A stretch of DNA of 56,403 nucleotides. Source: Bacteroidales bacterium. GTDB lineage: Bacteria; Bacteroidota; Bacteroidia; Bacteroidales; VadinHA17. The position numbers and the translations under genes were made by a program. The notes under the pieces are model-generated. The model was not told the origin of the DNA and did not search any database. It worked only from the letters and a program-made list of their open reading frames with translations. Numbering within the stretch: the stretch's first letter is position 1; every line of letters begins with the position of its first letter. Below are positions 1 to 56,403 of this stretch, one piece after another. The DNA is taken from assembly GCA_027067975.1 (NCBI GenBank), contig JAMOUS010000060.1:1-56403 (forward strand). Reading direction: 5' to 3'.

Positions 1-86
1 ATATGCTTTTGATAAAAGGGATTTTTGTTTTTTCAAAAAACAGGAACATTTGTTTTATCTTTATTTCTAAACCCAATCTATTCGAC

Positions 87-1712
87 ATGACCGGTAAAGA
101 ACTTATCTACAACGCCATACATCTGAAGCCTATTGAGCGCACCCCTTGGGTTCCTTTTGTGGGGGTCCACGGCGGCAAGCTCCTGGGAGTGGATGCCACC
201 ACTTACCTGCGGTCGGGGGATCTGATTTTCCAGGGTGTCTCCAAGGCCATTGAGATGTATGAACCCGACGGCATCCCGGTGGTGTTCGACCTCCAGGTGG
301 AGGCCGAGGTGTTGGGATGCGACCTAATGTGGGCCGACGACAATCCCCCTTCGGTGGCTTCCCATCCCTTAAGCGAGGGGAAACGTCTTGACGACCTGAA
401 GGTACCCACGCTCGATGACGGCCGCATCGGCATGATCATGGAGACGACGCGCCGCCTGCGGGAGGCACACCCTGACATCGCCCTCTACGGCTTAATCACC
501 GGCCCCTTCACGCTGGCCCTCCACCTCCTCGGCACCGACGTTTTCATCAAGATGATGGAAGACGAGGAATACGTCCACCGGGTCCTCGACTTCGGCAAGC
601 GGGTGAGTATCTTCATGGCCGACGAATACATCCGCCACGGTTGTGATGTGATCGCCCTGGTCGATCCCATGACCAGTCAGATCAGTCCCGAACAGTTCCG
701 GCAGTTCGTCACCAACCCCGCCACAGAAGTCTTCGAGTTCATCCGGCAACAGGGAGCCATGAGCTCGTTCTTTGTTTGCGGCTATGCACAGCAGAACATC
801 GAGGCAATGTGCGAGTGCAAACCCGACAACGTCTCCATCGACGAGAACATCCCCCTCGACTATGTGCGCGAGGTAGCCCTCTCCCGCGGAGTGAGTTTCG
901 GCGGCAACATGAAACTCACCGTCGTGCTGCTGATGGGATCACCCGAGGACTGTCAGGTACATGCGCTGGAGTGTATCGACCAGGCCGGCGACAAGGGTTT
1001 CATTCTGGCGCCGGGGTGCGACCTGCCTATGGACACCCCGCCCGAGAACCTGCAGGCGGTCACACGACTGGTGCACGACGACTACCAGCGGGAGGTGATC
1101 CGCACCCTCATGGAGAACCAACCCGACGAAGAGAAACTGCCCGACATGAGCGAATACGGACAGACCGACAAGGTGATCGTCGACATCATCACCCTCGCCT
1201 CCGAGTCGTGCGCCCCCTGCAAATACATGGTCGATGCCGTGAAAAACGTCGCTCCCGAGTTCGAAGGCATCCTCGAATGGCGGGAACATTCCATCAAGAA
1301 AATGGAAGCGGTCAACTTCATGAACGCCCTCATGGTCCGTAGCCTCCCCACCATCTGCATCGACGGCAAGATCGCCTTCACCTCCCAGATCCCTCCCCGC
1401 CACGAGCTGATCCAGGCCATACAGAACCGCATCAACGAAAAACTCAAGCTGAAGCTCAGCCGCAAACATCCCGAGATGCTCCTCTTCACCACCTCCAAAG
1501 AGGAAGAGGAAAAACTGCACGAGGTTGTCTCCGAGGCCATCACCGAACTGGGTGCCGACGTCGATATCCGTCACATCACCGACGAAAAGGTGATCCGCTC
1601 CTACGGGGTCCATAAAACCCCGGCCGTGATGACCGTCAGTTACAAACTGAAAAGCCAGGGACGCATCCCCTCGGTGGATGTGGTGAGGGAATGGATCAAA
1701 GAGGTGATGTAG
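87..1712 (+). CDS. URO-D/MtaA-type (uroporphyrinogen decarboxylase family) methyltransferase-like protein fused to two C-terminal thioredoxin-fold domains
   Basis: ORF 3..1712. The first plausible start is ATG 87 (MTGKELIYNAIHLKPIERTPWVPF...); the 28 upstream codons lie in AT-rich promoter-like DNA. The N-terminal ~340 aa resemble the URO-D family (LAPGCDLPMDTPPENL). A thioredoxin fold with CAPC follows (VIVDIITLASESCAPCKYMVDAV...LPTICIDGK), then a second Thioredoxin_3-like fold without cysteines (...VHKTPAVMTV...). Confidence 0.8.
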   Translation: MTGKELIYNAIHLKPIERTPWVPFVGVHGGKLLGVDATTYLRSGDLIFQGVSKAIEMYEPDGIPVVFDLQVEAEVLGCDLMWADDNPPSVASHPLSEGKRLDDLKVPTLDDGRIGMIMETTRRLREAHPDIALYGLITGPFTLALHLLGTDVFIKMMEDEEYVHRVLDFGKRVSIFMADEYIRHGCDVIALVDPMTSQISPEQFRQFVTNPATEVFEFIRQQGAMSSFFVCGYAQQNIEAMCECKPDNVSIDENIPLDYVREVALSRGVSFGGNMKLTVVLLMGSPEDCQVHALECIDQAGDKGFILAPGCDLPMDTPPENLQAVTRLVHDDYQREVIRTLMENQPDEEKLPDMSEYGQTDKVIVDIITLASESCAPCKYMVDAVKNVAPEFEGILEWREHSIKKMEAVNFMNALMVRSLPTICIDGKIAFTSQIPPRHELIQAIQNRINEKLKLKLSRKHPEMLLFTTSKEEEEKLHEVVSEAITELGADVDIRHITDEKVIRSYGVHKTPAVMTVSYKLKSQGRIPSVDVVREWIKEVM

Positions 1713-1728
1713 ATGGAAGGAGGGAGTT

Positions 1729-1941
1729 AATGAGTATGGAGTATGGAGTATGGAGTATCGAGTATCGAGTCAGTGAGTCCCAGCTTTCGCGAGGTGAAAC
1801 CGAAGCGAAAGATGTAGGACGAACTGACCCTGACCGGAACGAAGTGGAGCGTCAGGGTTACAAGAGAGTGCCTGGAGTGCCTCGAGTATTTGGAGTACTT
1901 GGAATATTTGAAGTTGGGAGTATGGAGTTCGGAGTTCGGAG
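1729..1941 (+). repeat. Mosaic intergenic repeat, locus A (heptamer run, two hairpins, 9-mer run, heptamer run)
   Basis: 1738-1770: ATGGAGT x3 and ATCGAGT x2. 1771-1781: CAGTGAGTCCC. Hairpin CTTTCGC(1784-1790)/GCGAAAG(1805-1811). Hairpin ACCCTGAC(1827-1834)/GTCAGGGT(1851-1858). 1866-1910: five 9-mers (GAGTGCCTG, GAGTGCCTC, GAGTATTTG, GAGTACTTG, GAATATTTG). 1911-1940: heptamers. The same modules recur at 13.6-14.3, 18.25, 37.1-37.7 and 43.1 kb. Confidence 0.9.
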
Positions 1942-1944
1942 CAT

Positions 1945-2886
1945 ATGAAGATTCCGTTCTACATTGTCACCGGTTTTTTAGGAGGCGGAAAGACCACCTT
2001 TCTCAAGCATTTTTTGCGCACCTTTTCCGGGAAATACCGCATTGGCGTGATCCAGAACGAGTTTGCTCCCGGGCAGGTGGACGGTGCGGAGTTGCGGCGC
2101 GAAGAGGAAGATTTCGAGCTGCTCGAGATCAACAAGGGGTCGGTCTTTTGTGTCTGTCTGCTCAACGACTTCACCCGTTCGCTGAAAAGTTTCATTGAGA
2201 AGTACCATCCCGACCTTCTCCTGTTGGAGGCTTCGGGGCTTGCCGATCCCATTGCCGTGGCCGAGGTGTTGCAGGGGCCGGAGCTCTTTCCCCTGCTGTA
2301 CCTTTCGTACATCTGGACGATCGTGGATGCGGAGCACTTCGGCAAGGTAGGCAGTATGGTCACCCGTGTGGAACGGCAGGTGCGCGTAGCCGACAAGGTG
2401 CTCATCAACAAGATCGACAAGCATCCCGGACCGCTCGACCCGCTCATTGCGAAAGTGCGCGAATGGAATCCTTTTGCCGCCATTGAGACGGTCACGTGGG
2501 CGCGTGCCGATCTGAACAATCTGGAAGAGCTGGCCGGTCATGTGCCGGTGGCCATGAAGAAAAAAGAGGAACACCGGCGTTTCGAACCGCTCAACCGTCC
2601 CGGCACAGGCACGGTTGCTCTCAAGACCACCTGGCCCATCCGCCGCGACCGTCTGGAAGCGTTCATCCGGGAGATGCTGCCTCTCAGCTACCGCATCAAA
2701 GGCACCGTAAAGCTCGACGACGGCACCTTCGTCAGCGTCCAGGTCGTCATGGGCGAGGTCGAATACCGCGACGCAGGCCACCTCATGCAGCCTACCGAGC
2801 TGATCGCCATCGGCCCGGGCATCACCCCCGCCACCTTCGGCCACCGCTTCCACGACTACCGCAAAGGGAAAGCCTCGCCCCACTAA
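1945..2886 (+). CDS. CobW/COG0523-family G3E P-loop GTPase (putative metallochaperone)
   Basis: 313-aa ORF. Walker A motif GFLGGGKTT sits at the N-terminus, with COG0523-like ...LLLEASGLADP... and NKID motifs. The usual CxCC metal motif reads FCVCLL, so the third Cys is missing. Confidence 0.85.
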   Translation: MKIPFYIVTGFLGGGKTTFLKHFLRTFSGKYRIGVIQNEFAPGQVDGAELRREEEDFELLEINKGSVFCVCLLNDFTRSLKSFIEKYHPDLLLLEASGLADPIAVAEVLQGPELFPLLYLSYIWTIVDAEHFGKVGSMVTRVERQVRVADKVLINKIDKHPGPLDPLIAKVREWNPFAAIETVTWARADLNNLEELAGHVPVAMKKKEEHRRFEPLNRPGTGTVALKTTWPIRRDRLEAFIREMLPLSYRIKGTVKLDDGTFVSVQVVMGEVEYRDAGHLMQPTELIAIGPGITPATFGHRFHDYRKGKASPH

Positions 2887-2940
2887 CGGAAAAATTCCTC
2901 CCGTTCATCAATCCCCGACCTCCCAAAAACAGTTTTTGGC

Positions 2941-2948
2941 TATTTTTG
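2941..2948 (+). promoter_or_regulatory. Candidate Bacteroidota -7 promoter box (TATTTTTG = TAnnTTTG)
   Basis: Exact match to the TAnnTTTG consensus, 26 nt upstream of ATG 2975. No well-spaced -33 TTTG was seen. Confidence 0.3.
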
Positions 2949-2974
2949 ACCGTTCACAAAAAATCTTTCTAACT

Positions 2975-3472
2975 ATGAAACGTACCTTGACCCTGATGTT
3001 CCTGGCGATGGTGTTCCTTCTCCCGCCGGTGGCAGCCCAGCAGTATTCCAACCAACTGAAGAAAGAGCTCATCGACCTGCCGGGATGGAAAGGCGCTGAT
3101 GCAGACGGTGCCGACATGATCTTTAACCAGATGAAGCTGATCACCGCCTCCCGTGAATACACCAAAGGCGATGCGCAGGTGACGGTGGGCATTCTCATCA
3201 CCAACACCGGAACACAGGCAGGAAAGATCCCGACGGTCCTCTACGAAGACGAGGACGGCTTCGCCAAGACCCAGAAGATCAAGGGTTACGATGCTTACGT
3301 GGTATATGACAAGAAAGAGCACAACGGCAGCATCATCGTGATCCTCCTCAACGACCCCATTGCCATGCTGGTGACGCTCAACTATGAAAAGATCGGCTGG
3401 CAGGAGGCCGTCGACCTGATGAAGAAGTTCGATCTGGATGCCATGAAAAAGGTGGCCGAAAGCCTCAAGTGA
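2975..3472 (+). CDS. Hypothetical secreted protein
   Basis: ORF 2936..3472. Start chosen at MKRTLTLMFLAMVFLLPPVAAQQ, a clear signal peptide. No recognisable family. Confidence 0.6.
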   Translation: MKRTLTLMFLAMVFLLPPVAAQQYSNQLKKELIDLPGWKGADADGADMIFNQMKLITASREYTKGDAQVTVGILITNTGTQAGKIPTVLYEDEDGFAKTQKIKGYDAYVVYDKKEHNGSIIVILLNDPIAMLVTLNYEKIGWQEAVDLMKKFDLDAMKKVAESLK

Positions 3473-3479
3473 GCCCTGA

Positions 3480-3900
3480 GAGACGCATGCGGTAACTCTT
3501 GGCCTCCCAGCATAAACTCGATCGATAGCGCTTTGTTGCCAGTATGGCGTGAGAGTTCCTGTCGCAGTTGTTCCGTCTGTTCCGTCTCTCCCGTCACCGG
3601 CAGGTAGTCTATCTCCTCCCCTCCCTACGGATATGCCGCTGCAAGATCTCCATGATCCTGCGGTAGATGTCGTCGATCTCTGCGATATCTTTTTCGCTGA
3701 CAAAGACGCCATGGTTCTGGAGGAAGATCACCTGCGGGTCGCGGTGGCACCGTTCCCGGTAGGGCGACAGTTGTTCTTTCACTTCCCTTCGGAGCTGTAT
3801 GGGACATGTTCTGTGAGATGCACAATGCCCCCACCGACGAACAGGTCATCGCCGAGGTGTGGCGTTCCGAGAGGCAGGTGCTTGCCAAAAGGTGACAATG
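3480..3900 (-). pseudogene. Possible degraded remnant of a class II aldolase domain (YuxG/RhaD-like bifunctional aldolase/SDR type)
   Basis: My own translation of the minus strand gives ...HVPYSSEGK* and then, in another frame, EVKEQLSPYRERCHRDPQVIFLQNHGVFVSEKDIAEIDDIYRRIMEILQRHI. A third frame then reads QLRQELSRHTGNKALSIEFM. The order and spacing resemble the ...VPW.RPGF.L......P...V.L..HG.F.WG... segment of that family. There is no start codon, at least two frame breaks, and only ~130 of >600 expected residues. Confidence 0.3.
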
Positions 3901-3903
3901 TTC

Positions 3904-4287
3904 TTATTTGAAGAGGTCTTCGTCACGGATCAGAAAGAGAATGGCCGACTGCGGCACGATGACATACTTTTCCCCGTTGAACTCGATCTCGAAGGCGCTG
4001 TTCTGGAGGTAGACCGCCAGGTCGCCCTCGCGGGCCTGCAACGGCACATACTTCACCGTCTCGCTCTTCTCCTTCCAGGGCTCATCCTCGTCGGCCACGG
4101 CAGGGATGGGATAGCCCGGTCCCACCTTCAGGACATAGCCGCTGTAGATCTTTTCCCGTTCTTTCACCCCCGGCGGAAGAAACAATCCCGAAGAGGTCAT
4201 GGTCTCTTCCGTACGCGGCTTGATCAGCACGCGGTCACCCACCATGATGAACTTGCTGAGGTCCTTTCCGTCGATACGCAGATCCAT
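3904..4287 (-). CDS. GroES/Cpn10-family co-chaperonin-like protein (orphan, no adjacent groEL)
   Basis: 127-aa ORF. GDRVLIKP...TSSGLFLPPGVKE...GYVLKVGPG matches the Cpn10 mobile-loop and beta-barrel pattern. It is longer than canonical GroES because of an acidic insertion. Confidence 0.7.
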   Translation of the reverse strand: MDLRIDGKDLSKFIMVGDRVLIKPRTEETMTSSGLFLPPGVKEREKIYSGYVLKVGPGYPIPAVADEDEPWKEKSETVKYVPLQAREGDLAVYLQNSAFEIEFNGEKYVIVPQSAILFLIRDEDLFK

Positions 4288-4417
4288 TTTCTGATAGTTT
4301 TTGTTCGTCCGCTTCTCCTCTTTTTCCGGGAGGAGTTGCCGCAGTCATGGTTAAAGGTAGCAATTCGCCTCTACAAAATCCATACCTCTGCGATTTTTCA
4401 CTATTTTTCTCTGCAAA

Positions 4418-5134
4418 ATGGCAAAGTCTATGGAGTTTTTTTTCATCCTTTCCCGTCCTGCGGTAAGCGGCAACATTGGCGCGGCGGCGCGGGCGCTCAA
4501 GACGATGGGGTTCCGGCACTTGCGGCTGGCAGGGGAGACGGATCCCCTCGACGACGAAGCCCGCATGCTGGCCCACGGCTCGCACGACATCCTCGAAGAG
4601 GCCGGACGTTATCCCACCGCCGCAGCAGCCGTGGAAGACCTCGACCTGGTGATCGGCACCACCGCCCGCCCGCGTAACATCCGTCAGGAATACCTTCCCG
4701 TCACGGCATTACAAGATTTTCTCAATGAAAAAGGAAAAGCCGTTCGGCGTGTCGGACTGCTCTTCGGCAACGAATCCTCCGGCCTCAGCAACGAAGAGAT
4801 CGCCCTCTGTGACATCTTGTCATACATCCCCCTGGCCACCACCTTCCCCTCGCTCAACCTGGCACAGGCGATCATGCTCTACGCCTGGGAGATGAAAAAA
4901 GCATTTTCACCGGAGAAAGAAAAAGCGATCCCTTCGCACGAAGAAAACGGCAAAGCCCTCTATCCGATCTTGAAAGAAAAGCTGCGGCAGGTACTCCCCA
5001 AGATAGGGATCCACGAGGCCCGCCCCCTGTATCACAGGATCCTGGAGCGCTCTGCCCTCGCGGGGGAGACCGACCTGCATCTGCTGCTCTCCGTCGCCGA
5101 TGCTACATGGAAAGAACTTTCCCGACAGGAGTGA
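4418..5134 (+). CDS. trmJ: SpoU/TrmH-class RNA 2'-O-methyltransferase, TrmJ-like
   Basis: 238-aa ORF. FILSRPAVSGNIGAAARALKTMGF, LLFGNESSGLSNEEI and SLNLAQAIMLYAWE are the three SPOUT motifs. The length and C-terminal extension fit TrmJ. Confidence 0.8.
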   Translation: MAKSMEFFFILSRPAVSGNIGAAARALKTMGFRHLRLAGETDPLDDEARMLAHGSHDILEEAGRYPTAAAAVEDLDLVIGTTARPRNIRQEYLPVTALQDFLNEKGKAVRRVGLLFGNESSGLSNEEIALCDILSYIPLATTFPSLNLAQAIMLYAWEMKKAFSPEKEKAIPSHEENGKALYPILKEKLRQVLPKIGIHEARPLYHRILERSALAGETDLHLLLSVADATWKELSRQE

Positions 5135-5139
5135 GAACG

Positions 5140-8100
5140 TTATTGCGCCACTTCGACATGCACTTGCGAAGTGACCTCCATGCCGTCACAGGTGGCGGTA
5201 CATCTTACGGAAAAGCTTTCAGCCCCGGCTGTCACGGTCACCACGCCGGGATTTCCGTCGCCGGAGGGTTGGAGGGGAGTCCAGCCGGTTTCGGAATCTT
5301 TTTTGATCTCCCAGGTGAAGCGGGGCTCCTCACAGTTTTCGACGGTGGCGGTGAGGGTCACTTCCGTTCCTTCCTGCACGAATGAGGGCGACCAGGTGAT
5401 CGTCAGCCCCGGCTCCGAGGCGCTCCGTCCTTCCTGCACGACCGCTATCCATGCGCTTGCCGCTCCTGCCGTGAGCATGAGGGTGTCGCGTCGCTCGTTC
5501 TCATGGGGGTTGGCTTCCACCACGATGCTGAAATTGTCCTCGTTCTTTTCCCGGATGGTCACCCACGGCGCAGAAGAAACCACCTGCCAGGGTTCGCAGC
5601 CGGTATATCCCGTGTTGATGAAAAGGGGATGGGAGGTGCCTGCCGCCTCCACATGCACTTCGGGAGGGGAAAGCCGGAAGGTAGCTTTTCCCGGGATGAG
5701 TGTGATGCTCCGGCAGGGGGTTGTGTTCAGAAGCCCTTCGGCGCGGACGAAGAACTTCTCCGTACGGGCCACGGTGACGGTGAGGGTCTCGCCGGTGTCG
5801 ACGGGGTGCAGGCCGCACCCCCCACGGTACCAGTACCAGGCGGCTTGCGTCCCCAGCCGGCCCCCTGCCACCCGTAAGGTCACAGGGCAGTTACGCACCA
5901 CCGCCGTGGCCATCATCACCACACTGTCGGCAGGGAGGGAGGCAAGATAGCCATGGTCGACAAAATAGGGCCGGCTGGTGTCGCCGTCGTAGCCGCGGTA
6001 GCGGTAGGCATAGGCGCTCCTGATCCGGCCGCCGGCATCCCATACCCGCACGAGACGACCGAAAGCATCATGGTCATAACGCGTTGTCCTACCGTCGGGC
6101 CCTGCCATGCGGGTCATCCCCGCCAGCGGATCGTAGGTGTAATGTGTCACCATCGCCCCGTCAGGATAGACGCCTTGGGGTGAATAGACAGCATTGACCA
6201 CGGTGGTGACCGGATTGCCCCATTCATCCCAATGGAGGGCATGGTACACCCTGTCGCAGCCGTGGTATTGCAGCAGGTGTCCCCGCGGGTCATACCGGTC
6301 GAACCACGTGGTGGTACGGTATTGCTTGCCCTCGAGAGTCTGCACCGAGTCGGGCGCCACCACCCCGCCATGGCGGCCGTAGAACGTCCTTGTCCCCGCC
6401 ACCCGGACGGAGTCAACATACCGTTCTTCCTGCACCACCACGCCGGTCATGTGGCGTTCCAGCAGCAGTGCCTTGCCGGGATAGTCTTGCGGGAGGTCAT
6501 CCGCCCGGAGGTGTTCGACCCGCACCTTCCGGCCGTCGCTGGTATGGGTCACCTCTCTACGGAGATGGAAATGCAGGGTGTCGTAGGCCAGTGAGGTGGA
6601 GGTGTAGAACGCATGCAGGCCGGTGGTGTCGTACTGCCACTGCTCTTTTTTCAGGGGCCGGAGCCATCCCCCGCGACGCAGGGTGGCGGTCCAGCGGAAC
6701 GAAAAAGGATTGTCGGGGTCGCGCTGCACCACCTTCACCGCCGGCACCGCCGGGAGGAAGAGCGTATCCTCCCTCCCGCTGAAGCGGCTTACCTGGCGCT
6801 GCCGCAGACGGCCGTCCTCTGCATAGACACGTCGCTCCTTCACCTGGCCGCGGGCCCAGGCAAAAGAGCTGTTCTCCGCAAAGGGGAAGTGAGGCAGGGT
6901 GATGTCGGGATGATCGAGGGGCGAGGTGTACCATGTCACCGTCCGGCCGTTGCCGGGGATATGTTCCGACACGCAGGCATACACCACGTGTGAGCCCTGG
7001 GTGGTAGGCACCTCGGCACGGGCCAGCGAATACACCTCCAGCGGGAAGCAGGCGGGATCGTAGGCAGGCTGCTGCCCCACGTAGTAGAGCTCTTCCGGCT
7101 CCTCCCAGAAGAGGGGGATCCCCAGTAACACCCCGCTGGGAGGACGGCCGTCCACCTCTTCCCGCACATAGCTGTATTCCCTCACCCTCACCGTATCGCC
7201 CAACTCATTGAGGTCAAGGCGTCTTTTCAACCGCACCCCACCTGCAATGGCATAAGGACGGGTACGTACCGCCTGTCGGTATTCGACACGGATGTATCCG
7301 GCCTCCGCCGGCACGCGCGGACGGAAGACCATCCGGTAGCTGCCGGGGGCAAGGCTCATCCACAGGCTGCCCTCCCAGTGGTAACCCTCCTGCCCGTCCC
7401 ACGGCACCGAGTCATGCACCGGGAAGAGCTCTTCCAACAGAAGAGTATCCCCCTCGTCACGGTAGAGCTGCACCACCGTATAAGGATGCTCGAGCAGGGA
7501 GGCCGGGACGAGATTGGGTGCCGTGGGGCTACGGAAATGCCAGCTCACCTCCACCAGACGGTCGTCCTCCGGCGTGAGGGAAAAGCTTTTCTCAACGGCA
7601 TAGCTGCTGTCGTCGGGAAAATGCAATGCCCCGGCCGTCACGCGGCGCAGCTCATAGTCGTTGGCATACACACGGTACACCGTATCGTATGTTCCCTGCC
7701 GGTAGTAGAGTTTTCCTACGACCACATCGTTACGGTCGGGGGCAAAGCGTTCGGCCTCGAGGATGTAGGTACCTTTGTCGAGCCAGAAGCGGTATTCGGT
7801 CTCCTTGCCGGCCGCCTCATCGAGCAGGCGGCGGTACGATACGGCAAAGACCACGCGCTCGGTGTCGAGTTCCACCCGTTTCACCACGATGCGGTCGCTG
7901 GGGGGAATCGTCCCCTCTTCCGTCTTCCGGAAGAAGAGGGGCACCAGCCGCACCACCTGGCCGGGGTCGACGGAGAAGCGGCAGCTGGCATCGCCGCCGC
8001 CCCCTGCCGCCACCTCTTTTTTCATCTCTCCGGCGGGGTACATCAGGTATCCCACCTTGTTCGGCTCATACTCCAGGAGGGTCGCCCCGCCGGTGGGATA

Positions 8101-9600
8101 TACGATCTTCTTCAGGATGCCGGCCATCACCTTGACGGTGTCGGGCATACGGTCGGCGCCCGGCAGACGCCAGGCCCGCGCGGCGGCATAGTCGAGATGC
8201 AGATGGGGACGCAGGAACCATCGGATGTTACACGCCCCGCCGCTGTGGGCAGGAGGACGCAGCATCGCAATATCATGGTGGTTCACCACCGTCATCGCCG
8301 GCACGGGCGAGTCGTTGCGTTTGCCGTTGTAATAGCCCCACAGGTCCTTGGCAAAGGAGCCGCGCGGCGGCAGGGGCTGCTCGTCATAGAAGAAGAGCCA
8401 GGGCGGCTTCTCCTCCGTGCCGGCACGCTCCTGCACCGCATCCAGCCGCAGGCGCCGGCAAGGCGGAAGATAATCTTCCGGACCCCCGCAGCCCGTACCG
8501 GGATAGTAACTGTACCGGAAAAGGAAATGCACCGAACGCTGCTCGTCATCGGGATGATGCACGACGATCTCTTTCAACGCCAGGACACTGCCTCCGGGAT
8601 AAGGGTCTTTCTCCTCGGCATGGAAGGTCACCCGCACCTTCCCCCCGCCGCGGTCGTGCACCACCTCACGGAGGTGTTTCTCCTCCATGAACGACGAGGA
8701 ATAACGGTAGCGGTCGTCCCACGAGGGATAGTCACATCCTTTACGGAGCAGGGAGACCGGATAGCGGTGTTCCACACTGCGGTTGAAGTAGTAGAAGGTG
8801 AAGCGGTCGGCGGCGTTGGGATCTTCGATCCTCACCAGATGCCAGGTGGAGATGAACTCCTGGCGGGGGTTGCCGTTGGCGTCCACCTGGCGGGTGATGT
8901 CGCAAGCCGCTTCGCTGCCGCCGAAGGTATAGCGGATGCCCTGCTCGTCGGTGAGGGTCCAGGCGATGATCCTCCCTCCGGCTTGGCGGAGGAAGGTGAT
9001 CTCCACATCGCCGGGGGTGAGGAGCAGGACGGTGCTGTCGTCCCGGAGGGCGAAGGTGCCGCTGTGGCCGGGGAAGGCATAGCTGAAGAGGTCGGGCTCC
9101 AGGTCGGTCCACCGCTGGGCGGCGGCGAGGAGCAGGTCGCGCTGCTGCTGCACGTCGCCCGGCGGCTGCCAGGAGGAGTAAGGCTGGAGAGAGCGGGTGA
9201 GCAGGGGCAGCTGGCGGGTGCCGGTGGCCAGGTAGCCTCCCGGCAGGTCGTCGGCGGTGCCGCGGACGGTCCGGGTGACGGCGCCTCCGCACTGCAGCGA
9301 CCACCCCAGGCCCGTCCAGCCGGCCTGGGCCGCCACCTTCATGCCCGTGCTGTGGTAGCTCAGCGTAATGCCCACCGCCATATGTTGCCCTTTCAGCGTC
9401 CACAGCGGAATGCGTACCGCCGGCGTGCCGCCGTAGAGGGAGCCCCCCACCGTCGCCTGACGCGTGAGGGCCGCCGCCTCCGGCGCCGGCGGCACCAGAT
9501 GGTCGAGGTCGGGCACCGCCACCTGTGCCGGCGACGGAAAAGAGAGCATGAGCGGCATCAGCCACAACAACCAACCGCGCAGCATACTACGCTCTTTCAT
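5140..9600 (-). CDS. Giant secreted YD/RHS-repeat protein with TcB/SpvB-like N-terminus and C-terminal Ig-like, BACON and Ig-like domains
   Basis: 1486-aa ORF with a signal peptide (MKERSMLRGWLLWLMPLMLSFPSPAQ). The N-terminal LSYHSTG...GWTGLGWSL...VTRTVRG motif is SpvB/TcB-like. YD repeats are present (YTYDPLAGMTRMAGPDGRTTRYDHDAFGRLVRVWDAGGR). A BACON-like segment follows (FRLSPPEVHVEAAG...WVTIREKNEDNFSIVVEANPHENERRDTLMLTAG...VVQEG). Confidence 0.85.
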   Translation of the reverse strand: MKERSMLRGWLLWLMPLMLSFPSPAQVAVPDLDHLVPPAPEAAALTRQATVGGSLYGGTPAVRIPLWTLKGQHMAVGITLSYHSTGMKVAAQAGWTGLGWSLQCGGAVTRTVRGTADDLPGGYLATGTRQLPLLTRSLQPYSSWQPPGDVQQQRDLLLAAAQRWTDLEPDLFSYAFPGHSGTFALRDDSTVLLLTPGDVEITFLRQAGGRIIAWTLTDEQGIRYTFGGSEAACDITRQVDANGNPRQEFISTWHLVRIEDPNAADRFTFYYFNRSVEHRYPVSLLRKGCDYPSWDDRYRYSSSFMEEKHLREVVHDRGGGKVRVTFHAEEKDPYPGGSVLALKEIVVHHPDDEQRSVHFLFRYSYYPGTGCGGPEDYLPPCRRLRLDAVQERAGTEEKPPWLFFYDEQPLPPRGSFAKDLWGYYNGKRNDSPVPAMTVVNHHDIAMLRPPAHSGGACNIRWFLRPHLHLDYAAARAWRLPGADRMPDTVKVMAGILKKIVYPTGGATLLEYEPNKVGYLMYPAGEMKKEVAAGGGGDASCRFSVDPGQVVRLVPLFFRKTEEGTIPPSDRIVVKRVELDTERVVFAVSYRRLLDEAAGKETEYRFWLDKGTYILEAERFAPDRNDVVVGKLYYRQGTYDTVYRVYANDYELRRVTAGALHFPDDSSYAVEKSFSLTPEDDRLVEVSWHFRSPTAPNLVPASLLEHPYTVVQLYRDEGDTLLLEELFPVHDSVPWDGQEGYHWEGSLWMSLAPGSYRMVFRPRVPAEAGYIRVEYRQAVRTRPYAIAGGVRLKRRLDLNELGDTVRVREYSYVREEVDGRPPSGVLLGIPLFWEEPEELYYVGQQPAYDPACFPLEVYSLARAEVPTTQGSHVVYACVSEHIPGNGRTVTWYTSPLDHPDITLPHFPFAENSSFAWARGQVKERRVYAEDGRLRQRQVSRFSGREDTLFLPAVPAVKVVQRDPDNPFSFRWTATLRRGGWLRPLKKEQWQYDTTGLHAFYTSTSLAYDTLHFHLRREVTHTSDGRKVRVEHLRADDLPQDYPGKALLLERHMTGVVVQEERYVDSVRVAGTRTFYGRHGGVVAPDSVQTLEGKQYRTTTWFDRYDPRGHLLQYHGCDRVYHALHWDEWGNPVTTVVNAVYSPQGVYPDGAMVTHYTYDPLAGMTRMAGPDGRTTRYDHDAFGRLVRVWDAGGRIRSAYAYRYRGYDGDTSRPYFVDHGYLASLPADSVVMMATAVVRNCPVTLRVAGGRLGTQAAWYWYRGGCGLHPVDTGETLTVTVARTEKFFVRAEGLLNTTPCRSITLIPGKATFRLSPPEVHVEAAGTSHPLFINTGYTGCEPWQVVSSAPWVTIREKNEDNFSIVVEANPHENERRDTLMLTAGAASAWIAVVQEGRSASEPGLTITWSPSFVQEGTEVTLTATVENCEEPRFTWEIKKDSETGWTPLQPSGDGNPGVVTVTAGAESFSVRCTATCDGMEVTSQVHVEVAQ

Positions 9601-9611
9601 CTTCGTTTTTT

Positions 9612-11651
9612 TTATCTTCCGGTGATGACGATCTTCTTGGTCACGACCCCGAAGCGGGAGGTCATCCGCAGGTAGTAGACCCCCTCATCCAGCTGCTGGC
9701 GGTGCCAGAGGAAGGAGTGCATCCCTTTTTCCCCTGCCTCCTCACGGATGACGAAGAGCTCTTTGCCGGAGGCATCCCATAGGGAGATCACCACCTCCGT
9801 CCCGGCGGGCAGGGAATAGAGGATGCGTGTCACCTCCGCAAAGGGGTTGGGGTAGACGGACAGGTCGTAAACGCCTGTGGTCTCTTTCCTTTCGACGGTG
9901 ATGGAGGCCTGCAACTGGCAGCCGGCCGAGTCGGTGACGGTCACCTCATAGGTGCCGGCGCTGAGGGCGGTGAGTTCGGCGCCCCTGTCGCCGGTGTTCC
10001 AGCGGATCTCCCAGGGGGGCAGGCCGCTGGTGACGGCGAGGCGGATGGCGCCGTTGCCGCCGCCGGGGAGGACCTCATCCTCCACCTCGTAACGTATCCG
10101 TATCGAGTCGGCTGCCACGCGAAGGCTGTCTTCGGCCACACAACCGTAGGCGTCGGTCACCCGGATGCGGTACAGACCCGTGTCGTGCACGGCCAGCCAA
10201 CGCCCTTCGACGGCGCCGGGCGACCAGAGGTAGCGGACAAAGCCTTCGCCGGCGTCAAGGGTGTCACTCGCCCCCTCGCAGAGGTAGTGGATCTCTTCCG
10301 GCAGCTCGTACTGGAGCCGCGAGCAGGGGTCGAGCCACGACTGCAGGAAGAGGCCGTCGCGGTCGTAGGGTTCGCCCCGGCGGCCGGGGTGGTGGAGGAG
10401 GCCGCCGGCGGCCAGGCGCGGCGGCAACGGCGCCACCAGGAACGCCGGCGTCAGGGCGGCTTCGCCTCCCAGCCGCCGTGCCCAACGCAGCCGGCCCCCC
10501 TCCCACTCCGCCAGGAAGAGGGCGGCGCTCCTGCCGGGGGCCGCCAAGGTGTCGCCGGCGGCTGTCACCACGCGACGCCCCGACAGCAGGAGGAAGAAGA
10601 TGCGGCCGCGGGGGTCGACCGTCACCCGCTCGACCGCCTCGCAGAGGCTCCCGTCGAAGGTATGGAGATGTATGCCGAGGGTATCGTACACCAGGAGGAA
10701 GGCTTCGCCGCCACGGCGTGCGGTGACGGCGGTGTCGCCGCTGCGGAGTGTCCCCGCGAAGGTGCCACCCGCAAGCAGGGCGGCGCCGCCGGCCGCCAGA
10801 TCATGCAGTGTAAGGGAGGGTGCAACGGCGAGGGTCCGGAGGCGAAGATGTCCCTGCGGGTTGCGGCAGCCGGTAAAGAGGGCGGTCATGCCGCCGCCCA
10901 GCAGGAGCGTGTCGCCGCCGTCGAGCGTGCCGGTGAAGGTGCCGGCAAAGCAGAGGGTGTCCTCCCGTGCGGCAAGGCGCGGCACATGCACCGTCCCCGT
11001 AGTGCGGAGGAGGGACAGGTCCGGCGGCTGTCCGGGACGCAGGCGGAGGAAGAAAGCGTCGTCGCCGCCGCGGGCGCGCAGCGTGCGCCCCTGCCAGCGC
11101 ATCTTCAGGAAAACGCCGGCAGCATGGAGGCTGCCGCCGGGGCCGGCATACACGGCGGTGATCCTCCCCCGGAGGTCAGGGGTGATGAGGATGGCGTTCA
11201 CCCCCTCTCCTTTCGCGTTACAGGTGAGCATGAGGAGGCTGGGTCGTCCGCGCGAGGTGAAGGTGGTGCCCGCGGCGGCCACGCGCTCACGGAAGGCGAG
11301 GAAGAGCGTCCACGAGCCGTCGCGGCCGGCGGCGCCGCCCTGCACGTCGCACCCTCCGCGGCACGTCGCGATATCCTTCAGCATGACGAGCCGGCCGGCC
11401 GTATCCCAGGCCGCCACGAAGAGACCGTGTTCTCCGGTGGGCACCTCCACCTGCCGGCCGGCCAGCCTCAGCCTCCCGTCAAACATGCCGGCCAAATGTA
11501 CCGTGCCGGCCGTGTCGACCCCCGCGGCGGCCACCACCAGCGCACGCCCCTCCGCCCCCAGCGAATCCAAAGGGATATACCGCTGGGCCGACAACCAGAA
11601 CGGGAAACACAACAAGAAGCTCCAGGACAAAGAAAACGCGATCCGGAACAT
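9612..11651 (-). CDS. T9SS-sorted secreted protein: SBBP-like beta-propeller repeats, Ig-like domain, SprB repeat, Por_Secre_tail C-terminal domain
   Basis: 679-aa ORF with a signal peptide (MFRIAFSLSWSFLLCFPFWLSAQ). SprB repeat: GGGNGAIRLAVTSGLPPWEIRWNTGDRGAELTALSAGTYEVTVTDSAGC. T9SS type-A CTD: VYPNPFAEVTRILYSLPAGTEVVISLWDASGKELF...GVYYLRM. Confidence 0.85.
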   Translation of the reverse strand: MFRIAFSLSWSFLLCFPFWLSAQRYIPLDSLGAEGRALVVAAAGVDTAGTVHLAGMFDGRLRLAGRQVEVPTGEHGLFVAAWDTAGRLVMLKDIATCRGGCDVQGGAAGRDGSWTLFLAFRERVAAAGTTFTSRGRPSLLMLTCNAKGEGVNAILITPDLRGRITAVYAGPGGSLHAAGVFLKMRWQGRTLRARGGDDAFFLRLRPGQPPDLSLLRTTGTVHVPRLAAREDTLCFAGTFTGTLDGGDTLLLGGGMTALFTGCRNPQGHLRLRTLAVAPSLTLHDLAAGGAALLAGGTFAGTLRSGDTAVTARRGGEAFLLVYDTLGIHLHTFDGSLCEAVERVTVDPRGRIFFLLLSGRRVVTAAGDTLAAPGRSAALFLAEWEGGRLRWARRLGGEAALTPAFLVAPLPPRLAAGGLLHHPGRRGEPYDRDGLFLQSWLDPCSRLQYELPEEIHYLCEGASDTLDAGEGFVRYLWSPGAVEGRWLAVHDTGLYRIRVTDAYGCVAEDSLRVAADSIRIRYEVEDEVLPGGGNGAIRLAVTSGLPPWEIRWNTGDRGAELTALSAGTYEVTVTDSAGCQLQASITVERKETTGVYDLSVYPNPFAEVTRILYSLPAGTEVVISLWDASGKELFVIREEAGEKGMHSFLWHRQQLDEGVYYLRMTSRFGVVTKKIVITGR

Positions 11652-11723
11652 TTTCCCAAGATTCCGGGGAATGTCCCCTGTTCCAATAAATAGTTCCGGA
11701 AAGGTGCTTTTTCTTCCCCGGGA

Positions 11724-12635
11724 TCAGGATCTTTTATGTTTCACCACAGTGAATAGCAGGTGGTTATAGGGAAGGCGCACCGCCGGGTCGCGGCGTAGGA
11801 CGATCAGGCCCTTTCCCGTGTCGTAGACCCAGTCGTTCCAGTCGACCTGGTCGCGGCGGCATTGTACGGCGACGTAGCTGCCTTCGCGCAGGCGGGCCAC
11901 CGGTCCCGCCACCTGGTGGAGCATCAGGCCCAGGTGGAACGACTGGACGATCTTGTTGCGGCTGTGGGTGAGCACGAGCTTCACCAGTCCTTCACCCAGG
12001 CGGGTGACGGTCTCGATCCCCGGCAGTGCGTTCTCCACCAGGTCGAGGCCCTTGCGGATCACCGGCGTGTCGAGCACGCGCAGTGCCTCTTCGTCCTCGT
12101 CGTTGGCGAGGTTGATGACGTTCACCTCAAACGAGACCCCTTCGGGGGGCACGGTGAGTCCGGCGAAGATGGTGCTGCCCAACACGCCGGCGCCCTCGCC
12201 CTCACGGGAGAGGTACTTTTGCTGGTACTGCACCTTCACGGGCTTGCCGCGCGGGGAGGTACCGTGGCGGGCGGTGAACTCCAGCAGTACGTGATGCCTT
12301 CCCCAGCCGGGGTAGTTCATCGTGAAGAGCCCTGCCAGGAGGATGTCGATGCGTTCGCCGGCAAGGGAGGTGTCCGGATCGACATTCCCGGCAAAAACGA
12401 CATCGTTGCTCCCTTTCTTTTGTCCGGGGGCGATGAAGCCGAAGGTGTGCTCCGTCCCCCGCCAGGAGGCCCGCTCCAGGCGGGGCATCTCCTCCACCTC
12501 GCCGATAGGCCGTGCGGCCAGGGAAGGATCCTCGGCCACCAGTGAGCGCAAGACATCGCTCCCTTCGCGGTCGCCGATATCCTGCAAATAGCTGATGGCT
12601 TCGTCAACAGTCAGGTCAGAAAGTTTCGTTTTCAT
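11724..12635 (-). CDS. Hypothetical cytoplasmic protein (no recognisable family)
   Basis: 303-aa ORF with no signal peptide or TM segment. Its composition is protein-like, unlike the H/G/D/V-rich antisense ORF 11862..12545. It is co-directional with the flanking genes. Confidence 0.6.
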   Translation of the reverse strand: MKTKLSDLTVDEAISYLQDIGDREGSDVLRSLVAEDPSLAARPIGEVEEMPRLERASWRGTEHTFGFIAPGQKKGSNDVVFAGNVDPDTSLAGERIDILLAGLFTMNYPGWGRHHVLLEFTARHGTSPRGKPVKVQYQQKYLSREGEGAGVLGSTIFAGLTVPPEGVSFEVNVINLANDEDEEALRVLDTPVIRKGLDLVENALPGIETVTRLGEGLVKLVLTHSRNKIVQSFHLGLMLHQVAGPVARLREGSYVAVQCRRDQVDWNDWVYDTGKGLIVLRRDPAVRLPYNHLLFTVVKHKRS

Positions 12636-12682
12636 CTTTCTTCATATTTTGGTCGATGAATACGATCTCTTTCCTTGTCCGT

Positions 12683-13504
12683 TCACTCCGGCACTTTCAC
12701 GGAGAAGCCGGCTTTCCGCACCGCCTCGAGGCTCATCTCCCAGCAACGGTCCTGCAACTGCTCGTCATAGCTGACGGCCGCCGAGCGGCGGCGTGCGCCG
12801 TTCTCGAAGTAGGCGCCCGAAACCCCTTCCAGCGAAGGGTCGGTCGAGACATATACGGTCATCTTCGACCCTTCGCGCACCGGCGCCCCCACAGGTCCCC
12901 ATGTCGATGTCAGTACCTTTGTGTTGATGACGCCCGGATGCAGGGCATTCACGGTGATCTTGCGCCTTCCTTCGAGGAGGCGGTGCAGCTTATAGGCAAA
13001 GAGGACATTGCAGAGTTTCGAACGGGAATAGGCGGCCACCGGGTCGAAGTAGTCCTCGTCGTTGAGCCGGTCGAGGTCGATCTCCGTGGCATGCACCATC
13101 GAAGAGACGTTGACGATACGGGCCGGCTCGTTCAGATGATCGAGGAGCAGCAGGGTGAGAAAAAAATGCCCCAGGTGGTTGACGGCCCAGGTGAGCTCGT
13201 AACCGTCCTCCGAAAGGCGATATTCATGCGCAATAATCCCTGCATTGTTGAGAAGGATGTCGAGCGGCGGACCCTCCTTCACGGTCTCTGCCATCCTTTC
13301 CACCTGTGCCAGTGAGGAAAAGTCGGCCGTAACGCCATAGACACTCCCGCCGGGGTGGAGGCGCTCCAGCTCCTTGACCGTGTCTTCCACACGCCGGGGG
13401 GAGCGGCCGTGCACCGTGATATCGTACCCCTGCCGTGCCAGCACACGCGCCGTCTCACGGCCGATGCCGTCGGTGGAACCCGTGATCAATATGTGTTTTG
13501 CCAT
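12683..13504 (-). CDS. Short-chain dehydrogenase/reductase (classical SDR, retinol-dehydrogenase-like)
   Basis: 273-aa ORF. ILITGSTDGIGRETA (TGxxxGxG) and NNAG are present, with a downstream YxxxK-type region (AYSRSKLCN). Confidence 0.9.
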   Translation of the reverse strand: MAKHILITGSTDGIGRETARVLARQGYDITVHGRSPRRVEDTVKELERLHPGGSVYGVTADFSSLAQVERMAETVKEGPPLDILLNNAGIIAHEYRLSEDGYELTWAVNHLGHFFLTLLLLDHLNEPARIVNVSSMVHATEIDLDRLNDEDYFDPVAAYSRSKLCNVLFAYKLHRLLEGRRKITVNALHPGVINTKVLTSTWGPVGAPVREGSKMTVYVSTDPSLEGVSGAYFENGARRRSAAVSYDEQLQDRCWEMSLEAVRKAGFSVKVPE

Positions 13505-13604
13505 GTCTCCCTATCCTTTGTCGTCCAAAATATAAAATTTTCTCCAATCGCGGATCTGTTTCGGGCACGGAGGAGCATTCAATGTGGAGCGGAGGGATAT
13601 TGGT

Positions 13605-14160
13605 CAAGTGTCTCGAGCACTTCGAGTGCCTAAAGTTGGAAATTACAAGTGCCTAAAGTCAGTGACACCCGGATTCTGCAAGGCGAAGCCGCAGCGGAAT
13701 CCGCTGGTGGAACTGACCCTGACCGGAGCCGTAGGCGAAGCGTCAGGGTTACAAGAAAGTGCTTGGAGTACTTAAAGTGCTTAAAATTGCAAGTTACAAG
13801 TGACTAAAGTCAATGACACCCGGCTTTCGCGAAGCTTTAGCTGTAGCGAAAGCCGATGGTGGAACTGACCCTGACCGGAGCCGTAGGCGAAGCGTCAGGG
13901 TTACAAGAAAGTGCCTGGAGTACTTAAAGTGCCTAAAATTGCAAGTTACAAGTGACTAAAGTCAATGACACCCGGCTTTCGCGAAGCTTTAGCTGTAGCG
14001 AAAGCCGATGGTGGAATTGACCCTGACCGGAACGAAGTGGAGCGTCAGGGTTACAAAAAAGTGCCTGGAGTGCCTAGAGTTGAAAGTTACAAGTGCCTAA
14101 AGTCAGTGACACCCGCCTCGTGCGAGGCGTAGAAGAAGCGGAATCTGCCGGTGGGCCTGA
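13605..14160 (+). repeat. Tandem array of a ~151-bp structured unit (about 3.7 copies), locus B1
   Basis: Unit starts (AGTG[AC]CTAAAGTCA[AG]TGACACCCG) are at 13648, 13799, 13951 and 14092, preceded by a partial tail from ~13605. Each unit has hairpin 1 (e.g. CGGCTTTCGC...GCGAAAGCCG), hairpin 2 (ACCCTGAC...GTCAGGGT) and a 9-mer tail. Copies 2 and 3 are nearly identical over their first ~70 nt. Confidence 0.95.
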
Positions 14161-14356
14161 CTCGATACTCCATACTCCATACTCCATACTTCACTTTTGC
14201 CTTTTGCCTTACCGGCAAAGTTCTGAGTTCAGAGTATCGAGTATCGAGTTGGCTTTTGACAATGCCTGAACCCTTTTATCTTTTTCCTTTTGTCTTTTGT
14301 CCTGGCGAAGGCGGATCGCTTCATCGCATTATCGCTTCATCGTGTCCGTCGCAGCC
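14161..14356. repeat. Mosaic intergenic repeat, locus B2 (inverted heptamer arms, CTTTTGCC/CTTTTGTC 8-mers, CGCTTCAT 8-mers)
   Basis: 14161-14189 is the reverse complement of the heptamer run at ~1735-1763. 14193-14220 is CACTTTTGCCTTTTGCCTTACCGGCAAAG, with palindrome TTGCC..GGCAA. 14231-14250 carries forward heptamers. 14263-14310 is TGCCTGAACCCTTTTATC...CCTTTTGTCTTTTGTCCTGGCGAAG. 14316-14342 is a CGCTTCAT-type run. 14221-14356 is collinear with 43079-43261. Confidence 0.9.
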
Positions 14357-14510
14357 TCTTCGATCAACATAGCTTTAGCGAAGTTGATTAGCGGAGGCGG
14401 ATTATCTTTTATCATGTTGAGCTTCCCTGAAGCATCACCATTTCGTTGGCTGTGCATAAAAAGATGATTTATAACCGTTATCTTTATGGATCCGGAAAGG
14501 AGGGTTTTGG

Positions 14511-15812
14511 ATGGACATCCTGGTATTCAGTGAACGGGTGACGCCGCGGTTGCGGTGGATATTGCGGGAGGTGTTGTGGCGGCGTCTTGGATTGACCCCG
14601 GTGCTGGTGGACGACCGGGAGGCATACCGTCACGGCCATGTGCCGGGGATCACCTATGCGCGGGAGCGTGTGGGGCGGCGGCACGAGCTGGTCGTCTGGC
14701 CGGCGGGGCTGCTGCAGGAAGAAGGGATCACGCCGGCACCGCCTCCGCAAGATCATTCCGGGAACGTTCCCGTGCTCTTCCCCGCGCCCCCCGGCTATGA
14801 CCTGCCCTTCGACCTCTTCTCGGCAGCGTTTCACCTGCTTTCCCGCTATGAAGAATACCTGCCCGGCGAGCGTGACCGCCTGGGGCGCTTCCCCGCCCGG
14901 GCTTCCCTGGCGTGGCAAGGCGGATGGCTCGACCGCCCCGTCGTGGACGAATGGGCGCTGTGGCTGCTCAAGCGAATGACCCAAAAGGTGGAAGGACTGC
15001 AATACCGCATGCCACCCCTGCGTTTCGTCCCTACCCTGGATGTCGACCAGGCCTTTGCCTACCGCCATAAACCGCTTTGGCGACTGATAGGGGGCGGACT
15101 CGTTCAGGGTGACCTGCGACGCCGCTGGCGGGTATGGACCGAAAAGGAAAAAGATCCCTACGACATCTTCCCCGAAATCTTCCGTCTTCATGAGCCTGTC
15201 GGGGAGATGCCGCTCCTCTTCTTCCACACGGGCCGGTGGGGCCGGTATGATAAAGGCATTTCACTGCGCCATGAGGCGATGCGCCGGGTGGTACAGTATT
15301 GTGCTTCCCGCACGCAACTGGGCATACACCCTTCGGTAAAGGCCGCCCGTGCCCCACGCCTCATCGCCAACGAGAAAGCCCTCCTGGAAGAGATATACGG
15401 CCGGCCGGTGATCTACAGTCGCATGCACTACCTCATGCTGCGCTTCCCTGAGATCCCCCGTGCCCTCTTGCAGGCGGGGATCCGGCAAGACTATTCGTTG
15501 GGCTATCCCGAAGCTCCGGGCTTCCGCGCCGGCACCTGTCATCCTTTTCAGTGGTACGACCTGGAGCGGGAGGAAGAGACCTCCCTGCTCCTTGTGCCCC
15601 TCACTGCCATGGATGGCGCGCTGCGCCACGGCATGCGCCTCTCCCCCGGACAGAGTGTGGAACGGTTGGAGCAGCTCCGCAAGACGATCGAACCTTACGG
15701 TGGCCTGCTCGTGACACTTTGGCACAACCATACGCTTGCCGGTGGTGGCGACTGGCAACCGTGGGCCGAAGCCTATTTGCATTGGATGTACGAACATTTT
15801 GCTTCTTCATGA
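14511..15812 (+). CDS. Polysaccharide deacetylase-family (carbohydrate esterase-like) protein
   Basis: 433-aa ORF. ...PTLDVDQAFAY..., ...GIHPSVKAA..., ...SRMHYLMLRFP... and ...GYPEAPGFRAGTCHPFQWYD... recall the Bacteroidota deacetylase-like family. Recognition is by motif memory only. Confidence 0.6.
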   Translation: MDILVFSERVTPRLRWILREVLWRRLGLTPVLVDDREAYRHGHVPGITYARERVGRRHELVVWPAGLLQEEGITPAPPPQDHSGNVPVLFPAPPGYDLPFDLFSAAFHLLSRYEEYLPGERDRLGRFPARASLAWQGGWLDRPVVDEWALWLLKRMTQKVEGLQYRMPPLRFVPTLDVDQAFAYRHKPLWRLIGGGLVQGDLRRRWRVWTEKEKDPYDIFPEIFRLHEPVGEMPLLFFHTGRWGRYDKGISLRHEAMRRVVQYCASRTQLGIHPSVKAARAPRLIANEKALLEEIYGRPVIYSRMHYLMLRFPEIPRALLQAGIRQDYSLGYPEAPGFRAGTCHPFQWYDLEREEETSLLLVPLTAMDGALRHGMRLSPGQSVERLEQLRKTIEPYGGLLVTLWHNHTLAGGGDWQPWAEAYLHWMYEHFASS

Positions 15813-16705
15813 TCCGGCATCTTCGTCACCGGCAGATCGACAAAGCCGCCTGGGACGCCGTGGTGAGGCAATCCCGGATGGAGGTGCCCTATGCCCTGTC
15901 GTGGTGGCTCGACATCCTTTCGCCGGGATGGGAAGGCATCGTGGCGGAAGAGAGGTGGGTGTTTCCCCTGCCGGTGAAACGCAAGATGGGGGTGAAGATC
16001 ATGTTACAGCCTCCTTTCATCCAGCAGCTCGGGATCTTTTCCATGGAGAAGATGCCCCCTGCCGCCGTGGCGGCCGTGGTGGCAGCACTGCCCCGCTCCA
16101 TCCTGTACGGCGACATACAACTGAACGAACTGACCCCCACAAGGGGTTGGCCGGGCCAAGTTACCCTGCGGCGCAACATCCTCCTCCACCTCGACGGCAA
16201 GGCTTCCCAACGGTACCACACCAACACACGACGCAACCTCAAAAAGTTCCTCGCGACAGGTGCGGAGATACGGGAAGAAGCGGACGGAGAGAGGGAGATG
16301 GTCCGTCTCTTCGCCAGGGAGGCACGGCAAAAGACCCCGCATCTGCGGAGAGAGCACTATGAACGCCTGCTCCGGCTGTACCAGCAGATGCGGGAACGTG
16401 GGATGCTGCGTCTGTTCGTCGCCCGCCGGAAGGAGGAGCTCATGGGGATGGCTGCCTTCATCGACTGGCGGGGACGGTGGATCTTCCACTTCTCGGCCGC
16501 CACGGCGGCAGGCCGGCAGAGCCATGTGCTCACCGGCATCCTCGACCATTTCATCCGCAGTGAGGAGGGATGTGGCAAGGTGCTCGACTTCGAAGGGGCC
16601 GAAGCGGAAGGACTGGCCCGTTTCTACCTCGGCTTTGGCGGCAGGGAAGTATGGTATCCGCACTGGACCTTCAGCCGTGTTCCCCTGCTGCCACGCCGCT
16701 CATGA
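15809..16705 (+). CDS. GNAT/FemAB-like acetyltransferase-fold protein
   Basis: Start chosen at ATG 15809 (MIRHLRHRQIDKAAWD...), which overlaps the upstream stop as ATGA. The longer ORF from 15551 would overlap the preceding gene by 260 nt. The C-terminal half (..FHFSAATAAGRQSHVL..) resembles Acetyltransf_6/FemAB-like proteins. Confidence 0.55.
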   Translation: MIRHLRHRQIDKAAWDAVVRQSRMEVPYALSWWLDILSPGWEGIVAEERWVFPLPVKRKMGVKIMLQPPFIQQLGIFSMEKMPPAAVAAVVAALPRSILYGDIQLNELTPTRGWPGQVTLRRNILLHLDGKASQRYHTNTRRNLKKFLATGAEIREEADGEREMVRLFAREARQKTPHLRREHYERLLRLYQQMRERGMLRLFVARRKEELMGMAAFIDWRGRWIFHFSAATAAGRQSHVLTGILDHFIRSEEGCGKVLDFEGAEAEGLARFYLGFGGREVWYPHWTFSRVPLLPRRS

Positions 16706-17458
16706 GGTGGCCGGACGCTTCTTGTGTCTCTTCTTCCCGGCTTTCTTCGCGGCTCTGATCCTCTCGTGAAGGTATCCTGCCAGATAGATCATGTCCCGTC
16801 CGACGGTACGGGTGTACTCGTCGTACTTCATCGCCTCGACAAAGGTATCATCCCAGATGTCGGGCCGCTCCCAGTGACAGGGGATGATGCAACAAGCTCC
16901 GTACTCGTGGTAATCGATCCCGTCGGCAGCAGGATTCACCGGGACGGCCAGAAAACCGTCATGGGGGTTGGTATGGTAATCGATCGCCTTGGCGAAGATG
17001 GTATAATCGGGATAGTTCCTGCCAAGATTGAAGAAATAGACCGGGTTCTTGGCATAACCCCGCATGGGCATAATGGTGAAGCCCTGGCGTTTGAGGGCTG
17101 CGACGATGCGGTAGTTGATGGCCTCGGGACGCAGGCCGCCTGAGAAAACACGGACATTACCCACCTTATAGTAGTTGAGTGCCGTATAGAGCCATATCTG
17201 AGCCAGCTGGGTGAGGGAACCGTCGGTGATACCGGCAAAGAGGATCTCGGCCTGTCCACGTTCGCGGATCATGTGCAAAAGAGTATCGCCGATCAGTCGA
17301 AGGGTGTCCCTGCGTGCTCCCGGGATGAGCCCCTCCTCCCCCGCCAGCCGCTGGCATTGTTCATAAAGCGCAGGATAAAAGCGCTGACCCGCAGAGCGCG
17401 GCAGAGGCACAAAGAAAAAAAACACAAGCAACAGGGCTGGGATGAAAGACCTGGACAT
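16700..17458 (-). CDS. LMW-PTP/ArsC-fold family protein with degenerate active-site loop, signal peptide and basic C-terminal tail
   Basis: 252-aa ORF with signal peptide MSRSFIPALLLVFFFFVPLPRSAGQ. ILFAGITDGSLTQLAQIWLYTALNYY...VFSGGLRPEAINYRIVAALKRQGFTI aligns by eye with the Bacteroidota protein-tyrosine-phosphatase-like family (..CTHNSRRS...SGGTE..), but lacks the Cys and Arg of the CX5R loop. Confidence 0.5.
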   Translation of the reverse strand: MSRSFIPALLLVFFFFVPLPRSAGQRFYPALYEQCQRLAGEEGLIPGARRDTLRLIGDTLLHMIRERGQAEILFAGITDGSLTQLAQIWLYTALNYYKVGNVRVFSGGLRPEAINYRIVAALKRQGFTIMPMRGYAKNPVYFFNLGRNYPDYTIFAKAIDYHTNPHDGFLAVPVNPAADGIDYHEYGACCIIPCHWERPDIWDDTFVEAMKYDEYTRTVGRDMIYLAGYLHERIRAAKKAGKKRHKKRPATS

Positions 17459-17510
17459 CGCGGCGGGAGGTTGTGGCTACGGGGTTAAAAATAAGAAAAA
17501 TTTCCTCCCT

Positions 17511-17551
17511 TAAAAAGAGAGGCCTTCTCCCCACCGGGGAAAAGGCCTCTC
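17511..17551 (-). terminator. Rho-independent terminator downstream of the peroxiredoxin gene
   Basis: A 16-bp stem, GAGAGGCCTTCTCCCC (17517-17532) with GGGGAAAAGGCCTCTC (17536-17551), has one mismatch and a 3-nt loop. It is followed on the minus strand by TTTTT (plus-strand AAAAA, 17512-17516). Confidence 0.8.
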
Positions 17552-17572
17552 CCAAAACTTTCAAATGGGATC

Positions 17573-18223
17573 CTACCGCTCTTTGTGGCAGAACCACCAA
17601 TCATAACACTCATATTCCTTGAGACGCTGTTCGGCGGTCTCGACATCCGTTGCCGGCGGGATGATCACGCGGCTGCCCATGAACTCATTGTTGGGCCAGT
17701 TGGCCGGTGTGGCCACTCCTTCGCTGTCGGATACCTGCAGCGCCTTGACAGCCCGGAGCACCTCGTCAAGGTTACGGCCGATCTCCTGGGGATAATAAAT
17801 GATCAGCCGGATCGTGCCTTCCGGATCGACCACATATACCGCACGCACGGTCGTAGAGCCTTTCCCGGGATGCAAAAGCCCCAGCTTGTTGGAGACCGTA
17901 CCCAGGTTGTCGGCAATGATCGGGAAGGGGATCTCCACATCCAGCTTCTCCTTGATCCATTCATGCCATTTGATGTGAGCGAACACCTGGTCGACCGACA
18001 GCCCCAGCAGCTCGGCATTGATCTCCTTGAACTGATCGTTCAGCTTCGCAAAGCCGACGAACTCCGTGGTACATACCGGCGTGAAATCGGCCGGATGACT
18101 GAAAAGCACCAGCCATTTGCCCTTGTAATCATCGGGAAGCCGCTTCACCCCATGGGTGGTCTGAACTTCCATCTCGGGGAATTTGTCCCCTAACAGCGGA
18201 AAAGTGTGATTTGTCTGTTCCAT
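17573..18223 (-). CDS. Peroxiredoxin (Prx6/1-Cys-type)
   Basis: 216-aa [21 protein letters not shown] contains the peroxidatic Cys motif PxxxTPVC, and the length and C-terminal domain fit the Prx6 subfamily. Confidence 0.9.
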
Positions 18224-18253
18224 TTTCGTTAAAATTTATTGGTTAATAATTAG

Positions 18254-18331
18254 TTCTGAGTTATCGAGTATCGAGTATTGAGTATTGAGTATTGAGTATC
18301 GAGTATTGAGTATCGAGTCAGTGAGTCCCGG
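18254..18331 (+). repeat. Heptamer microsatellite block, locus C (8 phased AT[CT]GAGT units plus CAGTGAGTCCCG junction)
   Basis: 18263-18318 reads ATCGAGT ATCGAGT ATTGAGT ATTGAGT ATTGAGT ATCGAGT ATTGAGT ATCGAGT. It is flanked by GTTCTGAGTT (5') and CAGTGAGTCCCG (3'), the same edges as at loci A and B2. Confidence 0.95.
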
Positions 18332-18341
18332 ATTTCTTTTC

Positions 18342-18758
18342 TTATCTTTTCCTTGCTTTGATCTCCACATGAAAGTCCTCGACAACCAATCCGGGAAGTT
18401 CCCTGTTGCGGAAATACTCTTCCAACATGCGGTTCAGTTCCTCATCTTCCAGATCCAGGATCTCTTCCGATCCGTCCAGATGAACATGATGATGGCGGCC
18501 AATGACCGGGTCGTAACGCATCACATCCCGGTCGGTGCTGATCCGCATGATCAGTCCTTTCTCCACGAACAGATCAAGCGTCTTATAGACCGTCCCTGCC
18601 GAAATGTCGGGATCGACCCTTCTCACTTCCCGGATCACCATCTCCGCCGTGGGGTGATTCCGCATCTCCGATATGACTTCCAGGATCACTTTCCGCTGCG
18701 GCGTCACCTTCAACCCATGTTCCCTCAATCGCTCCCGGACCCTTTTTTCGTTCTTCAT
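18342..18758 (-). CDS. Fur-family transcriptional regulator (PerR-like by context)
   Basis: 138-aa ORF. LKVTPQRKVILEVI...HPTAEMV...ISAGTVYKTLDLFVEKGLI is the Fur winged-helix, and HHHVHL is a metal-site motif. It lies directly upstream of and co-directional with the peroxiredoxin gene. No CxxC pairs are present. Confidence 0.85.
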   Translation of the reverse strand: MKNEKRVRERLREHGLKVTPQRKVILEVISEMRNHPTAEMVIREVRRVDPDISAGTVYKTLDLFVEKGLIMRISTDRDVMRYDPVIGRHHHVHLDGSEEILDLEDEELNRMLEEYFRNRELPGLVVEDFHVEIKARKR

Positions 18759-18767
18759 TGGTTCTAG

Positions 18768-18783
18768 ATAATAATTATTCTCA
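18768..18783. promoter_or_regulatory. Candidate Fur/PerR-type operator (AT-rich palindrome)
   Basis: GATAATAATTATTCTC contains the perfect 10-bp palindrome AATAATTATT, and 14 of 16 positions are symmetric. It starts 10 nt upstream of the fur-family start codon (18758). Confidence 0.45.
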
Positions 18784-19021
18784 CTTAATTCTTACTGCAA
18801 AAGAAGAATAAATATTTTAAACTACCAAATCTTTTATGATATTTTTTTATCTGCGCGATTATTTAAGTTTGTAGAACCGATCTGTAATCTGGGAAAAGAG
18901 GATATGAAAAAGTGTGACTGATCTTCGGGACCTTTCTTTTTGGATTGCTCCTGGGAGCATGTCAGCGTGAGGAGGAGGAACTCTCCACTGGTTTGATTCC
19001 CTGCGGACCGGAGCATTCAGA

Positions 19022-19051
19022 TAAAAAAAAAAGCTGCCCCGGAGGGCAGCT
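19022..19051 (-). terminator. Rho-independent terminator downstream of the 865-aa T9SS cargo gene
   Basis: AGCTGCCC (19032-19039), loop CGGA, GGGCAGCT (19044-19051). The plus-strand A-run at 19022-19031 is a T-run on the minus strand. It lies 17 nt after the stop at 19069. Confidence 0.85.
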
Positions 19052-19068
19052 TTTCATCTCTGCATCAT

Positions 19069-21666
19069 TCAGTGTCGCACGACGATCTTGGCCATTCCCA
19101 TCTTTCCCCGCTCGATCGCCCGCAGGTAATAGATCCCATCGGGAAGGCTGGACAGATCTAACCGGGTAACGGGTCCGGTCATACGGAACTGCATCACAGC
19201 CTGGCCGCGCAGGTTGAACACCGTGACCTCAGCCGCCTTGAGTCCCTCCGATTTGAGGATCACAGGCCCCATCGTAGGATTGGGATACACCTCGATCTCC
19301 TCGACAGGGATCGTCGGAAGGAAGATACCGCTGGTGCTCTTGGCAATGGTGATGGAGGTGTCCGTGACCAGGAAGTCGAGTCCGGAGATCGTTCCGCCCT
19401 GCACCGAGATACTGTAAGTGGTATCCAACGGCAAGCCGGGGATATCCACCATGATCTGATAGTTCCCGTCGGGGATGTTGTCGAAGTGATAGACACCGTT
19501 CTCATCGGTATAGGCCCAGGCGATGACGTTATCCTCGACCGTGCTCTTCTGGACGCCGATGAGAATCACCTTGACCTTTTTGACGGGTTCTCCTTCCAGG
19601 TTCATCGATTTGAGGTTGGTCCCGCTGGTGTCCCTGTAGATCGCTCCTTCGAGCTGCCCCTGTCCGGTAAGGTCACCGGGTGTGGCCACCAGGGTGATAG
19701 TAAGGTTTTGAAGGGTGTCGGCACCGGCATGGACCGTGTCGGCGAGGAACCACAGGGGCGTATCCCCCAGGTAGGTGCCCACATAGTCGGCATAGTTATC
19801 GGGATCCGGCAAGGCATACAGCAGGTAATCCCCATAGACAAAATCACGGATCGTGAACCGGCCGTTGGGCATAATGTTCACCATATCGGCCTGAGGGGCA
19901 GGCCCCGAACTTCCCAGACGGATAAGGCTCACCATCCCCAGGGTGACCGGCTCTGTACCGTTGTATTGCACCTTCCCTTCCAGGAATGTATTGGGAGAGA
20001 GGTTGGCCAGAAACATGTTTTCCGAGTATGAGGGTGCAAGGGTGATGCCGCCCAGGGAGATCTCGCTCTCGAAACGCCCTAAGACGTAAAGGTTGTTATG
20101 CCGGTTCACCGTAAAGTCAAAGACACTCATGTTGGCGTTGGCTGATCCGCTGATACCCTGAAGGAAAGTGGCATGGCCATCGGCGGCAAGACCCAGGACA
20201 TAGATCATCGTGCCTGCTTCCGCCACGGCCAGGGTATCCTCCCCGAACACCAGTGTATCGTTGGCAGCCTCGGTGAGAAAGATCGAGCCATCATAGTTTA
20301 CCCTTCCACGGGGCGGAGCCATGAGGTCACTGCTGATGGAACGGGCCCAACGGAACATTCCATTCGCGCCGAAATAGGCAACGAACTGATCGCTGGAGTG
20401 TCCCGACTTTTTTATCAGATCAAACGCATCGCCGGGCAAGTCGAGTGTATCTCCTGTAAAATAGCCTAGAAGATACACATCTCCCCGGGGAGTGGTAAGG
20501 ATATCACTCTCTTTTATGAACAGTTCCATTTCACCTGACTTGTACAGACCTTCTCCCTCCCCTGTTTCGATGGTGGTCACCCAGGCGACTGTCCCGTTTT
20601 TCCGGAACCGGTAAAGGAAGAAGCTGCTTCCCCCGGGGCTTTCGAGCGGCACATCACCCAGGTCAAGTTTCCCGGGACCAAACTTTCCGGTAAAATAAAA
20701 GCCCCCGTCGCCGGTCATCTGAATGGCACTGGGAGAGTATACATTCTCATAAGTACTGGGCACGGACGAGAGGCCCCACTGATATTTGCCATCCGCATTG
20801 TAGCGCAACACCATGATGCCATTGCTCTCCTGTGCCTCCGGGAAGGTATCGTCGTCAAAACGGATGGGAGAACCGTAGTAAGTCCCCACGACGGTAAGCG
20901 AACCGTCAACACCAAAAGAAAGGTTGGATGGGGTAATGTCGGAAGAGGGTTGCTGACCTACGGCGATGACCTCGTCGGTGGCTCCCCACAATGGATTACC
21001 GTTGAGGGAGAAAACCATCACGAAAAGATGGTAAAGGCCCGATGCACCTTTCAGTGTGATATCTCCCGCATAAAGGCTGTCGCCATCGAAATAGCCGGCC
21101 ACGGCAAAACGGGAACCATCTTCCGCCCAGGTGATGGCCGTGGGATAGATCGAGCAGGTATTATCCGCCGGCAACAGGTTGATATGAGATTGGAGCCGCC
21201 CCGTCCGGTCGAAGATGCTCATAAAAATCTTGGGATTGCTGTCGTCATCCTTGAGCTCCACCCCGTCGACGCTCATCACCGTATCGGCATAACTCCCGAC
21301 AAAATAAAGGTTACCGGTCATATCCACGTAACTGCCCAGATAGTTCACATCCCAGGCACTGGGAGCTATGAATTGCTTTACCCAAACAGGGGTTCCACTG
21401 GATGTGATATTGGCAGCATACAGGTTGGTCTGTCCCACCAGATTGAGTGTGATCGTCCCGAATGTGATCGAAGAGCTATTGAACACACCTATCTGAAGGA
21501 GAGTGCCATCCGGGTACAGGGAGACATGGTTTTCAATGAGGCCACTGCCACCTCCCCAGTTCTTCATCCAGTTCCCCTTCATCATGTTCTGAGCTGGCGT
21601 AATGCCGGGGAACAGGATCCATACCATGGCCAAAAGTAGGGAAATAAGTAGAGTTTTTCTTTTCAT
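19069..21666 (-). CDS. T9SS-sorted secreted protein with SBBP-like beta-propeller repeats and carboxypeptidase-regulatory-like domain
   Basis: 865-aa ORF with signal peptide MKRKTLLISLLLAMVWILFPGITPAQN. C-terminal Por_Secre_tail: VYPNPTMGPVILKSEGLKAAEVTVFNLRGQAV...LPDGIYYLRA. Confidence 0.85.
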   Translation of the reverse strand: MKRKTLLISLLLAMVWILFPGITPAQNMMKGNWMKNWGGGSGLIENHVSLYPDGTLLQIGVFNSSSITFGTITLNLVGQTNLYAANITSSGTPVWVKQFIAPSAWDVNYLGSYVDMTGNLYFVGSYADTVMSVDGVELKDDDSNPKIFMSIFDRTGRLQSHINLLPADNTCSIYPTAITWAEDGSRFAVAGYFDGDSLYAGDITLKGASGLYHLFVMVFSLNGNPLWGATDEVIAVGQQPSSDITPSNLSFGVDGSLTVVGTYYGSPIRFDDDTFPEAQESNGIMVLRYNADGKYQWGLSSVPSTYENVYSPSAIQMTGDGGFYFTGKFGPGKLDLGDVPLESPGGSSFFLYRFRKNGTVAWVTTIETGEGEGLYKSGEMELFIKESDILTTPRGDVYLLGYFTGDTLDLPGDAFDLIKKSGHSSDQFVAYFGANGMFRWARSISSDLMAPPRGRVNYDGSIFLTEAANDTLVFGEDTLAVAEAGTMIYVLGLAADGHATFLQGISGSANANMSVFDFTVNRHNNLYVLGRFESEISLGGITLAPSYSENMFLANLSPNTFLEGKVQYNGTEPVTLGMVSLIRLGSSGPAPQADMVNIMPNGRFTIRDFVYGDYLLYALPDPDNYADYVGTYLGDTPLWFLADTVHAGADTLQNLTITLVATPGDLTGQGQLEGAIYRDTSGTNLKSMNLEGEPVKKVKVILIGVQKSTVEDNVIAWAYTDENGVYHFDNIPDGNYQIMVDIPGLPLDTTYSISVQGGTISGLDFLVTDTSITIAKSTSGIFLPTIPVEEIEVYPNPTMGPVILKSEGLKAAEVTVFNLRGQAVMQFRMTGPVTRLDLSSLPDGIYYLRAIERGKMGMAKIVVRH

Positions 21667-21837
21667 ACGCTTAGGTTTTTGGTTATTTCTTCACAATCCA
21701 GACATCTGTGCCTTGATACGTTTTTTGTTATTGAAAGTTACGGAAAATAGACACAAAAGAGAAACCTCTCAGGGTGCTTCTTCCCCCTTTTTTGATGGAA
21801 GTCCTCACAAAAAGGGTGAAAGTGTGGGAAGAAAACT

Positions 21838-24800
21838 TCAGAGGCGAATGCCGATCACCAGAATATCGTCGATCTGGGGCTCGTCTCCTTTCCAATCGAG
21901 GAGGGTTTGTTCGAGGATCCTCTTTTGTTCGTCCATGGGTAACTGATGGATCTTCAACAGCAGGTTTTTGAAGGGACGGGTCTTGAACTTCGCCCCGTCG
22001 GGTCCGCCGAACTGGTCGGCATAGCCGTCGGAGAAGATATAGAAGCGGTCGTCTTCCCGGATCTCGATCACGTGGTTGGTGAACGATTCTTTTTCGTTCA
22101 CCTGTATGCCGATGGGCATCTTATCGCCCTTGTATTCGATCAGCTTCCCGTCGCGAATGAGGATGAGAGGGTTATAGGCGCCTGCGTATTGCATGATCCG
22201 TTTTTCAAGGTCGATCACCACGAGGGCCATGTCCATACCGTCTTTGGCCTCGTCGGTCTTGCCGGTCTGTCCCAGCATCAGCTTGATGTAGTCGCGCAAT
22301 TTGTTGAGGATCCGGTGGGCCTCAAAGATACGGTCTTTGTTCATGATCTCATTGAGCAGGCTCATGCCGAGCATACTCATGAAGGCTCCGGGAACACCGT
22401 GTCCCGTGCAGTCGGCAGCAGCCACCACAAGATAGTTCTCATAACGGTAGAACCAGTAGAAGTCTCCCGAGACGATATCGCGGGGTCGGAAAAGAATGAA
22501 ATATTCTTTCACCGACTCCGCCAGGATCCGTTCGTCGGGGAGAACGGCCGACTGTATACGTTTGGCGTAATGGATGCTGTCTTTGATCTCCCGGTTCTGT
22601 TGCGCGATCTGATCACGCTGTTTCTCGATCTCCGATTTCTGTTTCTCGATCTCACGGGTACGCTCGCGCACTTTCTCTTCCAGGATCCTTTTCTCCCGGA
22701 TCAGCTGTTTTTCCCGGATCTTGATGATGAGATAGATGAGATAGATCGCCAGGACCACCATCAGGATGATGAACCAGGTCGACTGGTAGAAGGGCGGATG
22801 AATGCGGAACGAAAAAGTATAGGGTTTCTCGTTCCAGACGCCCTCCGCATTGACGGCCTTCACCATGAAAGTGTATTGGCCGGGCGGGATCTTCTTATAG
22901 GTCACCCGGTTGCTGGCAACGGGATCCGACCAGTCCTGATCGTAGTTCTTCAGAAAATAGCGATAACGGATCTTCTGGGGAATGGTATAATGGATGCCGA
23001 TATACTCAAAGGTGATGGTGTTCTTGTTGAAGGGCAGGACAAGATTGACCGGCAGGTGAGTCACAGGATCGATGCTGTCGCAGTAATCGGTAAGGTCGAT
23101 ATCTTTATTAAAGAGGAGTATCCTGCGCAGGAAGGTGACGGGGGGAGAGGAGTGTTTGCGTTCGTAGCGGGGATCCCAGTGGGCCAGTCCGGCGACGGTA
23201 CCGATCCACAGTTGATGGTCCCGTCCCAGAGCGACAGCCCCTTGGTTGGTTTCCAGGGGGGTAAATCCCTCCAGGGAGCCAAAGAACCTGATCTTTTCGC
23301 TCTCCAAGTCGATCCGGTTCAAACCTTTCTCGTGGCCGGCCCAGATCCGGCCGAGACCGTCATCGATCACAAAATAGATGGTATTGGAAGCCAGTCCGTC
23401 GCGGGTGGTGAGCGCGGTGATGTGATAGCCCGTGTCCACCGGTTCCAGATGCCCCAGCCCTCCGTCGGTGGCGACCCACAATCCACCTTTCGTATCGCGG
23501 GCAACATCCCTGCACTTGTTGGAAGGAAGCCCTTCCCGGACAGTATACCTCCGCAGCCGCTTCTTTTGCGTGTCATAGCGGAACAGACCGTCACGCGTGG
23601 CCAACCACAGCACTCCCTGATGGTAAAGAACACCGGGTATCTTGAGGCGCTGAACAGCCTCATTCCGCAGCGGAGCATTGAACCGACCCTGGCGGAAATA
23701 GTAGACCCCCTCTTCGGTGGCACACCAGATGCCGTCATGCTCATCCAGGGCCAGATCGTAGATGATCTTCTGATTCAGGACCGACGTATCGGAATAGTTG
23801 GTGATGCGACCGTCCCGGATACGGGAGAGAGTGGCATAACTGGAGGTCCAGATATCGCCGCGGCGATCTTGCAGAATATGGGTGACGGTATAGTCGGGCA
23901 AGCCTTGCTCCTTGTCCCACGCGGTGAAATGCTGACCATCAAAACGCACCACCCCCGCATTGGTTCCGGCCCATACATTCCCATCACGGTCGACGGCTAC
24001 CGAAAAGACACTGTTGTCGGGCAATCCATCCACATCCTGATACACCTCAAAGGTAAACTTGGCATATTCCGACACTCCCCCTCCCAGCGTGCCGAACCAG
24101 AGGTTCTGCTGGTTGTCCTCGAAGATCTTCAACACATAATTGTCGACCAATCCGTTCTTTTTGTCCAGATGGCGGAATCTGCCGTCGACAAGCCGGTAAA
24201 TACCGTCTTCATTGGGACGGCACCAGAGGATACCGCGGCTGTCTTCATAGAAGCCCATGATCACCTCGTTGGCGAGGCCATTTTCCCGATGGGTGACAAA
24301 GCGTTTGCCGTCATACATGGAAACCCCTCCCTGGTAGGTGCCGCACCAGACCCGGTCGTGGCGGTCGACATATATGGAAATAACGATATTGGAAGCCAAT
24401 CCATCCTCCACGGTAAAATGCCGGAACCCTCTGCCGTCGTACCGGTAGATGCCGTGGGTCTGTGTGGCAATCCAGTAGTTGCCTTGACGGTCCTGGTCGA
24501 TACCCCAGATCACATCGCCGAGGTCGAGATTGCGAAGACTGTCGCCATCGATGATGGTCACACCGGTTTGGGTACCGAACCACATCCGCCCGAGCGTGTC
24601 CTCAAACATGCAGATGACATTGTTGTGAAGCAGGCCGTTATGCTGATCATAGCTTACCACGGAATCGCCGCGGAGGATCTTTGAAACGCCGTAATGTGTT
24701 CTGACCCAAATGTTGTAACGGCGGTCCTCGTGAAGTTCTTCCACCTGGTCACTGATCAAGCCCTTGGCACGGTTGAGGGTGCGGATCTCCAGACCATTGT

Positions 24801-25101
24801 AGACACCCAGTCCGCCCCCGTCGGTACCGAACCAGATGTTGCCTTTATGATCACACAGCAGCGTATTGACATAGTTGTCCGGCAACCCTTCCGTGGAATA
24901 AAAGCTCCTGAACTCTCTCCCGTCGAAACGGGCCGCCCCCACCTGCGTGGCAAACCAAAGATATCCCTGCTTGTCCTGGATGATGTCGAACACCGAGTTC
25001 TGCGGCAGTCCATTGTGAATGTTGTAATTGTCGAATGGAATACGTTGGGCTTCCAGCGACAGAGTGAACGTCAGCAACAGTAATGGCAGCAGCTTCTTCA
25101 T
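21838..25101 (-). CDS. Periplasmic two-component-regulator-propeller/Y_Y_Y sensor fused through one TM helix and a coiled coil to a PP2C (SpoIIE-type) phosphatase
   Basis: ORF 21838..25272; start chosen at MKKLLPLLLLTFTLSLEAQ (ATG 25101). There are many repeats of the type GLPQNSVFDIIQDKQGYLWFAT. TM helix: WFIILMVVLAIYLIYLII. Coiled coil: REKQLIREKRILEEKVRERTREIEKQKSEIEKQRDQI. SpoIIE core: AKRIQSAVLP...SGDFYWF...AADCTGHGVPGAFMSMLG...FSDGYADQFGG. Confidence 0.85.
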   Translation of the reverse strand: MKKLLPLLLLTFTLSLEAQRIPFDNYNIHNGLPQNSVFDIIQDKQGYLWFATQVGAARFDGREFRSFYSTEGLPDNYVNTLLCDHKGNIWFGTDGGGLGVYNGLEIRTLNRAKGLISDQVEELHEDRRYNIWVRTHYGVSKILRGDSVVSYDQHNGLLHNNVICMFEDTLGRMWFGTQTGVTIIDGDSLRNLDLGDVIWGIDQDRQGNYWIATQTHGIYRYDGRGFRHFTVEDGLASNIVISIYVDRHDRVWCGTYQGGVSMYDGKRFVTHRENGLANEVIMGFYEDSRGILWCRPNEDGIYRLVDGRFRHLDKKNGLVDNYVLKIFEDNQQNLWFGTLGGGVSEYAKFTFEVYQDVDGLPDNSVFSVAVDRDGNVWAGTNAGVVRFDGQHFTAWDKEQGLPDYTVTHILQDRRGDIWTSSYATLSRIRDGRITNYSDTSVLNQKIIYDLALDEHDGIWCATEEGVYYFRQGRFNAPLRNEAVQRLKIPGVLYHQGVLWLATRDGLFRYDTQKKRLRRYTVREGLPSNKCRDVARDTKGGLWVATDGGLGHLEPVDTGYHITALTTRDGLASNTIYFVIDDGLGRIWAGHEKGLNRIDLESEKIRFFGSLEGFTPLETNQGAVALGRDHQLWIGTVAGLAHWDPRYERKHSSPPVTFLRRILLFNKDIDLTDYCDSIDPVTHLPVNLVLPFNKNTITFEYIGIHYTIPQKIRYRYFLKNYDQDWSDPVASNRVTYKKIPPGQYTFMVKAVNAEGVWNEKPYTFSFRIHPPFYQSTWFIILMVVLAIYLIYLIIKIREKQLIREKRILEEKVRERTREIEKQKSEIEKQRDQIAQQNREIKDSIHYAKRIQSAVLPDERILAESVKEYFILFRPRDIVSGDFYWFYRYENYLVVAAADCTGHGVPGAFMSMLGMSLLNEIMNKDRIFEAHRILNKLRDYIKLMLGQTGKTDEAKDGMDMALVVIDLEKRIMQYAGAYNPLILIRDGKLIEYKGDKMPIGIQVNEKESFTNHVIEIREDDRFYIFSDGYADQFGGPDGAKFKTRPFKNLLLKIHQLPMDEQKRILEQTLLDWKGDEPQIDDILVIGIRL

Positions 25102-25186
25102 CCGGACCTTTATGATGTGATAAAGATAAAAAAAATAGAAAAGATGAGGAGGGATCTTTCCTCTCGTAAGATGCAACCGAGAAGAA

Positions 25187-25217
25187 ACCAAAAAAGCAGC
25201 CGGCCGGCTGCTTTTTT
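25187..25217 (-). terminator. Rho-independent (bidirectional-looking) terminator after the galK-symporter operon
   Basis: The perfect palindrome AAGCAGCCGG/CCGGCTGCTT (25193-25212) is flanked by an A-run and a T-run. It lies ~35 nt downstream of the minus-strand stop at 25250. Confidence 0.85.
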
Positions 25218-25249
25218 GGTGGGTATGATCTTCCATCCCAGAAGCGGTA

Positions 25250-25474
25250 TCATTCTCCGGAAGCTTCAGCATCTTCCTTGCCGCGGCTCAGCCATGCCAG
25301 CACCAGCATGAAAAGGCCGAAGACCAGCATGAAAAGACCGGTCCAGAGATTGATGTTGATATTCAGGGAACGTTCGTACATGGCATCACCGTTCGTGGCA
25401 AGACCGTAAACGGTAAGAAGGGCTCCCAGGATGGAGAAAAGCATTCCGATCGGTATTTTGATATCCAGTCCCAT
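25250..25474 (-). CDS. Small two-TM membrane protein
   Basis: 74-aa ORF with two hydrophobic helices (IPIGMLFSILGALLTVYGL; LWTGLFMLVFGLFMLVLAWL). It starts 24 nt downstream of the symporter gene and lies upstream of the terminator. Confidence 0.55.
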   Translation of the reverse strand: MGLDIKIPIGMLFSILGALLTVYGLATNGDAMYERSLNININLWTGLFMLVFGLFMLVLAWLSRGKEDAEASGE

Positions 25475-25498
25475 GGTTCAAATTTTTTAATGTTTTTT

Positions 25499-27250
25499 TT
25501 ACCAGAAGATGATCGTCAGGATGATGGCGATAAGGCCCACGATGATGGCCAGGAACTCCGGAGATTTGACGAAGGGCACCCCTTCGGTGGAGACTTTGGG
25601 GGTGAGGGAATAAACCAGTCCTTTCAATTCTTCGTCGCTCTTTTGCTGACGGGTCATCAGGGAGATGACGACCGTGAGCACGAGGGCCAGGGAGAAGGCG
25701 AAGATGGCGGTCCAGAAGTTCTGTGCCATTTCGCTAGGGTAAGTGTGGACGACGGTGCCGAGCCAACCGCCTTTCACCAACGAGGTGGCGCCGGAAGGCT
25801 GAGTGAGACCGTGGTGAACGGCGGCGATGAAAGTCCCTGACAACAGACCGTAGAACGCCCCGTGGCCGGTGGTGCGCTTCCAGAACATACCCATCAGGAA
25901 GGTGGCGAAGAGCGGAGCGTTGATGAAGGCGAAGATCAACTGCAGGAAGTCCATCACATTGTTGAACACCCTCGCCACATAGGCCGTGAGGATACTCAGC
26001 AACACTCCGATGACGGTGGTCCACTGCCCCACCTTCAGGTAGTGCTCGTCGGATCCTTTCGAATAGATATAGCTTTGATAGATGTCATAAGTCCATACCG
26101 TGTTGAAGGCCGTGACATTGCCGGCCATCCCCGACATGAAACTTGCAAAGAGCGCGGTGATCCCCAGACCGAGGAGACCGATGGGATAGTAGGTCTTCAG
26201 CAACATGGGGATGACGGTGTCGTAATTATAGCTGTCGCCTTTGAGCGGCAAAGAGAAGCTGATATTGGGGTCGACGGTCATGGCAATGGCGATCATCCCG
26301 GGGAGAATCACCAAAAAGGGGATGAACATCTTGGGGAAGGCGCCGATGAGGGGGGTCTTGCGGGCGGCTGTCATGTCGCCGGCGGCCATGGCGCGCTGCA
26401 CCACGAGGAAGTTGGTCCCCCAGTAGCCGAACGAGAGGACGAAGCCCAGGCCCATGATCAAACCGAACCACTCCACCCCCATGGGGTTGGCGTCGGCACT
26501 GCCCATGAACTTCCACGTATGGGTCCAGGCCCCCGGCTGATAGCCGTTGGTGACGGCTACCACATCCAGTTGCTGTTTGAGACCTTCCCAGCCGCCGATA
26601 TGAATGAGGGCGAGAATGACCAAGGGTGTGAAACCCAGCACGATCAGGAAGAACTGTAGCACCTCGTTGTAGATGGCCGAGGAGAGCCCCCCCAGATAGG
26701 TGTAGATCAACACGATCAGGGCCGAAATGAAAAGATAAACATCAAAAGGGGTCATATGCCATCCCAGCACGTTGAGCTCAAACTGGAAAGGCAGTATGGT
26801 CTGGGCCAACAACGCCAGGGCATACATCGAGATGCCCGAGGAGAAGATGGTCATCAAAGCGAAAGAGAAAGCGTTGAAGCCCCTGGTCTTCTCATCGAAA
26901 CGCAGCTTGAGGTACTCCGGCACCGACCGGGCCTTTGAGCCGTAATAGAAGGGCATCATAAAGATGGCCAGGAAGATCATGGCGGGGATGGCCCCCAGCC
27001 AGTAGAAGTGGACCGTCGTAGCGCCGTACTTGGCGCCCGAGGCGGCCATGCCGATCACCTCCAGGGCTCCCAGGTTGGCCGAGATAAAAGCCAGACCTGT
27101 CACCCAGGCAGGCAGGGAGCGCCCTGCCTCCAGAAAAGCTTTCGACGACTTCATGAACTTTTTCAGGGCCCATCCGATGCCCAGTACAAAGGCGAAGTAG
27201 ATGATGATGATGGCGTAATCAACCCATCCGAGCATGAACGAATTTTCCAT
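25499..27250 (-). CDS. Sodium:solute symporter (SSS/SGLT family), probable Na+/galactose-glucose transporter
   Basis: 583-aa polytopic ORF. N-terminal GRSLPAWVTGLAFISANLGALEVIGMAASGAKYG is typical of the SSS family. It is immediately downstream of galK. Confidence 0.9.
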   Translation of the reverse strand: MENSFMLGWVDYAIIIIYFAFVLGIGWALKKFMKSSKAFLEAGRSLPAWVTGLAFISANLGALEVIGMAASGAKYGATTVHFYWLGAIPAMIFLAIFMMPFYYGSKARSVPEYLKLRFDEKTRGFNAFSFALMTIFSSGISMYALALLAQTILPFQFELNVLGWHMTPFDVYLFISALIVLIYTYLGGLSSAIYNEVLQFFLIVLGFTPLVILALIHIGGWEGLKQQLDVVAVTNGYQPGAWTHTWKFMGSADANPMGVEWFGLIMGLGFVLSFGYWGTNFLVVQRAMAAGDMTAARKTPLIGAFPKMFIPFLVILPGMIAIAMTVDPNISFSLPLKGDSYNYDTVIPMLLKTYYPIGLLGLGITALFASFMSGMAGNVTAFNTVWTYDIYQSYIYSKGSDEHYLKVGQWTTVIGVLLSILTAYVARVFNNVMDFLQLIFAFINAPLFATFLMGMFWKRTTGHGAFYGLLSGTFIAAVHHGLTQPSGATSLVKGGWLGTVVHTYPSEMAQNFWTAIFAFSLALVLTVVISLMTRQQKSDEELKGLVYSLTPKVSTEGVPFVKSPEFLAIIVGLIAIILTIIFW

Positions 27251-27318
27251 TTGCCAGCGGTTTTTGGTTTCAGGTTAGAAAATCATTTAATTAGCCTCTC
27301 CTGACCCGGTATATGTTG

Positions 27319-28509
27319 TCATTCAATTCTTTTCGCACCGTCGCCCACTTCGGCCACGTAAAAATCGGCCTTGAGACCGGTCTTGGCATTGTAGGCCTTG
27401 TCAAGTTGTTCGATGAAGGCATCGGTTCTGTCTTTTTCGACGAGGCTGACCGTACATCCGCCGAAACCTGCGCCGGTCATGCGTGCACCCAGCACACCCT
27501 CGATTTGGCGGGCTTCGTCGACAAGGGTGTCGAGTTCGATGCCGGTCACCTCATAGTTGTCGCGCAGGGAGGCGTGGGATTCGTACATCAGCTCGCCGAA
27601 CCGTTTGAGGTCGCCCTTCTTGAGGGCATGGATCGCCTCCAGCACTCGGGCATCCTCGGAGATCACATGGTAAGCCCTGCGGCGGACGGTCTCGTCGGGG
27701 ATCAGATGCTGCAACCGCTCGAACTCGGCCAGGGAGAGCTCACCCAGGTTGCGGATGGGCTTCTCGCGACGGATATATTCCACTGCCTTCTCACATTCGG
27801 CCCTGCGCTCGTTGTATTTCGAGTCGGTGAGCTTGCGCTGCTTGTTGGTGTTGGTGATCACCAGGCGGTGGTCCTTCAGCTTGAGCGGCACCAGCTCATA
27901 GTCGAGCGTGTCACAGTTGAGAAAGACCGCATGGTTGGCTTTCCCCATCCCGACGGCAAACTGGTCCATGATGCCGCAGTTCATGCCGACGAACTCGTTC
28001 TCGGCACGCTGAGAGATCTTCACCAGGTCGAGCCGTGACAGGGAGGTACCGGTAAGGTCGTTGAGCGCATCGGCCGTGACCATCTCGATCGAAGCCGACG
28101 AAGAGAGCCCTGCCCCGTTGGGAATATCCCCCGAAAAAAGCATGTCGAAGCCGGCAGGCTCCATGCCCTGATCGATCATTTCGTTGATCACCCCCAAAGG
28201 ATAGTTGACCCACTGGTCGTCCACCTTCTCCGAGAGACGGTCGAGCGGAACCTCCGTACGGAAATCGAAGTTGGTGCTGGCAAAACGGACGACTCCCTCG
28301 TCGTTGGGACGGATCACCAAATAGGTGCCGAAATTGAGCGCACAAGGAAAAACATAGCCTCCGTTGTAATCCGTATGTTCCCCGATGAGATTGACCCTCC
28401 CCGGAGCGAAATAGACCGCAGGGGTCTTCCCCCTTTCGCCGTATAACGAGAAGAAACGCTCCTTCAGTTCTTTCAGATCGACCATGCTTTCTTGATTAGG
28501 CGTTGGCAA
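27319..28509 (-). CDS. galK: Galactokinase
   Basis: 396-aa ORF with the galactokinase signature GRVNLIGEHTDYNGGYVFPCA and the GHMP ATP motif PNGAGLSSSASIE. An alternative start at Met9 (28485) is possible. Confidence 0.95.
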   Translation of the reverse strand: MPTPNQESMVDLKELKERFFSLYGERGKTPAVYFAPGRVNLIGEHTDYNGGYVFPCALNFGTYLVIRPNDEGVVRFASTNFDFRTEVPLDRLSEKVDDQWVNYPLGVINEMIDQGMEPAGFDMLFSGDIPNGAGLSSSASIEMVTADALNDLTGTSLSRLDLVKISQRAENEFVGMNCGIMDQFAVGMGKANHAVFLNCDTLDYELVPLKLKDHRLVITNTNKQRKLTDSKYNERRAECEKAVEYIRREKPIRNLGELSLAEFERLQHLIPDETVRRRAYHVISEDARVLEAIHALKKGDLKRFGELMYESHASLRDNYEVTGIELDTLVDEARQIEGVLGARMTGAGFGGCTVSLVEKDRTDAFIEQLDKAYNAKTGLKADFYVAEVGDGAKRIE

Positions 28510-28525
28510 TCCAGATTCAGGGATA

Positions 28526-28533
28526 CAAAAGTA
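28526..28533 (-). promoter_or_regulatory. Candidate Bacteroidota -7 promoter box (TACTTTTG) for galK
   Basis: The minus strand reads TACTTTTG, an exact TAnnTTTG match, 16 nt upstream of ATG 28509. No clean -33 TTTG is present. Confidence 0.35.
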
Positions 28534-28764
28534 AAACTATTTGGAAAATAACCTCGACCGCCACGGAAAAATTGAAAAAGGTCAGGAACGGCCGGACGGA
28601 TGAGATCAGGATATCCCCCGCGGCCGTGGCAGATACGGCTGTCGGAGAGAATCAGAAGATCGTACAACCGTTCAACTTGCCAGGAGAACCTATGCCTTCC
28701 GTATTGAGCCGGAGATGCAATAACCCTTCCAGGCAAACAGGATGAGGGGAAGCGAATTCGGTAT

Positions 28765-29196
28765 TTATTTCGTGACGCTCACGGGAAATTCTATGCGTGT
28801 CTGTTCCGGATTGAGAAATTCCAGGATATAGAGGCCAGGGCGAGGGAAAATATGACGGTAAGTAACTTCCTGGGGAACCGCAAAACACAAACAGGGCTTA
28901 TCGGTGGCAACGAAGGCAAAAGCTTTTATATAGACGATGTTCCCTTGGGAGGTGGACTGGACCTTTACCACTTGTTGACAACTGTTGGAGCGGGGACAGA
29001 TGATCTTGAGGACCAGTGTATCGCCTCTTGGGGTTGTATGTGGGCCTTCGACGCGGAGGATGGGCCAGTGATGCAGTCCGTCGGGGACAGGGAGAAGAGT
29101 CTCGGGGTCTGCCGCTTTTTTACAAGATGGCAGAAGTACAAAAACGTTGAGGACCGCCCCCAAAAGGGCCAAAGATGAAAGAGGGAGCTTTGTCAT
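28765..29196 (-). CDS. Hypothetical lipoprotein
   Basis: 143-aa ORF with signal peptide and lipobox-like LLPSC. No family recognised. Confidence 0.6.
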   Translation of the reverse strand: MTKLPLSSLALLGAVLNVFVLLPSCKKAADPETLLPVPDGLHHWPILRVEGPHTTPRGDTLVLKIICPRSNSCQQVVKVQSTSQGNIVYIKAFAFVATDKPCLCFAVPQEVTYRHIFPRPGLYILEFLNPEQTRIEFPVSVTK

Positions 29197-29206
29197 GATC
29201 GGAAGG

Positions 29207-29713
29207 TCAGAACTTTTTCACACGGAGATGGCAATAAGGGGTCCCCCCGGTCTTGTTGTAGTAATCCTGATGATACTCCTCGGCCGGCCAGAAAGGGACG
29301 GAGGCATCGAGGATGCGGGTGACCACATCGTACCCTTTCTCCCGGAGGAGGGCGATCAGGTTTTCGATGATCCTGCGTTCCTCTACATTGCTGCAAAAGA
29401 CGGCCGACATGTATTGTTCGCCGATGTCGGGTCCCTGTCCGTCAAGTTGGGTGGGATCGTGGATCTCGAAAAAGAATTTCGCAAGATCTTCGTAGGTGAT
29501 CCGTGCAGGATCATAGGTCACCTCGAGGGTTTCATAATGTCCAGTGGTACCGCTGCACACCTCTTCGTAGGAAGGATGCTCCTTATGTCCGCCCATATAG
29601 CCCACCCTTGCGGCCACTACGCCGGGAAGCTTGCGGAAAAGATGTTCCATCCCCCAGAAACATCCCCCCGCGAACCAGGCCGTTTTGAGACCCCGGGAAT
29701 CCTTTTCGTTCAT
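29207..29713 (-). CDS. msrA: Peptide-methionine (S)-S-oxide reductase
   Basis: 168-aa ORF with the MsrA active-site motif AGGCFWGMEHLF, plus GYMGG and ...YHQDYY. Confidence 0.95.
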   Translation of the reverse strand: MNEKDSRGLKTAWFAGGCFWGMEHLFRKLPGVVAARVGYMGGHKEHPSYEEVCSGTTGHYETLEVTYDPARITYEDLAKFFFEIHDPTQLDGQGPDIGEQYMSAVFCSNVEERRIIENLIALLREKGYDVVTRILDASVPFWPAEEYHQDYYNKTGGTPYCHLRVKKF

Positions 29714-29720
29714 ACCGGTG

Positions 29721-30062
29721 TCATTTGATCATGGTGAGGAGCATCTTGAAAGGTCCGGGGGCCGCAACGGCATGGGGGATATCCGCCGGCATCAGGATAC
29801 TTTCCCCGGACTCGAGCCGGTGTTTCTTCCCGCCGATGACGATCTCACCGATACCTTCGATCACCTGGACCAGCGCTTCATAAGGAGAAGAGTGTTCCGA
29901 AAGCCCTTCCCCGGCCGAAAAGGCGAACAGTGTAACATTGCCATGGTCGCTTTTGATGACCTGCTTACTGACGATGCCGCCGGATGTGTAATCGATCATC
30001 TCTCTGAGGCGGAGGATCCGTGCGGTTGGGAAGGTCACCTCTTCCTGCTGCTTTTTTCCCAT
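29721..30062 (-). CDS. Cupin-domain protein
   Basis: 113-aa ORF. Cupin motifs are present (..FSAGEGLSEHSSPYEALVQVIEG.. and ..GESILMPADIPHAV..). Confidence 0.8.
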   Translation of the reverse strand: MGKKQQEEVTFPTARILRLREMIDYTSGGIVSKQVIKSDHGNVTLFAFSAGEGLSEHSSPYEALVQVIEGIGEIVIGGKKHRLESGESILMPADIPHAVAAPGPFKMLLTMIK

Positions 30063-30128
30063 GATGAATCATTTTTGTTCTTCCGGGATCAAAATAATCC
30101 ATCTTCGCGGGAATATCAAGGAAAGGTA

Positions 30129-30155
30129 TAAAAAAAAAGCCGGCTCAGGCCGGCT
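30129..30155 (-). terminator. Rho-independent terminator after the PepSY-like lipoprotein gene
   Basis: AGCCGGC (30138-30144), loop TCAG, GCCGGCT (30149-30155). The plus-strand A-run at 30129-30138 is a T-run on the minus strand. It lies 18 nt after the stop at 30173. Confidence 0.85.
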
Positions 30156-30172
30156 TGCACGGAAAGGCTCCT

Positions 30173-30736
30173 TTATTTTTCCTGCTCCCCCTCCTTTTGT
30201 TCTTCCTCTTCTTTTTCAGCCTTTTCATGTTCTTCGGAAGCTTCCCCCACCTCTTCTTCCGCTTCCTTCTCTTCTTTTTGCTTGATCACCTTCCCGTTCT
30301 CATCGATAACAAGTTCGATCTCGATCCCCTCTTTTTTCAGCTCCACCTCATAGTTCTTCCCTTCGGGGGTTTCGCACAGTTCCACCTCTTCGATGGTATA
30401 ATCGCCCCATTCGGCCTCAAGAGTGTCCACCACCGCTGCCGGCAATTCGGTGTGTTCGATCTCCTGTTCGGTCTCTTTCCACGTACCGTCAGCAGCGAAC
30501 TCTGCCGACATTTTCTTACCGTCGAGGATAAACTCAGCCTCGTACACTCCCTCTTCTTCCTGCTCCCACTCTACCTGGGTGGCATTGGCGAACTTGGCCT
30601 GGAAGGCTTTTTCCACAGCTTCAGGAACCGCTTTGTTCTCTTTTTCTTCGGTTCCCTTTTTCTTGCCCTGGTTGCAGGACACCAGCATGATCCCTGCACT
30701 CAACAGCATGACGAGAAAGATCGTTGTCCTTTTCAT
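30173..30736 (-). CDS. PepSY-like (beta-lactamase-inhibitor-like) lipoprotein with acidic C-terminal tail
   Basis: 187-aa ORF with lipobox LVSC. There are two repeats of the type PEAVEKAFQAKFANATQVEWEQEEEGVYEAEF / LPAAVVDTLEAEWGDYTIEEVELCETPEGKNYEVEL. The tail is E/K-rich. Confidence 0.7.
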   Translation of the reverse strand: MKRTTIFLVMLLSAGIMLVSCNQGKKKGTEEKENKAVPEAVEKAFQAKFANATQVEWEQEEEGVYEAEFILDGKKMSAEFAADGTWKETEQEIEHTELPAAVVDTLEAEWGDYTIEEVELCETPEGKNYEVELKKEGIEIELVIDENGKVIKQKEEKEAEEEVGEASEEHEKAEKEEEEQKEGEQEK

Positions 30737-30939
30737 AGCTTTCTTGTTTTAGGTTATAGGTTAGGATTTTATTTGAAGTGAAGATAGAGAATTTTTTATT
30801 GACATACAATGTATTATTGAATCCCTTTAAGATTTTTTAACATTTTTTCTCACACTCCCTTCCGACGGGGAGAATTGTTCGGAAAAATTTGGATAAAGAA
30901 CATATGTTCACTATCTTTAAAGAGACAAAATCACATGCA

Positions 30940-31308
30940 ATGCGGATAGCGATCCCCACGAATGATCATGAGAAGATCGCCGGTCGCCTGAGCGAAGCGA
31001 GAGGGGTGATGGTATACCGGTTCGAGAAAGGAAAATTGCGGGGGCGGTTGTTTCGGTATTTCCGTTTTTGGAAGATTTTGCAGAATGAGGGGCTGAAAGA
31101 CCGCTTTTTCAGGCGTTTTTCGGAATGTTTTCGCGAATGTGACTGGCTGGTGGTGAAAGATATGCATCCAGGTCTGGAGGAATACCTCCGCAATTCGGGC
31201 ATTCGGATCCATCAGACCCAAAAAGAACGTTTGTCGGAGATCGTGGAAGAGATGTTCCAGCTCATCCATAATGAAGCATATGTACAGACTAAAGAAGTAT
31301 CACGGTGA
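30940..31308 (+). CDS. NifB/NifX/NifY-like (dinitrogenase FeMo-cofactor-binding fold) small protein
   Basis: ORF 30889..31308; start preferred at MRIAIPTNDHEKIAGRLSEARGVMVYRF, a typical N-terminus for this fold. The alternative start 30889 is not excluded. Confidence 0.5.
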   Translation: MRIAIPTNDHEKIAGRLSEARGVMVYRFEKGKLRGRLFRYFRFWKILQNEGLKDRFFRRFSECFRECDWLVVKDMHPGLEEYLRNSGIRIHQTQKERLSEIVEEMFQLIHNEAYVQTKEVSR

Positions 31309-31561
31309 CAGGGTCCAGTCGCTCACTTATGAGAAAGACGGACGCGCCGGGTCGGTTGGCATCATGGCTCCCGGCGCATATGAGTTCGGAGCTATGGAAA
31401 GAGAAAGTTTCACGGTGTGTGAGGGAGAGATTCGTGTGAAAGTGGGTGACGCTACCGAATGGAAAAGTTACGGCAAAGGGGAAACTTTCGTCATCCCCGA
31501 ACACGCCAACTTCAAGCTCCAGACCGACGACATTGCCACCTATTACTGCGTATACGGGTGA
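31271..31561 (+). CDS. ppnP: Pyrimidine/purine nucleoside phosphorylase PpnP (DUF1255/YaiE family)
   Basis: 96-aa ORF. ..KKYHGDRVQSLTY...GSVGIMAPGAYEFGAMERESFTVCEGEIRVKV.DATEWKSY.KGETFVIPEHANFKLQ...ATYYCVY aligns along its full length with E. coli YaiE. The likely true start is Met4 (31280). It overlaps the preceding gene by ~30 nt. Confidence 0.9.
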   Translation: MKHMYRLKKYHGDRVQSLTYEKDGRAGSVGIMAPGAYEFGAMERESFTVCEGEIRVKVGDATEWKSYGKGETFVIPEHANFKLQTDDIATYYCVYG

Positions 31562-31692
31562 CCCGTCTCTTCTCCGTGGGCGAACAGGTTAGCCTTTTGT
31601 TGTTCCGTGAAGGGAGGGTCTCTTTCGGAAGATTTTGGTTATTGAGGGATTTTTGTATTTTTCGGGTAACCATTCACAAAACCTGATCAACC

Positions 31693-32910
31693 ATGGAGAA
31701 GAACGATCGCAGAAGTTTTTTGCGCCGTAGTTTTTTGGGCCTGGCCGCCACGGTAACGGCAGGACGTTTGGTATATGCCGGAGGAAAAACGGAGCATGCC
31801 TTCCCCGTGGATAAAAATGACACTCCGTCCCTTATCACCCGCCGTTTGGGAAAGACGGACATGGTTGTGCCGGTGGTGAGCATGGGGGTGATGCGCGCCG
31901 ACAACCCCGCCCTCGTTCGCGCAGCTCTTGACAAAGGGATCCGCCTTCTCGACACCGCCCACACCTACCAGGGCGGCCGCAACGAAGAGATGCTCGGGAA
32001 GATCCTCAAAGATGTCCCCCGCAATTCCTATTATCTTGCCACCAAGGTAAAACCCGACGGATATGACAAGACAAAGGGGGATTTCACCGACGATGAAAAG
32101 GTAAAGCGCACTTTCCGGGAGAAATTCGAGATTTCCATGAAACGATTGGGCATCGGCTATGTGGACATTCTTTTCCTCCATGCCATCAACAGCCGGGCCG
32201 CAACACTCAATCGGGCGGTGCAGGAGGTGATGCAGGAGATCAAGGAAGAGGGTCGCACCCGCTACCTGGGGGTCTCTACCCACAGCCACGAGCCGGAGGT
32301 GATCCGCGCCGCCGTCGACAGCGGCGTGTATGATGTGGTGCTGGTGGCTTACAACTACCGCCAGGACCACAAGGATGAGATCCTGAAAGCCTTGGAGGAG
32401 GCCCACAAGGCCGGCATCGGCGTCATCGTGATGAAGACCATGGCCGGTGGCAGGCCCCCCAAGTCGGGACCTGCCCTCAGCATGGGCACCGCACTGAAGT
32501 GGTCGCTGCAGAGCGAATATGTGGCCACCTCCATCCCCGGCTTCACCTCGTTCGACCAGCTGGAGGAAGACATTGCCGTGGCACGCGACCTTACCTTCAC
32601 CGAGGAGGAGAAGCAGCTTATCGCCCAGGCCATGCGGGGCGACACGCTCTACTGCGACGCCTGCGACGAGTGTATCGATCAGTGTCCGCATGAACTGCCC
32701 ATCCCCGACCTGATGCGGGCCTATATGTACACTTACGGCTACCGGGAGACACGCAAGGCCCGCGAACTGCTCGACCACCTCGGCGTCACCCCCGGTGCCT
32801 GTGCCTCCTGCGACGAATGTACCGTCACCTGCCCCAAAGGCTTCGCCGTCGCCCGGAAGATAACCGATATCACACGCCTCCGCGAGATGCCGCAAGCATT
32901 CCTCACCTGA
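31693..32910 (+). CDS. Tat-signal aldo/keto reductase with C-terminal 2x[4Fe-4S]-type cysteine motifs
   Basis: 405-aa ORF. Twin-arginine signal: DRRSFLRRSFLGLAATVTAG. AKR core: LGKTDMVVPVVSMGVM...LDTAHTYQGGRNEEMLG. Two CxxCxxCxxxCP motifs are present (CDACDECIDQCP, CASCDECTVTCP). Confidence 0.85.
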   Translation: MEKNDRRSFLRRSFLGLAATVTAGRLVYAGGKTEHAFPVDKNDTPSLITRRLGKTDMVVPVVSMGVMRADNPALVRAALDKGIRLLDTAHTYQGGRNEEMLGKILKDVPRNSYYLATKVKPDGYDKTKGDFTDDEKVKRTFREKFEISMKRLGIGYVDILFLHAINSRAATLNRAVQEVMQEIKEEGRTRYLGVSTHSHEPEVIRAAVDSGVYDVVLVAYNYRQDHKDEILKALEEAHKAGIGVIVMKTMAGGRPPKSGPALSMGTALKWSLQSEYVATSIPGFTSFDQLEEDIAVARDLTFTEEEKQLIAQAMRGDTLYCDACDECIDQCPHELPIPDLMRAYMYTYGYRETRKARELLDHLGVTPGACASCDECTVTCPKGFAVARKITDITRLREMPQAFLT

Positions 32911-32942
32911 GAAGGATCCTCTATGCCCAACAGAAATACGAC

Positions 32943-33854
32943 ATGAAAAGAACAAAATGCTTTTTTATTGGGGGGATGCTCCTGACCATAAACATCTCCC
33001 TTACCGCCCAAACGGATACCCTCTTCCCTCCCTTCGATGGATATCACATCCTCCATGAATACCCTGTTTATCACGGGGAGAATCTGTGGGATTATATCGA
33101 CGGAGCGGCGGACAATTATCTTAATTACCATTTTCAGGACCTGCATGTTGCCGAGTATGCCAAGGGGAAAGACCGCATTTTTTACAAGGTGGAGATTTAC
33201 CGCCATGAGGATCCGCTGTATGCTTTCGGCATCTACAGTTCGGAACGGTCGCCGGAATACCGTTTTGTGAAGATCGGCACCCAGGGTTTCGAGGAAACGG
33301 GACAGTTGTTCTTTCTGAAGGGTTCACATTATGTAAAGGTGATGGCAGTGAACGAGAGCCGCCGGGGTGAGACGGAACTGGTGGCCCTGGCCCGGTCGGT
33401 GGCCGAACATCTGCCCGGACCGACTGCCTTCCCCTCGGAGTTGCGGCTTTTCCCCGACGAAGGCAAGGTGCCGAACTCCGAGAGGTTCATCGCCTCCGAC
33501 TTCCTAGGATATTCCTTCTTCGAAAAGGTGTTTACGGCCCTTTACCGCATAAACGGAAAGGAGTTCACTCTTTTCCTGGTATACCGGGAGGATCCCGCCA
33601 AAGTGAAAGCCCTGCTCAGTGAGCTATATCGCACTGTCGAGGGAGAAGTCCCGAAAAACCTTCCGGAAGGAGATCGCATTCTCAACGATAAATACAACGG
33701 ACGCCTTTTCATCATCTGGGAAGGAAAACTCCTCTTCGGCTTTCGCGATATCGACGACGAGGCAGTGATCCGGCCTCTCGCCGCCGCACTCCTGTTCCGA
33801 TACCGCACCGGAGAGAGAGATGATCTCTATCCGGGAACATCCCAAAGACCCTGA
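32943..33854 (+). CDS. Hypothetical secreted protein
   Basis: ORF 32817..33854; start chosen at MKRTKCFFIGGMLLTINISLTAQ (signal peptide). No family recognised with confidence. Confidence 0.6.
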   Translation: MKRTKCFFIGGMLLTINISLTAQTDTLFPPFDGYHILHEYPVYHGENLWDYIDGAADNYLNYHFQDLHVAEYAKGKDRIFYKVEIYRHEDPLYAFGIYSSERSPEYRFVKIGTQGFEETGQLFFLKGSHYVKVMAVNESRRGETELVALARSVAEHLPGPTAFPSELRLFPDEGKVPNSERFIASDFLGYSFFEKVFTALYRINGKEFTLFLVYREDPAKVKALLSELYRTVEGEVPKNLPEGDRILNDKYNGRLFIIWEGKLLFGFRDIDDEAVIRPLAAALLFRYRTGERDDLYPGTSQRP

Positions 33855-34046
33855 TTCCGAAGATCTGAAATTCTGTCGTTCCCTGACCAGAAAGAGGAGA
33901 AAGGAGACATGTCTTCATAATTACCACTTTATCAATATTTTAGAAACAACTCCTCCCGTCTTGTCCTGTTAAAAATTCTTAAACATCCCGACTTCTCCGG
34001 ATTTGGTATGCAAATTGAGAGCATTCGGTCAGAAGGAGGAAAGATC

Positions 34047-37000
34047 ATGAAAAAAAGACTTTTCCGGCGTCTGCCGGTTTGGATGAAAGGCTTTTTCCTG
34101 TTTGTTTTTCTTTTGCCGGCACCTGCCAGCGCCCAGTACTTCGGCAGGAACAAGCCTTATTATAAAAAATTCCGGTACAAGGTTTACGAGACCCCCCATT
34201 TCGACATCTATTACTATCTGAAGAACGATTCGGTGCTCAACCAAATGGCGCGGATGAGTGAGGAGTGGTACCGTCTGCACCGTGAGAAGTTTAACATCGA
34301 CTTGAAGGGGCACAACCCCCTGTTCCTTTATAACAACCATGCGGATTTCCAGCAGACCACCACCATTTCGGGTGAGATCGGCATAGGCACCGGCGGGGTG
34401 ACCGAGGTGCTGAAGAACCGCATCGTCTTCCCCATTACCCCGATCTTTGCCCAAACCGATCATGTCCTGGGGCACGAGATGGTACATGCTTTCCAGTACA
34501 CCCTCATCCTCCACGGCGACTCGACCAATATGAGCTCGCTCAACAACCTGCCGCTATGGATGGTCGAGGGAATGGCCGAGTATTTCTCCATCGGCAGCCA
34601 CGATCCCCACACGGCGATGTGGATGCGCGACGCCATACTGCACGACAAGTTCCCCACTTTCAAGGATCTGAACACCGATCCTCGCTATTTCCCCTATCGG
34701 TGGGGCCAGGCGTTCTGGGCTTTTATCGGCAAAACGTGGGGCGATGATCTGATCGTCCCCCTTTTCCAGCGTACGGCCATGGTGGGCTACGAACAGGCGA
34801 TGAAGGATGTGCTGGGCCTGAGCGCCACCACCATCGAAGGAATGTGGAAAAGCGCCTATACCCTTTATTACAAAAAGTTCCTCCCCGACAGTGTGGAACA
34901 CCTGACAGGCGTCAAGGTGGCCTTCCCCGGCAATGCCGGCGACGTGAACGTTTCCCCTTCGCTCAGCCCCGACGGGAAATACCTTGTCTTCCTTTCCGAG
35001 AAGGACGTGATCTCGTTCGACCTCTTCCTGGCCGATGTGGCCAAACGCAAGGTGGTGAAACGCCTTTCGGCCACGGTACAACACCACGAGATCGACGCCA
35101 TGAACAACCTCGAGTCGGCCGGCACATGGTCGCCCGACAGTCGCTACTTTGCCTTCACCGTCTATGACAAGGGCAAGAATGCCTTGGTAATCGTCGATGT
35201 GAAGAGGAACAAGCTCTCGAAGAAGATCTTTGTGCCGGGGGTGCCGGCCTTCTACCAACCGGCCTGGTCACCCGACGGCCGCAGCATCGTCCTCGTGGGC
35301 CTTGTCGACGGCCAACCCGACCTCTTCCAATACTTCCTCGACAACGAGGAGGTGTACAAAATCACCAACGACCGTTACTCTTATCTCCATCCCTGCTGGT
35401 CGCATGACGGCCGTTACCTGGTGGTGGCCACCGACCGCACGCCCGTGCCGACCGACATGCCCTACCTCCATACCAACCTGGCACTGATCGACATGAAGAC
35501 GCACAAGATCACCGTCCTGCCCGTCTTCCCCGGCGCCGACAACCTCAACCCCCTCTTCTCGGTCGACGACCGGTCGATCTTCTTCCTCTCCGACCGTGAC
35601 GGGAAGCGCAACCTTTACCGTTATGATCTGGAGACGGGCAAGGTGTTCCAACTCACCGACTATGAAATCGGCATTACCGGCATCACCCAATACTCTCCGG
35701 CCGTGAGCATCTCTCGCCACGACAACGAGCTGGTCTATTCATATTATTCCGACAACAAATACACCATCTACAAGGCCTTGGTGAGCGACTTCCCCGAGAA
35801 AGAGGTGTCACCCGAGTCGGTCGACTTCGAGGCCGGCATCCTGCCTCCCCTACGCCATGTGGGGGTGAACATCGTCGACCGCGGGCTGATGCACCGCGAG
35901 CCCCTGACGGCCATCCACCCCGAGGATTACCTTAAGAAACCCTACAAAGCCCGTTTCCAGCTCGACTATATCTCCAACGTACAGGCGGGGATCAGCACCA
36001 ACAGTTTTGCCCGCGGCATGACCGGCAGTGTCTTTGCCATCTTCAGCGACATTGCCGGCACCCAGCAGCTTTTCACCGCGCTGGCTCTCAACGGGGAGAT
36101 CTACGACTTCGGCGGACAGATCACCTACATCAACCAAATGAACCGCCTCACCTGGGGCGCTTCGGTGTCGCATATTCCTTACATGAGCGGATATTCCTAC
36201 GTCAAACCCGACACGCTGCGGATAGGCGACCGTTATTACCTGGTCGACAACCTGGTGTATGACATCATCCGCACTTTCGAGGACAAAATCGAGCTGTACG
36301 CCTATTATCCCATCTCCACCACCAAACGTCTGGAGGCGGGGGTGTCGCAGGCATTTTACTACTATCGCATCGACGAGTGGAACAACTACTACGATCCGGT
36401 CTATGGGACCTACATGGGAGGCAATCGGCACAAACTCCCCGCCCCGAAAGGGTTCAACATGCAGACGGTGTATGCCGCTGCGGTGCTCGACAACTCCATC
36501 AACGGGCTGGCCTCGCCCATGCGCGGGGCACGGGGACGTCTCGAAGTGGAGAAATATTTCGGCGTATATGATTTCCTCGCGCTCACCGGCGACTACCGTA
36601 AATACTTTTACCTGCGCCCCCTCACTGTGGCGGCACGAGGGATCTACACCGGTCGCCTCGCCACCAACGGCCGTCAATTCTCTCTGTACCCCCTGACACC
36701 GAGCTATCCGTGGTATATGCATGGCTACGACAATTACAAGGTATTCGACGGCATGCCGGCCGACCAGGCCAGTTTTATCCTTGACCAGTTTTACGGCAAC
36801 CAAATGGCTGTGGCCAACATGGAGGTGCGGTTGCCCCTGGCAGGACCCAAGCGCCTCGGTCTTATCAAGGTAAAGTATTTCTATACCGAACTGGTTGGCT
36901 TCCTCGACGGCAGCCTCACCTGGGACCGCGGCGACCGCATTAGCCTCGACTACACCGATTACGATCCTTCCAACCGCGTGCCACTCTTCAGCACCGGCTT

Positions 37001-37118
37001 CTCGGCCCGTGTGAACGTCATGGGAGCCATTGTCGTGGAACCTTACTACGCCTGGCCCCTCATCGGCGACCGTATGGGACACGGATACTTCGGAGTAAAC
37101 TTCCTGCCAGGATGGTAA
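34047..37118 (+). CDS. Large envelope protein: HExxH zinc-metalloprotease-like domain, PD40/TolB-like beta-propeller repeats and a C-terminal Omp85-like beta-barrel
   Basis: ORF 34008..37118; start chosen at MKKRLFRRLPVWMKGFFLFVFLLPAPASAQ. HEMVHAF and ...WMVEGMAEY give an MA-clan-like protease motif. PD40 repeats are present (SPSLSPDGKYLVFLSEKD; PAWSPDGRSIVLV; PCWSHDGRYLVVATD). The C-terminal ~400 aa are beta-rich and end ...GVNFLPGW, an outer-membrane-protein-type aromatic terminus. Confidence 0.8.
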   Translation: MKKRLFRRLPVWMKGFFLFVFLLPAPASAQYFGRNKPYYKKFRYKVYETPHFDIYYYLKNDSVLNQMARMSEEWYRLHREKFNIDLKGHNPLFLYNNHADFQQTTTISGEIGIGTGGVTEVLKNRIVFPITPIFAQTDHVLGHEMVHAFQYTLILHGDSTNMSSLNNLPLWMVEGMAEYFSIGSHDPHTAMWMRDAILHDKFPTFKDLNTDPRYFPYRWGQAFWAFIGKTWGDDLIVPLFQRTAMVGYEQAMKDVLGLSATTIEGMWKSAYTLYYKKFLPDSVEHLTGVKVAFPGNAGDVNVSPSLSPDGKYLVFLSEKDVISFDLFLADVAKRKVVKRLSATVQHHEIDAMNNLESAGTWSPDSRYFAFTVYDKGKNALVIVDVKRNKLSKKIFVPGVPAFYQPAWSPDGRSIVLVGLVDGQPDLFQYFLDNEEVYKITNDRYSYLHPCWSHDGRYLVVATDRTPVPTDMPYLHTNLALIDMKTHKITVLPVFPGADNLNPLFSVDDRSIFFLSDRDGKRNLYRYDLETGKVFQLTDYEIGITGITQYSPAVSISRHDNELVYSYYSDNKYTIYKALVSDFPEKEVSPESVDFEAGILPPLRHVGVNIVDRGLMHREPLTAIHPEDYLKKPYKARFQLDYISNVQAGISTNSFARGMTGSVFAIFSDIAGTQQLFTALALNGEIYDFGGQITYINQMNRLTWGASVSHIPYMSGYSYVKPDTLRIGDRYYLVDNLVYDIIRTFEDKIELYAYYPISTTKRLEAGVSQAFYYYRIDEWNNYYDPVYGTYMGGNRHKLPAPKGFNMQTVYAAAVLDNSINGLASPMRGARGRLEVEKYFGVYDFLALTGDYRKYFYLRPLTVAARGIYTGRLATNGRQFSLYPLTPSYPWYMHGYDNYKVFDGMPADQASFILDQFYGNQMAVANMEVRLPLAGPKRLGLIKVKYFYTELVGFLDGSLTWDRGDRISLDYTDYDPSNRVPLFSTGFSARVNVMGAIVVEPYYAWPLIGDRMGHGYFGVNFLPGW

Positions 37119-37680
37119 GGCGACAAGGCCAAGACAAAAGACAAAAGGATATAGATAAAAGAAGGCCCGCCTTCGTCCGGTCACCCGGACTCCGGCGGAC
37201 GAGGAAGGCAAAAGGCAACCGTTTTTAGTATCGAGTTCGGAGTATGGAGTATCGAGTATCGAGTATCGAGTTTTCGTAGTACCAGCCTATCCCACGCTCC
37301 CCTCCGCTAGTTTTCCGGCGGCATCCAAATAGGCCTGTCTACCCTTACGCCACTCATCTGGATTGCCCCAAATGTACTTTCTTACCGATTGAATATTGGA
37401 GCATTGGAATTTGTAGTTTGGAATTTATTTGGAATTTGGAATTTTCCCGAAGGGATGCCTTCGGCAGGAATTTGGAATTTTCCGAAAAGGATGCCTCCGG
37501 CAGGAATTTTCCGAAAACTCCCAACTCGATACTGGGAACTCCGAACTCGGTACTTTGCCGGTAAGGCAAAAGGGTTAAGGCAAAAGGCAAAAGTGGAGTA
37601 TCGAGTTTGGAGTATCAAGTCAATTCCACCATCGTCTTTCGCATCGCCTCCGGCTCGCGAAAGCCGGGTGTCACTGACTT
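37119..37680. repeat. Mosaic intergenic repeat, locus D (largest; modules in both orientations)
   Basis: 37121-37160: reverse CTTTTGTC/CTTTTATC module. 37167-37209: GC-rich hairpin. 37227-37271: forward heptamers. 37406-37445: GGAATTT-type run. 37436-37515: two ~37-bp repeats, the first with hairpin CCGAAGG..CCTTCGG. 37521-37551: reverse heptamers. 37552-37594: reverse CTTTTGCC module with TTGCC..GGCAA. 37595-37620: forward heptamers. 37621-37680: reverse complement of the hairpin-1 module of the 13.6-kb array. Confidence 0.9.
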
Positions 37681-37683
37681 TAT

Positions 37684-40134
37684 TCATTCCCCCATCACCA
37701 CCACGGTGACGCCGGCGCCGCCGCGGTCGACATGTTCGTCGTGGCACCGTTCCACCAGCTCATGGGCGTGCAGGAAATCACGTATGGCTTCGCGCAGGAT
37801 ACCGTTGCCCTTACCGTGGATGATACGCAGTTCTTTTTCGCCGACCATGACGGCTTCGTCGAGGAAAGCGGTGACTTCCTGCAGGGCTTCTTCGACGCGT
37901 TTTCCGCGTATGTCGATCTCGGGACGGAAATGGATGCGGCGTTGCCGCATCTCCTCTTGCCATGGCGCCGGAGAGGCGCTGCGCCGCTGCCGCCGGCGGT
38001 ACTCCTCCTCACTCACCCCTTCCAGCTTGCCGGCAGCGACGTGGGTGGTGAGGTTGCCAAACGCCACCAGGCAGGTATCCCCCTTGACCGAGATCACCTC
38101 ACCCACCGTGTCGGTCCCTTTCATCCGCACCTTGCTCCCTGCGCGGAGGGAGAGGGTCGGGGCAGAGATCTCGGGCTCATGCTTTTTGCGGTGGCGTCGC
38201 ACCTCGCGGAGGTGTTGTTCCAGGCTCTTCTCCTCGGGAGGGTTCTGCTGCAACCGTTCTTTCAGCGCCTCCAGCTCCCGGCGGGCGGTGCGGGTACGTT
38301 CCTTCTCGGCCTGGGCTTCGCGGATCTCACGGATGGTACGTTCGATCTTGCGGTTGACGTCGGAGAGGAGCCGCCCCGCCTCCTCCTGGGCCTTGTCGAG
38401 GATCTCCCGGCGGCGGCGGCGCAGCGCCTCCATCTCCTGCTCATACTCCTCCAGCAATGCCTCCAGCCTTTTCTCCGCCTGCCGGATGCGACGGCGTTTG
38501 CTCTCCCAATAGCGTTTGTCGCGGAGGATCTCTTTGAGATGTTTGTCAAAGAGGACATGCTCCTCCCCCACCTTCGAGGCCGCCTCTTGCAGCACCTCCT
38601 CCGGCAGGCCGATGCGCCGTGCCATCTCGAAGGCGAAAGAACTGCCCGGCTTCCCGATATCCAGACGGTAGAGCGGCTGCATGTTGCCATGGTCGAAGAG
38701 CATCGCACCGTTGACGATGCCCTCTTCCGAGGCGGCCAGGTGCTTGAGGTTGGTATAGTGGGTGGTCACCACGCCATAGACGCCCTTGGCGTTGAGGCGC
38801 CGCAAGACGGTCTCGGCCAGCGCCCCGCCGAGCATCGGCTCGGTGCCGGTACCCAGCTCGTCCATGAGCACCAGGGTGGCAGGACCCGCATGGCGCAAAA
38901 AGTGTTTCATCGCCAACAGGCGTGAGCTGTAGGTACTCAGGTCGTTCTCGATCGACTGTTCGTCGCCCATGTCGAGGAAGATGCGGTCGAAGATCCCGAA
39001 GCGGCTTCCCGCCGCCACCGGCACGGGCAGGCCGCACTGCAACATGTATTGCAACAGGCCCACCGTCTGCAGGCATACCGATTTTCCGCCTGCGTTGGGA
39101 CCGGAGATGACGAGGATGCGTTGGTGCCCGTTCAGCTCGATGTCGAGGGGCACCACCTGGCGGCCCTCTTTCCGGAAGTTGACCACCAGCAGCGGGTGAC
39201 GGGCCTGGTGCCAGGCGACGAGGGGTCTCTCCTCCACCGCAGGGACACTCCCCTGGAGGTCGCGGCCGAAGAGGGCCTTGGCCCGCACCAGGTCGATCTC
39301 TCCAAGCCGGGCAGCGGAAGCAAGCAGTTCAGGCACATACGGACGCACCTGGCGGGTGAGCTCCTGCAGGATCCGTTCGATCTCCCGTTCCTCGGCAAAG
39401 CCCAGGGAACGGATGTCATTGTTGATCTCAACGATCTCTGCCGGTTCGACATAGACGGTACGTCCCGTAGCCGACTCGTCGACGATGATGCCGGGAATCC
39501 GGCGTTTGTGGGTGGCAGGCAGGGGGATGACCATACGCCCCTGCCGCAAGGTGGGGGCGGCGTCGTCCTCGACCCATCCGGCCCGGCGCGCCTGTTGCAG
39601 GATCCCCTGCAGCCGGGCAGAGAGTCCCTGGCGACGGGCAGAGAGTTCGGCCCGGATCCTGCGCAGCGCGGGCGAGGCCGTATCCTTTACCGTACCCCGC
39701 GGTGTGAGCACCCGGTCAATGTGCTCCAGCAACACCGGATAATAACGCACCGCCCCCATCATCTCCCGCAAACGGGGATACCGCTCCCCATCCAGACCTT
39801 TCGCAAAGCGGGCCACCGCCCGCATGGTCTCCAGCGACCGCCGCAGGTCGTAAAGCTCCTCTATGCTCATTACCGTCCCCTCGGCGGCGATGCGTTCCAG
39901 CACCGGCGTCATGTCGATCATGCTCCCGGCAGGGAGGTCTTTCCCCTCTTCCAGCAAGCCCATGAACTCTTCCGTCACGTGCAGAACTTCCCGGATGCGG
40001 CCGGCTTCCGTCGCAAAGGAGATCTTCTCCAGCTCCCGTTCCCCCATGGGCGAAAGCAGATGACTCCCCACCAGGCGGCGGATATGCCCGAACCCCAACT
40101 TCTCCTCTATGTTGTCAGGATAGTTCCCCGTCAT
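37684..40134 (-). CDS. mutS2: Endonuclease MutS2 (MutS domain V ATPase + C-terminal Smr domain)
   Basis: 816-aa ORF. Walker A ISGPNAGGKS, DELGTGTEP, a long K/E/R coiled coil, and Smr: EIDIRGKRVEEALQEV...LRIIHGKGNGILR. Confidence 0.95.
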   Translation of the reverse strand: MTGNYPDNIEEKLGFGHIRRLVGSHLLSPMGERELEKISFATEAGRIREVLHVTEEFMGLLEEGKDLPAGSMIDMTPVLERIAAEGTVMSIEELYDLRRSLETMRAVARFAKGLDGERYPRLREMMGAVRYYPVLLEHIDRVLTPRGTVKDTASPALRRIRAELSARRQGLSARLQGILQQARRAGWVEDDAAPTLRQGRMVIPLPATHKRRIPGIIVDESATGRTVYVEPAEIVEINNDIRSLGFAEEREIERILQELTRQVRPYVPELLASAARLGEIDLVRAKALFGRDLQGSVPAVEERPLVAWHQARHPLLVVNFRKEGRQVVPLDIELNGHQRILVISGPNAGGKSVCLQTVGLLQYMLQCGLPVPVAAGSRFGIFDRIFLDMGDEQSIENDLSTYSSRLLAMKHFLRHAGPATLVLMDELGTGTEPMLGGALAETVLRRLNAKGVYGVVTTHYTNLKHLAASEEGIVNGAMLFDHGNMQPLYRLDIGKPGSSFAFEMARRIGLPEEVLQEAASKVGEEHVLFDKHLKEILRDKRYWESKRRRIRQAEKRLEALLEEYEQEMEALRRRRREILDKAQEEAGRLLSDVNRKIERTIREIREAQAEKERTRTARRELEALKERLQQNPPEEKSLEQHLREVRRHRKKHEPEISAPTLSLRAGSKVRMKGTDTVGEVISVKGDTCLVAFGNLTTHVAAGKLEGVSEEEYRRRQRRSASPAPWQEEMRQRRIHFRPEIDIRGKRVEEALQEVTAFLDEAVMVGEKELRIIHGKGNGILREAIRDFLHAHELVERCHDEHVDRGGAGVTVVVMGE

Positions 40135-40150
40135 AGAAGGCCTTGGATAT

Positions 40151-40195
40151 ACCTATTTAAATATCTATTTAAACACCTATTTAAATACCTATTTT
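40151..40195. repeat. AT-rich 12-nt direct repeat x3.75 immediately upstream of mutS2
   Basis: ACCTATTTAAAT (40151-40162), ATCTATTTAAAC (40163-40174), ACCTATTTAAAT (40175-40186), ACCTATTTT (40187-40195). The block ends 16 nt from the mutS2 start codon (40134) and sits in otherwise GC-rich DNA. Confidence 0.9.
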
Positions 40196-40221
40196 CAGGC
40201 AGCGGCATTCTAGATGAAGGA

Positions 40222-40893
40222 TCAGAAGTTCAGTTCGATGGTGAGCAGGCTCACGGGGTTCCACCGGATGAAGAAAAGGTCGTTGCGAACCTTTTCTTCG
40301 CGGGGCACCCCTTCCTGGTCCCAGGTAAAGTCGGTGCCTTTTTCGTGGTTATAGCCCATTTCGGCATTGGTTTCGATCGAGAAGGAGAGTACGTCCGTCG
40401 CATGGAGGGTGATGCCGGCGATGGGCATGAGCACCCCGCCCAGGCGCCGTGTTTGCAATTTACGGTAATCTCCCGCAATCACGCCACCGTTCTCGGTGTA
40501 CTTTACCGCACTCATCATCATCAGGTCGACTGCCAGGTAAGGTTCCAGAACTTTTCCCGCAAAACGGTATCCCCAGCCACCGCCCATCTGCACGTCGGAA
40601 TAGAGGTTGACTTTCATGTTGTCGGTGACCGATTCGTCACGGTTGCGCTGGAAATAATCGAAACGTGCCCGGACAAAATACCCGCTTCCGATATCACGGC
40701 GGTAGACGAGGCCGTGGAAGATCACCGGCCAGAACTCCTCCTGGTCGTCGATGACGGGCCGGGAGATATAGCTAAAGAAGTTGATCCCGATCATGTTCCG
40801 TGACAACTCCAGGTCGGAGAGCTGGGCTTTCACGGCAGGGAATGTCGTCAGGAGCAGCAATATAATGACGGCACGCAGGAAGATATCTCTCAT
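40222..40893 (-). CDS. Hypothetical outer-membrane beta-barrel protein
   Basis: 223-aa ORF with signal peptide MRDIFLRAVIILLLLTTFPAVKAQ. It has an alternating beta-strand pattern and a C-terminal ...LLTIELNF, the terminal Phe typical of outer-membrane proteins. Confidence 0.65.
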   Translation of the reverse strand: MRDIFLRAVIILLLLTTFPAVKAQLSDLELSRNMIGINFFSYISRPVIDDQEEFWPVIFHGLVYRRDIGSGYFVRARFDYFQRNRDESVTDNMKVNLYSDVQMGGGWGYRFAGKVLEPYLAVDLMMMSAVKYTENGGVIAGDYRKLQTRRLGGVLMPIAGITLHATDVLSFSIETNAEMGYNHEKGTDFTWDQEGVPREEKVRNDLFFIRWNPVSLLTIELNF

Positions 40894-40945
40894 GGTCTAT
40901 TACCGGTAGTTAGGGACAAAGGTACGATTTCCGGTGGAATATCGC

Positions 40946-42220
40946 TCATTTTTTCAATCGCACCAAGGGGTAGAGTCCCAGCAAGAGGAGGGCGGTAAGG
41001 GCAAGGCTTTCTCCCACCCCGAGGGTGTCGGCGAGGAAACCGGTGAAGGGGGCGATGAGTGCGGCAAAGAGGCTGCGCACCTGCGACTCGGTGCTCAGGA
41101 CGGTTGCGAGGATATCGGACCGGAAGAGCGAAGAGACATAGGCGACCCCAACCGGCCTCCGCAGGTTCTCCAACATGTACATTGCCGTAAAAGGCAGGAT
41201 GACGCTCCACCGCCAGTGACCGGGCAACAGGAAAAAGAGGCCGGCGGCCATCACCAGCAGCAGGCCGGTGACGAGGGTGCGGTTGAGGGCCCGGCCGAGG
41301 TCGCCGGTCCGTCGGGCAAAGTGACCGGCATGACGGGAAGCGAACGATGAGGCCAGGTAAAGGACGAAAAAGATCGTTCCGATGATCAATGCCGAAACCT
41401 GTTTTTCATCGCCGGCATGGGTATGGAGCGCCAGCACGGCCGCCAGCGCCGCCAGCTCGGGCTGCAGATAGTCTTTCAGCGCGCGGAACGTGCCGCTGTA
41501 CAAGGCCAGGTTGGAAAGCACTTTGCGATGATCCCGCTGCCGCAGTTCCTCCACCACCTCGGCCACCAGAGCACGAAAAGCCTGCCCCATACTCCCGTGC
41601 CGGACAGAACGCACCTGCCCGTCCAGCGCCCGGGGATAGCTCATCAGCAACAAAAGATCGAGGATATACGGTACCGTGGAAAAAAGGAATGCCGCCGCAT
41701 AATTCCCCGACCCAAAGACAATGCCCGCCGCCAGCAGCGAGGAGAGGGCCGAACCCATCTGCGACCACGAGCGGGTGTGACCGTAATAGTAAACCTTCTG
41801 ATCCTCCCACCCTTTCAGCTTAAGATACTCAAAGATCATGGCCTTGTGCGTACCCGAACGGAAAGCATCCCCCGACGAATAAAATACCATCGCCACCACA
41901 AAAAGCCAATAGGATGCGGTGAGGTAAAAGATCAGGAAGGCCACAATGTAAAAAAGGAAAGCGGCGATCAGGGTGCGGCGGCGCCCCAACATGTCGGCCA
42001 CCATGCCGGTGGGGATCTCCAACACATTGCGCAACACCTCCCGCACGGTGATCAGGGTGCCGATCTGCAAGTAGGTAAGCCCTTTCTCCAGAAAGAACAG
42101 ATAGAGGAACGGCTCGAAGAAACGCAGGTTCTTCAGGAAACCGTACGCACAGAACTTGTAGAACTGCAGATCTTTGTTGAATCTCCGTCCCATACCTCCT
42201 TTTTCCTTACCGGATAGCAA
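40946..42220 (-). CDS. MFS transporter
   Basis: 424-aa ORF with ~12 hydrophobic segments. The MFS loop motif is GMVADMLGRRRT. An alternative start at Met10 is possible. Confidence 0.85.
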   Translation of the reverse strand: MLSGKEKGGMGRRFNKDLQFYKFCAYGFLKNLRFFEPFLYLFFLEKGLTYLQIGTLITVREVLRNVLEIPTGMVADMLGRRRTLIAAFLFYIVAFLIFYLTASYWLFVVAMVFYSSGDAFRSGTHKAMIFEYLKLKGWEDQKVYYYGHTRSWSQMGSALSSLLAAGIVFGSGNYAAAFLFSTVPYILDLLLLMSYPRALDGQVRSVRHGSMGQAFRALVAEVVEELRQRDHRKVLSNLALYSGTFRALKDYLQPELAALAAVLALHTHAGDEKQVSALIIGTIFFVLYLASSFASRHAGHFARRTGDLGRALNRTLVTGLLLVMAAGLFFLLPGHWRWSVILPFTAMYMLENLRRPVGVAYVSSLFRSDILATVLSTESQVRSLFAALIAPFTGFLADTLGVGESLALTALLLLGLYPLVRLKK

Positions 42221-42284
42221 TTTAACACAAAAATAGGGAGATCCTGCTCCGGAATTTGTATATCTTTACGAAAATCATTCAAAA

Positions 42285-43073
42285 ATGATCACGATCCTCT
42301 CCCCCTCAAAGCGGATGGAAGTACTTTCGCAGGTACTCCCCATGTTCATGATGGAACAATACGGAGCGATGATGAGTGATCCGCTGTTCCGTCGTGAGGC
42401 CTGGCAGATCGCAAAAAAGATGAAGGGATACAGTCCCGAGGAGCTGAGCCGGCTGTTGCGGGTGAATCCCCAACTATCGATGACGACGGCCGAGCGGTTT
42501 GCCTCTTTCCGTCTCGATCCGTTGGATTTCGCCGTCCGCCCTGCCATCCTGGCCTTTCAGGGCGATGTGTATAAGGGCCTCGAGGCCGATACCATGGACC
42601 GGGAAGATCATCTTTTCGCCCAGGAACATCTCTTCATTCTCTCCGCCTTGTACGGCTTTTTACGTCCTCTGGACAAGATCCAGGCCTACCGTCTGGAGAT
42701 GGGCATCCCCCTGCAGGTGGGCCGTCACAAGAACCTTTACGCTTTCTGGAAGGAGAAGATCACCCGTCGGATCAAGGATATGCTCTCCCTGCAGCGCACT
42801 CCTGTGCTGATCAACCTTGCTTCAATGGAATACTCGTCGGTGATCGACATGAATGCTTTGAAGGCACGGATCATCACCATTGTCTTCAAGGAATTGCGGA
42901 ACGGCGCCTACCGCATCCTCTCCACCCATGCCAAATACGCCAGGGGCCGGATGGCACGGTACATTATCGACAACCGGATCGACGATCCCGAAGCGTTAAA
43001 ACATTTCGACCTCGACGGTTATGGATACGACGCCAACCTCTCCGACGACGAACGATGGGTGTTCACAAGGTAG
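42285..43073 (+). CDS. yaaA: Peroxide stress protein YaaA (UPF0246/DUF328)
   Basis: 262-aa ORF. The N-terminus MITILSPSKRM and ...AILAFQGDVYKGL... match the YaaA family. Confidence 0.9.
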   Translation: MITILSPSKRMEVLSQVLPMFMMEQYGAMMSDPLFRREAWQIAKKMKGYSPEELSRLLRVNPQLSMTTAERFASFRLDPLDFAVRPAILAFQGDVYKGLEADTMDREDHLFAQEHLFILSALYGFLRPLDKIQAYRLEMGIPLQVGRHKNLYAFWKEKITRRIKDMLSLQRTPVLINLASMEYSSVIDMNALKARIITIVFKELRNGAYRILSTHAKYARGRMARYIIDNRIDDPEALKHFDLDGYGYDANLSDDERWVFTR

Positions 43074-43078
43074 AAAAA

Positions 43079-43261
43079 AGTTCGGAGTTCGGAGTTCCGA
43101 GTTTGGAGTCCCGAGTATCGAGTTGGGAATTGAAAAAATTGCCTGAACCCTTTTATCTTTTGCCTTTTGTCTTTTGTCTTGGCGAAGCCTCATCGCTTCA
43201 TCACATTATCGCTTTATCGCTTCATCGCTTCATCGTGTCCACCGTAGCCGCAGGCGGAGCG
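43079..43261 (+). repeat. Mosaic intergenic repeat, locus E (heptamers, CTTTTGYC 8-mers, CGCTTCAT 8-mers)
   Basis: 43079-43127: AGTTCGG AGTTCGG AGTTCCG AGTTTGG AGTCCCG AGTATCG AGTTGGG. 43139-43184: TGCCTGAACCCTTTTATCTTTTGCCTTTTGTCTTTTGTCTTGGCGAAG, about 50 of 52 identical to 14263-14310. 43186-43233: CGCTTCAT-type run. It fills the whole gap between the convergent stops of yaaA and rnfA. Confidence 0.9.
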
Positions 43262-43265
43262 TGCT

Positions 43266-43838
43266 TCACACCAGTCCTGCAAATCCCATGAAAGCCATGG
43301 AAAGGATGCCGGCGACGACGAAGGCGATGGGGATGCCTTTCATCCCCTTGGGCACCTCGACCAGTTCGAGCGACTCGCGGATGCTGGAGAGGAGCACCAG
43401 CGCCAGCCCGAAGCCGATGGCCGTGGCAAAAGAAAAGACCACCGCCTCGGGCAGGTTGTATTTGTCTTGGATGGTGAGGATCGCCACGCCCAGCACGGCA
43501 CAGTTGGTGGTGATCAACGGCAGGAAGATGCCGAGTGCCTGGTAAAGGTCAGGGCTCACCTTTTTCAGCACGATCTCGACCAACTGAACCAGGGCGGCGA
43601 TGACCAGGATGAAAGTGATGGTCTGCATGAAGTCGATGCCCAGCGGTACGAGAATATAATACTGGATCAGGTAGGTGGCGATGGTGGCCAGCACCATCAC
43701 GAAGGCCACGGCCCCTGTCATGCCCACCGAGGTCTCCAGTCGCGAGGAAACCCCCATGAAGGGACAGATTCCCAGAAACTTGGCCAGGACAATGTTATTG
43801 ACAAAGATCGCCGAGATGATGATAACGAAATATTCCAT
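43266..43838 (-). CDS. rnfA: Rnf electron-transport complex subunit A
   Basis: 190-aa polytopic ORF. IFVNNIVLAKFLGICPFMGVS... is characteristic of RnfA/RsxA. It is the last gene of the rnf operon. Confidence 0.95.
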   Translation of the reverse strand: MEYFVIIISAIFVNNIVLAKFLGICPFMGVSSRLETSVGMTGAVAFVMVLATIATYLIQYYILVPLGIDFMQTITFILVIAALVQLVEIVLKKVSPDLYQALGIFLPLITTNCAVLGVAILTIQDKYNLPEAVVFSFATAIGFGLALVLLSSIRESLELVEVPKGMKGIPIAFVVAGILSMAFMGFAGLV

Positions 43839-43850
43839 GGCTGAATCTTT

Positions 43851-44438
43851 TTATGCGTTCTTTTTGCTGAGTTTGTTCATGATGCTGATGAGGTATGCCA
43901 GGGCGAGGAAGGCGCCGGGGGCCAGGACGAAGAGGAGCATGCCGTCGCCCTGGATGAACTTGAATCCCATCCACGATCCGGCGCCGAGGATCTCGCGCAC
44001 CGATCCCAACATGAAGAGGGCCATGGTGAACCCCAGCCCCATGCCGAGGCCGTCGATGGCCGAGGTCCATACATTGTTCTTGGAAGCGAATGCCTCGGCT
44101 CGTCCCAGCACCAGACAGTTGACCACGATGAGCGGGATGAAGAGTCCCAGTTCTTTGTACAGGGCCGGCAGGTATGCCTGCATCGTCAGCTGCACCACCG
44201 TCACGAACGAGGCGATGATGACGATGAAGGCAGGGATACGTACCTTGTCGGGGATGAAGTTACGCACCATCGAAACCACAATGTTCGACATCAGCAGCAC
44301 GAAGGTGGTGGCCAGGCCCATGCCCAAGCCGTTGTAGGCAGAGGTAGTGGTGCCCAGCGTGGGGCACATGCCCAGCACCTGAACGAAGACGGCGTTCTCA
44401 ACGACAAAGCCTTTGGTGAAGTTCTTCCACTGGTTCAT
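43851..44438 (-). CDS. rnfE: Rnf electron-transport complex subunit E
   Basis: 195-aa ORF. ENAVFVQVLGMCPTLGTTTSAYNGLGMGLAT is characteristic of RnfE/RsxE. Confidence 0.95.
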   Translation of the reverse strand: MNQWKNFTKGFVVENAVFVQVLGMCPTLGTTTSAYNGLGMGLATTFVLLMSNIVVSMVRNFIPDKVRIPAFIVIIASFVTVVQLTMQAYLPALYKELGLFIPLIVVNCLVLGRAEAFASKNNVWTSAIDGLGMGLGFTMALFMLGSVREILGAGSWMGFKFIQGDGMLLFVLAPGAFLALAYLISIMNKLSKKNA

Positions 44439-45019
44439 TGTGCACCTCCTTTCGTAAGGTCAAGGTTTTTGTAAGCGCGTTCGACGGCATCGCAGAAAGC
44501 ACGCGAGCTGATCGTCGAGGCGGTGATGGCGTCGACATCGCCGCCGTCCTTGGTGACGGCCAGCTTGAAAGTTTTGGGATTCTTACCCTCAAACTGCAGT
44601 TCGAAGTCGGATTTTGCGGGGTCCATCTTGTCGCCCAGTCCGGGGGTTTCGTTATGTTCGAGCACGGCAATCTTGTTGATGGTCCCGTCGGGCAGGAAGC
44701 CCACCATCAGGCGGATCATGCCGCCGAAACCTTTCGGGCTGAAGGTCTCGACGGCGATGCCCACGAGGCTGTCGCCGCGGCGGGCGGGAAAAAAGTAAAG
44801 GGTGTCACCGTCGACAGCCTTTTTGTACATCTCTTTGACCGGATCGTTGTCGAAGGGTGGCAGCACGCTGCGCAGGGCGGCGTTCTGACGTTCGGCCTTG
44901 GCCCGGGCGATGGGTTCTTTGGTCACCTCATAGACGAACCCCAGCACCGCCGATGCCACCAGCGCCACCAGCGACAAGGCCAGCAGCATATTGAGGAACG
45001 TGGATTCTTTCTTAGCCAT
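44435..45019 (-). CDS. rnfG: Rnf electron-transport complex subunit G (FMN-binding)
   Basis: 194-aa ORF with an N-terminal TM anchor. ETPGLGDKM and ITASTISSRAF form the flavinylation motif. There is a 4-nt overlap with rnfE. Confidence 0.9.
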   Translation of the reverse strand: MAKKESTFLNMLLALSLVALVASAVLGFVYEVTKEPIARAKAERQNAALRSVLPPFDNDPVKEMYKKAVDGDTLYFFPARRGDSLVGIAVETFSPKGFGGMIRLMVGFLPDGTINKIAVLEHNETPGLGDKMDPAKSDFELQFEGKNPKTFKLAVTKDGGDVDAITASTISSRAFCDAVERAYKNLDLTKGGAQ

Positions 45020-46028
45020 TTTTCTTTACCTCCCCGAACCTTTTGGGTTTGACATAGAGATTGATCAGGGGCACGAAGGCGTTCATGATCAGGATGGCGA
45101 ACTGCACCCCCTCGGGATAGGCGCCCCAGCGGCGTATGATCACCGTCAGCAGGCCGATGCCCACGCCGTACCAGATCATGCCGCGGTGGGTCATCGGCGA
45201 GGTGACATAGTCGGTGGCCATGAAGATGGCACCCAGCATCAAGCCGCCCGAGAGCAGGTGGAACCAGGGCGTGGCGTTGTTGACGGGGTCGATGAGCCAC
45301 AACAGACCGCTGAAGAGGAAGACCGTCACAAAGATGGTGACGGGGATGTGCCAGGTGATGATGCGCTTCCAAAGGAGGTAGAGGAAACCCAGCAGCAGGG
45401 CGGCGGCCGCCACCTCCCCCATCGAGCCGGGCATATGGCCCATGAACATGTCGAGGTTGGCCGGGAGCTCTTTCATCATGTCGGCCACATGTTCGCCCTG
45501 GCGCATCCCCTCCTTGAGGAGCCCCAGGGGGGTGGCGCCCGTCACGGCGTCGGCGGTGGCAAAGCCTTTGGGAAGCGGCCAGGAGGTCATCTGCACGGGA
45601 AAGGAGATGAAGAGAAAGACCCTCCCCACCAGGGCGGGGTTGAAGGGGTTGGTGCCCAACCCGCCGAACGACATCTTCCCCACTCCGATGGCCACGAACA
45701 CGCCGATGGCGAGGATCCATACGGGGATGTTCACCGGCAGGGTGAAGGCCAGCAGGAGGCCGGTCACCACGGCCGAGCCGTCGCGCACCGAAGGCTCGCG
45801 CTTCAGCAGGAAGCGGGCGATGAGGTATTCGAACAGCACGGCAAAGAAGACCGACAGCAAGGGGATATAAAGCGCCCCCCAGCCGAAGAACCAGACGGAG
45901 GCCGCCCATGCCGGCAACAGGGCGATGACCACCCCGTACATCAGCCGCGAGGTGGTGTCGCGGTGATGCACGTGCGGCGACATCGATACGGTCAGAAGCT
46001 TGTCCATGGTCGCTTGTTTTTCCTTCAT
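45012..46028 (-). CDS. rnfD: Rnf electron-transport complex subunit D
   Basis: 338-aa polytopic ORF. ...SPHVHHRDTTSRLMYGVVIALLPA... and the C-terminal ...DYVTSP... fit RnfD/NqrB. Confidence 0.95.
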   Translation of the reverse strand: MKEKQATMDKLLTVSMSPHVHHRDTTSRLMYGVVIALLPAWAASVWFFGWGALYIPLLSVFFAVLFEYLIARFLLKREPSVRDGSAVVTGLLLAFTLPVNIPVWILAIGVFVAIGVGKMSFGGLGTNPFNPALVGRVFLFISFPVQMTSWPLPKGFATADAVTGATPLGLLKEGMRQGEHVADMMKELPANLDMFMGHMPGSMGEVAAAALLLGFLYLLWKRIITWHIPVTIFVTVFLFSGLLWLIDPVNNATPWFHLLSGGLMLGAIFMATDYVTSPMTHRGMIWYGVGIGLLTVIIRRWGAYPEGVQFAILIMNAFVPLINLYVKPKRFGEVKKNG

Positions 46029-47371
46029 TTCACTGCCTGTTTGGCTTTGCGGATCATCTCACCCACCCGGAGCTTGTCGAGCCGGATATAGTCGAGCAGG
46101 GGCCGGTCGGCAGGGCAGATGTAGCTGCACGATCCGCATTCGATACAATCCATGACCCTCTCATCGCGGGCTCTTTCGAACCGCTCATGCACGCCGAGGT
46201 CCATGAGCAGGTAAGGTTCCAATCCCATGGGGCACACCGACACGCAGCGTGCGCACCGTATGCAGGCCTGGTAAGGACGACGGTGCGCTTCGGCGTCGGG
46301 GATGAGCAGCACGCCGGAGATCCCCTTGGTGACGGGGATGTCGAGGCGGGCGACGGCCTTGCCCATCATGGGGCCGCCGAGCACCACCTTGCCCGTATCG
46401 TCGGGAAGACCACCGGCGGCGTCGACGAGTGCCGAGATGGGTGTGCCGATGCGGACGAGGAAGTTGGAAGGTTTGGCCAGCGACTTACCCGTCACGGTAA
46501 CCACCCGCTCGATCAAAGGTTTGTTCTTCTGCACCGCCTCGTAGGCGGCGACGGTGGTGCCCACGTTGTGCACCACCACCCCCACATCGATAGGCAGACC
46601 GCCGGAGGGAACCTCCCTGCCGGTGACGGCCTTGATGAGTTGCTTTTCACCTCCCTGCGGATACTTCACCTTGAGCGGCTGCACGGTGATCCCCTCCTCG
46701 GCAGCGGTAAGGCGCGAGAGGTGTTCGATCGCGTCGGGCTTGTTGTTCTCGATGCCGATGACGGCGCGGTCGACGCCGAGGGCTTTCATCAGGATGCGTG
46801 TGCCGACGAGGAGCTCTTCGCCCCGCTCGAGCATCAGCCGGTGGTCGGCGGTAAGGTAAGGTTCGCACTCCACGCCGTTGATGATGAGCAGTTCGGCTTT
46901 CTTGCCGCGCGGCACATTGAGCTTGACATGCGAGGGGAAGGTGGCTCCGCCCATGCCGACGATGCCGGCCTCCTGGATGCGGGCGAGGATCTCTTCGCGT
47001 GCGGCGGTGATCTCCCTGACGAGGGTCTCGCTGCGGTCGATCTCCGGCAGCCAGTCGTCACCCTCGACGTCGATGATCACCGAGGTGCGTTTGTATCCCG
47101 AGGCGTCGAACCTCTTGTCAATGCGAAACACCTTGCCCGAGACGGGCGAATGGACATTGGCCGAGACATATCCGCTGCTTTTGGCCAGGAGCTGTCCCAC
47201 CTTCACCTCGTCGCCCCGCTGCACCACCGGCTCGGCCGGAGCCCCGATATGCTGTACCACGGGCACGACGACCCTCCCCCCGGGGGGAAGGACCTCAATG
47301 GGACGTCCCGCCGAGAGCTTGTGCTCGGGCGGATGAACACCCCCTTTCGGAAAGGTCTTGATCTTCTGCAC
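46025..47371 (-). CDS. rnfC: Rnf electron-transport complex subunit C
   Basis: 448-aa ORF with an NADH-binding-like domain and two ferredoxin motifs (CIRCARCVSVCP, CIECGSCSYICP). There is a 4-nt overlap with rnfD. Confidence 0.95.
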   Translation of the reverse strand: MQKIKTFPKGGVHPPEHKLSAGRPIEVLPPGGRVVVPVVQHIGAPAEPVVQRGDEVKVGQLLAKSSGYVSANVHSPVSGKVFRIDKRFDASGYKRTSVIIDVEGDDWLPEIDRSETLVREITAAREEILARIQEAGIVGMGGATFPSHVKLNVPRGKKAELLIINGVECEPYLTADHRLMLERGEELLVGTRILMKALGVDRAVIGIENNKPDAIEHLSRLTAAEEGITVQPLKVKYPQGGEKQLIKAVTGREVPSGGLPIDVGVVVHNVGTTVAAYEAVQKNKPLIERVVTVTGKSLAKPSNFLVRIGTPISALVDAAGGLPDDTGKVVLGGPMMGKAVARLDIPVTKGISGVLLIPDAEAHRRPYQACIRCARCVSVCPMGLEPYLLMDLGVHERFERARDERVMDCIECGSCSYICPADRPLLDYIRLDKLRVGEMIRKAKQAVK

Positions 47372-47428
47372 GGTCGCTGTGTTTTTATTTTTTTGTTTCT
47401 TTCTCTTTTTCCGTTTGTGATGTTCCGC

Positions 47429-48376
47429 TTATCCTTCTTTTTTCTCTTCGCTGCGCTCACCCTCTTGTGTCTCCCCGTTCTTTCCGATCGCTTTCTTTTC
47501 TTTTGCGGCGGTCACCTTCTTGGCGGCAGGCTGATCATCTTTCTTGCGTTCCTTACGGGGAGGGAAGTTGATCTCCAGGATCGAATGGGTAGGACAGACC
47601 ACCACACATTTCCGGCACAGTTTGCAGGCATCGCTGTCGATGAAGGCAAGGTTGTTGCCCATGGTGATGGCGTCGAACTCGCACACCTGGAAGCACTTCG
47701 AGCATCCGATACAGGCCACGTCGCAGTACTGGCGGGCGACTCCTCCCTTTTCTTCGTTGATACAGGCGACGTAGATCTTCCGGTCTTTTTTGTTGCGTTT
47801 ACGCAGTTCGATGATATCGCGCGGGCAGGCTTCGACGCAGGCGCCGCAGGCAACGCAGTTCTCATCGATCACATAAGGCAGGCCGGTCTTTTCATCCATG
47901 AAGAGGGCTTCGAAGTCGCATGCCCGGACACAGTCGCCCAGGCCGAGGCAGCCGTAGGGGCAGTCGGTGTCTCCCGTATAGAGGGCGTGGGCCACGGCGC
48001 ACGACTCGGCCCCTTCGTAGCGGCTGGTGCGGGGGCGGTGTTCGAAAGAGCCCTGACAGCGGATCACCGCCACACGCGGCTCGGCCGTCACGGCCTCGAG
48101 GCCGAGGATCTCGGCCACCTTGGCCATCACATCATTGCCCCCAACGGGACAATAGAGGTCGTCGAGACTGTCGGCCTTGACACACGCCTCGGCAAACGGC
48201 CGGCAACCGGGATATCCGCATCCCCCGCAGTTGGCATGGGGCAGCACCTCTTCCACCTGATCGATGCGCGGGTCCTCCTCCACATGAAACTTGCGGGCCA
48301 CAAAATAGAGGATCACCGCAGACAAGGCGCCCAACAGCGTCAAGGTGAGAACCGTATAAAGAACAATATCGCTCAT
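47429..48376 (-). CDS. rnfB: Rnf electron-transport complex subunit B (polyferredoxin)
   Basis: 315-aa ORF with an N-terminal TM helix. NCGGCGYPGCRPFAEA and multiple CxxCxxCxxxCP motifs are present. The C-terminal tail is K/E-rich. Confidence 0.95.
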   Translation of the reverse strand: MSDIVLYTVLTLTLLGALSAVILYFVARKFHVEEDPRIDQVEEVLPHANCGGCGYPGCRPFAEACVKADSLDDLYCPVGGNDVMAKVAEILGLEAVTAEPRVAVIRCQGSFEHRPRTSRYEGAESCAVAHALYTGDTDCPYGCLGLGDCVRACDFEALFMDEKTGLPYVIDENCVACGACVEACPRDIIELRKRNKKDRKIYVACINEEKGGVARQYCDVACIGCSKCFQVCEFDAITMGNNLAFIDSDACKLCRKCVVVCPTHSILEINFPPRKERKKDDQPAAKKVTAAKEKKAIGKNGETQEGERSEEKKEG

Positions 48377-48383
48377 AAAGGTA

Positions 48384-48809
48384 TCAGTTAGCTTTTTGAG
48401 TGATCACGAACCGGAACTGCCGGTGTATCTTGTCACGCAGAAGGTATAGCAAAAGATAGTACGGCACCAGCACCAGCAAGGCGGCCAAGCCGCTGGCCAC
48501 CTCATTGACGGTAAAGCGGTAGACCAGGAAGAAGGTGGTCATCACCACCACGAAAGGGATCAGGTAACCATACGCCAGGGCTCTCATCCCCAGCGAGCGG
48601 GTGAGGAGGATCCGCACCTGCTCGCCGGGCTGCACCGGCCACGCCGGCATGGCCACCTCCACCTCCTTGTCCGCCATGTCGGCCGCCGAGCAAACTCCCT
48701 TCAACTGGCAATGCGCACAGGCCGATCGTGTCACGAACGACACCTTCACGCGGCCATCCCGCACCTCCCGGACCGTCCCCTCATGTTCAATATATTGCTG
48801 ATCAGCCAT
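48384..48809 (-). CDS. RseC/MucC-family (SoxR-reducing system) protein, first gene of the rnf operon
   Basis: ORF 48384..48878; start preferred at MADQQYIEHEGTVREVRDGRVKVSF (ATG 48809). The motif CAHCQLKGVC and two C-terminal TM helices fit RseC. It ends 7 nt before rnfB. Confidence 0.8.
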   Translation of the reverse strand: MADQQYIEHEGTVREVRDGRVKVSFVTRSACAHCQLKGVCSAADMADKEVEVAMPAWPVQPGEQVRILLTRSLGMRALAYGYLIPFVVVMTTFFLVYRFTVNEVASGLAALLVLVPYYLLLYLLRDKIHRQFRFVITQKAN

Positions 48810-48961
48810 ATCCTGGTCATTGGCACAAGACGACTGAGGAAAATCGATGATGCAAGTATAATTTTTTTCGACGAGCAAAAAAATGCCAGACCTCCGGATG
48901 GGGATAATTTATTTTCGTTATAAATAAGACAAAAAATCAACTGATCCGGCTCCAGTCCTTG

Positions 48962-51061
48962 TCATGACGGGAGAAGAGGCGGATGTTCTTTTTCAATACG
49001 GCATTTTCGGGATGGTCGAGGGGAATCCTTTTCGAGGATCTTTTCGGCGATGTTCCTGGCATGCTGGAGGATCTGTCCGTCCTGGCCGAGGTTGGCGATA
49101 TGGAGGTCGAAGGGGATTCCGCTTTGTTGTGTACCGTCGATATCGCCGGGTCCGCGCATGCGCATGTCGGCGTCGGCAATGCGAAAACCGTCATTGGTCT
49201 CCACCATGATCTCGAGGCGTTTGCGTGCTTCGGTGGAGAGTTTGTGGGAAGCCATGAGGATGCAGTACGACTGGTCGGCGCCGCGTCCCACGCGGCCCCG
49301 CAGCTGGTGCAGTTGGGAGAGGCCGAAACGCTCGGCACTCTCGATCACCATCACCGTGGCATTGGGCACATCCACCCCCACCTCTATGACCGTCGTCGCG
49401 ACCATAATGTGATAATCGCCCTTTAAAAAGAGTCGCATGGCAGCATCTTTCTCTTCCGGTTTCATGCGGCCGTGCACCACCCCCACCCCATAGCGCGGCG
49501 GAGGGAAGGCCCGGACGATGCTCTCATAGCCATCTTCCAGATCTTTGTAATCCATGCTCTCGCTCTCCCGGATAAGAGGATAGACGACAAAGATCTGGCG
49601 GCCCTGTTCGATCTGTTCGCGCATGAAGCCGTATAGGCGCTCTCTTTTGGAGTCGTTGAGGAGGATGGTCTTGACAGGTTTTCGGCCCGGGGGCAGTTCG
49701 TCGATGACCGAGACGTCGAGGTCGCCGTAGAGGGTCATGGCGAGGGTCCGGGGGATGGGGGTGGCGGTCATCACGAGCACGTGCGGTGGCAAGGTGCCGC
49801 TTTTCTCCCAGAGGCGAGCGCGCTGTGCCACGCCGAAGCGGTGTTGTTCGTCGATGACGACGAAGCCGAGACGGGCGAACTGCACCTCATCCTCGAGGAG
49901 GGCGTGGGTGCCGATAAGGATGTGGAGCGAGCCGTCCCGCAGCCGCTCATGGATCTCGCGCCGTTCGCGGCGTTTGGTCGAGCCGGTGAGGAGGGCCACC
50001 TCAAGGCCGAGGCCTTCGACCCAGCGGCTGATGGTGTTGTAATGCTGCTGGGCCAGGATCTCGGTGGGGGCCATCAGCGCACTCTGGTAGCCGTTGTCGG
50101 CGGCGATGAGCATAGTCATCAGCGCCACCAGCGTCTTGCCGCTGCCCACATCGCCCTGCAGCAGACGGTTCATCTGACGCCCCGACCCCAGGTCGCGGCG
50201 TATCTCGCGGATCACACGCTTCTGTGCACCCGTCAGCTCGAAATGGAGCTTCTCATGATAGAAGCGGTTGAGGTACTCCCCCACCCGCTCGAAGACATAC
50301 CCTTGCACCTGACGGCTGCGGATCAGCTTCTGCCGCAAAAGGTTGAGCTGGATGAAAAAGAGCTCCTCAAACTTCAGCCGGTACCGGGCCTGTTCGAGCA
50401 ACCCGGCACTCTCGGGAAAGTGGATGTTCTTCAATGCCTCCCGCCGCCCCAGAAGACGCTGTTCCTGCACCAGGTAGGCCGGCAGTGTCTCCTCGAGGTG
50501 AGGGTAGACCGTCTTCAGGAGAGTGGCCTGCAACTTATGGATCACCCGCGAAGTGAGGAAACTGTTCTTCAGCTTCTCGGTGGTGCTGTAATGCGCCTGG
50601 AGGGAAGCGTTGATCCTCTTCTCCGCCTTGTCGGTCTCTTCCATCTCGGGATGCACCATATTGACACGATGACCGTATTTCACCGGCCGGCCGAAGACGA
50701 TATACTCTTTCCCCTCTTTCAGCGAATCCTGGATCCAGTTGAGCCCCTTGAACCACACCAGTTCGATCACGCCGGTCTCATCGCGCAAGTGGGCCACAAA
50801 ACGCCGGCGCCGTGGTTGCCCTACCATCTGGAAGTTCTCGAGAACACCCCGCAACTGAATGTGCGGCATATCCGCCCGCACCTCCGCCACCTTGTAAAAG
50901 CGGGTACGGTCGATATACTTGTAAGGGAAATAATACAATAGGTCAAAATAGGTACGTATCCCCAGCTCCTGCGCCAGCAGCTCGGCACGCCGCGGCCCCA
51001 CCCCCGGCAAGTACTTGATGTCGGTGTTCAGGATCTTCTCCATCCGCTCCGTCAAAATCAC
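48962..51061 (-). CDS. recG: ATP-dependent DNA helicase RecG
   Basis: 699-aa ORF. Wedge domain, GDVGSGKT (motif I), DEQHRFG (motif II), MTATPIPRTL and QLHQLRGRVGRG are present. Confidence 0.95.
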   Translation of the reverse strand: MILTERMEKILNTDIKYLPGVGPRRAELLAQELGIRTYFDLLYYFPYKYIDRTRFYKVAEVRADMPHIQLRGVLENFQMVGQPRRRRFVAHLRDETGVIELVWFKGLNWIQDSLKEGKEYIVFGRPVKYGHRVNMVHPEMEETDKAEKRINASLQAHYSTTEKLKNSFLTSRVIHKLQATLLKTVYPHLEETLPAYLVQEQRLLGRREALKNIHFPESAGLLEQARYRLKFEELFFIQLNLLRQKLIRSRQVQGYVFERVGEYLNRFYHEKLHFELTGAQKRVIREIRRDLGSGRQMNRLLQGDVGSGKTLVALMTMLIAADNGYQSALMAPTEILAQQHYNTISRWVEGLGLEVALLTGSTKRRERREIHERLRDGSLHILIGTHALLEDEVQFARLGFVVIDEQHRFGVAQRARLWEKSGTLPPHVLVMTATPIPRTLAMTLYGDLDVSVIDELPPGRKPVKTILLNDSKRERLYGFMREQIEQGRQIFVVYPLIRESESMDYKDLEDGYESIVRAFPPPRYGVGVVHGRMKPEEKDAAMRLFLKGDYHIMVATTVIEVGVDVPNATVMVIESAERFGLSQLHQLRGRVGRGADQSYCILMASHKLSTEARKRLEIMVETNDGFRIADADMRMRGPGDIDGTQQSGIPFDLHIANLGQDGQILQHARNIAEKILEKDSPRPSRKCRIEKEHPPLLPS

Positions 51062-51238
51062 CGGAAATTTACGCCAAAATCTCCAATAGAAAAACCGATA
51101 CTTTTTCCCTGTAAATACGGTTGAACTTTTCAGGATCTTTTTTTATTTTTCCAGAATGAAACGGGAAGGGCTTTGCGAGGAAGATGGCAAGATCCACGAA
51201 AAATACAACTCGAAACACTAACCATAACCCCCAATATC

Positions 51239-53188
51239 ATGATGAAAAGAACCGCCATCCTGCTCCTTGCAGTGTTTCTGCCCCATCCATCCTCTCTCAG
51301 TGCCAAGGGAGTAAAACCACCAAAAAAGTTCGGTGACGTCAGCAAGGAAGAACTCGCTGCCACCGTTTGTCCGATCGACTCCTCCGCTGCAGCCTATTAT
51401 CTTTTCGACTGGGGCGAAGCCTATTTCGACTTCAACACCGGTGAGATGATGTTGCGCTATCAGGCGCGTATCAAGATCGTCAACAGCGACGGATTCAGTG
51501 AGGGTAACGTGACATTGCCGTTCAGAATGAACGATCCTATTAAAAAGCTTAAAGCGGCCACATACAACCTGGTAGATGGCAAGGTGGTCGCCACAAAGGT
51601 CGACAACAGCATGATCTTCAATGAAAAGGTGTCGGGTGACCAGCGGCAGCTGAAGATCTCTTTCCCCGAGGTACGGGAAGGGTCGGTGATCGAGTACACT
51701 TATCTCCGCTCGGCGGGGAACCTCTATCACCTGGTCCCGTGGGTATTTCAGGACGATATACCGGTGTTGTACAGCGAATTCAATCTTCGTATTCCCGATT
51801 GGTTACAATATAAGTTTATCCAGGAGGGCGAAGGCCGGATGAGCGATTTCTCCCATTGGAGTTTTGTCGACCGCGGGACGGTTCAGAGCACCGAATACCA
51901 TTGGGTGATGAGAGAACTGCCGGCGTTACGTGAAGAGCCATATATGCCGGACCCCTCGCACTTTCTGGCCCGTTTGTCGTTCGAGTTGACGGCAATGATC
52001 ATACCCGGCAGAAGTTATCAGGAAATCGCCCGTACCTGGGAAGGACTGGAACGCGACTTACGCAAAAGCGAAATGTTTTGGAAAGTACCGGATCAATGGG
52101 CTTTCCTGCGCGATTCGGTAACTCACCTTACCGGTGGCCGTCACGATCTGACCGCGTTGGAAGCGTTGCGGGCATTCATAGGACGACATGTCAAATGGGA
52201 CGGGAACTATTCGATGTTCGCCTCGGGCACAGCGCGTCACACATACAAGGCAGGCAGCGGCAATTCCTCCGATATTAACATGATGCTGTTGGGATTGATG
52301 CGTCTGGCCGGCTTCGAAGCCTGGCCGGTAATCCTCTGCACCCGCGATCATGGGAAGATCACCCGATATGATATCCCCTTCTTGTCAAAATTTAACTATA
52401 CTGCGGTCTGGACCCGAGCCGGCGACCATGAATGGGTGGTCGACGCCACCGAACCGTTGCTGCCGGCAACCTACTTACCTGTACATTGTCTCAATGGGAA
52501 AGGCCGCCTCATCGGAAACACCCCACGGTGGATCCCTCTCACACCCAAAAAAGGCTTCATCGAAAACATTCTTTATAATCTGGAACTCTCCGACGATGGA
52601 TCCCTCAAAGCAAACATCAAAACCACCCGAAAGGGATATCCCGCTTTCGAGATCCGCGAGTATGTCAGAAAAAACGGCCTTGACAAAATGCTTGAAAAAA
52701 GAAAACAGGAGCATCCCTCGTGGCATTACCAGAGCTGGGCCCTGCACCATGAGAACGATCCCCTCACCCCCCTCATCGAAGAAACCACCTGCACCCTGCA
52801 GGGCCAGACCGAAGACATGGGCGACGTATTGCTCTTCGACCCGCTCATCGACCCCGAATGGAAGGAAAACCCTTTCAAGTCCGAAAAACGCGAATACCCC
52901 ATCGACTTTCTGGCTCCCCGGGAAAAGAAGATCATCATCAACTGCACACTGCCCGAAGGATACTCGGTGGAGGAAATGCCCAAAAGCCTGCGCATCTCCA
53001 CCCCCGATAAGATGATCAGCTATACTTACATGGCCACCCACCGCGGCAACATGTTGCAGATCATGAGTTCGATCAACATTCGCAAGGCTTTCTTCAGGCG
53101 GAAAGACTATCCGGAGATCCGCAACTTCTTTAATGAAGTGCTGGCAAAACAGGCCGAGCAGATCATCCTGAAGAAAACCGAACTATAA
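51239..53188 (+). CDS. DUF3857/transglutaminase-like/DUF3858-type secreted protein, catalytic Cys and His substituted
   Basis: ORF 51173..53188; start chosen at MMKRTAILLLAVFLPHPSSLSAKG. At the position of the transglutaminase core it reads GSGNSSDINMMLLGLMRLAGFEA ... FNYTAVW ... VDAT, so Cys is replaced by Ser and His by Tyr. Confidence 0.7.
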   Translation: MMKRTAILLLAVFLPHPSSLSAKGVKPPKKFGDVSKEELAATVCPIDSSAAAYYLFDWGEAYFDFNTGEMMLRYQARIKIVNSDGFSEGNVTLPFRMNDPIKKLKAATYNLVDGKVVATKVDNSMIFNEKVSGDQRQLKISFPEVREGSVIEYTYLRSAGNLYHLVPWVFQDDIPVLYSEFNLRIPDWLQYKFIQEGEGRMSDFSHWSFVDRGTVQSTEYHWVMRELPALREEPYMPDPSHFLARLSFELTAMIIPGRSYQEIARTWEGLERDLRKSEMFWKVPDQWAFLRDSVTHLTGGRHDLTALEALRAFIGRHVKWDGNYSMFASGTARHTYKAGSGNSSDINMMLLGLMRLAGFEAWPVILCTRDHGKITRYDIPFLSKFNYTAVWTRAGDHEWVVDATEPLLPATYLPVHCLNGKGRLIGNTPRWIPLTPKKGFIENILYNLELSDDGSLKANIKTTRKGYPAFEIREYVRKNGLDKMLEKRKQEHPSWHYQSWALHHENDPLTPLIEETTCTLQGQTEDMGDVLLFDPLIDPEWKENPFKSEKREYPIDFLAPREKKIIINCTLPEGYSVEEMPKSLRISTPDKMISYTYMATHRGNMLQIMSSINIRKAFFRRKDYPEIRNFFNEVLAKQAEQIILKKTEL

Positions 53189-53199
53189 CCTCCGGGGAG

Positions 53200-55110
53200 A
53201 TGATTCGCAATATCTTCATGTTCCTGTCACTCCTTGCAGCAGTCTCTGCAGCATCCGGACAGAAGACCGGCAAGGAGCTCGCGCTTTCCGCCATTCCCGA
53301 CTCGCTGCGGGAGGGCGCCGATGCTGTGGTACGTTACAGCATCACCACCTTGAAGGTCTCTTCGGAAAAGAATATTCTTTACCGACACCACTATGCCGTG
53401 ACCGTCCTCAACCGTAGAGGTTACAGGGCCAGTGTGTTGAAAGAGCTTTATGACAAAGAGATCCATTTCGGTCATTTCCGCGGAGCTGTGTACGATGCCT
53501 CGGGCAGGCGCGTCAAGAAACTTTCTGCGTCGGATCTGCTGGATGTCTCCGCCACCGGTGAAGGCACCCTGTACCAGGACGACCGGATGAAAGTGCTCCT
53601 CCCCAACAAGGAGTGGATTCCCTTTACGGTGGAATATGAATTCACAAAGACTTATGACGGCACGGTTTATTTCCCGCCATGGGCACCGCAAGATCACCTC
53701 TACCTCGGGGTGGAAGAGGCTTCGTTCACGATGACAGCCTCCCCTTTTCTGTTACCACGCTACCGGAGTGTGCGGCTGTCACCCCCGAAAGAGCAGCGTG
53801 ACGAAGGGGTCGTGACACTTTCCTGGCGTACGGAAGGGCTTCCGCCCCGTCCTTATGAACGTCTGATGCCTCCTCTCGAAGAGACGGTGCCTGTGCTTTA
53901 CCTGGCTCCGCAGCATTTTCGCTATGCCCGTTCCGAGGGGAGCATGCTCACATGGGCCGAGGTAGGGCGGTGGATCGCCTCGCTCAACAAAGGCCGGCAG
54001 GAGCTGCCTCCCGCCACCGTAGAAAAGATCCGCCGGCTCACCGCCTCACTCTCCAATCCCGTCGAAAAAGCGCGGAAGGTGTACCATTACATGCAACAGC
54101 ACACCCGCTATGTGAGCGTACAGCTGGGGATCGGAGGATACCAGCCTTATCCTGCAAAATATGTCGATGAGAAAGGCTACGGCGACTGCAAGGCTCTGTG
54201 CAATTACACCTGTGCGCTGATGCAGGCCGCCGGAGTGGAAGCACGCTATGTGGTCGTCGCCGCCGGCACTGCCGGCGACATCCTCACCGACTTCCCCTCC
54301 AACCAGTTCAACCATGCCATCGTCGCCCTGCCTTTCCCTCATGACACGATCTGGCTGGAATGCACCGACCAGCATCAGCCTTTCGGTTTTTTAGGCAGTT
54401 TCACCGCCGACCGTCACGCGCTGATGATCACGGGCGACAGCGGTGTGCTGGTCCATACCCCCGTTTACGAGGCAAGCATGAACACCCAGTACCGCACCGC
54501 CCGTATCACCCTCCTCGACGACGGCACCGCCACCGCCCGTGTGACCACACGTTACAGCGGCATCCAGTATGAGAATGTCGAGGCGGCACTCACCCTCACG
54601 GGTGAGAAGCTGAAGAAATGGTATTACCGCAGGATCGACATCCCCGACTTCACCCTCGACAAGATCACCTTACGCAGTGAAGAAGGGCCACCGCCGGTGG
54701 CGGTGGAGGAGGCGGCCATTACGGTCAGGCGATATATGACGCGCCAGGGCCAGCGTGCCTTCCTGCCGTTGAACCTGATGAACAAGGTCGATTTCCTCAA
54801 TATGAGCGAGGAGTCCCGCAAGAACGACATCTTCATCGCCATGGGCTTCACCGATGTCGATACGATCGTGTGGGCCCTCCCCGCCGGCATGCGCGTGCAG
54901 TACATGCCCCGGCCGGTGATGCTCACCTCCCCTTTCGGCACCTATGAGAGCCGCGTCACGCAGCAGGACGACGGCACGGTGTTGTACGTGCGGCGGCTGG
55001 TGTTGCGCAAGGGCCGTTTTCCGGGGGAGATGTACGGGGAGTTGCGCCATTTCGGACAGCAGATCTCAAGCTACGACCATAAACGCATCCTGTTGCGGAA
55101 GGAGGAATGA
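53200..55110 (+). CDS. DUF3857/transglutaminase-like/DUF3858-type secreted protein with intact Cys-His-Asp core
   Basis: 636-aa ORF with signal peptide MIRNIFMFLSLLAAVSAASGQ. The core reads KGYGDCKALCNYTCALMQAAGVEARYVVV ... FNHAIVAL ... LECTD. Confidence 0.75.
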   Translation: MIRNIFMFLSLLAAVSAASGQKTGKELALSAIPDSLREGADAVVRYSITTLKVSSEKNILYRHHYAVTVLNRRGYRASVLKELYDKEIHFGHFRGAVYDASGRRVKKLSASDLLDVSATGEGTLYQDDRMKVLLPNKEWIPFTVEYEFTKTYDGTVYFPPWAPQDHLYLGVEEASFTMTASPFLLPRYRSVRLSPPKEQRDEGVVTLSWRTEGLPPRPYERLMPPLEETVPVLYLAPQHFRYARSEGSMLTWAEVGRWIASLNKGRQELPPATVEKIRRLTASLSNPVEKARKVYHYMQQHTRYVSVQLGIGGYQPYPAKYVDEKGYGDCKALCNYTCALMQAAGVEARYVVVAAGTAGDILTDFPSNQFNHAIVALPFPHDTIWLECTDQHQPFGFLGSFTADRHALMITGDSGVLVHTPVYEASMNTQYRTARITLLDDGTATARVTTRYSGIQYENVEAALTLTGEKLKKWYYRRIDIPDFTLDKITLRSEEGPPPVAVEEAAITVRRYMTRQGQRAFLPLNLMNKVDFLNMSEESRKNDIFIAMGFTDVDTIVWALPAGMRVQYMPRPVMLTSPFGTYESRVTQQDDGTVLYVRRLVLRKGRFPGEMYGELRHFGQQISSYDHKRILLRKEE

Positions 55111-55904
55111 TGATCTATCTCCCCTCGCTGGCGGAATATGGGATGATGCTGCGGCGTGTGGACGATGTTGCTGCGGCGACGCAGTTGTCGCGTGTGGCGG
55201 CAGCGGTGCGGGACGGAACGCCGTGGCCGGCCTATGCGGTGATGCGGGCGGCGCGGCAGCGTTATCACTCCGACCGCACGCTGCTGCACCTGCACGATCC
55301 CGGCGCCGGCCACCGCCGTCGCGGCGGCGGCCGTTATACGCGCACCGTGGCTGCGGTGGCCCGCACCTCGTCGGGGGCGTTCCGTTACCACCGTTTTTTG
55401 TACCGTCTGGCACGCGCTGCCGGCAGGGAGGGCCCCCTCCTCGAGCTGGGCACCGCCCTCGCCCTGGGCACGCTGGCCCTGGCCCTCGGCACCCCCCACG
55501 CCCCCCTCTACACCCTCGAGGGCGACCCAGCCCTCATCCCCTTCGCCCGCAACCTGATCAGCCGTCATCATCTCCAAAACGTCACCCTCCTGCAAGGCAC
55601 CTTTGACGATGTACTGCCCTCCCTTCTCACCTCCCTCCCCGCCCCCCTCCGGCTGGTCTTCCTCGACGGCCACCACGAAAAAGAAGCCACCCTCCGCTAC
55701 TTCTCCCTCCTCCTGCCCCACACCGACTCCCAAAGCATCCTGATCGTCGACGACATTCGCTGGTCGGCCGACATGTGGCAGGCATGGAAAGAACTGAAGA
55801 ACCACCCCCGCGTCACCACCGGCGTCGACCTGTTGCGCATGGGGATCCTCCTCTTCGACCCCGCGCTGCCCCGCCGTCACCTTTCCTGGCCCCCTCCCCG
55901 GTAA
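55107..55904 (+). CDS. Class I SAM-dependent methyltransferase (O-methyltransferase family 3-like)
   Basis: 265-aa ORF whose start overlaps the upstream stop (ATGA). Motif I is LLELGTALALGT, followed by ...VFLDGHHEKEATLRYF... and ...ILIVDDIRWSADMWQAW... The N-terminal ~100 aa are Ala/Arg-rich and of low complexity. Confidence 0.7.
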   Translation: MMIYLPSLAEYGMMLRRVDDVAAATQLSRVAAAVRDGTPWPAYAVMRAARQRYHSDRTLLHLHDPGAGHRRRGGGRYTRTVAAVARTSSGAFRYHRFLYRLARAAGREGPLLELGTALALGTLALALGTPHAPLYTLEGDPALIPFARNLISRHHLQNVTLLQGTFDDVLPSLLTSLPAPLRLVFLDGHHEKEATLRYFSLLLPHTDSQSILIVDDIRWSADMWQAWKELKNHPRVTTGVDLLRMGILLFDPALPRRHLSWPPPR

Positions 55905-56010
55905 GTATTTTTCTTTTTTCTTTTGTTTATATTGCAAAGAATTTTGAAGGAGTGTTTCCGGTGCGGGAATGTTCCTGCCCCGGCGCCTGTCCAACAATAA
56001 AACGAAGACC

Positions 56011-56403
56011 ATGGAACATGTCATCCAGTTAAAGGATATCATCAAGAACTACTACGTAGGGACGGTCGTGGTAAAGGCACTGCGCGGGATCACGGTGGAG
56101 ATCCTGCGGAACGAGTATGTAGCGATCATGGGGCCCTCGGGATCGGGCAAATCGACCATGATGAACATCCTGGGTTGCCTCGACACTCCCACAAAGGGTG
56201 AATATTTGCTTAATGGCCAGGATGTAAGCCGCATGGACGATGATCAGCTGGCCGAGATCCGGAACAAGGAGATCGGCTTTGTCTTTCAGACGTTCAACCT
56301 GCTGCCGCGTTATACGGCCTTGGAGAACGTGATGCTGCCGCTCATCTATGCCGGCATCCCCAAGCACGAGCGTATCCGCCGGGCCAGCGAGGTGCTGGAG
56401 CAA
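56011..56403 (+). CDS. ABC transporter ATP-binding protein (MacB/LolD/FtsE-like), 5' part, runs off the window
   Basis: My own translation from ATG 56011: [72 protein letters not shown]...[24 protein letters not shown]. It has a Walker A motif and a Q-loop. This ORF is absent from the supplied track; the listed minus-strand ORF 56029..56403 is its shadow. Confidence 0.9.

Follow-up and report, generated by a model that had tools for sequence, protein, structure and literature searches.

A modular repeat with a conserved double-hairpin core occupies the spacer of a probable operon in Bacteroidales

The stretch of DNA analysed here (the window, 56,403 nt) is contig C60 of a draft Bacteroidales genome, designated G000, which comprises 2.79 Mb in 311 contigs at 55.8% G+C and encodes 28 Por_Secre_tail (type IX secretion) domains above the family cut-off, a Bacteroidota-like complement. 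Near the start of the window, a gene for a URO-D enzyme fused to thioredoxin folds (URO-D/Trx) is followed on the same strand by a gene for a COG0523 protein, and the two are separated by a spacer of 232 nt (1713-1944), which runs from the TAG stop codon at 1710-1712 to the ATG at 1945. The upstream gene has an alternative start call at position 3; the gene calls of an independent assembly give it a length of 569 aa. From left to right, the spacer is composed of a heptamer array (H), a two-hairpin core module (M), a 9-mer array (N) and a second heptamer array, giving the module order H-M-N-H (Table 1).

Table 1. Genes and sequence features at the URO-D/Trx–COG0523 junction (positions in the window).
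Feature	Position	Strand	Evidence or detail
Upstream gene: URO-D (MtaA/CmuA-like) enzyme fused to Thioredoxin_3 folds	87..1712	+	Pfam URO-D E=3.4e-61, Thioredoxin_3 E=1e-17
Left flank ATGGAAGGAGGGAGTTAAT, purine-rich, stop codon to first heptamer	1713..1731	+	outside Tandem Repeats Finder arrays
Heptamer array H1 (GAGTATG / GAGTATC, 5.6 units), sense	1732..1770	+	Tandem Repeats Finder score 64, 96% matches
Core module M, 93 nt, two hairpins, sense	1768..1860	+	nhmmer E=4.6e-23; covariance model 106.4 bits
Hairpin 1, extended 60-nt stem-loop	1769-1828	+	outer stem 1769-1780/1817-1828, inner stem 1781-1790/1805-1814
Hairpin 2	1827-1858	+	arms 1827-1834/1851-1858
9-mer array N (GAGTGCCTG / GAGTATTTG / GAGTACTTG ..., ~5.4 units)	1866..1914	+	Tandem Repeats Finder period 9, 1866-1887 and 1884-1914
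Near-consensus Bacteroidota -7 box AATATTTG within array N	1903-1910	+	relaxed promoter match
Heptamer array H2 (AGTTGGG, AGTATGG, AGTTCGG x2), sense, G-rich	1912..1941	+	Tandem Repeats Finder period 7, 4.3 copies
Downstream gene: COG0523 (CobW-type G3E GTPase)	1945..2886	+	Pfam cobW E=1.6e-33, CobW_C E=1.3e-5

The original prediction held that this gap is almost entirely made of repeat modules, each of which recurs in the window. The sequence itself, Tandem Repeats Finder and an inverted-repeat search bear out the former, and copies at 13.6, 18.3, 37.2 and 43.1 kb the latter; both hairpins it had named were recovered, with the inner arms of hairpin 1 and the arms of hairpin 2 as listed in Table 1. 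Several details need amending. The segment CAGTGAGTCCC, taken for a junction, in fact forms the 5' half of hairpin 1's outer stem, and this hairpin therefore takes in the whole of its 60 nt. Between the last repeat and the ATG lie 3 nt rather than 4. Of the three forward frames, all of which had been taken to be open, just one runs uninterrupted across the spacer and two contain stops; independent gene calls place nothing inside the spacer. An identical spacer is present in an independent 82-kb contig from an ENA assembly, which speaks against an assembly artefact.

This spacer belongs to a family of modular, non-coding repeats of an uncultured Bacteroidota genome, with lineage-specific 7-mers and 9-mers surrounding a conserved 93-nt core. 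Compared with its own genome, it yields 208 blastn HSPs, the best at 88% identity over 199 nt at C179. Iterated nhmmer recovers 91 copies of core M from G000 and a covariance model 75 matches; the copies are mutually ~75-88% alike, and two of the 91 lie inside called genes, as judged with our own, crude codon-usage caller (2294 genes, 90% coding). Of heptamer arrays with three or more AGTNNNG units, the genome contains 84, four of them inside genes, against ~0.3 expected by chance. Modules are combined differently from locus to locus: the 83 repeat-bearing gaps that we mapped include the orders H-M-N-H, H-M-N-M-N, H-M-N-M-N-M-M and M-N-M-N-M-N-M followed by h-F-H-F. Neighbouring core copies are direct tandem M-N units, and at 13606-14125 of the window the M-N pair forms a tandem unit of 152 nt.

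Searches against described families returned nothing that would name the element. Rfam gave no match at gathering score in the whole window, and the sole match in 1650-2000 was at chance level (E=0.89). No RAYT (Y1 transposase, Pfam PF01797) was found in G000, which is 93% complete, by a search that was positive in 6 of 14 control genomes. Terminal inverted repeats are absent from 1700-1960, where solely internal hairpin arms occur and both ends are direct heptamer arrays. The 15-mer AGTATCGAGTCAGTG, searched against 596 Gb of genome contigs, produced single chance matches in unrelated phyla, the pattern being too short for that volume.

At the center of the family is the core, whose predicted fold is very stable on either strand: -38.6 kcal/mol for the sense RNA (z=-4.4, with none of 200 shuffles as good) and -36.1 kcal/mol for the antisense RNA (z=-4.9). 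The heptamers to its left are unstructured, the fold of 1713-1767 reaching -1.2 kcal/mol, a value that 199 of 200 shuffles equal or better. RNAalifold on 33 core copies from G000 gives 30 pairs, 14 of which show compensatory changes, such as GTCAGT...ACTGAC versus GTCAAT...ATTGAC, GAGTCC...GGACGA versus GACACC...GGTGGA and ACCCTGAC...GTCAGGGT versus ATCCCGAC...GTCGGGAT. Homologues of the core occur at lower copy number in 8 of 10 congeners, in five other genera of the same family (G014, G015, G016, G019, G024) and in one genome of another family; with a covariance model built from G000 copies, at most nine were found in any genome other than G000 and none in the congener G005, and these counts are lower bounds. 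Among 43 core copies from these other genomes, 92.6% of the cells are paired and 27 of the 30 pairs have changed on both sides, in an alignment that was fitted to the covariance model and so favours structure; none of 500 shuffles scored as high, and slid controls reached 30-39%. Two unpaired motifs are also kept across genera, namely AGTNAGTGAGAC at the 5' end and GTCGAAYT between the hairpins. The flanks of the core are a different matter: in other genomes they consist of short purine-rich tandem repeats of other sequence, e.g. AGGTTGA, AAGGCTA or AAAGATA, so that the mosaic architecture is conserved while the sequence of the short repeats is lineage-specific.

Judged by this pattern of compensatory change, the core structure is under selection and conserved across genera. 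Which strand is selected, and whether as RNA or as DNA, is a question on which the structure is silent, as both strands fold nearly equally well and the asymmetry between G-U and A-C cells (32:15, p=0.019) is driven by two columns of related copies. We therefore rejected the G-U excess as a sign of the transcribed strand; once the two columns are removed, the ratio is 16:15.

The gene pair itself is conserved in relatives, and it is the state of the junction that varies. In other genera, the COG0523 ATG falls 22 nt within the upstream gene (G075), 2 nt separate the genes (G076) or the genes abut (G054). The congener G005 has a spacer of 48 nt that is unique in its genome; a metagenome scan with the COG0523 protein returned one locus only (contig L132), whose spacer is identical to that of G005. 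Another congener, G002, has 267 nt, partly made of G002-specific repeats, with the heptamer/core junction reversed (CTGACTCGATACTC). In G024, 295 nt of a repeat family of its own (39 copies) lie between the genes, which overlap in the congeners of G024. The overlap and abutment in other genera point to a translationally coupled operon as the ancestral state, and the comparison of orthologues thus shows the repeat copy to occupy what was ancestrally an overlapping or abutting, coupled gene pair. By the same comparison, the junction was filled at least twice independently, once in the genus of the window (g1) and once in G024, with three different states within g1 itself. Synonymous divergence (dS) among the three g1 genomes is ~1 and their spacers share no alignable flank; at such divergence flanks are not alignable, and the order of events within g1 is not polarisable.

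This comparison also supports the original prediction that the element is a dispersed mosaic and no gene-specific leader: junctions differ among genomes, no unique leader is shared, and orthologous spacers lack the element or are different, while many copies exist elsewhere in the genome. The downstream gene has been maintained throughout. For COG0523, dN/dS is ~0.10 in every pair, against both congeneric orthologues, whether the spacer is short or filled. Purifying selection of this kind suggests that the gene is still needed and hence still expressed.

Core loci fall into 16 convergent, 15 co-directional and 6 divergent gaps, as compared with 302, 1393 and 288 such gaps genome-wide (chi-square p=7e-6). 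In G000, among cores no more than 60 nt downstream of the stop of a confidently called gene, 16 are in sense orientation and 2 antisense (p=0.0013). The same count, 16 sense to 2 antisense, was obtained in relatives, where 38 regions from other genomes were evaluated with a length-based ORF caller; eight of these 16 sense cases are non-independent, being copies in G015 on the stops of paralogous genes that end in ...NPxDxxRYE*, where the stop codon lies within the first 9 nt of the core. Pooled over both sets and leaving out this G015 family, stop-proximal cores are sense in 24 cases and antisense in 4 (p=1.8e-4). The copy studied here, which lies 55 nt after the URO-D/Trx stop in sense orientation, is a typical case: its orientation and position match the statistical norm of the family, sense and within 60 nt of the upstream stop. 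Together with the enrichment in convergent gaps, the sense bias just after stop codons lends support to the analogy with REP/BIME elements that the original prediction had drawn.

Heptamer arrays follow the opposite rule at the other end of genes. Within 120 nt of a start codon in G000, 16 arrays are antisense and 4 sense (p=0.012), and among solo arrays in co-directional spacers the ratio is 11 to 1 (p=0.006), so that in these spacers the mRNA-sense strand carries a G-poor repeat of the ACTCNAT type that nearly reaches the start codon. Measured against this rule, the sense, G-rich array that abuts the COG0523 ATG is unusual. The COG0523 leader (-30 to -1) is 43% G, placing it in the top 1.85% of 1622 genes, and the fold of the start region, at -9.4 kcal/mol, ranks at the 10.6th percentile. 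It is unlikely that the GGAG-rich heptamers act as a Shine-Dalgarno site, for G000 has no Shine-Dalgarno enrichment (15.7% of genes versus a background of 16.6%). Positions -14 to -11 before starts in this genome are 45-52% A, which, like the missing Shine-Dalgarno enrichment, is Bacteroidota-like.

Are the two genes still transcribed together? Hairpin 2 is followed by TTACAAGAG, and no terminator-like site (hairpin plus U-run) was found on the forward strand between 1 and 3600. Nor does the spacer contain a sigma-70-like site or an exact copy of the Bacteroidota -7 box TAnnTTTG; the exact box is absent upstream of the first gene as well, which makes its presence or absence weak evidence. The closest candidate, AATATTTG, differs from the box by one mismatch at the first position and lies 35-42 nt before the ATG, as against a genome median of 43 nt for TAnnTTTG boxes; the sequence has no -33 TTTG at the right spacing for it. 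RNA that is rich in G and poor in C is a poor loading site for Rho. With 83 G and 32 C, the sense RNA of the spacer would be such a poor Rho entry site. Given the former operon and a spacer that holds neither a terminator-like site nor an exact TAnnTTTG box, URO-D/Trx and COG0523 are most likely still co-transcribed, with the element inside a bicistronic mRNA. The operon proposed originally is thus supported by inference, both from the spacer and from the 22-nt overlap and 2-nt gap seen in other genera. Across the genome, canonical terminators are scarce within 400 nt past core-bearing 3' ends (1 of 15, versus 84 of 179 others; p=0.002); over whole gaps the difference is not significant (13 of 36 core-bearing versus 89 of 164, p=0.065).

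How does the element compare with repeats described in other bacteria? With the REP/BIME elements of Enterobacteria and Pseudomonas, including the REPIN-RAYT systems, it shares a dispersed, extragenic, multi-copy organization as a mosaic of hairpin-forming motifs, enrichment at gene 3' ends and in convergent gaps, and locations that vary between relatives. REP elements likewise occur within operons, as in malE-malF and yjdM-yjdN, and there they make the upstream mRNA more stable and prevent part of the read-through (PMC5927463; bioRxiv 10.64898/2026.03.23.713779). The differences are nonetheless considerable: no RAYT was found here, the core is a 93-nt double hairpin whereas REPs are palindromes of 20-40 nt, M-N arrays are direct tandems in contrast to the inverted doublets of REP/BIME, the cores are ~75-88% alike and flanked by tandem repeats of 7 and 9 nt, and the bias toward a single orientation after stop codons is strong.

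The BOX elements of Streptococcus pneumoniae (boxA-boxB(n)-boxC) are modular and intergenic, have a stable predicted structure and no transposase of their own, and have expanded in a restricted lineage. Ordered modules, a variable internal copy number and the lack of coding capacity are common to BOX and the present family, a likeness in build only. BOX elements belong to an unrelated phylum, have no flanking micro-repeat arrays and are not known to follow a stop-proximal orientation rule. Closer in taxonomy is the BrickBuilt MITE of Porphyromonas gingivalis, also a Bacteroidota, which is intergenic and contains short repeats arranged head to tail. It consists of leader and tail subunits, occurs in tens of copies that are always intergenic, is transcribed and affects transcription of its neighbours (PMC4596501). 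BrickBuilt is bounded by terminal inverted repeats, and its unit is 23 nt long; the present element has no such termini and units of 7 and 9 nt, and features a conserved two-hairpin core.

For the heptamers, the nearest counterparts are the TAACTGA arrays known from Beggiatoaceae, Cyanobacteria and a few Bacteroidetes (PMC4679880) and the comparable STRR heptamers of cyanobacteria. These too are intergenic tandem heptamers, often a few nt upstream of starts and in a preferred orientation, in genomes where Shine-Dalgarno sites are little used; the candidate readers are S1, Csp and CsrA-type proteins. In the present family, the unit differs (AGTATCG, AGTATGG, AGTTCGG) and the arrays are joined to a structured core; the G-poor orientation is the usual one near starts in G000, whereas at our locus the G-rich strand is in the mRNA. 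By arrangement, the heptamer arrays are of the same kind as TAACTGA/STRR; by unit sequence, they form a different family. More generally, with no RAYT, inverted doublets, terminal inverted repeats or Rfam family, and with different units, the element does not appear to be a member of the REP/BIME, BOX, BrickBuilt or TAACTGA families. By analogy, REP/BIME would be its nearest functional counterpart, and in build it comes closest to BOX.

Taking these observations together, we consider it probable, if only just, that the element is a REP/BIME- or BOX-like 3'-end element within a bicistronic mRNA, acting on that mRNA as REP does. In the transcript, a very stable double hairpin would lie 55 nt past the URO-D/Trx stop, between unstructured purine-rich repeats. 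Insertion of the repeat would have abolished the translational coupling of URO-D/Trx and COG0523, and COG0523 would be forced to initiate independently, from an atypically G-rich leader. The double hairpin may then serve as a barrier to 3'-to-5' exonucleases, as a partial transcription stop, or as both, by analogy with the REPs of malE-malF and yjdM-yjdN: the malE-malF REP is an example of a protective 3' structure within an operon that blocks 3'-to-5' exonucleases (PMC5927463), and REP325 in the yjdMN operon is a dual terminator and stabiliser (bioRxiv 10.64898/2026.03.23.713779). In consequence, the upstream cistron would be favoured, either outlasting or outnumbering the downstream one.

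The most serious rival, which we think rather unlikely while granting it real weight, is a DNA repeat, selfish or neutral, that has no role at the RNA level and whose orientation bias would only reflect tolerated insertions near gene ends and starts. Such a repeat would spread and grow by slippage, unequal recombination or an unidentified enzyme, and would persist where it does least harm. In three lineages this junction came to be filled by repeats unrelated to one another, as expected of opportunistic colonisation; in the same direction point the equal folding of both core strands with no robust G-U asymmetry, the very uneven copy number (75-91 copies in G000 as against nine or fewer in other genomes, and none found in G005) and the many copies at contig ends. 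Furthermore, the 5' end of the core contains stops (TAA/TAG/TGA in AGTNAGTGAG), so that one orientation of the core would truncate an invaded reading frame harmlessly. Truncation is irrelevant, however, at distances of +4 to +58 nt from stops, where the 16:2 sense bias is also found, and the conservation of the fold and of the unpaired motifs across genera through many compensatory changes would be hard to explain without selection. Moreover, G000 has no transposase of the REP-associated type.

An improbable alternative is an insulator joined to a promoter: the element would end the upstream transcript, and a promoter in the 9-mer module would drive COG0523 independently, as in BrickBuilt, segments of which have promoter activity (PMC4596501). 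The spacing of AATATTTG from the ATG, near the genome median, would fit a promoter, the shortage of canonical terminators within 400 nt past core-bearing gene ends would fit an element that ends the upstream transcript, and COG0523 is clearly maintained. Against this stand the mismatch at the first position of the candidate box and its missing -33 TTTG, as well as the lack of a hairpin plus U-run after the core; the exact box is moreover a weak guide, since the first gene has none upstream either. Finally, it is very improbable that the spacer is a gene-specific COG0523 leader (riboswitch or attenuator), that it encodes a small protein (ORF 1691-1948) or that it is an artefact of assembly: the position directly upstream of a metallochaperone-type gene, the one open frame and the fragmented draft would allow for them, but the leader is refuted by dozens of genomic copies in unrelated contexts, by their absence from orthologous junctions and by the lack of an Rfam family, the small protein by the lack of a Pfam family and of any independent gene call, and the artefact is contradicted by the identical spacer in the independent contig.

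The composite reading, in which the element acts on the bicistronic mRNA as a REP-like 3'-end structure, can be taken one step further, into more speculative territory. The core may constitute an undescribed class of structured 3'-UTR RNA, present in several genera of one Bacteroidota family in sense orientation on or just past stop codons and read by a host factor, which may be an RNA-binding protein, a factor for termination or one that sets up a nuclease barrier, with the flanking arrays as single-strand protein-binding or spacer platforms. We put this forward tentatively, as a doubtful idea.

Repeats of the REP/BIME/BOX type have been well studied in Proteobacteria and Firmicutes and hardly at all in Bacteroidota, a phylum in which translation is initiated without Shine-Dalgarno pairing and less is known about the rules that govern mRNA ends. 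What is new here is the history of an operon junction, the conservation of the core across genera, the rule that stop-proximal cores are in sense and the opposite rule for start-proximal heptamers. The locus amounts to a natural experiment, with the same gene pair overlapping, 2 nt apart, 48 nt apart or 230-300 nt apart by means of three repeat families, and with the downstream COG0523 gene under the same constraint across these junction states. The compensatory conservation and the 16:2 sense bias in two independent genome sets make a role at the transcript level testable by simple reporters. If such a role is not confirmed, the family is still useful as a marker of rapid intergenic turnover and is a known cause of fragmented assemblies; if it is, the element would represent a new structured 3'-end element and a mechanism that uncouples the genes of an operon. 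Should the core indeed be a 3'-UTR class of its own, a cassette placed in an operon junction would turn a coupled pair into two separately tuned cistrons, which may be a general route by which operon stoichiometry evolves in bacteria that make no use of Shine-Dalgarno sites.

The spacer between the URO-D/thioredoxin (Trx) gene and the COG0523 gene was also located in three relatives, the two congeners G002 and G005 and G024 from another genus of the family, and its content differs in each. In G005, the two short motifs within the spacer are possibly relics: AGTTCGG of the heptamer and CGGCTTTC of the core, the 93-nt two-hairpin module of the dispersed repeat. In the window itself, the 9-mer module contains AATATTTG, which lies 35-42 nt upstream of the COG0523 ATG and has one mismatch to the Bacteroidota -7 promoter box TAnnTTTG. 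When 1700-1960 is folded, the minimum-energy and the centroid structure both show base pairing between the left flank, which is purine-rich (GGAAGGAGGGAG), and COG0523 codons 2-5 (AAGAUUCCGUUC); this predicted pairing would loop out the entire element and draw the stop codon close to the start codon. On a longer independent contig covering the left end of the window (L131), the URO-D/Trx gene is adjoined by a divergent gene for a B12-binding-domain protein on the opposite strand; therefore, the cluster looks like a corrinoid-dependent methyltransferase system plus a COG0523 chaperone.

Coordinates of the spacers, repeat modules and neighbouring features (G000, genome of the window; G015, another genus of the family)
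Feature	Location	Content
URO-D/Trx-COG0523 junction, G024	L004:2428-2722	295 nt from a 39-copy repeat family of G024 itself
URO-D/Trx-COG0523 junction, G002	L003:1230-1496	267 nt, other modules; heptamer/core junction reversed
URO-D/Trx-COG0523 junction, G005	L002:1447-1494	unique 48 nt; includes AGTTCGG and CGGCTTTC
-7-like box	window 1903-1910	AATATTTG
Paired left flank	window 1718-1729	GGAAGGAGGGAG
Paired COG0523 codons	window 1949-1960	AAGAUUCCGUUC
B12-binding-domain gene	L131:1-214	upstream of window position 1
Extra-hairpin core variants, G000	C180:4442-4577; C229/C215 copies	
Stop-codon modules, G015	L155:2001-2081, L161:2001-2112, L176:2001-2077, L163:2001-2094	
Stop-codon modules, G015, further	L167:2001-2082, L168:2001-2085, L173:2001-2084, L142:2001-2096	
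Heptamer-only spacer	window 18224-18341	
Heptamer-only spacers, G000	C82:11791-11884, C126:399-464, C162:5536-5638, C276:345-431, C302:12733-12853 and others	

Some core copies in G000 carry an additional hairpin (CCTGTCCCGACACAGAGTCGTCGGGG) between hairpins 1 and 2, and these variants of 118-135 nt suggest modular exchange at the hairpin level within the core. Core-like two-hairpin modules in G015 lie exactly over stop codons, with TAA or TGA inside the first 9 nt of the module. The genes concerned are diverged paralogues with the C-terminus ...NPxDxxRYE*, an ending that may resemble that of FtsX/MacB-type permeases; the module appears to move together with this gene family or to be kept by it.

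Heptamers also occur alone in short co-directional spacers of G000, where they are oriented antisense rather than sense to transcription at a ratio of 11:1 (p=0.006). The mRNA strand would consist of G-poor ACUCNAU-type repeats running up to 2-43 nt from the next start codon. Across all called gene starts of G000, Shine-Dalgarno enrichment was not found (15.7% of genes versus 16.6% background), and A content peaks sharply at positions -14 to -11 upstream of start codons, the Bacteroidota-type initiation signature. The antisense heptamers may provide an unstructured leader that is tolerated or favoured in a genome without Shine-Dalgarno use; alternatively, they may serve as a C-rich Rho entry site.

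Follow-up and report, generated by a model that had tools for sequence, protein, structure and literature searches.

A tandem array of two-hairpin units in a Bacteroidales genome is one locus of a modular family of structured intergenic repeats

A 56,403-nt contig of a Bacteroidales bacterium of the VadinHA17 lineage (JAMOUS010000060.1, assembly GCA_027067975.1), hereafter the window, carries a tandem array of repeats of about 150 nt. A first-pass annotation, made from the sequence alone, had described the repeats as folded units that fit no known element, which raises the question of what kind of element they form and whether the fold acts as DNA or as RNA. We find that the array represents a single locus of a family of modular "bricks" that are non-coding, lie strictly between genes, and are present in high copy number; the annotation had missed this genome-wide system.

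Array units and their fold

Tandem Repeats Finder (TRF) reported a 152-nt period with 3.1 to 3.4 copies and 86% to 88% matches at 13606-14125 (scores 701 and 565), and the repeat search of the window (family D3) gave unit spacings of 151, 152, and 141 nt. Two hairpins, H1 (long and irregular) and H2, together with a 9-mer linker make up each unit (Table 1), and the units fold with z scores of −4.7 to −5.7 (unit 1, −61.7 kcal/mol, z = −4.66; unit 2, z = −5.65), in agreement with the folded tandem array originally described. The H1 pattern AGTCARTGA-NN-CC...GG-NN-G..YTGAC has 6 matches in the window (1768+, 13657+, 13808+, 13960+, 14101+, and 37619−) versus 0 in 100 shuffles, and the H2 pattern ACCCTGAC..GTCAGGGT has 4 matches versus 0 expected.

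Several details of the array had to be redrawn. The "partial unit" placed before it is a leading linker of 9-mers without a hairpin, and copy 4 (14101-14161), taken for a fourth intact unit, scores 23.9 bits with the covariance model, compared with 98 to 109 bits for units 1 to 3. It is instead a degenerate terminal brick, with a 5′ arm from one H1 subtype, a 3′ arm from another, and no H2; the same brick was found at two other loci (L003:9479 and L016:2876). In intact copies, the partner of its 5′ arm CGCCTCGTGC is GCAGGAGGCG, and GGC-GTA-GCC forms the tip; the stem CGCCTC/GAGGCG assigned to this copy is therefore arm plus tip.

Further bricks are scattered over the window, where they make up 1509 of the 7383 intergenic nucleotides (approximately 20%). 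The palindromic brick that follows the array is built of 7-mer arrays that flank a CTTTTGCC core in inverted orientation and is present at many loci (including L028, L015, L033, L029, and L025), the brick beyond it has a paralogue at 43140-43219 that is 91% identical, and the single-unit composite near the start of the window occupies an entire intergenic region.

Table 1. Positions of array units, hairpins, and other bricks in the window
Feature	Position	Strand	Evidence or remark
Single-unit composite: (GAGTATG/C)n, H1, H2, 9-mers, 7-mers	1732..1937	+	Pattern matches; 98.8 bits
Composite 1732..1937, H1, P2 GTCC/GGAC, tip GGT-GAA-ACC	1768-1828	+	
Composite 1732..1937, H2	1827-1858	+	
Leading linker, 9-mer repeats (AAGTGCCTN type), GTTACA end	13605..13647	+	Sequence; inside TRF array 13606-14071
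Unit 1	13648..13798	+	H1/H2 pattern matches; covariance model 109.3 bits
Unit 1 H1, subtype CGGATTCTGC/GCGGAATCCG, tip GGC-GAA-GCC	13657-13717	+	
Unit 1 H2, tip GCC-GTA-GGC	13716-13749	+	
Unit 1 9-mer linker	13750-13798	+	
Unit 2, 9-mer linker after H2	13799..13950	+	H1/H2 pattern matches; covariance model 106.4 bits
Unit 2 H1, subtype CGGCTTTCGC/GCGAAAGCCG, tip AGC-TTTA-GCT	13808-13869	+	
Unit 2 H2	13868-13901	+	
Unit 3, shorter linker	13951..14091	+	H1/H2 pattern matches; covariance model 98.4 bits
Unit 3 H1, subtype as in unit 2 but P1 A:T for A.C	13960-14021	+	
Unit 3 H2, tip AC-GAA-GT	14020-14051	+	
Terminal degenerate H1-only brick (former copy 4)	14092..14161	+	Covariance model 23.9 bits
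Palindromic brick: (ACTCCAT)n, CACTTTTGCCTTTTGCCTTACCGGCAAAG, (GAGTTCN/GAGTATC)n	14160..14250	.	TRF rows at 14160, 14194, 14232
Brick TGCCTGAACCCTTTTATC, (CTTTTGY)n, GGCGAAGGCGGA hairpin, (ATCGCTTC)n 8-mers	14263..14360	+	Repeat families D6, D8; repeated 12-mer coverage
(GAGTATY)n array into truncated H1 5′ end (AGTCAGTGAGTCCCGGATTTC)	18251..18336	+	Remaining hairpin missing
Composite: H1-only copy, reverse 7-mers, CTTTTGCC brick, 36-nt tandem repeat	37193..37682	−	
H1-only copy, tip GCC-GGA-GGC	37619-37679	−	Covariance model 58.7 bits
Brick-only locus, no H1/H2: (GAGTTCG)n, TGCCTGAACCC, (CTTTTGY)n, (ATCGCTTC)n	43079..43262	+	

The core brick is a 93-nt module of two hairpins; all descriptions refer to the unit strand. 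H1 starts with P1 (GTCART/AYTGAC), passes through a tandem G.A internal loop into P2 (4 bp), and continues with a 2-nt 3′ bulge and P3 (7 to 10 bp); a GA/GAA loop then leads to a 3-bp tip helix, on which a C-GNA-G triloop usually sits as a cap. H2 directly adjoins P1; its 8-bp stem is followed by a purine-rich internal loop and ends in a C-GNA-G tip. The loops of H1 had been regarded as free in sequence; each is in fact a 3-bp covarying mini-helix, mostly with a GNA-triloop cap, and the tips are mostly 3-nt loops (GAA, GGA, GTA, GCA, or AAA).

This module keeps its fold while its sequence changes. In the first covariation test, in which 29 distinct units were aligned with MAFFT, 96.2% of the cells pair, versus 24% to 41% with slid partners; 13 pairs vary on both sides, and the covariation score of 0.215 (0.097 in shuffles) was reached in 0 of 500 shuffles. 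The same structure was predicted independently by RNAalifold, and among 55 distinct copies, 30 of the 33 pairs vary on both sides. Compensatory variants are found in P1 (GTCAGT/ACTGAC to ATTAAT/ATTAAT) and P2 (CACC/GGTG, GTCC/GGAC, and GACC/GGTC), and the two compensatory changes already noticed between copy 1 and copies 2 and 3 map to alignment columns 17-46 (A:T to C:G) and 20-43 (C:G to T:A). The H2 stem, reported as invariant, is so inside the window, but elsewhere it varies with compensation (ACCCTGAC/GTCAGGGT to ATCCCGAC/GTCGGGAT). The GA/GA loop between P1 and P2 is unchanged in 50 of 53 copies, and the bulge of H1 is constant in length and free in sequence. Covariation thus lies far above both controls, as expected under the selection on a folded single strand, RNA or single-stranded DNA (ssDNA), that had been proposed from the local array. 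Both strands fold to the same architecture, the unit strand being 1.5 to 3 kcal/mol more stable, and a comparison of DNA and RNA folding does not separate the two readings.

A genome-wide intergenic family

The first-pass annotation had tied its finding to the existence of further copies in the genome. An exact-pattern scan of JGI metagenomes recovered 23 loci, all from one sample, Ga0256835, which represents the same organism, since it is 99.97% identical over 3.1 kb to the ERZ27262658 contig with the SDR gene of the window. In 302 kb, cmsearch gave 59 matches; once redundancy was removed, 51 copies remained, grouped in about 31 clusters and drawn from approximately 245 kb of one organism. 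All 51 copies are intergenic and 0 lie inside genes, according to a codon-usage gene caller whose calls match those of the database for L003. Four data sets contain the family, and several independent assemblies show it, against the assembly artefact that had been considered for the array.

Tandem arrays of 2 to 5 units occur at nine other loci and are arranged head-to-tail (++, +++, ----), with only one inverted pair (L015:932/1063). Unit spacing ranges from 110 to 326 nt, varying with the number of 7-mers and 9-mers, and near-identical subtypes are found at at least 7 loci. H1 and H2 subtypes combine in nearly all ways, and H1-only, truncated, and hybrid copies are common; subtypes, 7-, 8-, and 9-mer microsatellites, and other bricks recombine freely. 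The loci lie in 8 convergent, 9 tandem, and 3 or 4 divergent gene contexts, and where the flanking genes are co-directional, the units are in sense orientation at 3 loci, antisense at 5, and mixed at 1. Local GC skew, used as a proxy for replication direction, was too noisy on loci of 3 to 14 kb to inform on unit orientation.

A scan of GTDB genomes (596 Gb) with the exact H1 pattern returned one real relative and one chance match in a coding sequence. The relative, found in the flavobacterium Croceitalea sp. MTPC5 (GC content 42% versus 57% in the uncultured source organism), consists of two units at a single locus (43.7 bits with the covariance model on the 8-kb locus), positioned after the asnB terminator and upstream of gyrB, and it keeps both the architecture and the tip sequence (AAC-GNA-GTG). 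Plasmids and phages gave no match by blastn in distant mode, and 0 of the 47 loci obtained by a looser-pattern scan of IMG/VR match the covariance model, for which they double as a negative control.

The working covariance model now defines a large family of structured repeats that is not recognised by any library, and does so in a phylum with very few descriptions of elements of this kind. The bricks explain a large share of the source genome's intergenic DNA that otherwise has no annotation, and the family could serve for strain typing in the manner of REP-PCR and BOX-PCR.

Candidate origins and known systems

On balance, we lean toward a structured DNA repeat family of the REP/BIME or BOX kind, in which arrays arise by unequal recombination or slippage. 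The module would act as DNA, in the form of a folded single strand, as do REP/BIME elements or the pneumococcal BOX, and recombination or gene conversion between bricks would spread and homogenise copies among loci. An enzyme that acts in trans and recognises hairpins, such as a RAYT-type HUH Y1 transposase, may also take part, and head-to-tail arrays (such as 13648-14161) would gain and lose units through unequal crossing-over or slippage during replication in the 9-mer linkers, effects on adjacent genes (mRNA stability, promoter spacing) being secondary. The DNA rather than the mRNA level is suggested because the units have no orientation preference and no terminator and carry DNA-stable C-GNA-G triloops. 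Indeed, d(GNA) triloops closed by C-G form exceptionally stable DNA mini-hairpins (PMC3201870, PMC13037366). An intrinsic terminator was rejected, as 13300-14700 contains no terminator-like site (mean of 1.6 in shuffles), and a promoter scan of the array region gave nothing above shuffles. Full-length compensatory variation, the invariant tandem-GA loop, and the C-GNA-G triloops also make the module a well-defined candidate for the substrate of a protein that recognises hairpins, such as a member of the poorly understood Bacteroidetes RAYT subclass 2.6.

The likeness to REP/BIME clusters or minisatellite-bearing MITEs, loosely suggested at first sight, survived testing. Like REP/BIMEs, the bricks are imperfect palindromes with a bulge that lie strictly outside genes in high copy number, come in several subtypes per genome, form clusters combined with linker motifs, often lie downstream of genes, and conserve their fold as the sequence covaries. 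In contrast to REPs, they have no GT[AG]G foot, the foot being AGTCARTGA or TATTAATGA and the 4 nt before P2 of H1 being GTGA or ATGA; the unit is a 93-nt hairpin pair rather than a hairpin of 20 to 40 nt, and arrays run head-to-tail, whereas BIMEs alternate in orientation. No RAYT gene was found in the sampled DNA: six frames of approximately 300 kb, a small part of a genome that may still encode a mobilising enzyme, contain no RAYT/HUH-Y motif ([ND]H[LIVFY]H ... Y[IVL]xx[NE][PQ]). RAYT genes of subclass 2.6, mostly from Bacteroidetes, are flanked by atypical structured repeats without GTAG, which reach 122 nt (Belliella), often have 3-nt loops, and are dispersed in the genome (PMC6006769). 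None of the subclass 2.6 motifs in Table S1 of that study resembles H1 or H2.

The bricks are also comparable to three other repeat systems. The BOX element of Streptococcus pneumoniae (boxA-boxB(n)-boxC) is modular, intergenic, dispersed, and non-coding; it resembles the present family as a composite of short bricks with an internal brick tandemly repeated a variable number of times and a stable predicted fold, and differs in phylum and sequence, in having fewer brick types (here including 7-, 8-, and 9-mer microsatellites), and in that the structural core here has extensive compensatory variation. Heptamer tandem repeats are likewise known in cyanobacteria as STRR. TAACTGA heptamers occur in Beggiatoaceae, Cyanobacteria, and some Bacteroidetes (PMC4679880) and, like (GAGTATC)n and (CTTTTGY)n here, these heptamer systems are abundant, intergenic, and phylogenetically sporadic, but the heptamer sequences are different and are not described as fused to a conserved structured module. 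BrickBuilt of Porphyromonas gingivalis, a minisatellite-MITE with a 23-nt repeated unit and small inverted-repeat ends, is present in about 19 copies per genome and causes assembly problems (PMC4596501). It shares with our family a Bacteroidota host, an always intergenic location, and a spacer-free tandem repeat between leader and tail subunits, whereas our unit of approximately 150 nt has two long covarying hairpins, no inverted-repeat ends, and no sequence similarity to BrickBuilt.

The strand-specific features of the module (purine-rich loops, G.T excess, and stability of the unit strand) weigh against the DNA reading in that they fit RNA equally, no insertion or empty-site polymorphism was seen, and the two-unit, one-locus relative in Croceitalea resembles a conserved element with a function more than a selfish repeat. 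H1-H2 could be a functional structured RNA, transcribed alone or within UTRs and intercistronic regions, whose amplification in this genome would be secondary. It might, for instance, serve as a scaffold or sponge for proteins, a block to 3′ exonucleases, or a processing signal, a reading that we take seriously but consider improbable. Very strong covariation in every helix speaks for it, as do the invariant UGA/GAA tandem G.A loop and the conserved second GA/GAA loop, which are typical RNA tertiary or protein-binding motifs, the excess of G.U-type cells (46, written G.T in DNA) over A.C cells (28) on the unit strand, and the architecture and tip retained in the asnB terminator-gyrB spacer of Croceitalea. 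The element at 1713-1944 fills the 232-nt gap between two co-directional genes and is therefore probably transcribed there. Against an RNA, units lie in either orientation to genes, so that many would be antisense in read-through, they have no flanking promoter or terminator, truncated, hybrid, and H1-only copies are common, and GNA-type triloops are more characteristic of DNA mini-hairpins. Nor does an RNA family match, in line with the original view that no described family fits: Rfam 15 gave nothing at gathering thresholds across the whole window and only chance-level matches at E ≤ 10 on 13450-14550. The best candidate, GA-cis (RF02987), resembles the module in its two hairpins, GA/GA internal loops, and GAA-type loops, but its helices are arranged differently, the window units do not match it at E ≤ 10, and it was rejected for the Croceitalea copy, the only one it hit, at 16.1 bits versus a gathering score of 34.7. 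Hammerhead ribozymes, in which a CUGANGA core, GAA, and a NUH cleavage site surround three helices, were rejected as well: H1 has only the UGA...GAA tandem-GA part, the preceding UCA[AG] is not CUGA, P1 continues as a plain helix, and there is no Rfam match. If the element does act as RNA, it would constitute a new ncRNA class.

Rather doubtful, in our judgment, is the broader proposition that H1-H2 is an undescribed functional fold, either an RNA or an ssDNA protein ligand, conserved across distant Bacteroidota and amplified in one lineage. It would, if true, define a new class of element rather than another REP-like family, with a module co-opted as the basis of bricks that make up a fifth of the intergenic DNA.

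A classical MITE or PATE, an internally deleted insertion sequence moved by a cognate transposase (DDE or IS200/IS605 TnpA), would also suit the small size, the high copy number, and the position between genes, with H1 and H2 as left-end and right-end hairpins. In many units, GTTACAAG lies approximately 19 nt 5′ of the P2 foot of H1 and directly 3′ of H2, and recalls the TTAC cleavage and target site of IS608; insertion in tandem would follow if an element restored the target it uses. This origin is nonetheless unlikely: the composites have no terminal inverted repeats, their ends being direct microsatellites (7-mer arrays at 1732-1937) with no flanking target-site duplication seen, H1 and H2 occur independently of each other, with nearly every pairing of subtypes, and GTTACAAG is just one of several alternative flanks. 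Moreover, no transposase gene was found in approximately 245 kb, and all-against-all blastn detected no multi-copy coding sequence or insertion sequence of at least 500 nt.

Returning to the array itself, the dismissal of a CRISPR array holds, as whole 152-nt units are repeated and the linkers are 9-mers shared among loci rather than unique spacers. Integron attC sites have the core consensus RYYYAAC / GTTRRRY; an attC array, too, had been discounted, and neither H1 strand contains R″/R′ cores, nor are there cassette ORFs or any ORF conserved in frame. A protein-coding tandem repeat was rejected in view of the periods of 151, 152, and 141 and of frame-breaking indels of 1, 2, and 10 nt between subtypes.

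Assembly of the locus and its neighbours

The array had been placed in a divergent promoter region between an SDR gene and a deacetylase-like gene. The SDR side was reproduced, but in an independent assembly the other side joins citrate synthase: contig k141_383628 (ERZ27262658) continues from the SDR side to this gene and carries 3 units, not 4, units 2 and 3 being fused into one. A second ERZ27262658 contig, k141_687212, carries the DUF7033 gene and differs in the 55 nt left of the terminal brick. In a three-way alignment, the window equals k141_383628 up to approximately 14162 and the DUF7033 contig from approximately 14094, five mismatches between the window and L005 all fall at 14077-14093, and Logan contigs end at 13668 and resume at 14306. 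The contigs thus break or switch within bricks, and the divergent context probably results from a join inside a 70-nt repeat.

Such observations would be expected if the array as a whole were an artefact of dispersed repeats that had been collapsed, expanded, or misjoined. We consider this very unlikely, given that a k=141 contig reproduces units 1 to 3 and the terminal brick beside the SDR gene, and given the arrays at other loci and the several data sets described above. The doubt concerns the right-hand junction, from SDR to DUF7033, and the copy number (4 versus 3), neither of which was reproduced in the other assembly, and not the existence of the array. More generally, the bricks offer a concrete reason why contigs break, and probably why chimeric joins arise, when genomes are assembled from metagenomes.

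The neighbouring protein of 433 aa, described as deacetylase-like, matches only DUF7033 in Pfam, with no deacetylase match. Two neighbouring proteins carry T9SS sorting domains (PF18962).

Anatomy and covariation of the two-hairpin module

The tandem array proposed in the first-pass annotation was recovered by TRF with a period of 152 nt (3.1–3.4 copies, score 701), and ungapped repeat finding placed its units at spacings of 151, 152, and 141 nt. A pattern describing the first hairpin (H1) and its flanks found 6 sites in the window and none in 100 shuffles, and a second-hairpin (H2) pattern matched 4 times with none expected. The units fold, as had been claimed, with single-unit z-scores of −4.7 to −5.7 relative to shuffles. 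Array periods that are not multiples of 3, together with indels of 1, 2, and 10 nt between subtypes, show the array to be non-coding.

H1 extends beyond the hairpin originally drawn. Its outermost helix, P1 (6 bp; GTCART/AYTGAC), encloses a 2 × 2 tandem G·A loop (TGA/GAA), followed by P2 (4 bp; CACC/GGTG, GTCC/GGAC, or GACC/GGTC), a 2-nt bulge of free sequence on the 3′ side, P3 (7–10 bp, at least 5 sequence subtypes), a GA/GAA inner loop, and a tip. Since this tip is a 3-bp helix with a short cap (GAA, GGA, GTA, AAA, or a 4-nt loop), the supposedly variable loops of hairpin 1 are small covarying helices. H2 directly abuts P1 without a linker and comprises an 8-bp stem, a purine-rich internal loop, and a C-GNA-G tip in which all 4 N were observed. 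The linker to the next H1 reads T[GT][AC]AAGTTACAAGTG[AC]CTAA, optionally enlarged by AAGTGCCTN-type 9-mers.

In a structure-blind MAFFT alignment, 96.2% of cells were standard pairs, falling to 24%–41% when the 3′ partners were slid by 1–3 columns, and 13 of 33 pairs changed on both sides. The covariation score (0.215 versus 0.097 in shuffles) was reached by none of 500 shuffles, and RNAalifold, supplied with no structure, independently gave the same structure. Both-sided changes affected 30 of 33 pairs among 55 distinct copies aligned with the model, a procedure that tilts the alignment in its favor. Helices constant within the window vary with compensation at loci from other assemblies: P1 is ATTAAT/ATTAAT at L025:121 and L015:932, and the H2 stem is ATCCCGAC/GTCGGGAT at L010:6044 and ATCCCGG/CCGGGAT at L025:121. 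Of 53 copies, 50 keep the GA/GA loop unchanged. The copies are paralogues in a handful of subtypes, with fewer independent events than the cell counts suggest; despite this paralogy, each helix shows several distinct compensated states. The fold is under selection, in line with the initial proposal.

A genome-wide family and its relative in Croceitalea

Searching JGI metagenomes with the exact H1 pattern yielded 29 loci, 23 of them from a single sample, Ga0256835. A contig of this sample is 99.97% identical across 3.1 kb to the ENA contig carrying the window's SDR gene, and Ga0256835 contains the same organism as the window. A covariance model trained on 29 distinct full units gave 59 hits over 302 kb; once inter-assembly overlaps were removed, 51 copies in approximately 31 clusters remained, all intergenic, bearing out the expectation of copies beyond the window. 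Head-to-tail arrays of 2–5 units occur at 9 other loci (spacings 110–326 nt). Recurrent 12-mers, present at 4 or more loci, cover 1,509 of the 7,383 intergenic bases in the window, fall in 5–6 of its 25 intergenic regions, and are essentially absent from genes.

Nearly all combinations of H1 and H2 subtypes occur. Other recurrent bricks are the heptamers (GAGTATC/GAGTTCG)n and (CTTTTGY)n together with (ATCGCTTC)n; a GGCGGA hairpin, a brick that joins a hairpin to a T-rich stretch, and a palindrome built from inverted 7-mers also recur. Where H1 lacks H2, reverse-complement 7-mers follow directly and lengthen P1 into a long palindrome. Copy 4 of the array, previously counted as a unit, is another of these bricks, a hybrid, degenerate H1 that lacks H2; this brick is the final unit before reverse 7-mers at 3 loci. 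A recurrent brick consisting of a GC hairpin (GTCCCTCCGGGAC or GCCCCTCCGGGGC), GTACGTTTTGTTTATTGTTCC, and a second hairpin (CAGCCACTGAAGTGGCTG) accompanies H1 variants with P1 = ATTAAT and resembles a terminator, but its T run begins 5 nt past the stem. In another family, (TTGGAAT)n precedes a 36-nt tandem repeat (GGAATTTGGAATTTTCCCGAAGGGATGCCTTCGGCA, 2.2 copies) that encloses a small hairpin of its own; a related copy adjoins an H1–H2 unit.

Coordinates of the module, associated bricks, and other intergenic features (L handles denote loci or contigs from other assemblies)
Feature	Location	Strand	Remark
Tandem array	13606-14125		TRF
H1 pattern sites	1768, 13657, 13808, 13960, 14101	+	pattern scan
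H1 pattern site	37619	−	pattern scan
Truncated H1	18316
Shared 70-nt brick	14094-14162; L003:9479-9556; L005:89-155		identical; L003, SDR side; L005, DUF7033 side
GC-hairpin/GTACGTTTTGTTTATTGTTCC brick	L015:860-930; L015:9815-9890; L028:10350-10400
GC-hairpin/GTACGTTTTGTTTATTGTTCC brick	L025 ~200-270	−
(TTGGAAT)n/36-nt brick	37404-37509; L027:7004-7090
Brick-filled gap	1713-1944		232 nt
Croceitalea units	L001:1760-1930 (NZ_BTGQ01000004.1)	−	2 in tandem
ATACCTATTTAA array	40149-40194; L011:3204-3262		3.8 copies in window
Gaps without called genes	32911-34007; 28510-29206		1097 nt; 697 nt

Among 185,579 GTDB species representatives, a scan requiring exact P1 gave only one real hit, Croceitalea sp. 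MTPC5, a flavobacterium with 42% GC, in which one complete unit and one without the P1 5′ strand sit between the asnB terminator and gyrB (covariance-model score, 43.7 bits). P1, the GA loop, P2 (as GACC/GGTC), and the 2-nt bulge are kept; P3 is a different 8 bp with a GAA cap, and H2 has a different stem with the same AAC-GNA-GTG tip.

An Rfam search returned no match for the array. The earlier exclusion of CRISPR and integron attC arrays held, as there are no unique spacers, attC cores, or cassettes. Intrinsic terminators were rejected because T-run terminators are absent, and the hammerhead ribozyme because only the UGA/GAA motif is shared and the rest of the core is missing. No similarity was found in plasmids or phages, and none of 47 pattern matches in viral contigs scored with the covariance model. 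The lack of terminal inverted repeats and target duplications speaks against MITEs, and a classical MITE or PATE is improbable.

Level of action

The module defines a high-copy, intergenic, non-coding, recombining family with a conserved single-strand fold, a strongly supported new family of unusual architecture. Among described elements it comes closest to REP/BIME, BOX, and BrickBuilt; it has neither the GTAG foot of REPs nor the alternating clusters of REP/BIME, and on both counts does not qualify as a REP. We lean towards a REP/BIME-like reading, in which the module would act at the DNA level, as REP/BIME or BOX elements do, arrays would form when the microsatellite linkers slip or exchange unequally, and copies would reach other loci by recombination, possibly with a hairpin-recognizing enzyme. 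DNA is favored over mRNA because units occur in both orientations relative to flanking genes (co-directional contexts: 3 sense, 5 antisense, 1 mixed) and carry no transcription signals, and because the tips are C-GNA-G triloops, the archetypal stable DNA mini-hairpin (PMC3201870, PMC13037366). It is further favored because Bacteroidetes RAYT subclass 2.6 is reported to be flanked by atypical structured repeats without GTAG, up to 122 nt long (PMC6006769), and is weakened by the absence of a RAYT motif from the approximately 300 kb scanned, a small sample of the genome. Function at the RNA level, against which orientation and missing transcription signals count, seems unlikely to us, although three strand-specific features would fit RNA just as well: the purine-rich loops, the excess of G·T over A·C cells on the unit strand (46 versus 28), and the slightly greater stability of this strand. 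The low-copy Croceitalea relative also counts against the DNA reading, in that it hints at a function. This single cross-genus relative leaves room for something beyond a new repeat family.

Assembly of the array and neighboring intergenic regions

We compared the window with 2 ERZ27262658 contigs, k141_383628 (SDR side) and k141_687212 (DUF7033 side), which match it up to ~14162, minus one 152-nt unit, and from ~14094, respectively. All 5 mismatches with the DUF7033-side contig fall within 14077-14093; there the window equals the SDR-side contig. Past the shared 70 nt, k141_383628 continues through paralogous bricks and a terminator into citrate synthase; to the left of it, k141_687212 carries unrelated sequence. 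The window looks like a recombination product of the two, with the switch inside this brick. The SDR–DUF7033 adjacency is either a chimeric join within the repeat or a real recombinant, the former (in one of the assemblies) being probable, and the order of genes that the window shows across 14.1 kb is not to be relied on. The array beside the SDR gene is reproduced in k141_383628, and a pure assembly artefact is improbable despite the missing unit; the divergent-promoter setting originally assigned to it is in doubt, since the adjacency may be chimeric or recombinant. By contig comparison, the intact units number 2 or 3.

The gap at 1713-1944, between co-directional genes, consists almost wholly of bricks, from ~20 nt past the stop to the next start; as this leaves no space for an ordinary promoter, the element there is probably co-transcribed. 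In 2 other gaps, a codon-usage caller called no gene, and no bricks are present. The 12-mer tandem repeat ATACCTATTTAA, unrelated to the hairpin module, lies in an 87-nt gap between two minus-strand genes, 37684-40134 (3′ end) and 40222-40893 (5′ end); this organism carries an almost identical array in another of its intergenic regions, and the repeat may be a regulator-binding array.

Follow-up and report, generated by a model that had tools for sequence, protein, structure and literature searches.

The window, a stretch of 56,403 nt that constitutes contig C60 of a metagenome-assembled genome (G000; 2.79 Mb in 311 contigs, 55.8% G+C, completeness estimate 93%), carries a foldback structure at 14.1 kb. 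The structure lies in an intergenic gap of 1006 nt filled by a repeat block (13505-14510), with a short-chain dehydrogenase (SDR) gene on the minus strand at its left (12683-13504) and a DUF7033 gene on the plus strand at its right (14511-15812). Read along the plus strand, the copy opens with the last, truncated copy of a ~151-nt hairpin unit (U unit, 14068-14159), which ends in GGTGGGCCTG and passes into the left arm of the foldback through the junction GGTGGGCCTG|ACTCGAT. The same junction is found in contigs C65, C305, C73 and C215, and in near-identical form in C229, C27 and C220, confirming that the foldback is physically joined to the 151-bp unit, as the initial annotation of this DNA had claimed. 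The left arm, ACTCGAT (ACTCCAT)x3 ACT (14160-14190), consists of 4.4 copies of reverse-complement AGTNNNG heptamers with a period of 7, and includes CTCGATACTCCATACTCCATACTCCATAC at 14161-14189. It is 100% complementary (31/31 nt) to the plus-strand heptamer run termed locus A (1733-1763), an exact relation that had been recognized from the outset.

Next to the left arm sits an asymmetric core, TCACTTTTGCCTT (14191-14203), with CTTTTGC heptamers on one strand only that form a predicted bulge in the stem, followed by the apical mini-hairpin TTGCC-TTACC-GGCAA (14204-14218). The 5-bp stem, formed by TTGCC (14204-14208) and GGCAA (14214-14218), agrees with the initial annotation, which gave the loop TTACC as its complement GGTAA; the palindromic 8-mer that it placed in the core is not there, CCGG being the sole palindrome. 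The right arm, AGTTCTG AGTTCAG AGTATCG AGTATCG AGT (14219-14249), was delimited by tandem-repeat and foldback pattern searches, and its forward heptamers GAGTATCGAGTATCGAGT occupy 14232-14249, slightly inside the 14231-14250 originally assigned to them. Downstream, the non-repetitive linker TGGCTTTTGACAATGCCTGAACC (module P, 14250-14272), which is kept in at least 10 copies, leads into the T-rich heptamers CTTTTATC TTTTTCC TTTTGTC TTTTGTC (module K, 14273-14302), and then into TGGCGAAGGCGG and the octamers (ATCGCTTC/ATCGCATT)n (module O, 14303-14342), of which 14315-14342 has a period of 8. The string is closed by the nested hairpin GTCCGTCGCAGCC...GGAGGCGGAT, with an inner hairpin ATCAAC...GTTGAT, and by the short T-rich tail TATCTTTTATC (14343-14413), with which the repeat block in fact ends, at ~14413, past the earlier limit of 14356. 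A GTCCGCC..GGCGGA hairpin also lies 3' of the octamers in C305, in C178 and at 43236-43262 of the window. The strings and coordinates of the initial annotation were otherwise correct to within 1 nt.

The two arms had been proposed to pair, and folding of positions 14155-14256 bears this out. As single-stranded DNA, the segment reaches -20 kcal/mol (z -6.95), and 0 of 200 shuffles fold as well. As RNA, the plus strand reaches -41.3 kcal/mol (z -8.0) and the minus strand -44.1 kcal/mol (z -9.0), neither being equalled by any of 200 shuffles.

A BLAST search of 14100-14420 against the genome returned 182 matches, and a pattern search revealed 18 foldbacks of one architecture. Their canonical string consists of the U unit, left arm, core, right arm, linker TGGCTTTTGACAATGCCTGAACC, T-rich heptamers, TGGCGAAGGCGG, ATCGCTTC octamers and the GTCCGCC..GGCGGA hairpin. 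The left arm (ACTCNNN) has 2-11 units and the right arm (AGTNNNG) 2-5 units. In each copy an asymmetric core of the type CTTTTGCC lies between the inverted AGTNNNG arms, reading CCACTTTTGCCTTTTGCC or AAAAACGGTTGCCTTTTGCC with 0-3 extra TTAACCCTTTTGCC units across the 18 copies, and the mini-hairpin has the general form TGCC-N5-GGCA. All 18 foldbacks beat dinucleotide shuffles when folded as single-stranded DNA, with z-scores from -2.2 to -8.2 and a median of -5.3. The composite has been copied to ~18 intergenic sites, and the genome holds ~105 arrays of the AGTNNNG type (at least 3 units) and ~110 CTTTTNN arrays (at least 2 units).

The order of the modules is far from random. Canonical order and orientation were found in 94 of 183 neighbouring module pairs, compared with 23 +/- 4.5 (never more than 38) in 500 label shuffles, which argues against the random cryptic simplicity that the initial annotation had set against a discrete element. 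The discrete element that it postulated accordingly stands in its module order; its boundaries are not fixed, as copies stop at module borders. The ends of the BLAST matches cluster at these borders, few copies are near full length, and partial strings occur at many loci. One such locus is the 43.1-kb copy, a right-half string alone (heptamers, linker, T-rich heptamers, octamers and hairpin; 43079-43262, plus strand) in the convergent gap after yaaA. The collinearity of 14219-14356 with 43079-43261 noted earlier was reproduced, with 91% identity over 80 nt between 14263-14342 and 43140-43219, and 85% over 127 nt between 14219-14342 and 43093-43219. Where copies share more than 200 nt, their identity is 74-90%, and no two full-length copies are nearly identical. 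In four copies, a ~90-nt non-repetitive module, GAGCGGCGTATGGGAAGAGAGGCCTATTTGGATC...GCTACGAAAAC, replaces the U unit 5' of the foldback (C96:2483-2580, C120:10019-10120, C173:2270-2366 and C10:~4700-4807), and is itself preceded by 36-nt GGAATTT..CCGAAGGGATGCCTTCGGCA units like those at 37431-37509 of the window.

Comparison with other assemblies bears on whether the structure arose by chance, as cryptic simplicity, or through misassembly of a fragmented metagenome bin; the 311 contigs, many of them terminating in repeats, give some ground for this. Only two other assemblies carry the 14.1-kb locus, and both break in or near repeats. Over window positions 14068-18312, an ENA contig differs by five mismatches, with no gaps and with all heptamer counts equal, and it is identical throughout 14068-14510; a Logan contig is identical from 14306 on, where it covers the octamers and closing hairpin only. 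The heptamer arrays at 14.1 kb are the same in the assemblies compared. On its upstream side, from 14068, the ENA contig runs on into the sequence of contig C167 of G000 (18068-18123) and not into the U-unit array (window 14013-14068); the array may vary structurally, or the assembly may be chimeric. This differing join is the second point in favour of an artefact. On the other side, the two independent assemblies repeat parts of the element base for base (14068-14510 and beyond; 14306 onward), the non-repetitive linkers are conserved among copies, and the module grammar exceeds that of the shuffles by far, so that we consider an origin by chance or misassembly highly improbable. At the 43.1-kb locus, the ENA contig shows one SNP in 3.2 kb and lacks exactly one 8-nt octamer unit, TTATCGCT (window 43204-43211), a whole-unit change between near-identical assemblies that would fit replication slippage, with assembler behaviour as an alternative. 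A scan of metagenomes for close strains yielded only a relative of 62% identity.

The foldback is confined to the G000 species. Among 121 genomes of the family, the pattern was found in G000 only, with 0 control matches. Its building blocks are more widespread: modules of 27-37 nt, 89-100% identical, occur in 16 of 24 same-family genomes, and no such module was found in the other families of the order, represented by 16 genomes. The 37-nt right-arm string is 89-94% identical in species G001, G006 and G008; G010 and G023, the latter from another genus, match module K at 100% over 29 nt. Identities of 92-100% over modules of 29-37 nt are seen in species with only ~64% protein identity. The probe AGTATCGAGTATCGAGT, two and a half AGTATCG units, has 41 matches in G000, 43 in G006, 27 in G001, 10 in G008 and 1 in G002, and none in the other six species of the genus or in 110 genomes of other genera. 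The heptamers of G006 and G001 form long direct polar strings of AGTTCAN, AGTATCG, AGTTGNG and octamers, in this order, with no inverted arm or core, from which the G000 foldback looks like a head-to-head junction of two strings that was later copied. G001 and G006 are closely related species. After mutS2, G006 carries a ~105-nt degenerate string of 7-8-mers (GAAGAGTC, GAGTARG, AGAGCRT) that is absent from G001; it replaces ~13 nt of G001 right after the stop codon, and its edges show no duplication. In the closest relative, G005, two large neighbouring proteins are 85% and 89% identical in amino acid sequence to those of G000, the orthologous borders are compact, repeat-free gaps, and AGTATCG-type heptamer arrays are absent, though present in G006, G001 and G008.

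Beyond the family, the 20-mer CACTTTTGCCTTTTGCCTTA was found on 53 contigs of a species-level genome collection, a raw count that may include low-complexity background, from Acidobacteriota, Ignavibacteria, Bacteroidota, Nodularia and others. On ~15 of these contigs, mostly from Pyrinomonadaceae and Blastocatellia, CACTTTTGCCTTTTGCCTTA forms the 3' arm of a hairpin whose 5' arm is a complementary heptamer run. These hairpins, (AAGGCAA)n ... (TTGCCTT)n, often stand directly 3' of stop codons. Overall, heptamer hairpins of the CTTTTGC type are found repeatedly in Acidobacteriota, Ignavibacteria, cyanobacteria and Bacteroidota, and direct CTTTTGC arrays were also seen in contigs of Ignavibacteria, Chitinophagaceae and Bacteroidales. 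The heptamer TAACTGA is likewise common to several phyla (MacGregor 2015, PMC4679880), and, according to the summary of Mrazek et al. 2007 given in PMC4679880, the long simple repeats of prokaryotes most often have heptanucleotide units. Given this sharing across phyla and the commonness of heptanucleotide repeats, foldbacks with microsatellite arms are not unusual, contrary to what the initial annotation had assumed; several phyla have this layout, built from other heptamers.

Synteny with the relatives revealed that two inverted composites bracket a 23-kb inversion. An inverted twin of the foldback, identified through inverted repeats and synteny, lies on the minus strand at 37538-37613, at the other end of the inversion, and the inverted arms 14200-14252 and 37521-37573 are 89% complementary. 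G005 has the genes for MutS2 and the DUF7033 protein side by side in the same direction, a few bases apart. In G008, only a gap of 226 nt, which holds one small octamer array and no other repeat, separates the end of a 1036-aa gene from the start of the dehydrogenase (SDR) gene. The order in G000 is dehydrogenase, repeat block 13505-14510 and DUF7033 at one end, and 1036-aa gene, repeat block 37119-37683 and MutS2 at the other, exactly the product expected from the adjacencies of G005 and G008 when a segment of ~23 kb between the two blocks is inverted. The data fit equally a causal role of the repeats in the inversion and their later settlement at its breakpoints.

How the copies came about was approached through the hallmarks of mobile elements. 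The layout had been called MITE-like; similar to MITEs, the element is short, non-coding and multi-copy with inverted ends and foldback potential, but it lacks their target-site duplication, fixed termini and related autonomous IS. The 12-nt flanks of the 18 foldbacks show no target-site duplication and turned out to be conserved modules (..GGGCCTG and TGGCTTTTGACA), and none was seen, by inspection only, at the outer block edges of C305, C178 and the 43.1-kb copy. Homology among copies stops at differing module borders, and the arm lengths are unmatched, for instance 11 versus 4 or 7 versus 2 heptamers. An IS481-like element does lie within the linker module of one copy (C120:8540-9880, minus strand). 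It encodes a 411-aa ORF with HTH_29 and rve_3, has a visibly lower G+C content, and is flanked on both sides by CCTGAAC, an apparent 7-bp target duplication. Its own inverted ends, TGTAAAAGT...ACTTTTACA, are unrelated to those of the foldback, and together with its insertion inside a copy they rule it out as the parent; it is a later guest. By this comparison of ends, no parent IS was found in G000, the assembly being 93% complete. With conserved repeats as flanks, ragged ends, unequal arms, no target duplication and no parent IS, the MITE-like reading is not supported.

A related possibility is a REPIN- or MITE-like mobile hairpin, in which the foldback or its TGCC-N5-GGCA tip would be recognized as single-stranded DNA by a transposase acting in trans and copied into intergenic sites. 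The distribution is in keeping with it: 18 copies in G000 and none in the 120 other family genomes, empty orthologous sites in G005, and a patchy heptamer family within the genus. In addition, the inverted doublets carry a mini-hairpin whose TGCC/GGCA stem shows 3 changes in 144 nt across the 18 copies, whereas the loop shows 13 in 90; the Fisher p of 0.0007 is overstated, as the copies are related and not independent. This contrast between conserved stem and variable loop is one feature that does point to constraint. However, the arms themselves are microsatellites of variable length, compared to the fixed-length palindrome of REP/REPIN, and left arms pair equally well with any right arm (-32.2 kcal/mol for cognate and -31.3 kcal/mol for non-cognate duplexes; permutation p 0.14), so there is no copy-specific compensation, that is, no covariation of the arms. 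The ragged ends and the missing duplications weigh against mobility of this kind too, as does the 74-90% likeness of the copies over more than 200 nt. Profiles PF01797 (Y1), PF01548 (IS110) and PF00078 (reverse transcriptase) had 0 matches in G000 (93% complete), and PF01609 (DDE_Tnp_1) had a single match, on contig C283; a Y1 gene flanked by repeats, the arrangement of RAYTs, is not seen in this genome. A mobilising gene may have escaped an assembly that is 93% complete and broken at repeats. Y1 genes are present in 7 of the 10 other species of the genus and do not correlate with the heptamers, and that of G006 is flanked by GC-rich REPs of another kind; the sole IS beside a copy interrupts the element and has unrelated ends. 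We therefore regard a mobile hairpin as possible but unlikely. The G006 locus (C165:330-1180) encodes a 151-aa Y1 transposase with GC-rich palindromes on both sides (GCCCTGAAAGGGC, CCGGGCATCGCCCGG, GCCCCGAAGGGGC), a classic RAYT/REP arrangement that is unrelated to the heptamers.

The genomic context raises the alternative that the element acts in cis, either as a bidirectional hairpin at transcript ends (a terminator or mRNA stabiliser) or as an array of 7-nt sites for a cold-shock-domain or nucleoid protein. Of the 1150 intergenic gaps of at least 30 nt delimited by a rough ORF caller, 113 contain dispersed repeats, which are enriched in convergent gaps (40/214) relative to divergent (21/295) and co-directional ones (52/641). 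The strong RNA folds on both strands, the conservation of modules across species, and the K-type heptamer hairpins right after stop codons in Acidobacteriota contigs would suit such a role. T-rich heptamers are preferred ligands of CspB. Binding of S1, Csp or CsrA has been proposed for TAACTGA heptamers (MacGregor 2015, PMC4679880), which may be counted on the same side. Yet the orientation of the foldbacks relative to neighbouring genes is mixed, and scans for sigma-70 promoters and intrinsic terminators gave no excess over shuffles. Rfam returned no match at the gathering score in the window and no credible one at E<=1 at four repeat-bearing loci. The same genes lack the element in G005, compensatory changes are missing, and an IS resides within one copy. 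A functional cis element thus appears unlikely. Within the linker, TTGACA..TATCTT has a spacer of 15 nt, and one base departs from the Bacteroidota -7 motif TAnnTTTG; a promoter role of the linker was considered and abandoned because the orientation of the foldbacks to the genes is mixed. AT-rich 12-nt repeats, ACCTATTTAAAT, partly palindromic as ACCTATTTAAATAGGTAT, were observed beside heptamer strings in three species (window 40149-40194, G001 and G006) and could be a conserved protein-binding or promoter element.

Compared to known repeat families, the element combines features of several. BOX of Streptococcus pneumoniae is organized as boxA-(boxB)n-boxC, with an internal repeat of ~45 nt. 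The present element resembles it in being modular and non-autonomous, with a variable number of internal repeats, a predicted stable structure and no known transposase, but its internal repeats are 7-8 nt long, and it belongs to a different phylum and bears no sequence relation to BOX. Similar to BIME/REP and REPINs (Bertels & Rainey 2011, PMC3116915), it is extragenic and dispersed, and is built from few motifs in fixed order and alternating orientation; its inverted doublets fold, stem and loop differ in conservation, and the copies are sites of rearrangement. The likeness to BIMEs (limited motifs, fixed order and orientation, extragenic position) is one of organization only, with no homology to the E. 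coli BIME. Unlike BIME/REPIN, which have one palindromic unit of 20-40 nt, its arms are heptamer microsatellites of variable length, its copy number is low (~18 foldbacks), and no RAYT gene was found in G000, while the Y1 genes of the genus carry other REPs. Tandem 7-nt units at many intergenic loci also place it among the heptanucleotide LSSR and the cyanobacterial STRR, with which it shares the occurrence of one unit at tens of intergenic loci, a patchy phylogenetic distribution and, apparently, unit-wise changes in length. It departs from them in that its arrays belong to a larger composite that has unique linkers and is copied; within it, array pairs are inverted around a core and several array types follow in fixed succession. 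The cyanobacterial STRR heptamer repeats were reportedly described by Mazel et al. in 1990. G-rich heptamer repeats have been described as well (Rehm et al. 2015, PMC4692102).

Altogether, we favour, at a probability of roughly 0.55, the reading that the 14.1-kb stretch belongs, as one copy, to a BIME/BOX/STRR-like mosaic repeat that is lineage-specific and non-autonomous, selfish or neutral, and that owes its growth to slippage and its spread to recombination. We propose that recombination or gene conversion seeded in the common microsatellite arrays would be the main means by which the copies spread and are reshuffled, and that replication slippage would lengthen the arrays. Recombination within arrays would explain both the ragged ends at module borders and the absence of target duplications. 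The foldback potential would then be a by-product of head-to-head arrays and not of copy-by-copy selection, and any effects would be generic ones, for example through cruciforms or transcript hairpins. The DNA itself would be selfish or neutral filler whose main consequence is genome rearrangement. Three observations count against a purely neutral version of this mosaic-repeat reading: the much stronger conservation of the stem than of the loop, the near-identical modules across species of ~64% identity, and the patchiness of the heptamers. They hint at sequence-specific recognition or horizontal spread over purely neutral drift. Along these lines, the heptamers and the foldback might be the substrate of an unrecognised sequence-specific machinery, either a single-strand hairpin transposase or nickase unrelated to RAYT, or a protein whose footprint spans 7 nt. 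By moving across species and phyla, this machinery would explain the identical modules at ~64% protein identity, their absence from G005 and the CTTTTGC-type hairpins of several phyla; we hold this to be quite unlikely.

What the initial annotation observed is confirmed, and its interpretation is partly supported: the ordered, discrete repeat module is real, and it was probably spread by recombination and lengthened by slippage. The composite form is specific to the G000 species, heptamer-repeat mosaics being already known as a kind, and the 14.1-kb copy alone adds an instance and no new principle. The element shows microsatellite arrays packaged into a copied composite, which fragments assemblies and swells intergenic gaps from ~10-200 nt to 0.5-1 kb. 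It also supplies inverted homology for the 23-kb inversion, with which its association is demonstrated. Heptamer repeats have long been noted in some bacterial genomes and have stayed unexplained. A pair of species with and without them at the same sites offers a concrete handle on the problem, and the conserved mini-hairpin is likewise a handle for finding what makes or moves the heptamer repeats.

Follow-up and report, generated by a model that had tools for sequence, protein, structure and literature searches.

Mosaic repeats in intergenic DNA have been examined in depth in Proteobacteria and Cyanobacteria, and the locus described here recalls several of the known systems. The REP/BIME elements of Enterobacteria and Pseudomonas (REPIN/RAYT) are, like the repeats reported below, many-copy extragenic imperfect palindromes that form mosaics with other short motifs, lie between co-transcribed genes and at gene ends, and are known substrates of rearrangement. 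The NIMEs of Neisseria, in which RS units are bounded by dRS3, and the Correia elements similarly comprise intergenic arrays of 50-150-bp units that mix families and mark rearrangement breakpoints. A further resemblance is to intergenic tandem heptamers, namely the STRR (units CCCCAGT, TTGGTCA and CAACAGT), the heptanucleotide LSSR and the TAACTGA repeats, which occur as several units per genome, are restricted to lineages, frequently lie against start or stop codons and are not known to serve any function; period-7 arrays are likewise far above chance in the present organism. TAACTGA repeats have been reported from Beggiatoaceae, Cyanobacteria and some Bacteroidetes, where several heptamer repeats are mixed within spacers (PMC4679880); the same paper describes heptanucleotide arrays as abundant and summarises the work of Mrazek et al. 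2007 on such "long simple sequence repeats" (LSSR). Among bacterial inversions, flanking inverted repeats are the usual pattern (PMC5372343). Our literature search found no account of intergenic mosaic repeats in the Bacteroidota/Chlorobiota group.

The DNA analysed here, a stretch of 56,403 nucleotides referred to as the window, comes from a metagenome-assembled genome of an uncultured member of that group; the nearest relative of its MutS2 is 75% identical, and the named matches are "Bacteroidales bacterium" or "Chlorobi bacterium" MAGs. A PD40/Tricorn-like peptidase ORF (34008-37118, plus strand, TAA stop at 37116-37118) and mutS2 (37684-40134, minus strand, TGA stop at 37684-37686, product with MutS_V and Smr domains) converge on a 565-nt spacer, 37119-37683, with a G+C content of 48.7% against about 56% in the surroundings. 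We consider it rather probable that this gap is at once a copy of a lineage-specific intergenic repeat mosaic and a rearrangement junction, the flip having come about by recombination between mosaics.

For comparison we used a further 227 kb that derive from this organism or one very close to it, consisting of 27 stretches of the JGI metagenome Ga0256835. These were retrieved with a gapped pattern of a 60-nt hairpin, hairpin-1, which picked out 30 stretches in JGI metagenomes, 27 of them from Ga0256835; the other three proved to be chance matches in GC-rich coding DNA. Because the loci outside the window were selected for having hairpin-1, module densities there are biased upwards, and the census figures given below, which use gene calls from a rough in-house codon-usage caller, describe the mosaics and not their genome-wide density. 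The modules of the gap, recovered with TRF and a repeat finder, are as follows, with three related features from the far end of the adjoining segment listed last.

37128-37160, minus strand: CTTTTGTC/CTTTTATC heptamer module (GACAAAA/GATAAAA on the plus strand), present at many loci
37164-37200: GC-rich palindrome, GUCCGCC..GUCCGG-GUGA-CCGGAC..GGCGGGC, with related copies at three other loci (L097, L109 and L110)
37205-37218, minus strand: CTTTTGCC in two copies (GGCAAAA on the plus strand)
37226-37271, plus strand: forward GAGTATC/GAGTTCG/GAGTATG heptamer array, left arm of an inverted pair
37272-37400: core module, a dispersed non-coding repeat with at least eight further copies at 82-96% identity
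37404-37444, plus strand: GGAATTT-type heptamer run
37431-37509, plus strand: 36-nt unit in 2.2 copies, each with a small hairpin of the CCGAAGG-GATG-CCTTCGG type
37512-37555, minus strand: reverse heptamer array, right arm of the inverted pair
37552-37593, minus strand: CTTTTGCC array (block 37563-37593) with the TTACCGGCAAAGT linker
37594-37620, plus strand: GAGTATC heptamers (ATACTCC in the orientation of the composite)
37619-37678, minus strand: hairpin-1, the 60-nt covarying hairpin, beginning 5 nt past the mutS2 stop in the mutS2 sense
37521-37682, minus strand: composite C, made of hairpin-1, ATACTCC heptamers, CTTTTGCC, the TTACCGGCAAAGT linker and GAGTTC heptamers
13606-14125, plus strand: 152-nt unit in 3.1-3.4 copies (nonamers, hairpin-1 and hairpin-2), at the other junction in the window contig
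14092-14162, plus strand: 71-nt stretch (hairpin-1 copy 4), exact in two MEGAHIT contigs that diverge on opposite sides of it
14098-14252, plus strand: matching copy of composite C, on the far side of the DUF7033...PD40 segment

A preliminary description of this DNA had presented the gap as 562 nt of repeat-derived sequence. The repeat origin stands, as 557 of the 565 positions are matched elsewhere (E<=1e-4, at least two hits each, in the rest of the window and the 227 kb of other contigs) and only 37119-37126 found no match in that search, whereas the length is to be corrected to 565 nt. Every module listed there was recovered. The forward and reverse heptamers, which had been thought able to pair, indeed form 43-nt arms that are 77% complementary (the right arm to 37234-37276) and 235 nt apart; the reverse CTTTTGCC block, likened to 14193-14220, is present at 37563-37593, and the 22 nt at 37552-37573 are identical, as reverse complement, to 14200-14221; and the reverse-complement hairpin-1 module placed at the end of the gap is present at 37619-37678. 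The GGAATTT run and a pair of ~37-bp repeats had been regarded as seen only here, which holds within the window but not beyond it: they recur at seven other loci (L095, L100, L105, L109, L112, L115 and L123), the 36-nt unit itself at five of these (L100, L105, L109, L115 and L123). The heptamers are far from chance occurrences, with 33 matches to two and a half units of GAGTWYN in the window against none in 100 shuffles, and 10 matches to two units of CTTTTRY against 0.1 expected from shuffles. The first module of the gap, 37128-37160, is 91% identical to the reverse complement of both 14273-14306 and 43150-43183; it is of the CTTTTGT/CTTTTAT type and U-rich on the mutS2-sense strand.

The gap centre of about 130 nt, 37272-37400, had been left undescribed and is itself a dispersed module. 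A small minus-strand ORF within it, ending ...SVRKYIWGNPDEWRKGRQAYLDAAGKLAEGSVG*, was considered and rejected as a coding sequence: the other copies carry frameshifts and deletions, and no match to it was found in the relatives or in the rest of the window. As its copies differ by frameshifts, the core module is taken to be non-coding.

Elsewhere in the window the same vocabulary of modules occurs at four places only, all of them intergenic (1732-1937, 13623-14431, 18262-18331 and 43084-43313), and it consists of period-7 arrays (GAGTATC, GAGTTCG, CTTTTGC/T, GGAATTT), period-8 and period-9 arrays, the 60-nt hairpin, a second hairpin and the ~130-nt core. Across window and added stretches, a map of repeated 13-mers (11-mers were too noisy) delimits 69 regions that together take up 19.5 kb (of 283 kb), with about 93% of this length lying outside predicted genes, and none of 220 matches to eight module patterns and none of 40 hairpin-1 copies fell inside a gene. 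The mosaics fill gaps of every type (16 convergent, 22 co-directional, 11 divergent) and often reach within a few bases of stop or start codons, as at 1732-1941, which stops 3 nt before an ATG. The 40 exact-pattern copies of hairpin-1, 38 of them distinct, comprise 6 in the window and 34 on the 27 Ga0256835 stretches, and a search with nhmmer gave 61 hits in 283 kb of the organism against none in 143 kb of its relatives. Over 21 pairs, 95.2% of cells are paired and 11 pairs show compensatory double changes; the covariation score and the percentage paired were reached by 0 of 500 shuffles and the count of 11 pairs by 2 of 500, and slid controls were 19-47% paired. Rfam 15 gave no hit at gathering score in the whole window and none at E<=1 in the gap, with one chance-level match of the array to a plant miRNA; hairpin-1 had no hit in viral contigs (IMG/VR), among which one unrelated AT-rich contig carries (GAGTATG)x9; and the 17-mer AAAGTCARTGACACCCG found 79 single chance hits in unrelated taxa among GTDB representatives, none extending past the 17-mer, the organism's own genome not being among those representatives.

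The modules are combined in a restricted number of orders, from which arise higher-order tandem units of 152 nt and 368 nt. At the left junction the hairpin-1 copies at 13658, 13809, 13961 and 14102 run in direct orientation with a spacing of 152 nt, and six further loci (L095, L098, L100, L107, L121 and L122) show such direct series; the core module belongs to the 368-nt unit, which stands 2.2 times in tandem at locus L112. This organization speaks against the earlier proposal of repeated nested insertion at the locus. Some 480 nt of the gap (37205-37682) are found in the same order at L109, and in part at L105, at about 80% identity, and the gap was therefore not assembled piecemeal in place; the direct-plus-inverted heptamer pattern corresponds to a higher-order unit iterated in tandem, as in the 368-nt series of L112. 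The scrambled look of the gap would thus reflect a hierarchical repeat system with a limited grammar and not piecemeal insertion at this site.

Could the mosaic have been selected for a task at the RNA level, its hairpins ending or stabilizing the PD40 and mutS2 transcripts in place of canonical terminators? Hairpin-1 begins 5 nt past the mutS2 stop, has a predicted free energy of -36 kcal/mol in the mutS2 sense (z -5.0) and covaries across 40 copies. The mutS2-sense strand also carries the GC palindrome 37164-37200 followed by a U-rich CUUUUGU array; on the minus strand the palindrome followed by CUUCUUUUAUCU has a terminator-like appearance. As the preliminary description had remarked, neither gene has a canonical T-tract terminator in the gap; one terminator-like hairpin with a T-rich tail is present on the minus strand (37174->37161), but such sites are no more frequent than in shuffles (1 against 1.3 expected), and hairpin-1 has no adjacent U tract. 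G.U cells in hairpin-1 slightly exceed A.C cells (about 21 against 14), a strand test that is not decisive. Against such a role, the modules show no orientation bias in co-directional gaps (CTTTTGY 4:4, hairpin-1 7:3) and, relative to the upstream gene, sense to antisense ratios are 20:14 for CTTTTGY and 21:15 for hairpin-1; the GAGTWYN arrays are the sole module that leans to the sense strand of the upstream gene (22:7, p 0.008). The same modules fill divergent and co-directional gaps up to the start codons, 565 nt is far beyond the need of termination, and the clade does use canonical hairpin-plus-T-tract terminators (L124, 5235-5270, and the citrate synthase/PPDK gaps of L126 and L127). Selection for an RNA-level task is accordingly an unlikely account of the mosaic, and a terminator function of the predicted hairpins is not favoured, nor is it proven.

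The gene order of the relatives places the gap in a different light. In L002, L004/L005 and L006, mutS2 is followed co-directionally by DUF7033 and then by acetyltransferase, AhpC, Fur and other genes. In L088 the order is PD40, adh_short, a 303-aa protein, Por-tail, RHS, SpoU and Cpn10, and L093, the closest relative (85% aa), likewise has adh_short after PD40. Orthology was checked for adh_short (75% aa), and the window DUF7033 is 62% identical in amino acids to that of L002. In the window, Cpn10, SpoU, RHS, Por-tail, the 303-aa protein and adh_short come first, all opposite to L088, and are followed by the 13.6-kb array and by DUF7033; further right stand DUF7033 ... PD40, the gap and the reversed mutS2. 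One inversion of approximately 14.3-37.5 kb, a segment of 23 kb, would turn the ancestral order into that of the window, and the gap would then be one junction of the rearrangement that parted mutS2 from DUF7033 and PD40 from adh_short. The comparison of the gap with related genomes that had been suggested earlier shows mutS2->DUF7033 and PD40->adh_short in every relative compared and PD40 facing mutS2 here.

The DUF7033...PD40 segment is bracketed by inverted copies of the ~160-nt composite C. Aligned over 162 nt, the copy at 14098-14252 and the reverse complement of 37521-37682 share 76% identity (E 3e-28) and the 22-nt identical core. The recombination among family members envisaged in the preliminary description is supported and takes on a specific form, an inverted segment with inverted 160-nt composites at both ends. 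Such flanking inverted repeats, whose identical core holds a small palindrome, together with alternative junctions at the left end in one sample, might also be expected of a programmed, reversible invertible region acted on by a site-specific recombinase at a short core such as the TTGCC-GGTAA-GGCAA palindrome. This we regard as highly improbable: no recombinase or invertase domain is present among the annotated window genes, neither assembly contains the ancestral orientation, nor does any contig show the segment the other way round, the alternative junction continues to citrate synthase and not to a flipped arrangement, and the same linker is present at numerous loci (10 matches).

A second assembly of the same population (MEGAHIT, k=141) bears on both ends of the segment. 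It reproduces the gap without a single difference (601 of 601 nt) on a 40-kb contig, which extends from DUF7033, by way of PD40 and mutS2, as far as recG and includes both inverted C copies. At the left end the assemblies disagree. From the RHS gene onward, across adh_short and the array (here shorter by one 152-nt unit), contig k141_383628 matches the window at 100% as far as hairpin-1 copy 4; beyond that copy come a paralogous mosaic (~88%), then a canonical terminator and citrate synthase. Contig k141_687212 arrives at this 71-nt hairpin copy with another left flank, one that ends ...KLILVYTEL*. The two contigs are the expected products of a reciprocal exchange across the 71-nt stretch starting from the window arrangement, and the adh_short|DUF7033 junction is supported by the window contig alone. 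Either the window contig would be chimeric at 14092-14162 or the population would be polymorphic there. The relatives have citrate synthase and PPDK facing each other, with a canonical bidirectional terminator in between; the left flank of k141_687212 was considered as PPDK and rejected, the C-termini being different (...KLILVYTEL* against ...KEKMGK*). Because the assemblies conflict at the left junction and this flank is not PPDK, the history of rearrangement may have taken more than one event. A further difference between the assemblies is one octamer unit at 43206-43213, and the differences in unit number fit arrays that gain and lose units, although differences between assemblers are possible too.

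The conflict at the left junction, with its switch across an identical hairpin-1 copy of 71 nt, raises the question of whether the gap, or the whole inversion, could be an artefact of contigs mis-joined through repeats. The nearest other copies of the blocks of the gap, only 76-81% identical, are too divergent to mislead an assembler; the exact agreement with the independent k=141 contig, and the presence of both inverted C copies on that same contig, likewise speak against an artefact, which we deem barely credible as an explanation.

Relatives at 62-85% protein identity share the habit and not the units. Hairpins and period-7/8 arrays of different unit sequences stand right after the same stop codons: the mosaic of L088 has the units GCATAGA and AACCTCT, that of L093 a CCTGCCTGCC...GGCAGGCAGG hairpin followed by GTTGAAG-type units, and those of L004 and L006 yet other units. 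TRF period-7 arrays number 27.9 per 100 kb in the organism's own sequence (a biased sample), 14.0 in relatives and 1.8 in 600 kb of unrelated bacteria, which makes them about 8-15 times commoner in the species and its relatives than in unrelated bacteria.

These comparisons bear on the proposal that the modules are non-autonomous mobile elements, REP/RAYT-like or MITE-like, which colonized the spacers after the break and are its consequence and not its cause. In keeping with mobility, blocks of several hundred nucleotides reappear, ~80% identical, at unrelated loci, the hairpins covary and are strictly confined to extragenic DNA, as REPs are, and the family is missing from relatives whose proteins are 68-85% identical and would on this proposal be a recent expansion; the mutS2/DUF7033 spacer of the closest mutS2 relative, moreover, is only 1 nt long. 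On the other hand, no Y1 or other transposase is present among the annotated window genes, and a Pfam scan of 44 small ORFs of 105-235 aa from the 227 kb, a small fraction of the genome, found no RAYT or transposase, only housekeeping families (the ORFs had been joined into 10 pseudo-proteins, and Serglycin hits were artefacts of the GS linkers). There are no target-site duplications, the direct-plus-inverted flanks fitting higher-order tandem repetition, and the units stand in direct tandem and not in alternating orientation. Mosaics of hairpins and heptamers, of other sequence, are also already present at both ancestral spacers in other relatives. Colonization by mobile elements after the break is therefore possible but appreciably less likely than recombination between mosaics.

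For the latter reading, we propose that inverted copies of the mosaic were already present in both ancestral spacers and that homologous recombination between them would have flipped the 23-kb segment. The gap would consequently be a hybrid of two older mosaics, whose arrays may have continued to change through slippage and the gain and loss of units. No dedicated function would be needed, as the mosaic could persist as self-propagating or tolerated spacer DNA, its hairpins perhaps incidentally stopping or stabilizing the converging transcripts. Weighing against this reading, identity between the two C copies reaches only 76%, with hairpin-1 parts from different subfamilies, and an identical stretch of 22 nt is marginal for RecA-type exchange. 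Composites of the C type are also common (L109, L116, L120), and their presence at both junctions could therefore be partly coincidence or later colonization.

A more speculative view, to which we assign a low probability, holds that the recombination and extension of the arrays is a dedicated, clade-specific process and not passive slippage with rare RecA events. Candidate agents would be an enzyme that recognizes the hairpins and starts or lengthens 7-nt arrays, or a binding protein for DNA or RNA with a 7-nt period, and mosaic recombination would then actively reshuffle gene order within a living population. Three observations bear on such a process: the abundance of period-7 arrays of unrelated unit sequence in the species and its relatives, the recurrence of these arrays beside covarying hairpins in this species, and the likeness of the alternative junctions in one sample to reciprocal crossovers within a 71-nt hairpin.

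Recombination between mosaics, the reading preferred here, concerns a hierarchical, strictly extragenic system of tandem arrays and structured hairpins in an uncultured lineage. This system turns over faster than species diverge, each relative having its own units, and it coincides with breakpoints in gene order, while two assemblies of one population differ in unit number and possibly in a junction. Contigs of such genomes may be mis-joined, or truly polymorphic, at identical hairpins of 70 nt, and inferences of synteny from such MAGs consequently need checks at the level of reads.

Set against the known systems, the locus departs from each in defining ways. In contrast to REP/BIME, its hairpin is about 60 nt long and not 20-40 nt, its units stand in direct tandem and not in alternating orientation with defined linkers, large period-7/8/9 arrays are an integral part, sequence similarity is lacking, and no RAYT (Y1/HUH transposase, PF01797) was found in the ~340 kb examined. 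The unit borders of the 152-nt array and of the composites have no common short inverted repeat equivalent to the ~20-bp dRS3 of NIMEs, and the locus differs from NIMEs and Correia elements in phylum and sequence and in showing no sign of a tie to phage integration (0 hits for hairpin-1 among viral contigs). The inverted heptamer arms (43 nt, 77%) recall a MITE, but the direct GGCAAAA arrays that flank them are parts of the next higher-order unit, and target-site duplication and transposase were both absent from the sequence searched. Compared with the inversions flanked by repeats (PMC5372343), the segment is similarly longer than 10 kb, with inverted repeat copies at its ends and signs of breakpoint reuse, whereas the repeats here are ~160 nt, 76% identical and non-coding, and are not IS elements, rRNA operons or duplicated genes. 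The units GAGTATC, GAGTTCG, CTTTTGC/T and GGAATTT differ from those of STRR and TAACTGA repeats, and, unlike in STRR or LSSR, the arrays are tied to specific covarying hairpins in a recurrent order, are built into units of 152 nt and 368 nt, and consist of different heptamers in each related species. Judged by the features that define them, the element is outside REP/BIME, NIME, MITE and the named STRR. Like these systems it appears to serve as a substrate of rearrangement, and its general kind is that of intergenic mosaic repeats, with a hierarchy distinct from theirs.

Several spacers of the window contain repeats, drawn in part from the intergenic family that includes hairpin-1 (a 60-nt covarying hairpin), hairpin-2, heptamers and nonamers:

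1713-1944, between a URO-D/thioredoxin fusion gene and a co-directional cobW-like gene: filled with heptamers, hairpin-1, hairpin-2 and nonamers
18224-18341, spacer between ahpC and fur: GAGTATY heptamer array of eight copies and a truncated hairpin-1
40149-40194, array within the 87-nt spacer 40135-40221 between a 223-aa gene and the start of mutS2: ATACCTATTTAA 12-mer, 3.8 copies

As the repeats in the first of these end 3 nt short of the ATG, any translation-initiation signal must lie inside them. The 87-nt spacer is occupied by its 12-mer repeat at the position where relatives carry a Peptidase_S9 (prolyl oligopeptidase) gene that is missing from the window, and the window also lacks the LIP/Peptidase_S9-like gene found after fur in relatives. 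Separately, G+C content, usually 0.52-0.63 across the window, reaches 0.72 at 10001-11000, within a 679-aa Por-secretion-tail gene.

The arrays differ in unit number between assemblies of the same population. In the second assembly, the MEGAHIT contig L124 has the array of 152-nt units, each composed of nonamers, hairpin-1 and hairpin-2, shorter by exactly one unit (window 13776-13927) with 100% identity in the flanks, which reflects either copy-number variation or a difference between assemblers. An 8-nt indel (43206-43213) between the window and contig k141_687212 falls in the octamer array of the mosaic at 43.1 kb and corresponds to one TTATCGCT octamer unit. At 14092-14162 lies a 71-nt hairpin-1 copy that is identical in L124 and a second MEGAHIT contig, L007. 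The two contigs part at opposite ends of the copy: one continues into a paralogous mosaic and then citrate synthase, while the other reaches the copy from a gene end reading ...KLILVYTEL*. The window contig may therefore be chimeric at this point, or the population polymorphic.

A higher-order tandem repeat was found within a 1.1-kb intergenic region of L112, from this organism or one very close to it:

L112 2450-3253, 368-nt unit, 2.2 copies with 95% matches: includes the ~130-nt core module of the gap at 37119-37683

A CCTGCCTGCC...GGCAGGCAGG hairpin module occurs in the intergenic mosaics of two separate relatives (L093 4440-4480 and L006 7840-7882) and in none of the window regions that were read. 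Exchange or retention of hairpin families appears not to be tied to that of the heptamer families. The AT-rich viral contig L128 (IMGVR_UViG_3300037067_001611) contains (GAGTATG)x9.4 at 564-629, a heptamer also present in the window, and no other module of the family, and the match is probably coincidental.

Canonical bidirectional terminators, consisting of an A-tract, a GGCCGGA...TCCGGCC stem and a T-tract, are present 3' of citrate synthase both in relatives and in the window organism:

L126 8517-8581, relative
L127 5207-5602, relative
L124 5235-5270, window organism

Standard intrinsic terminators are therefore in use in this clade.
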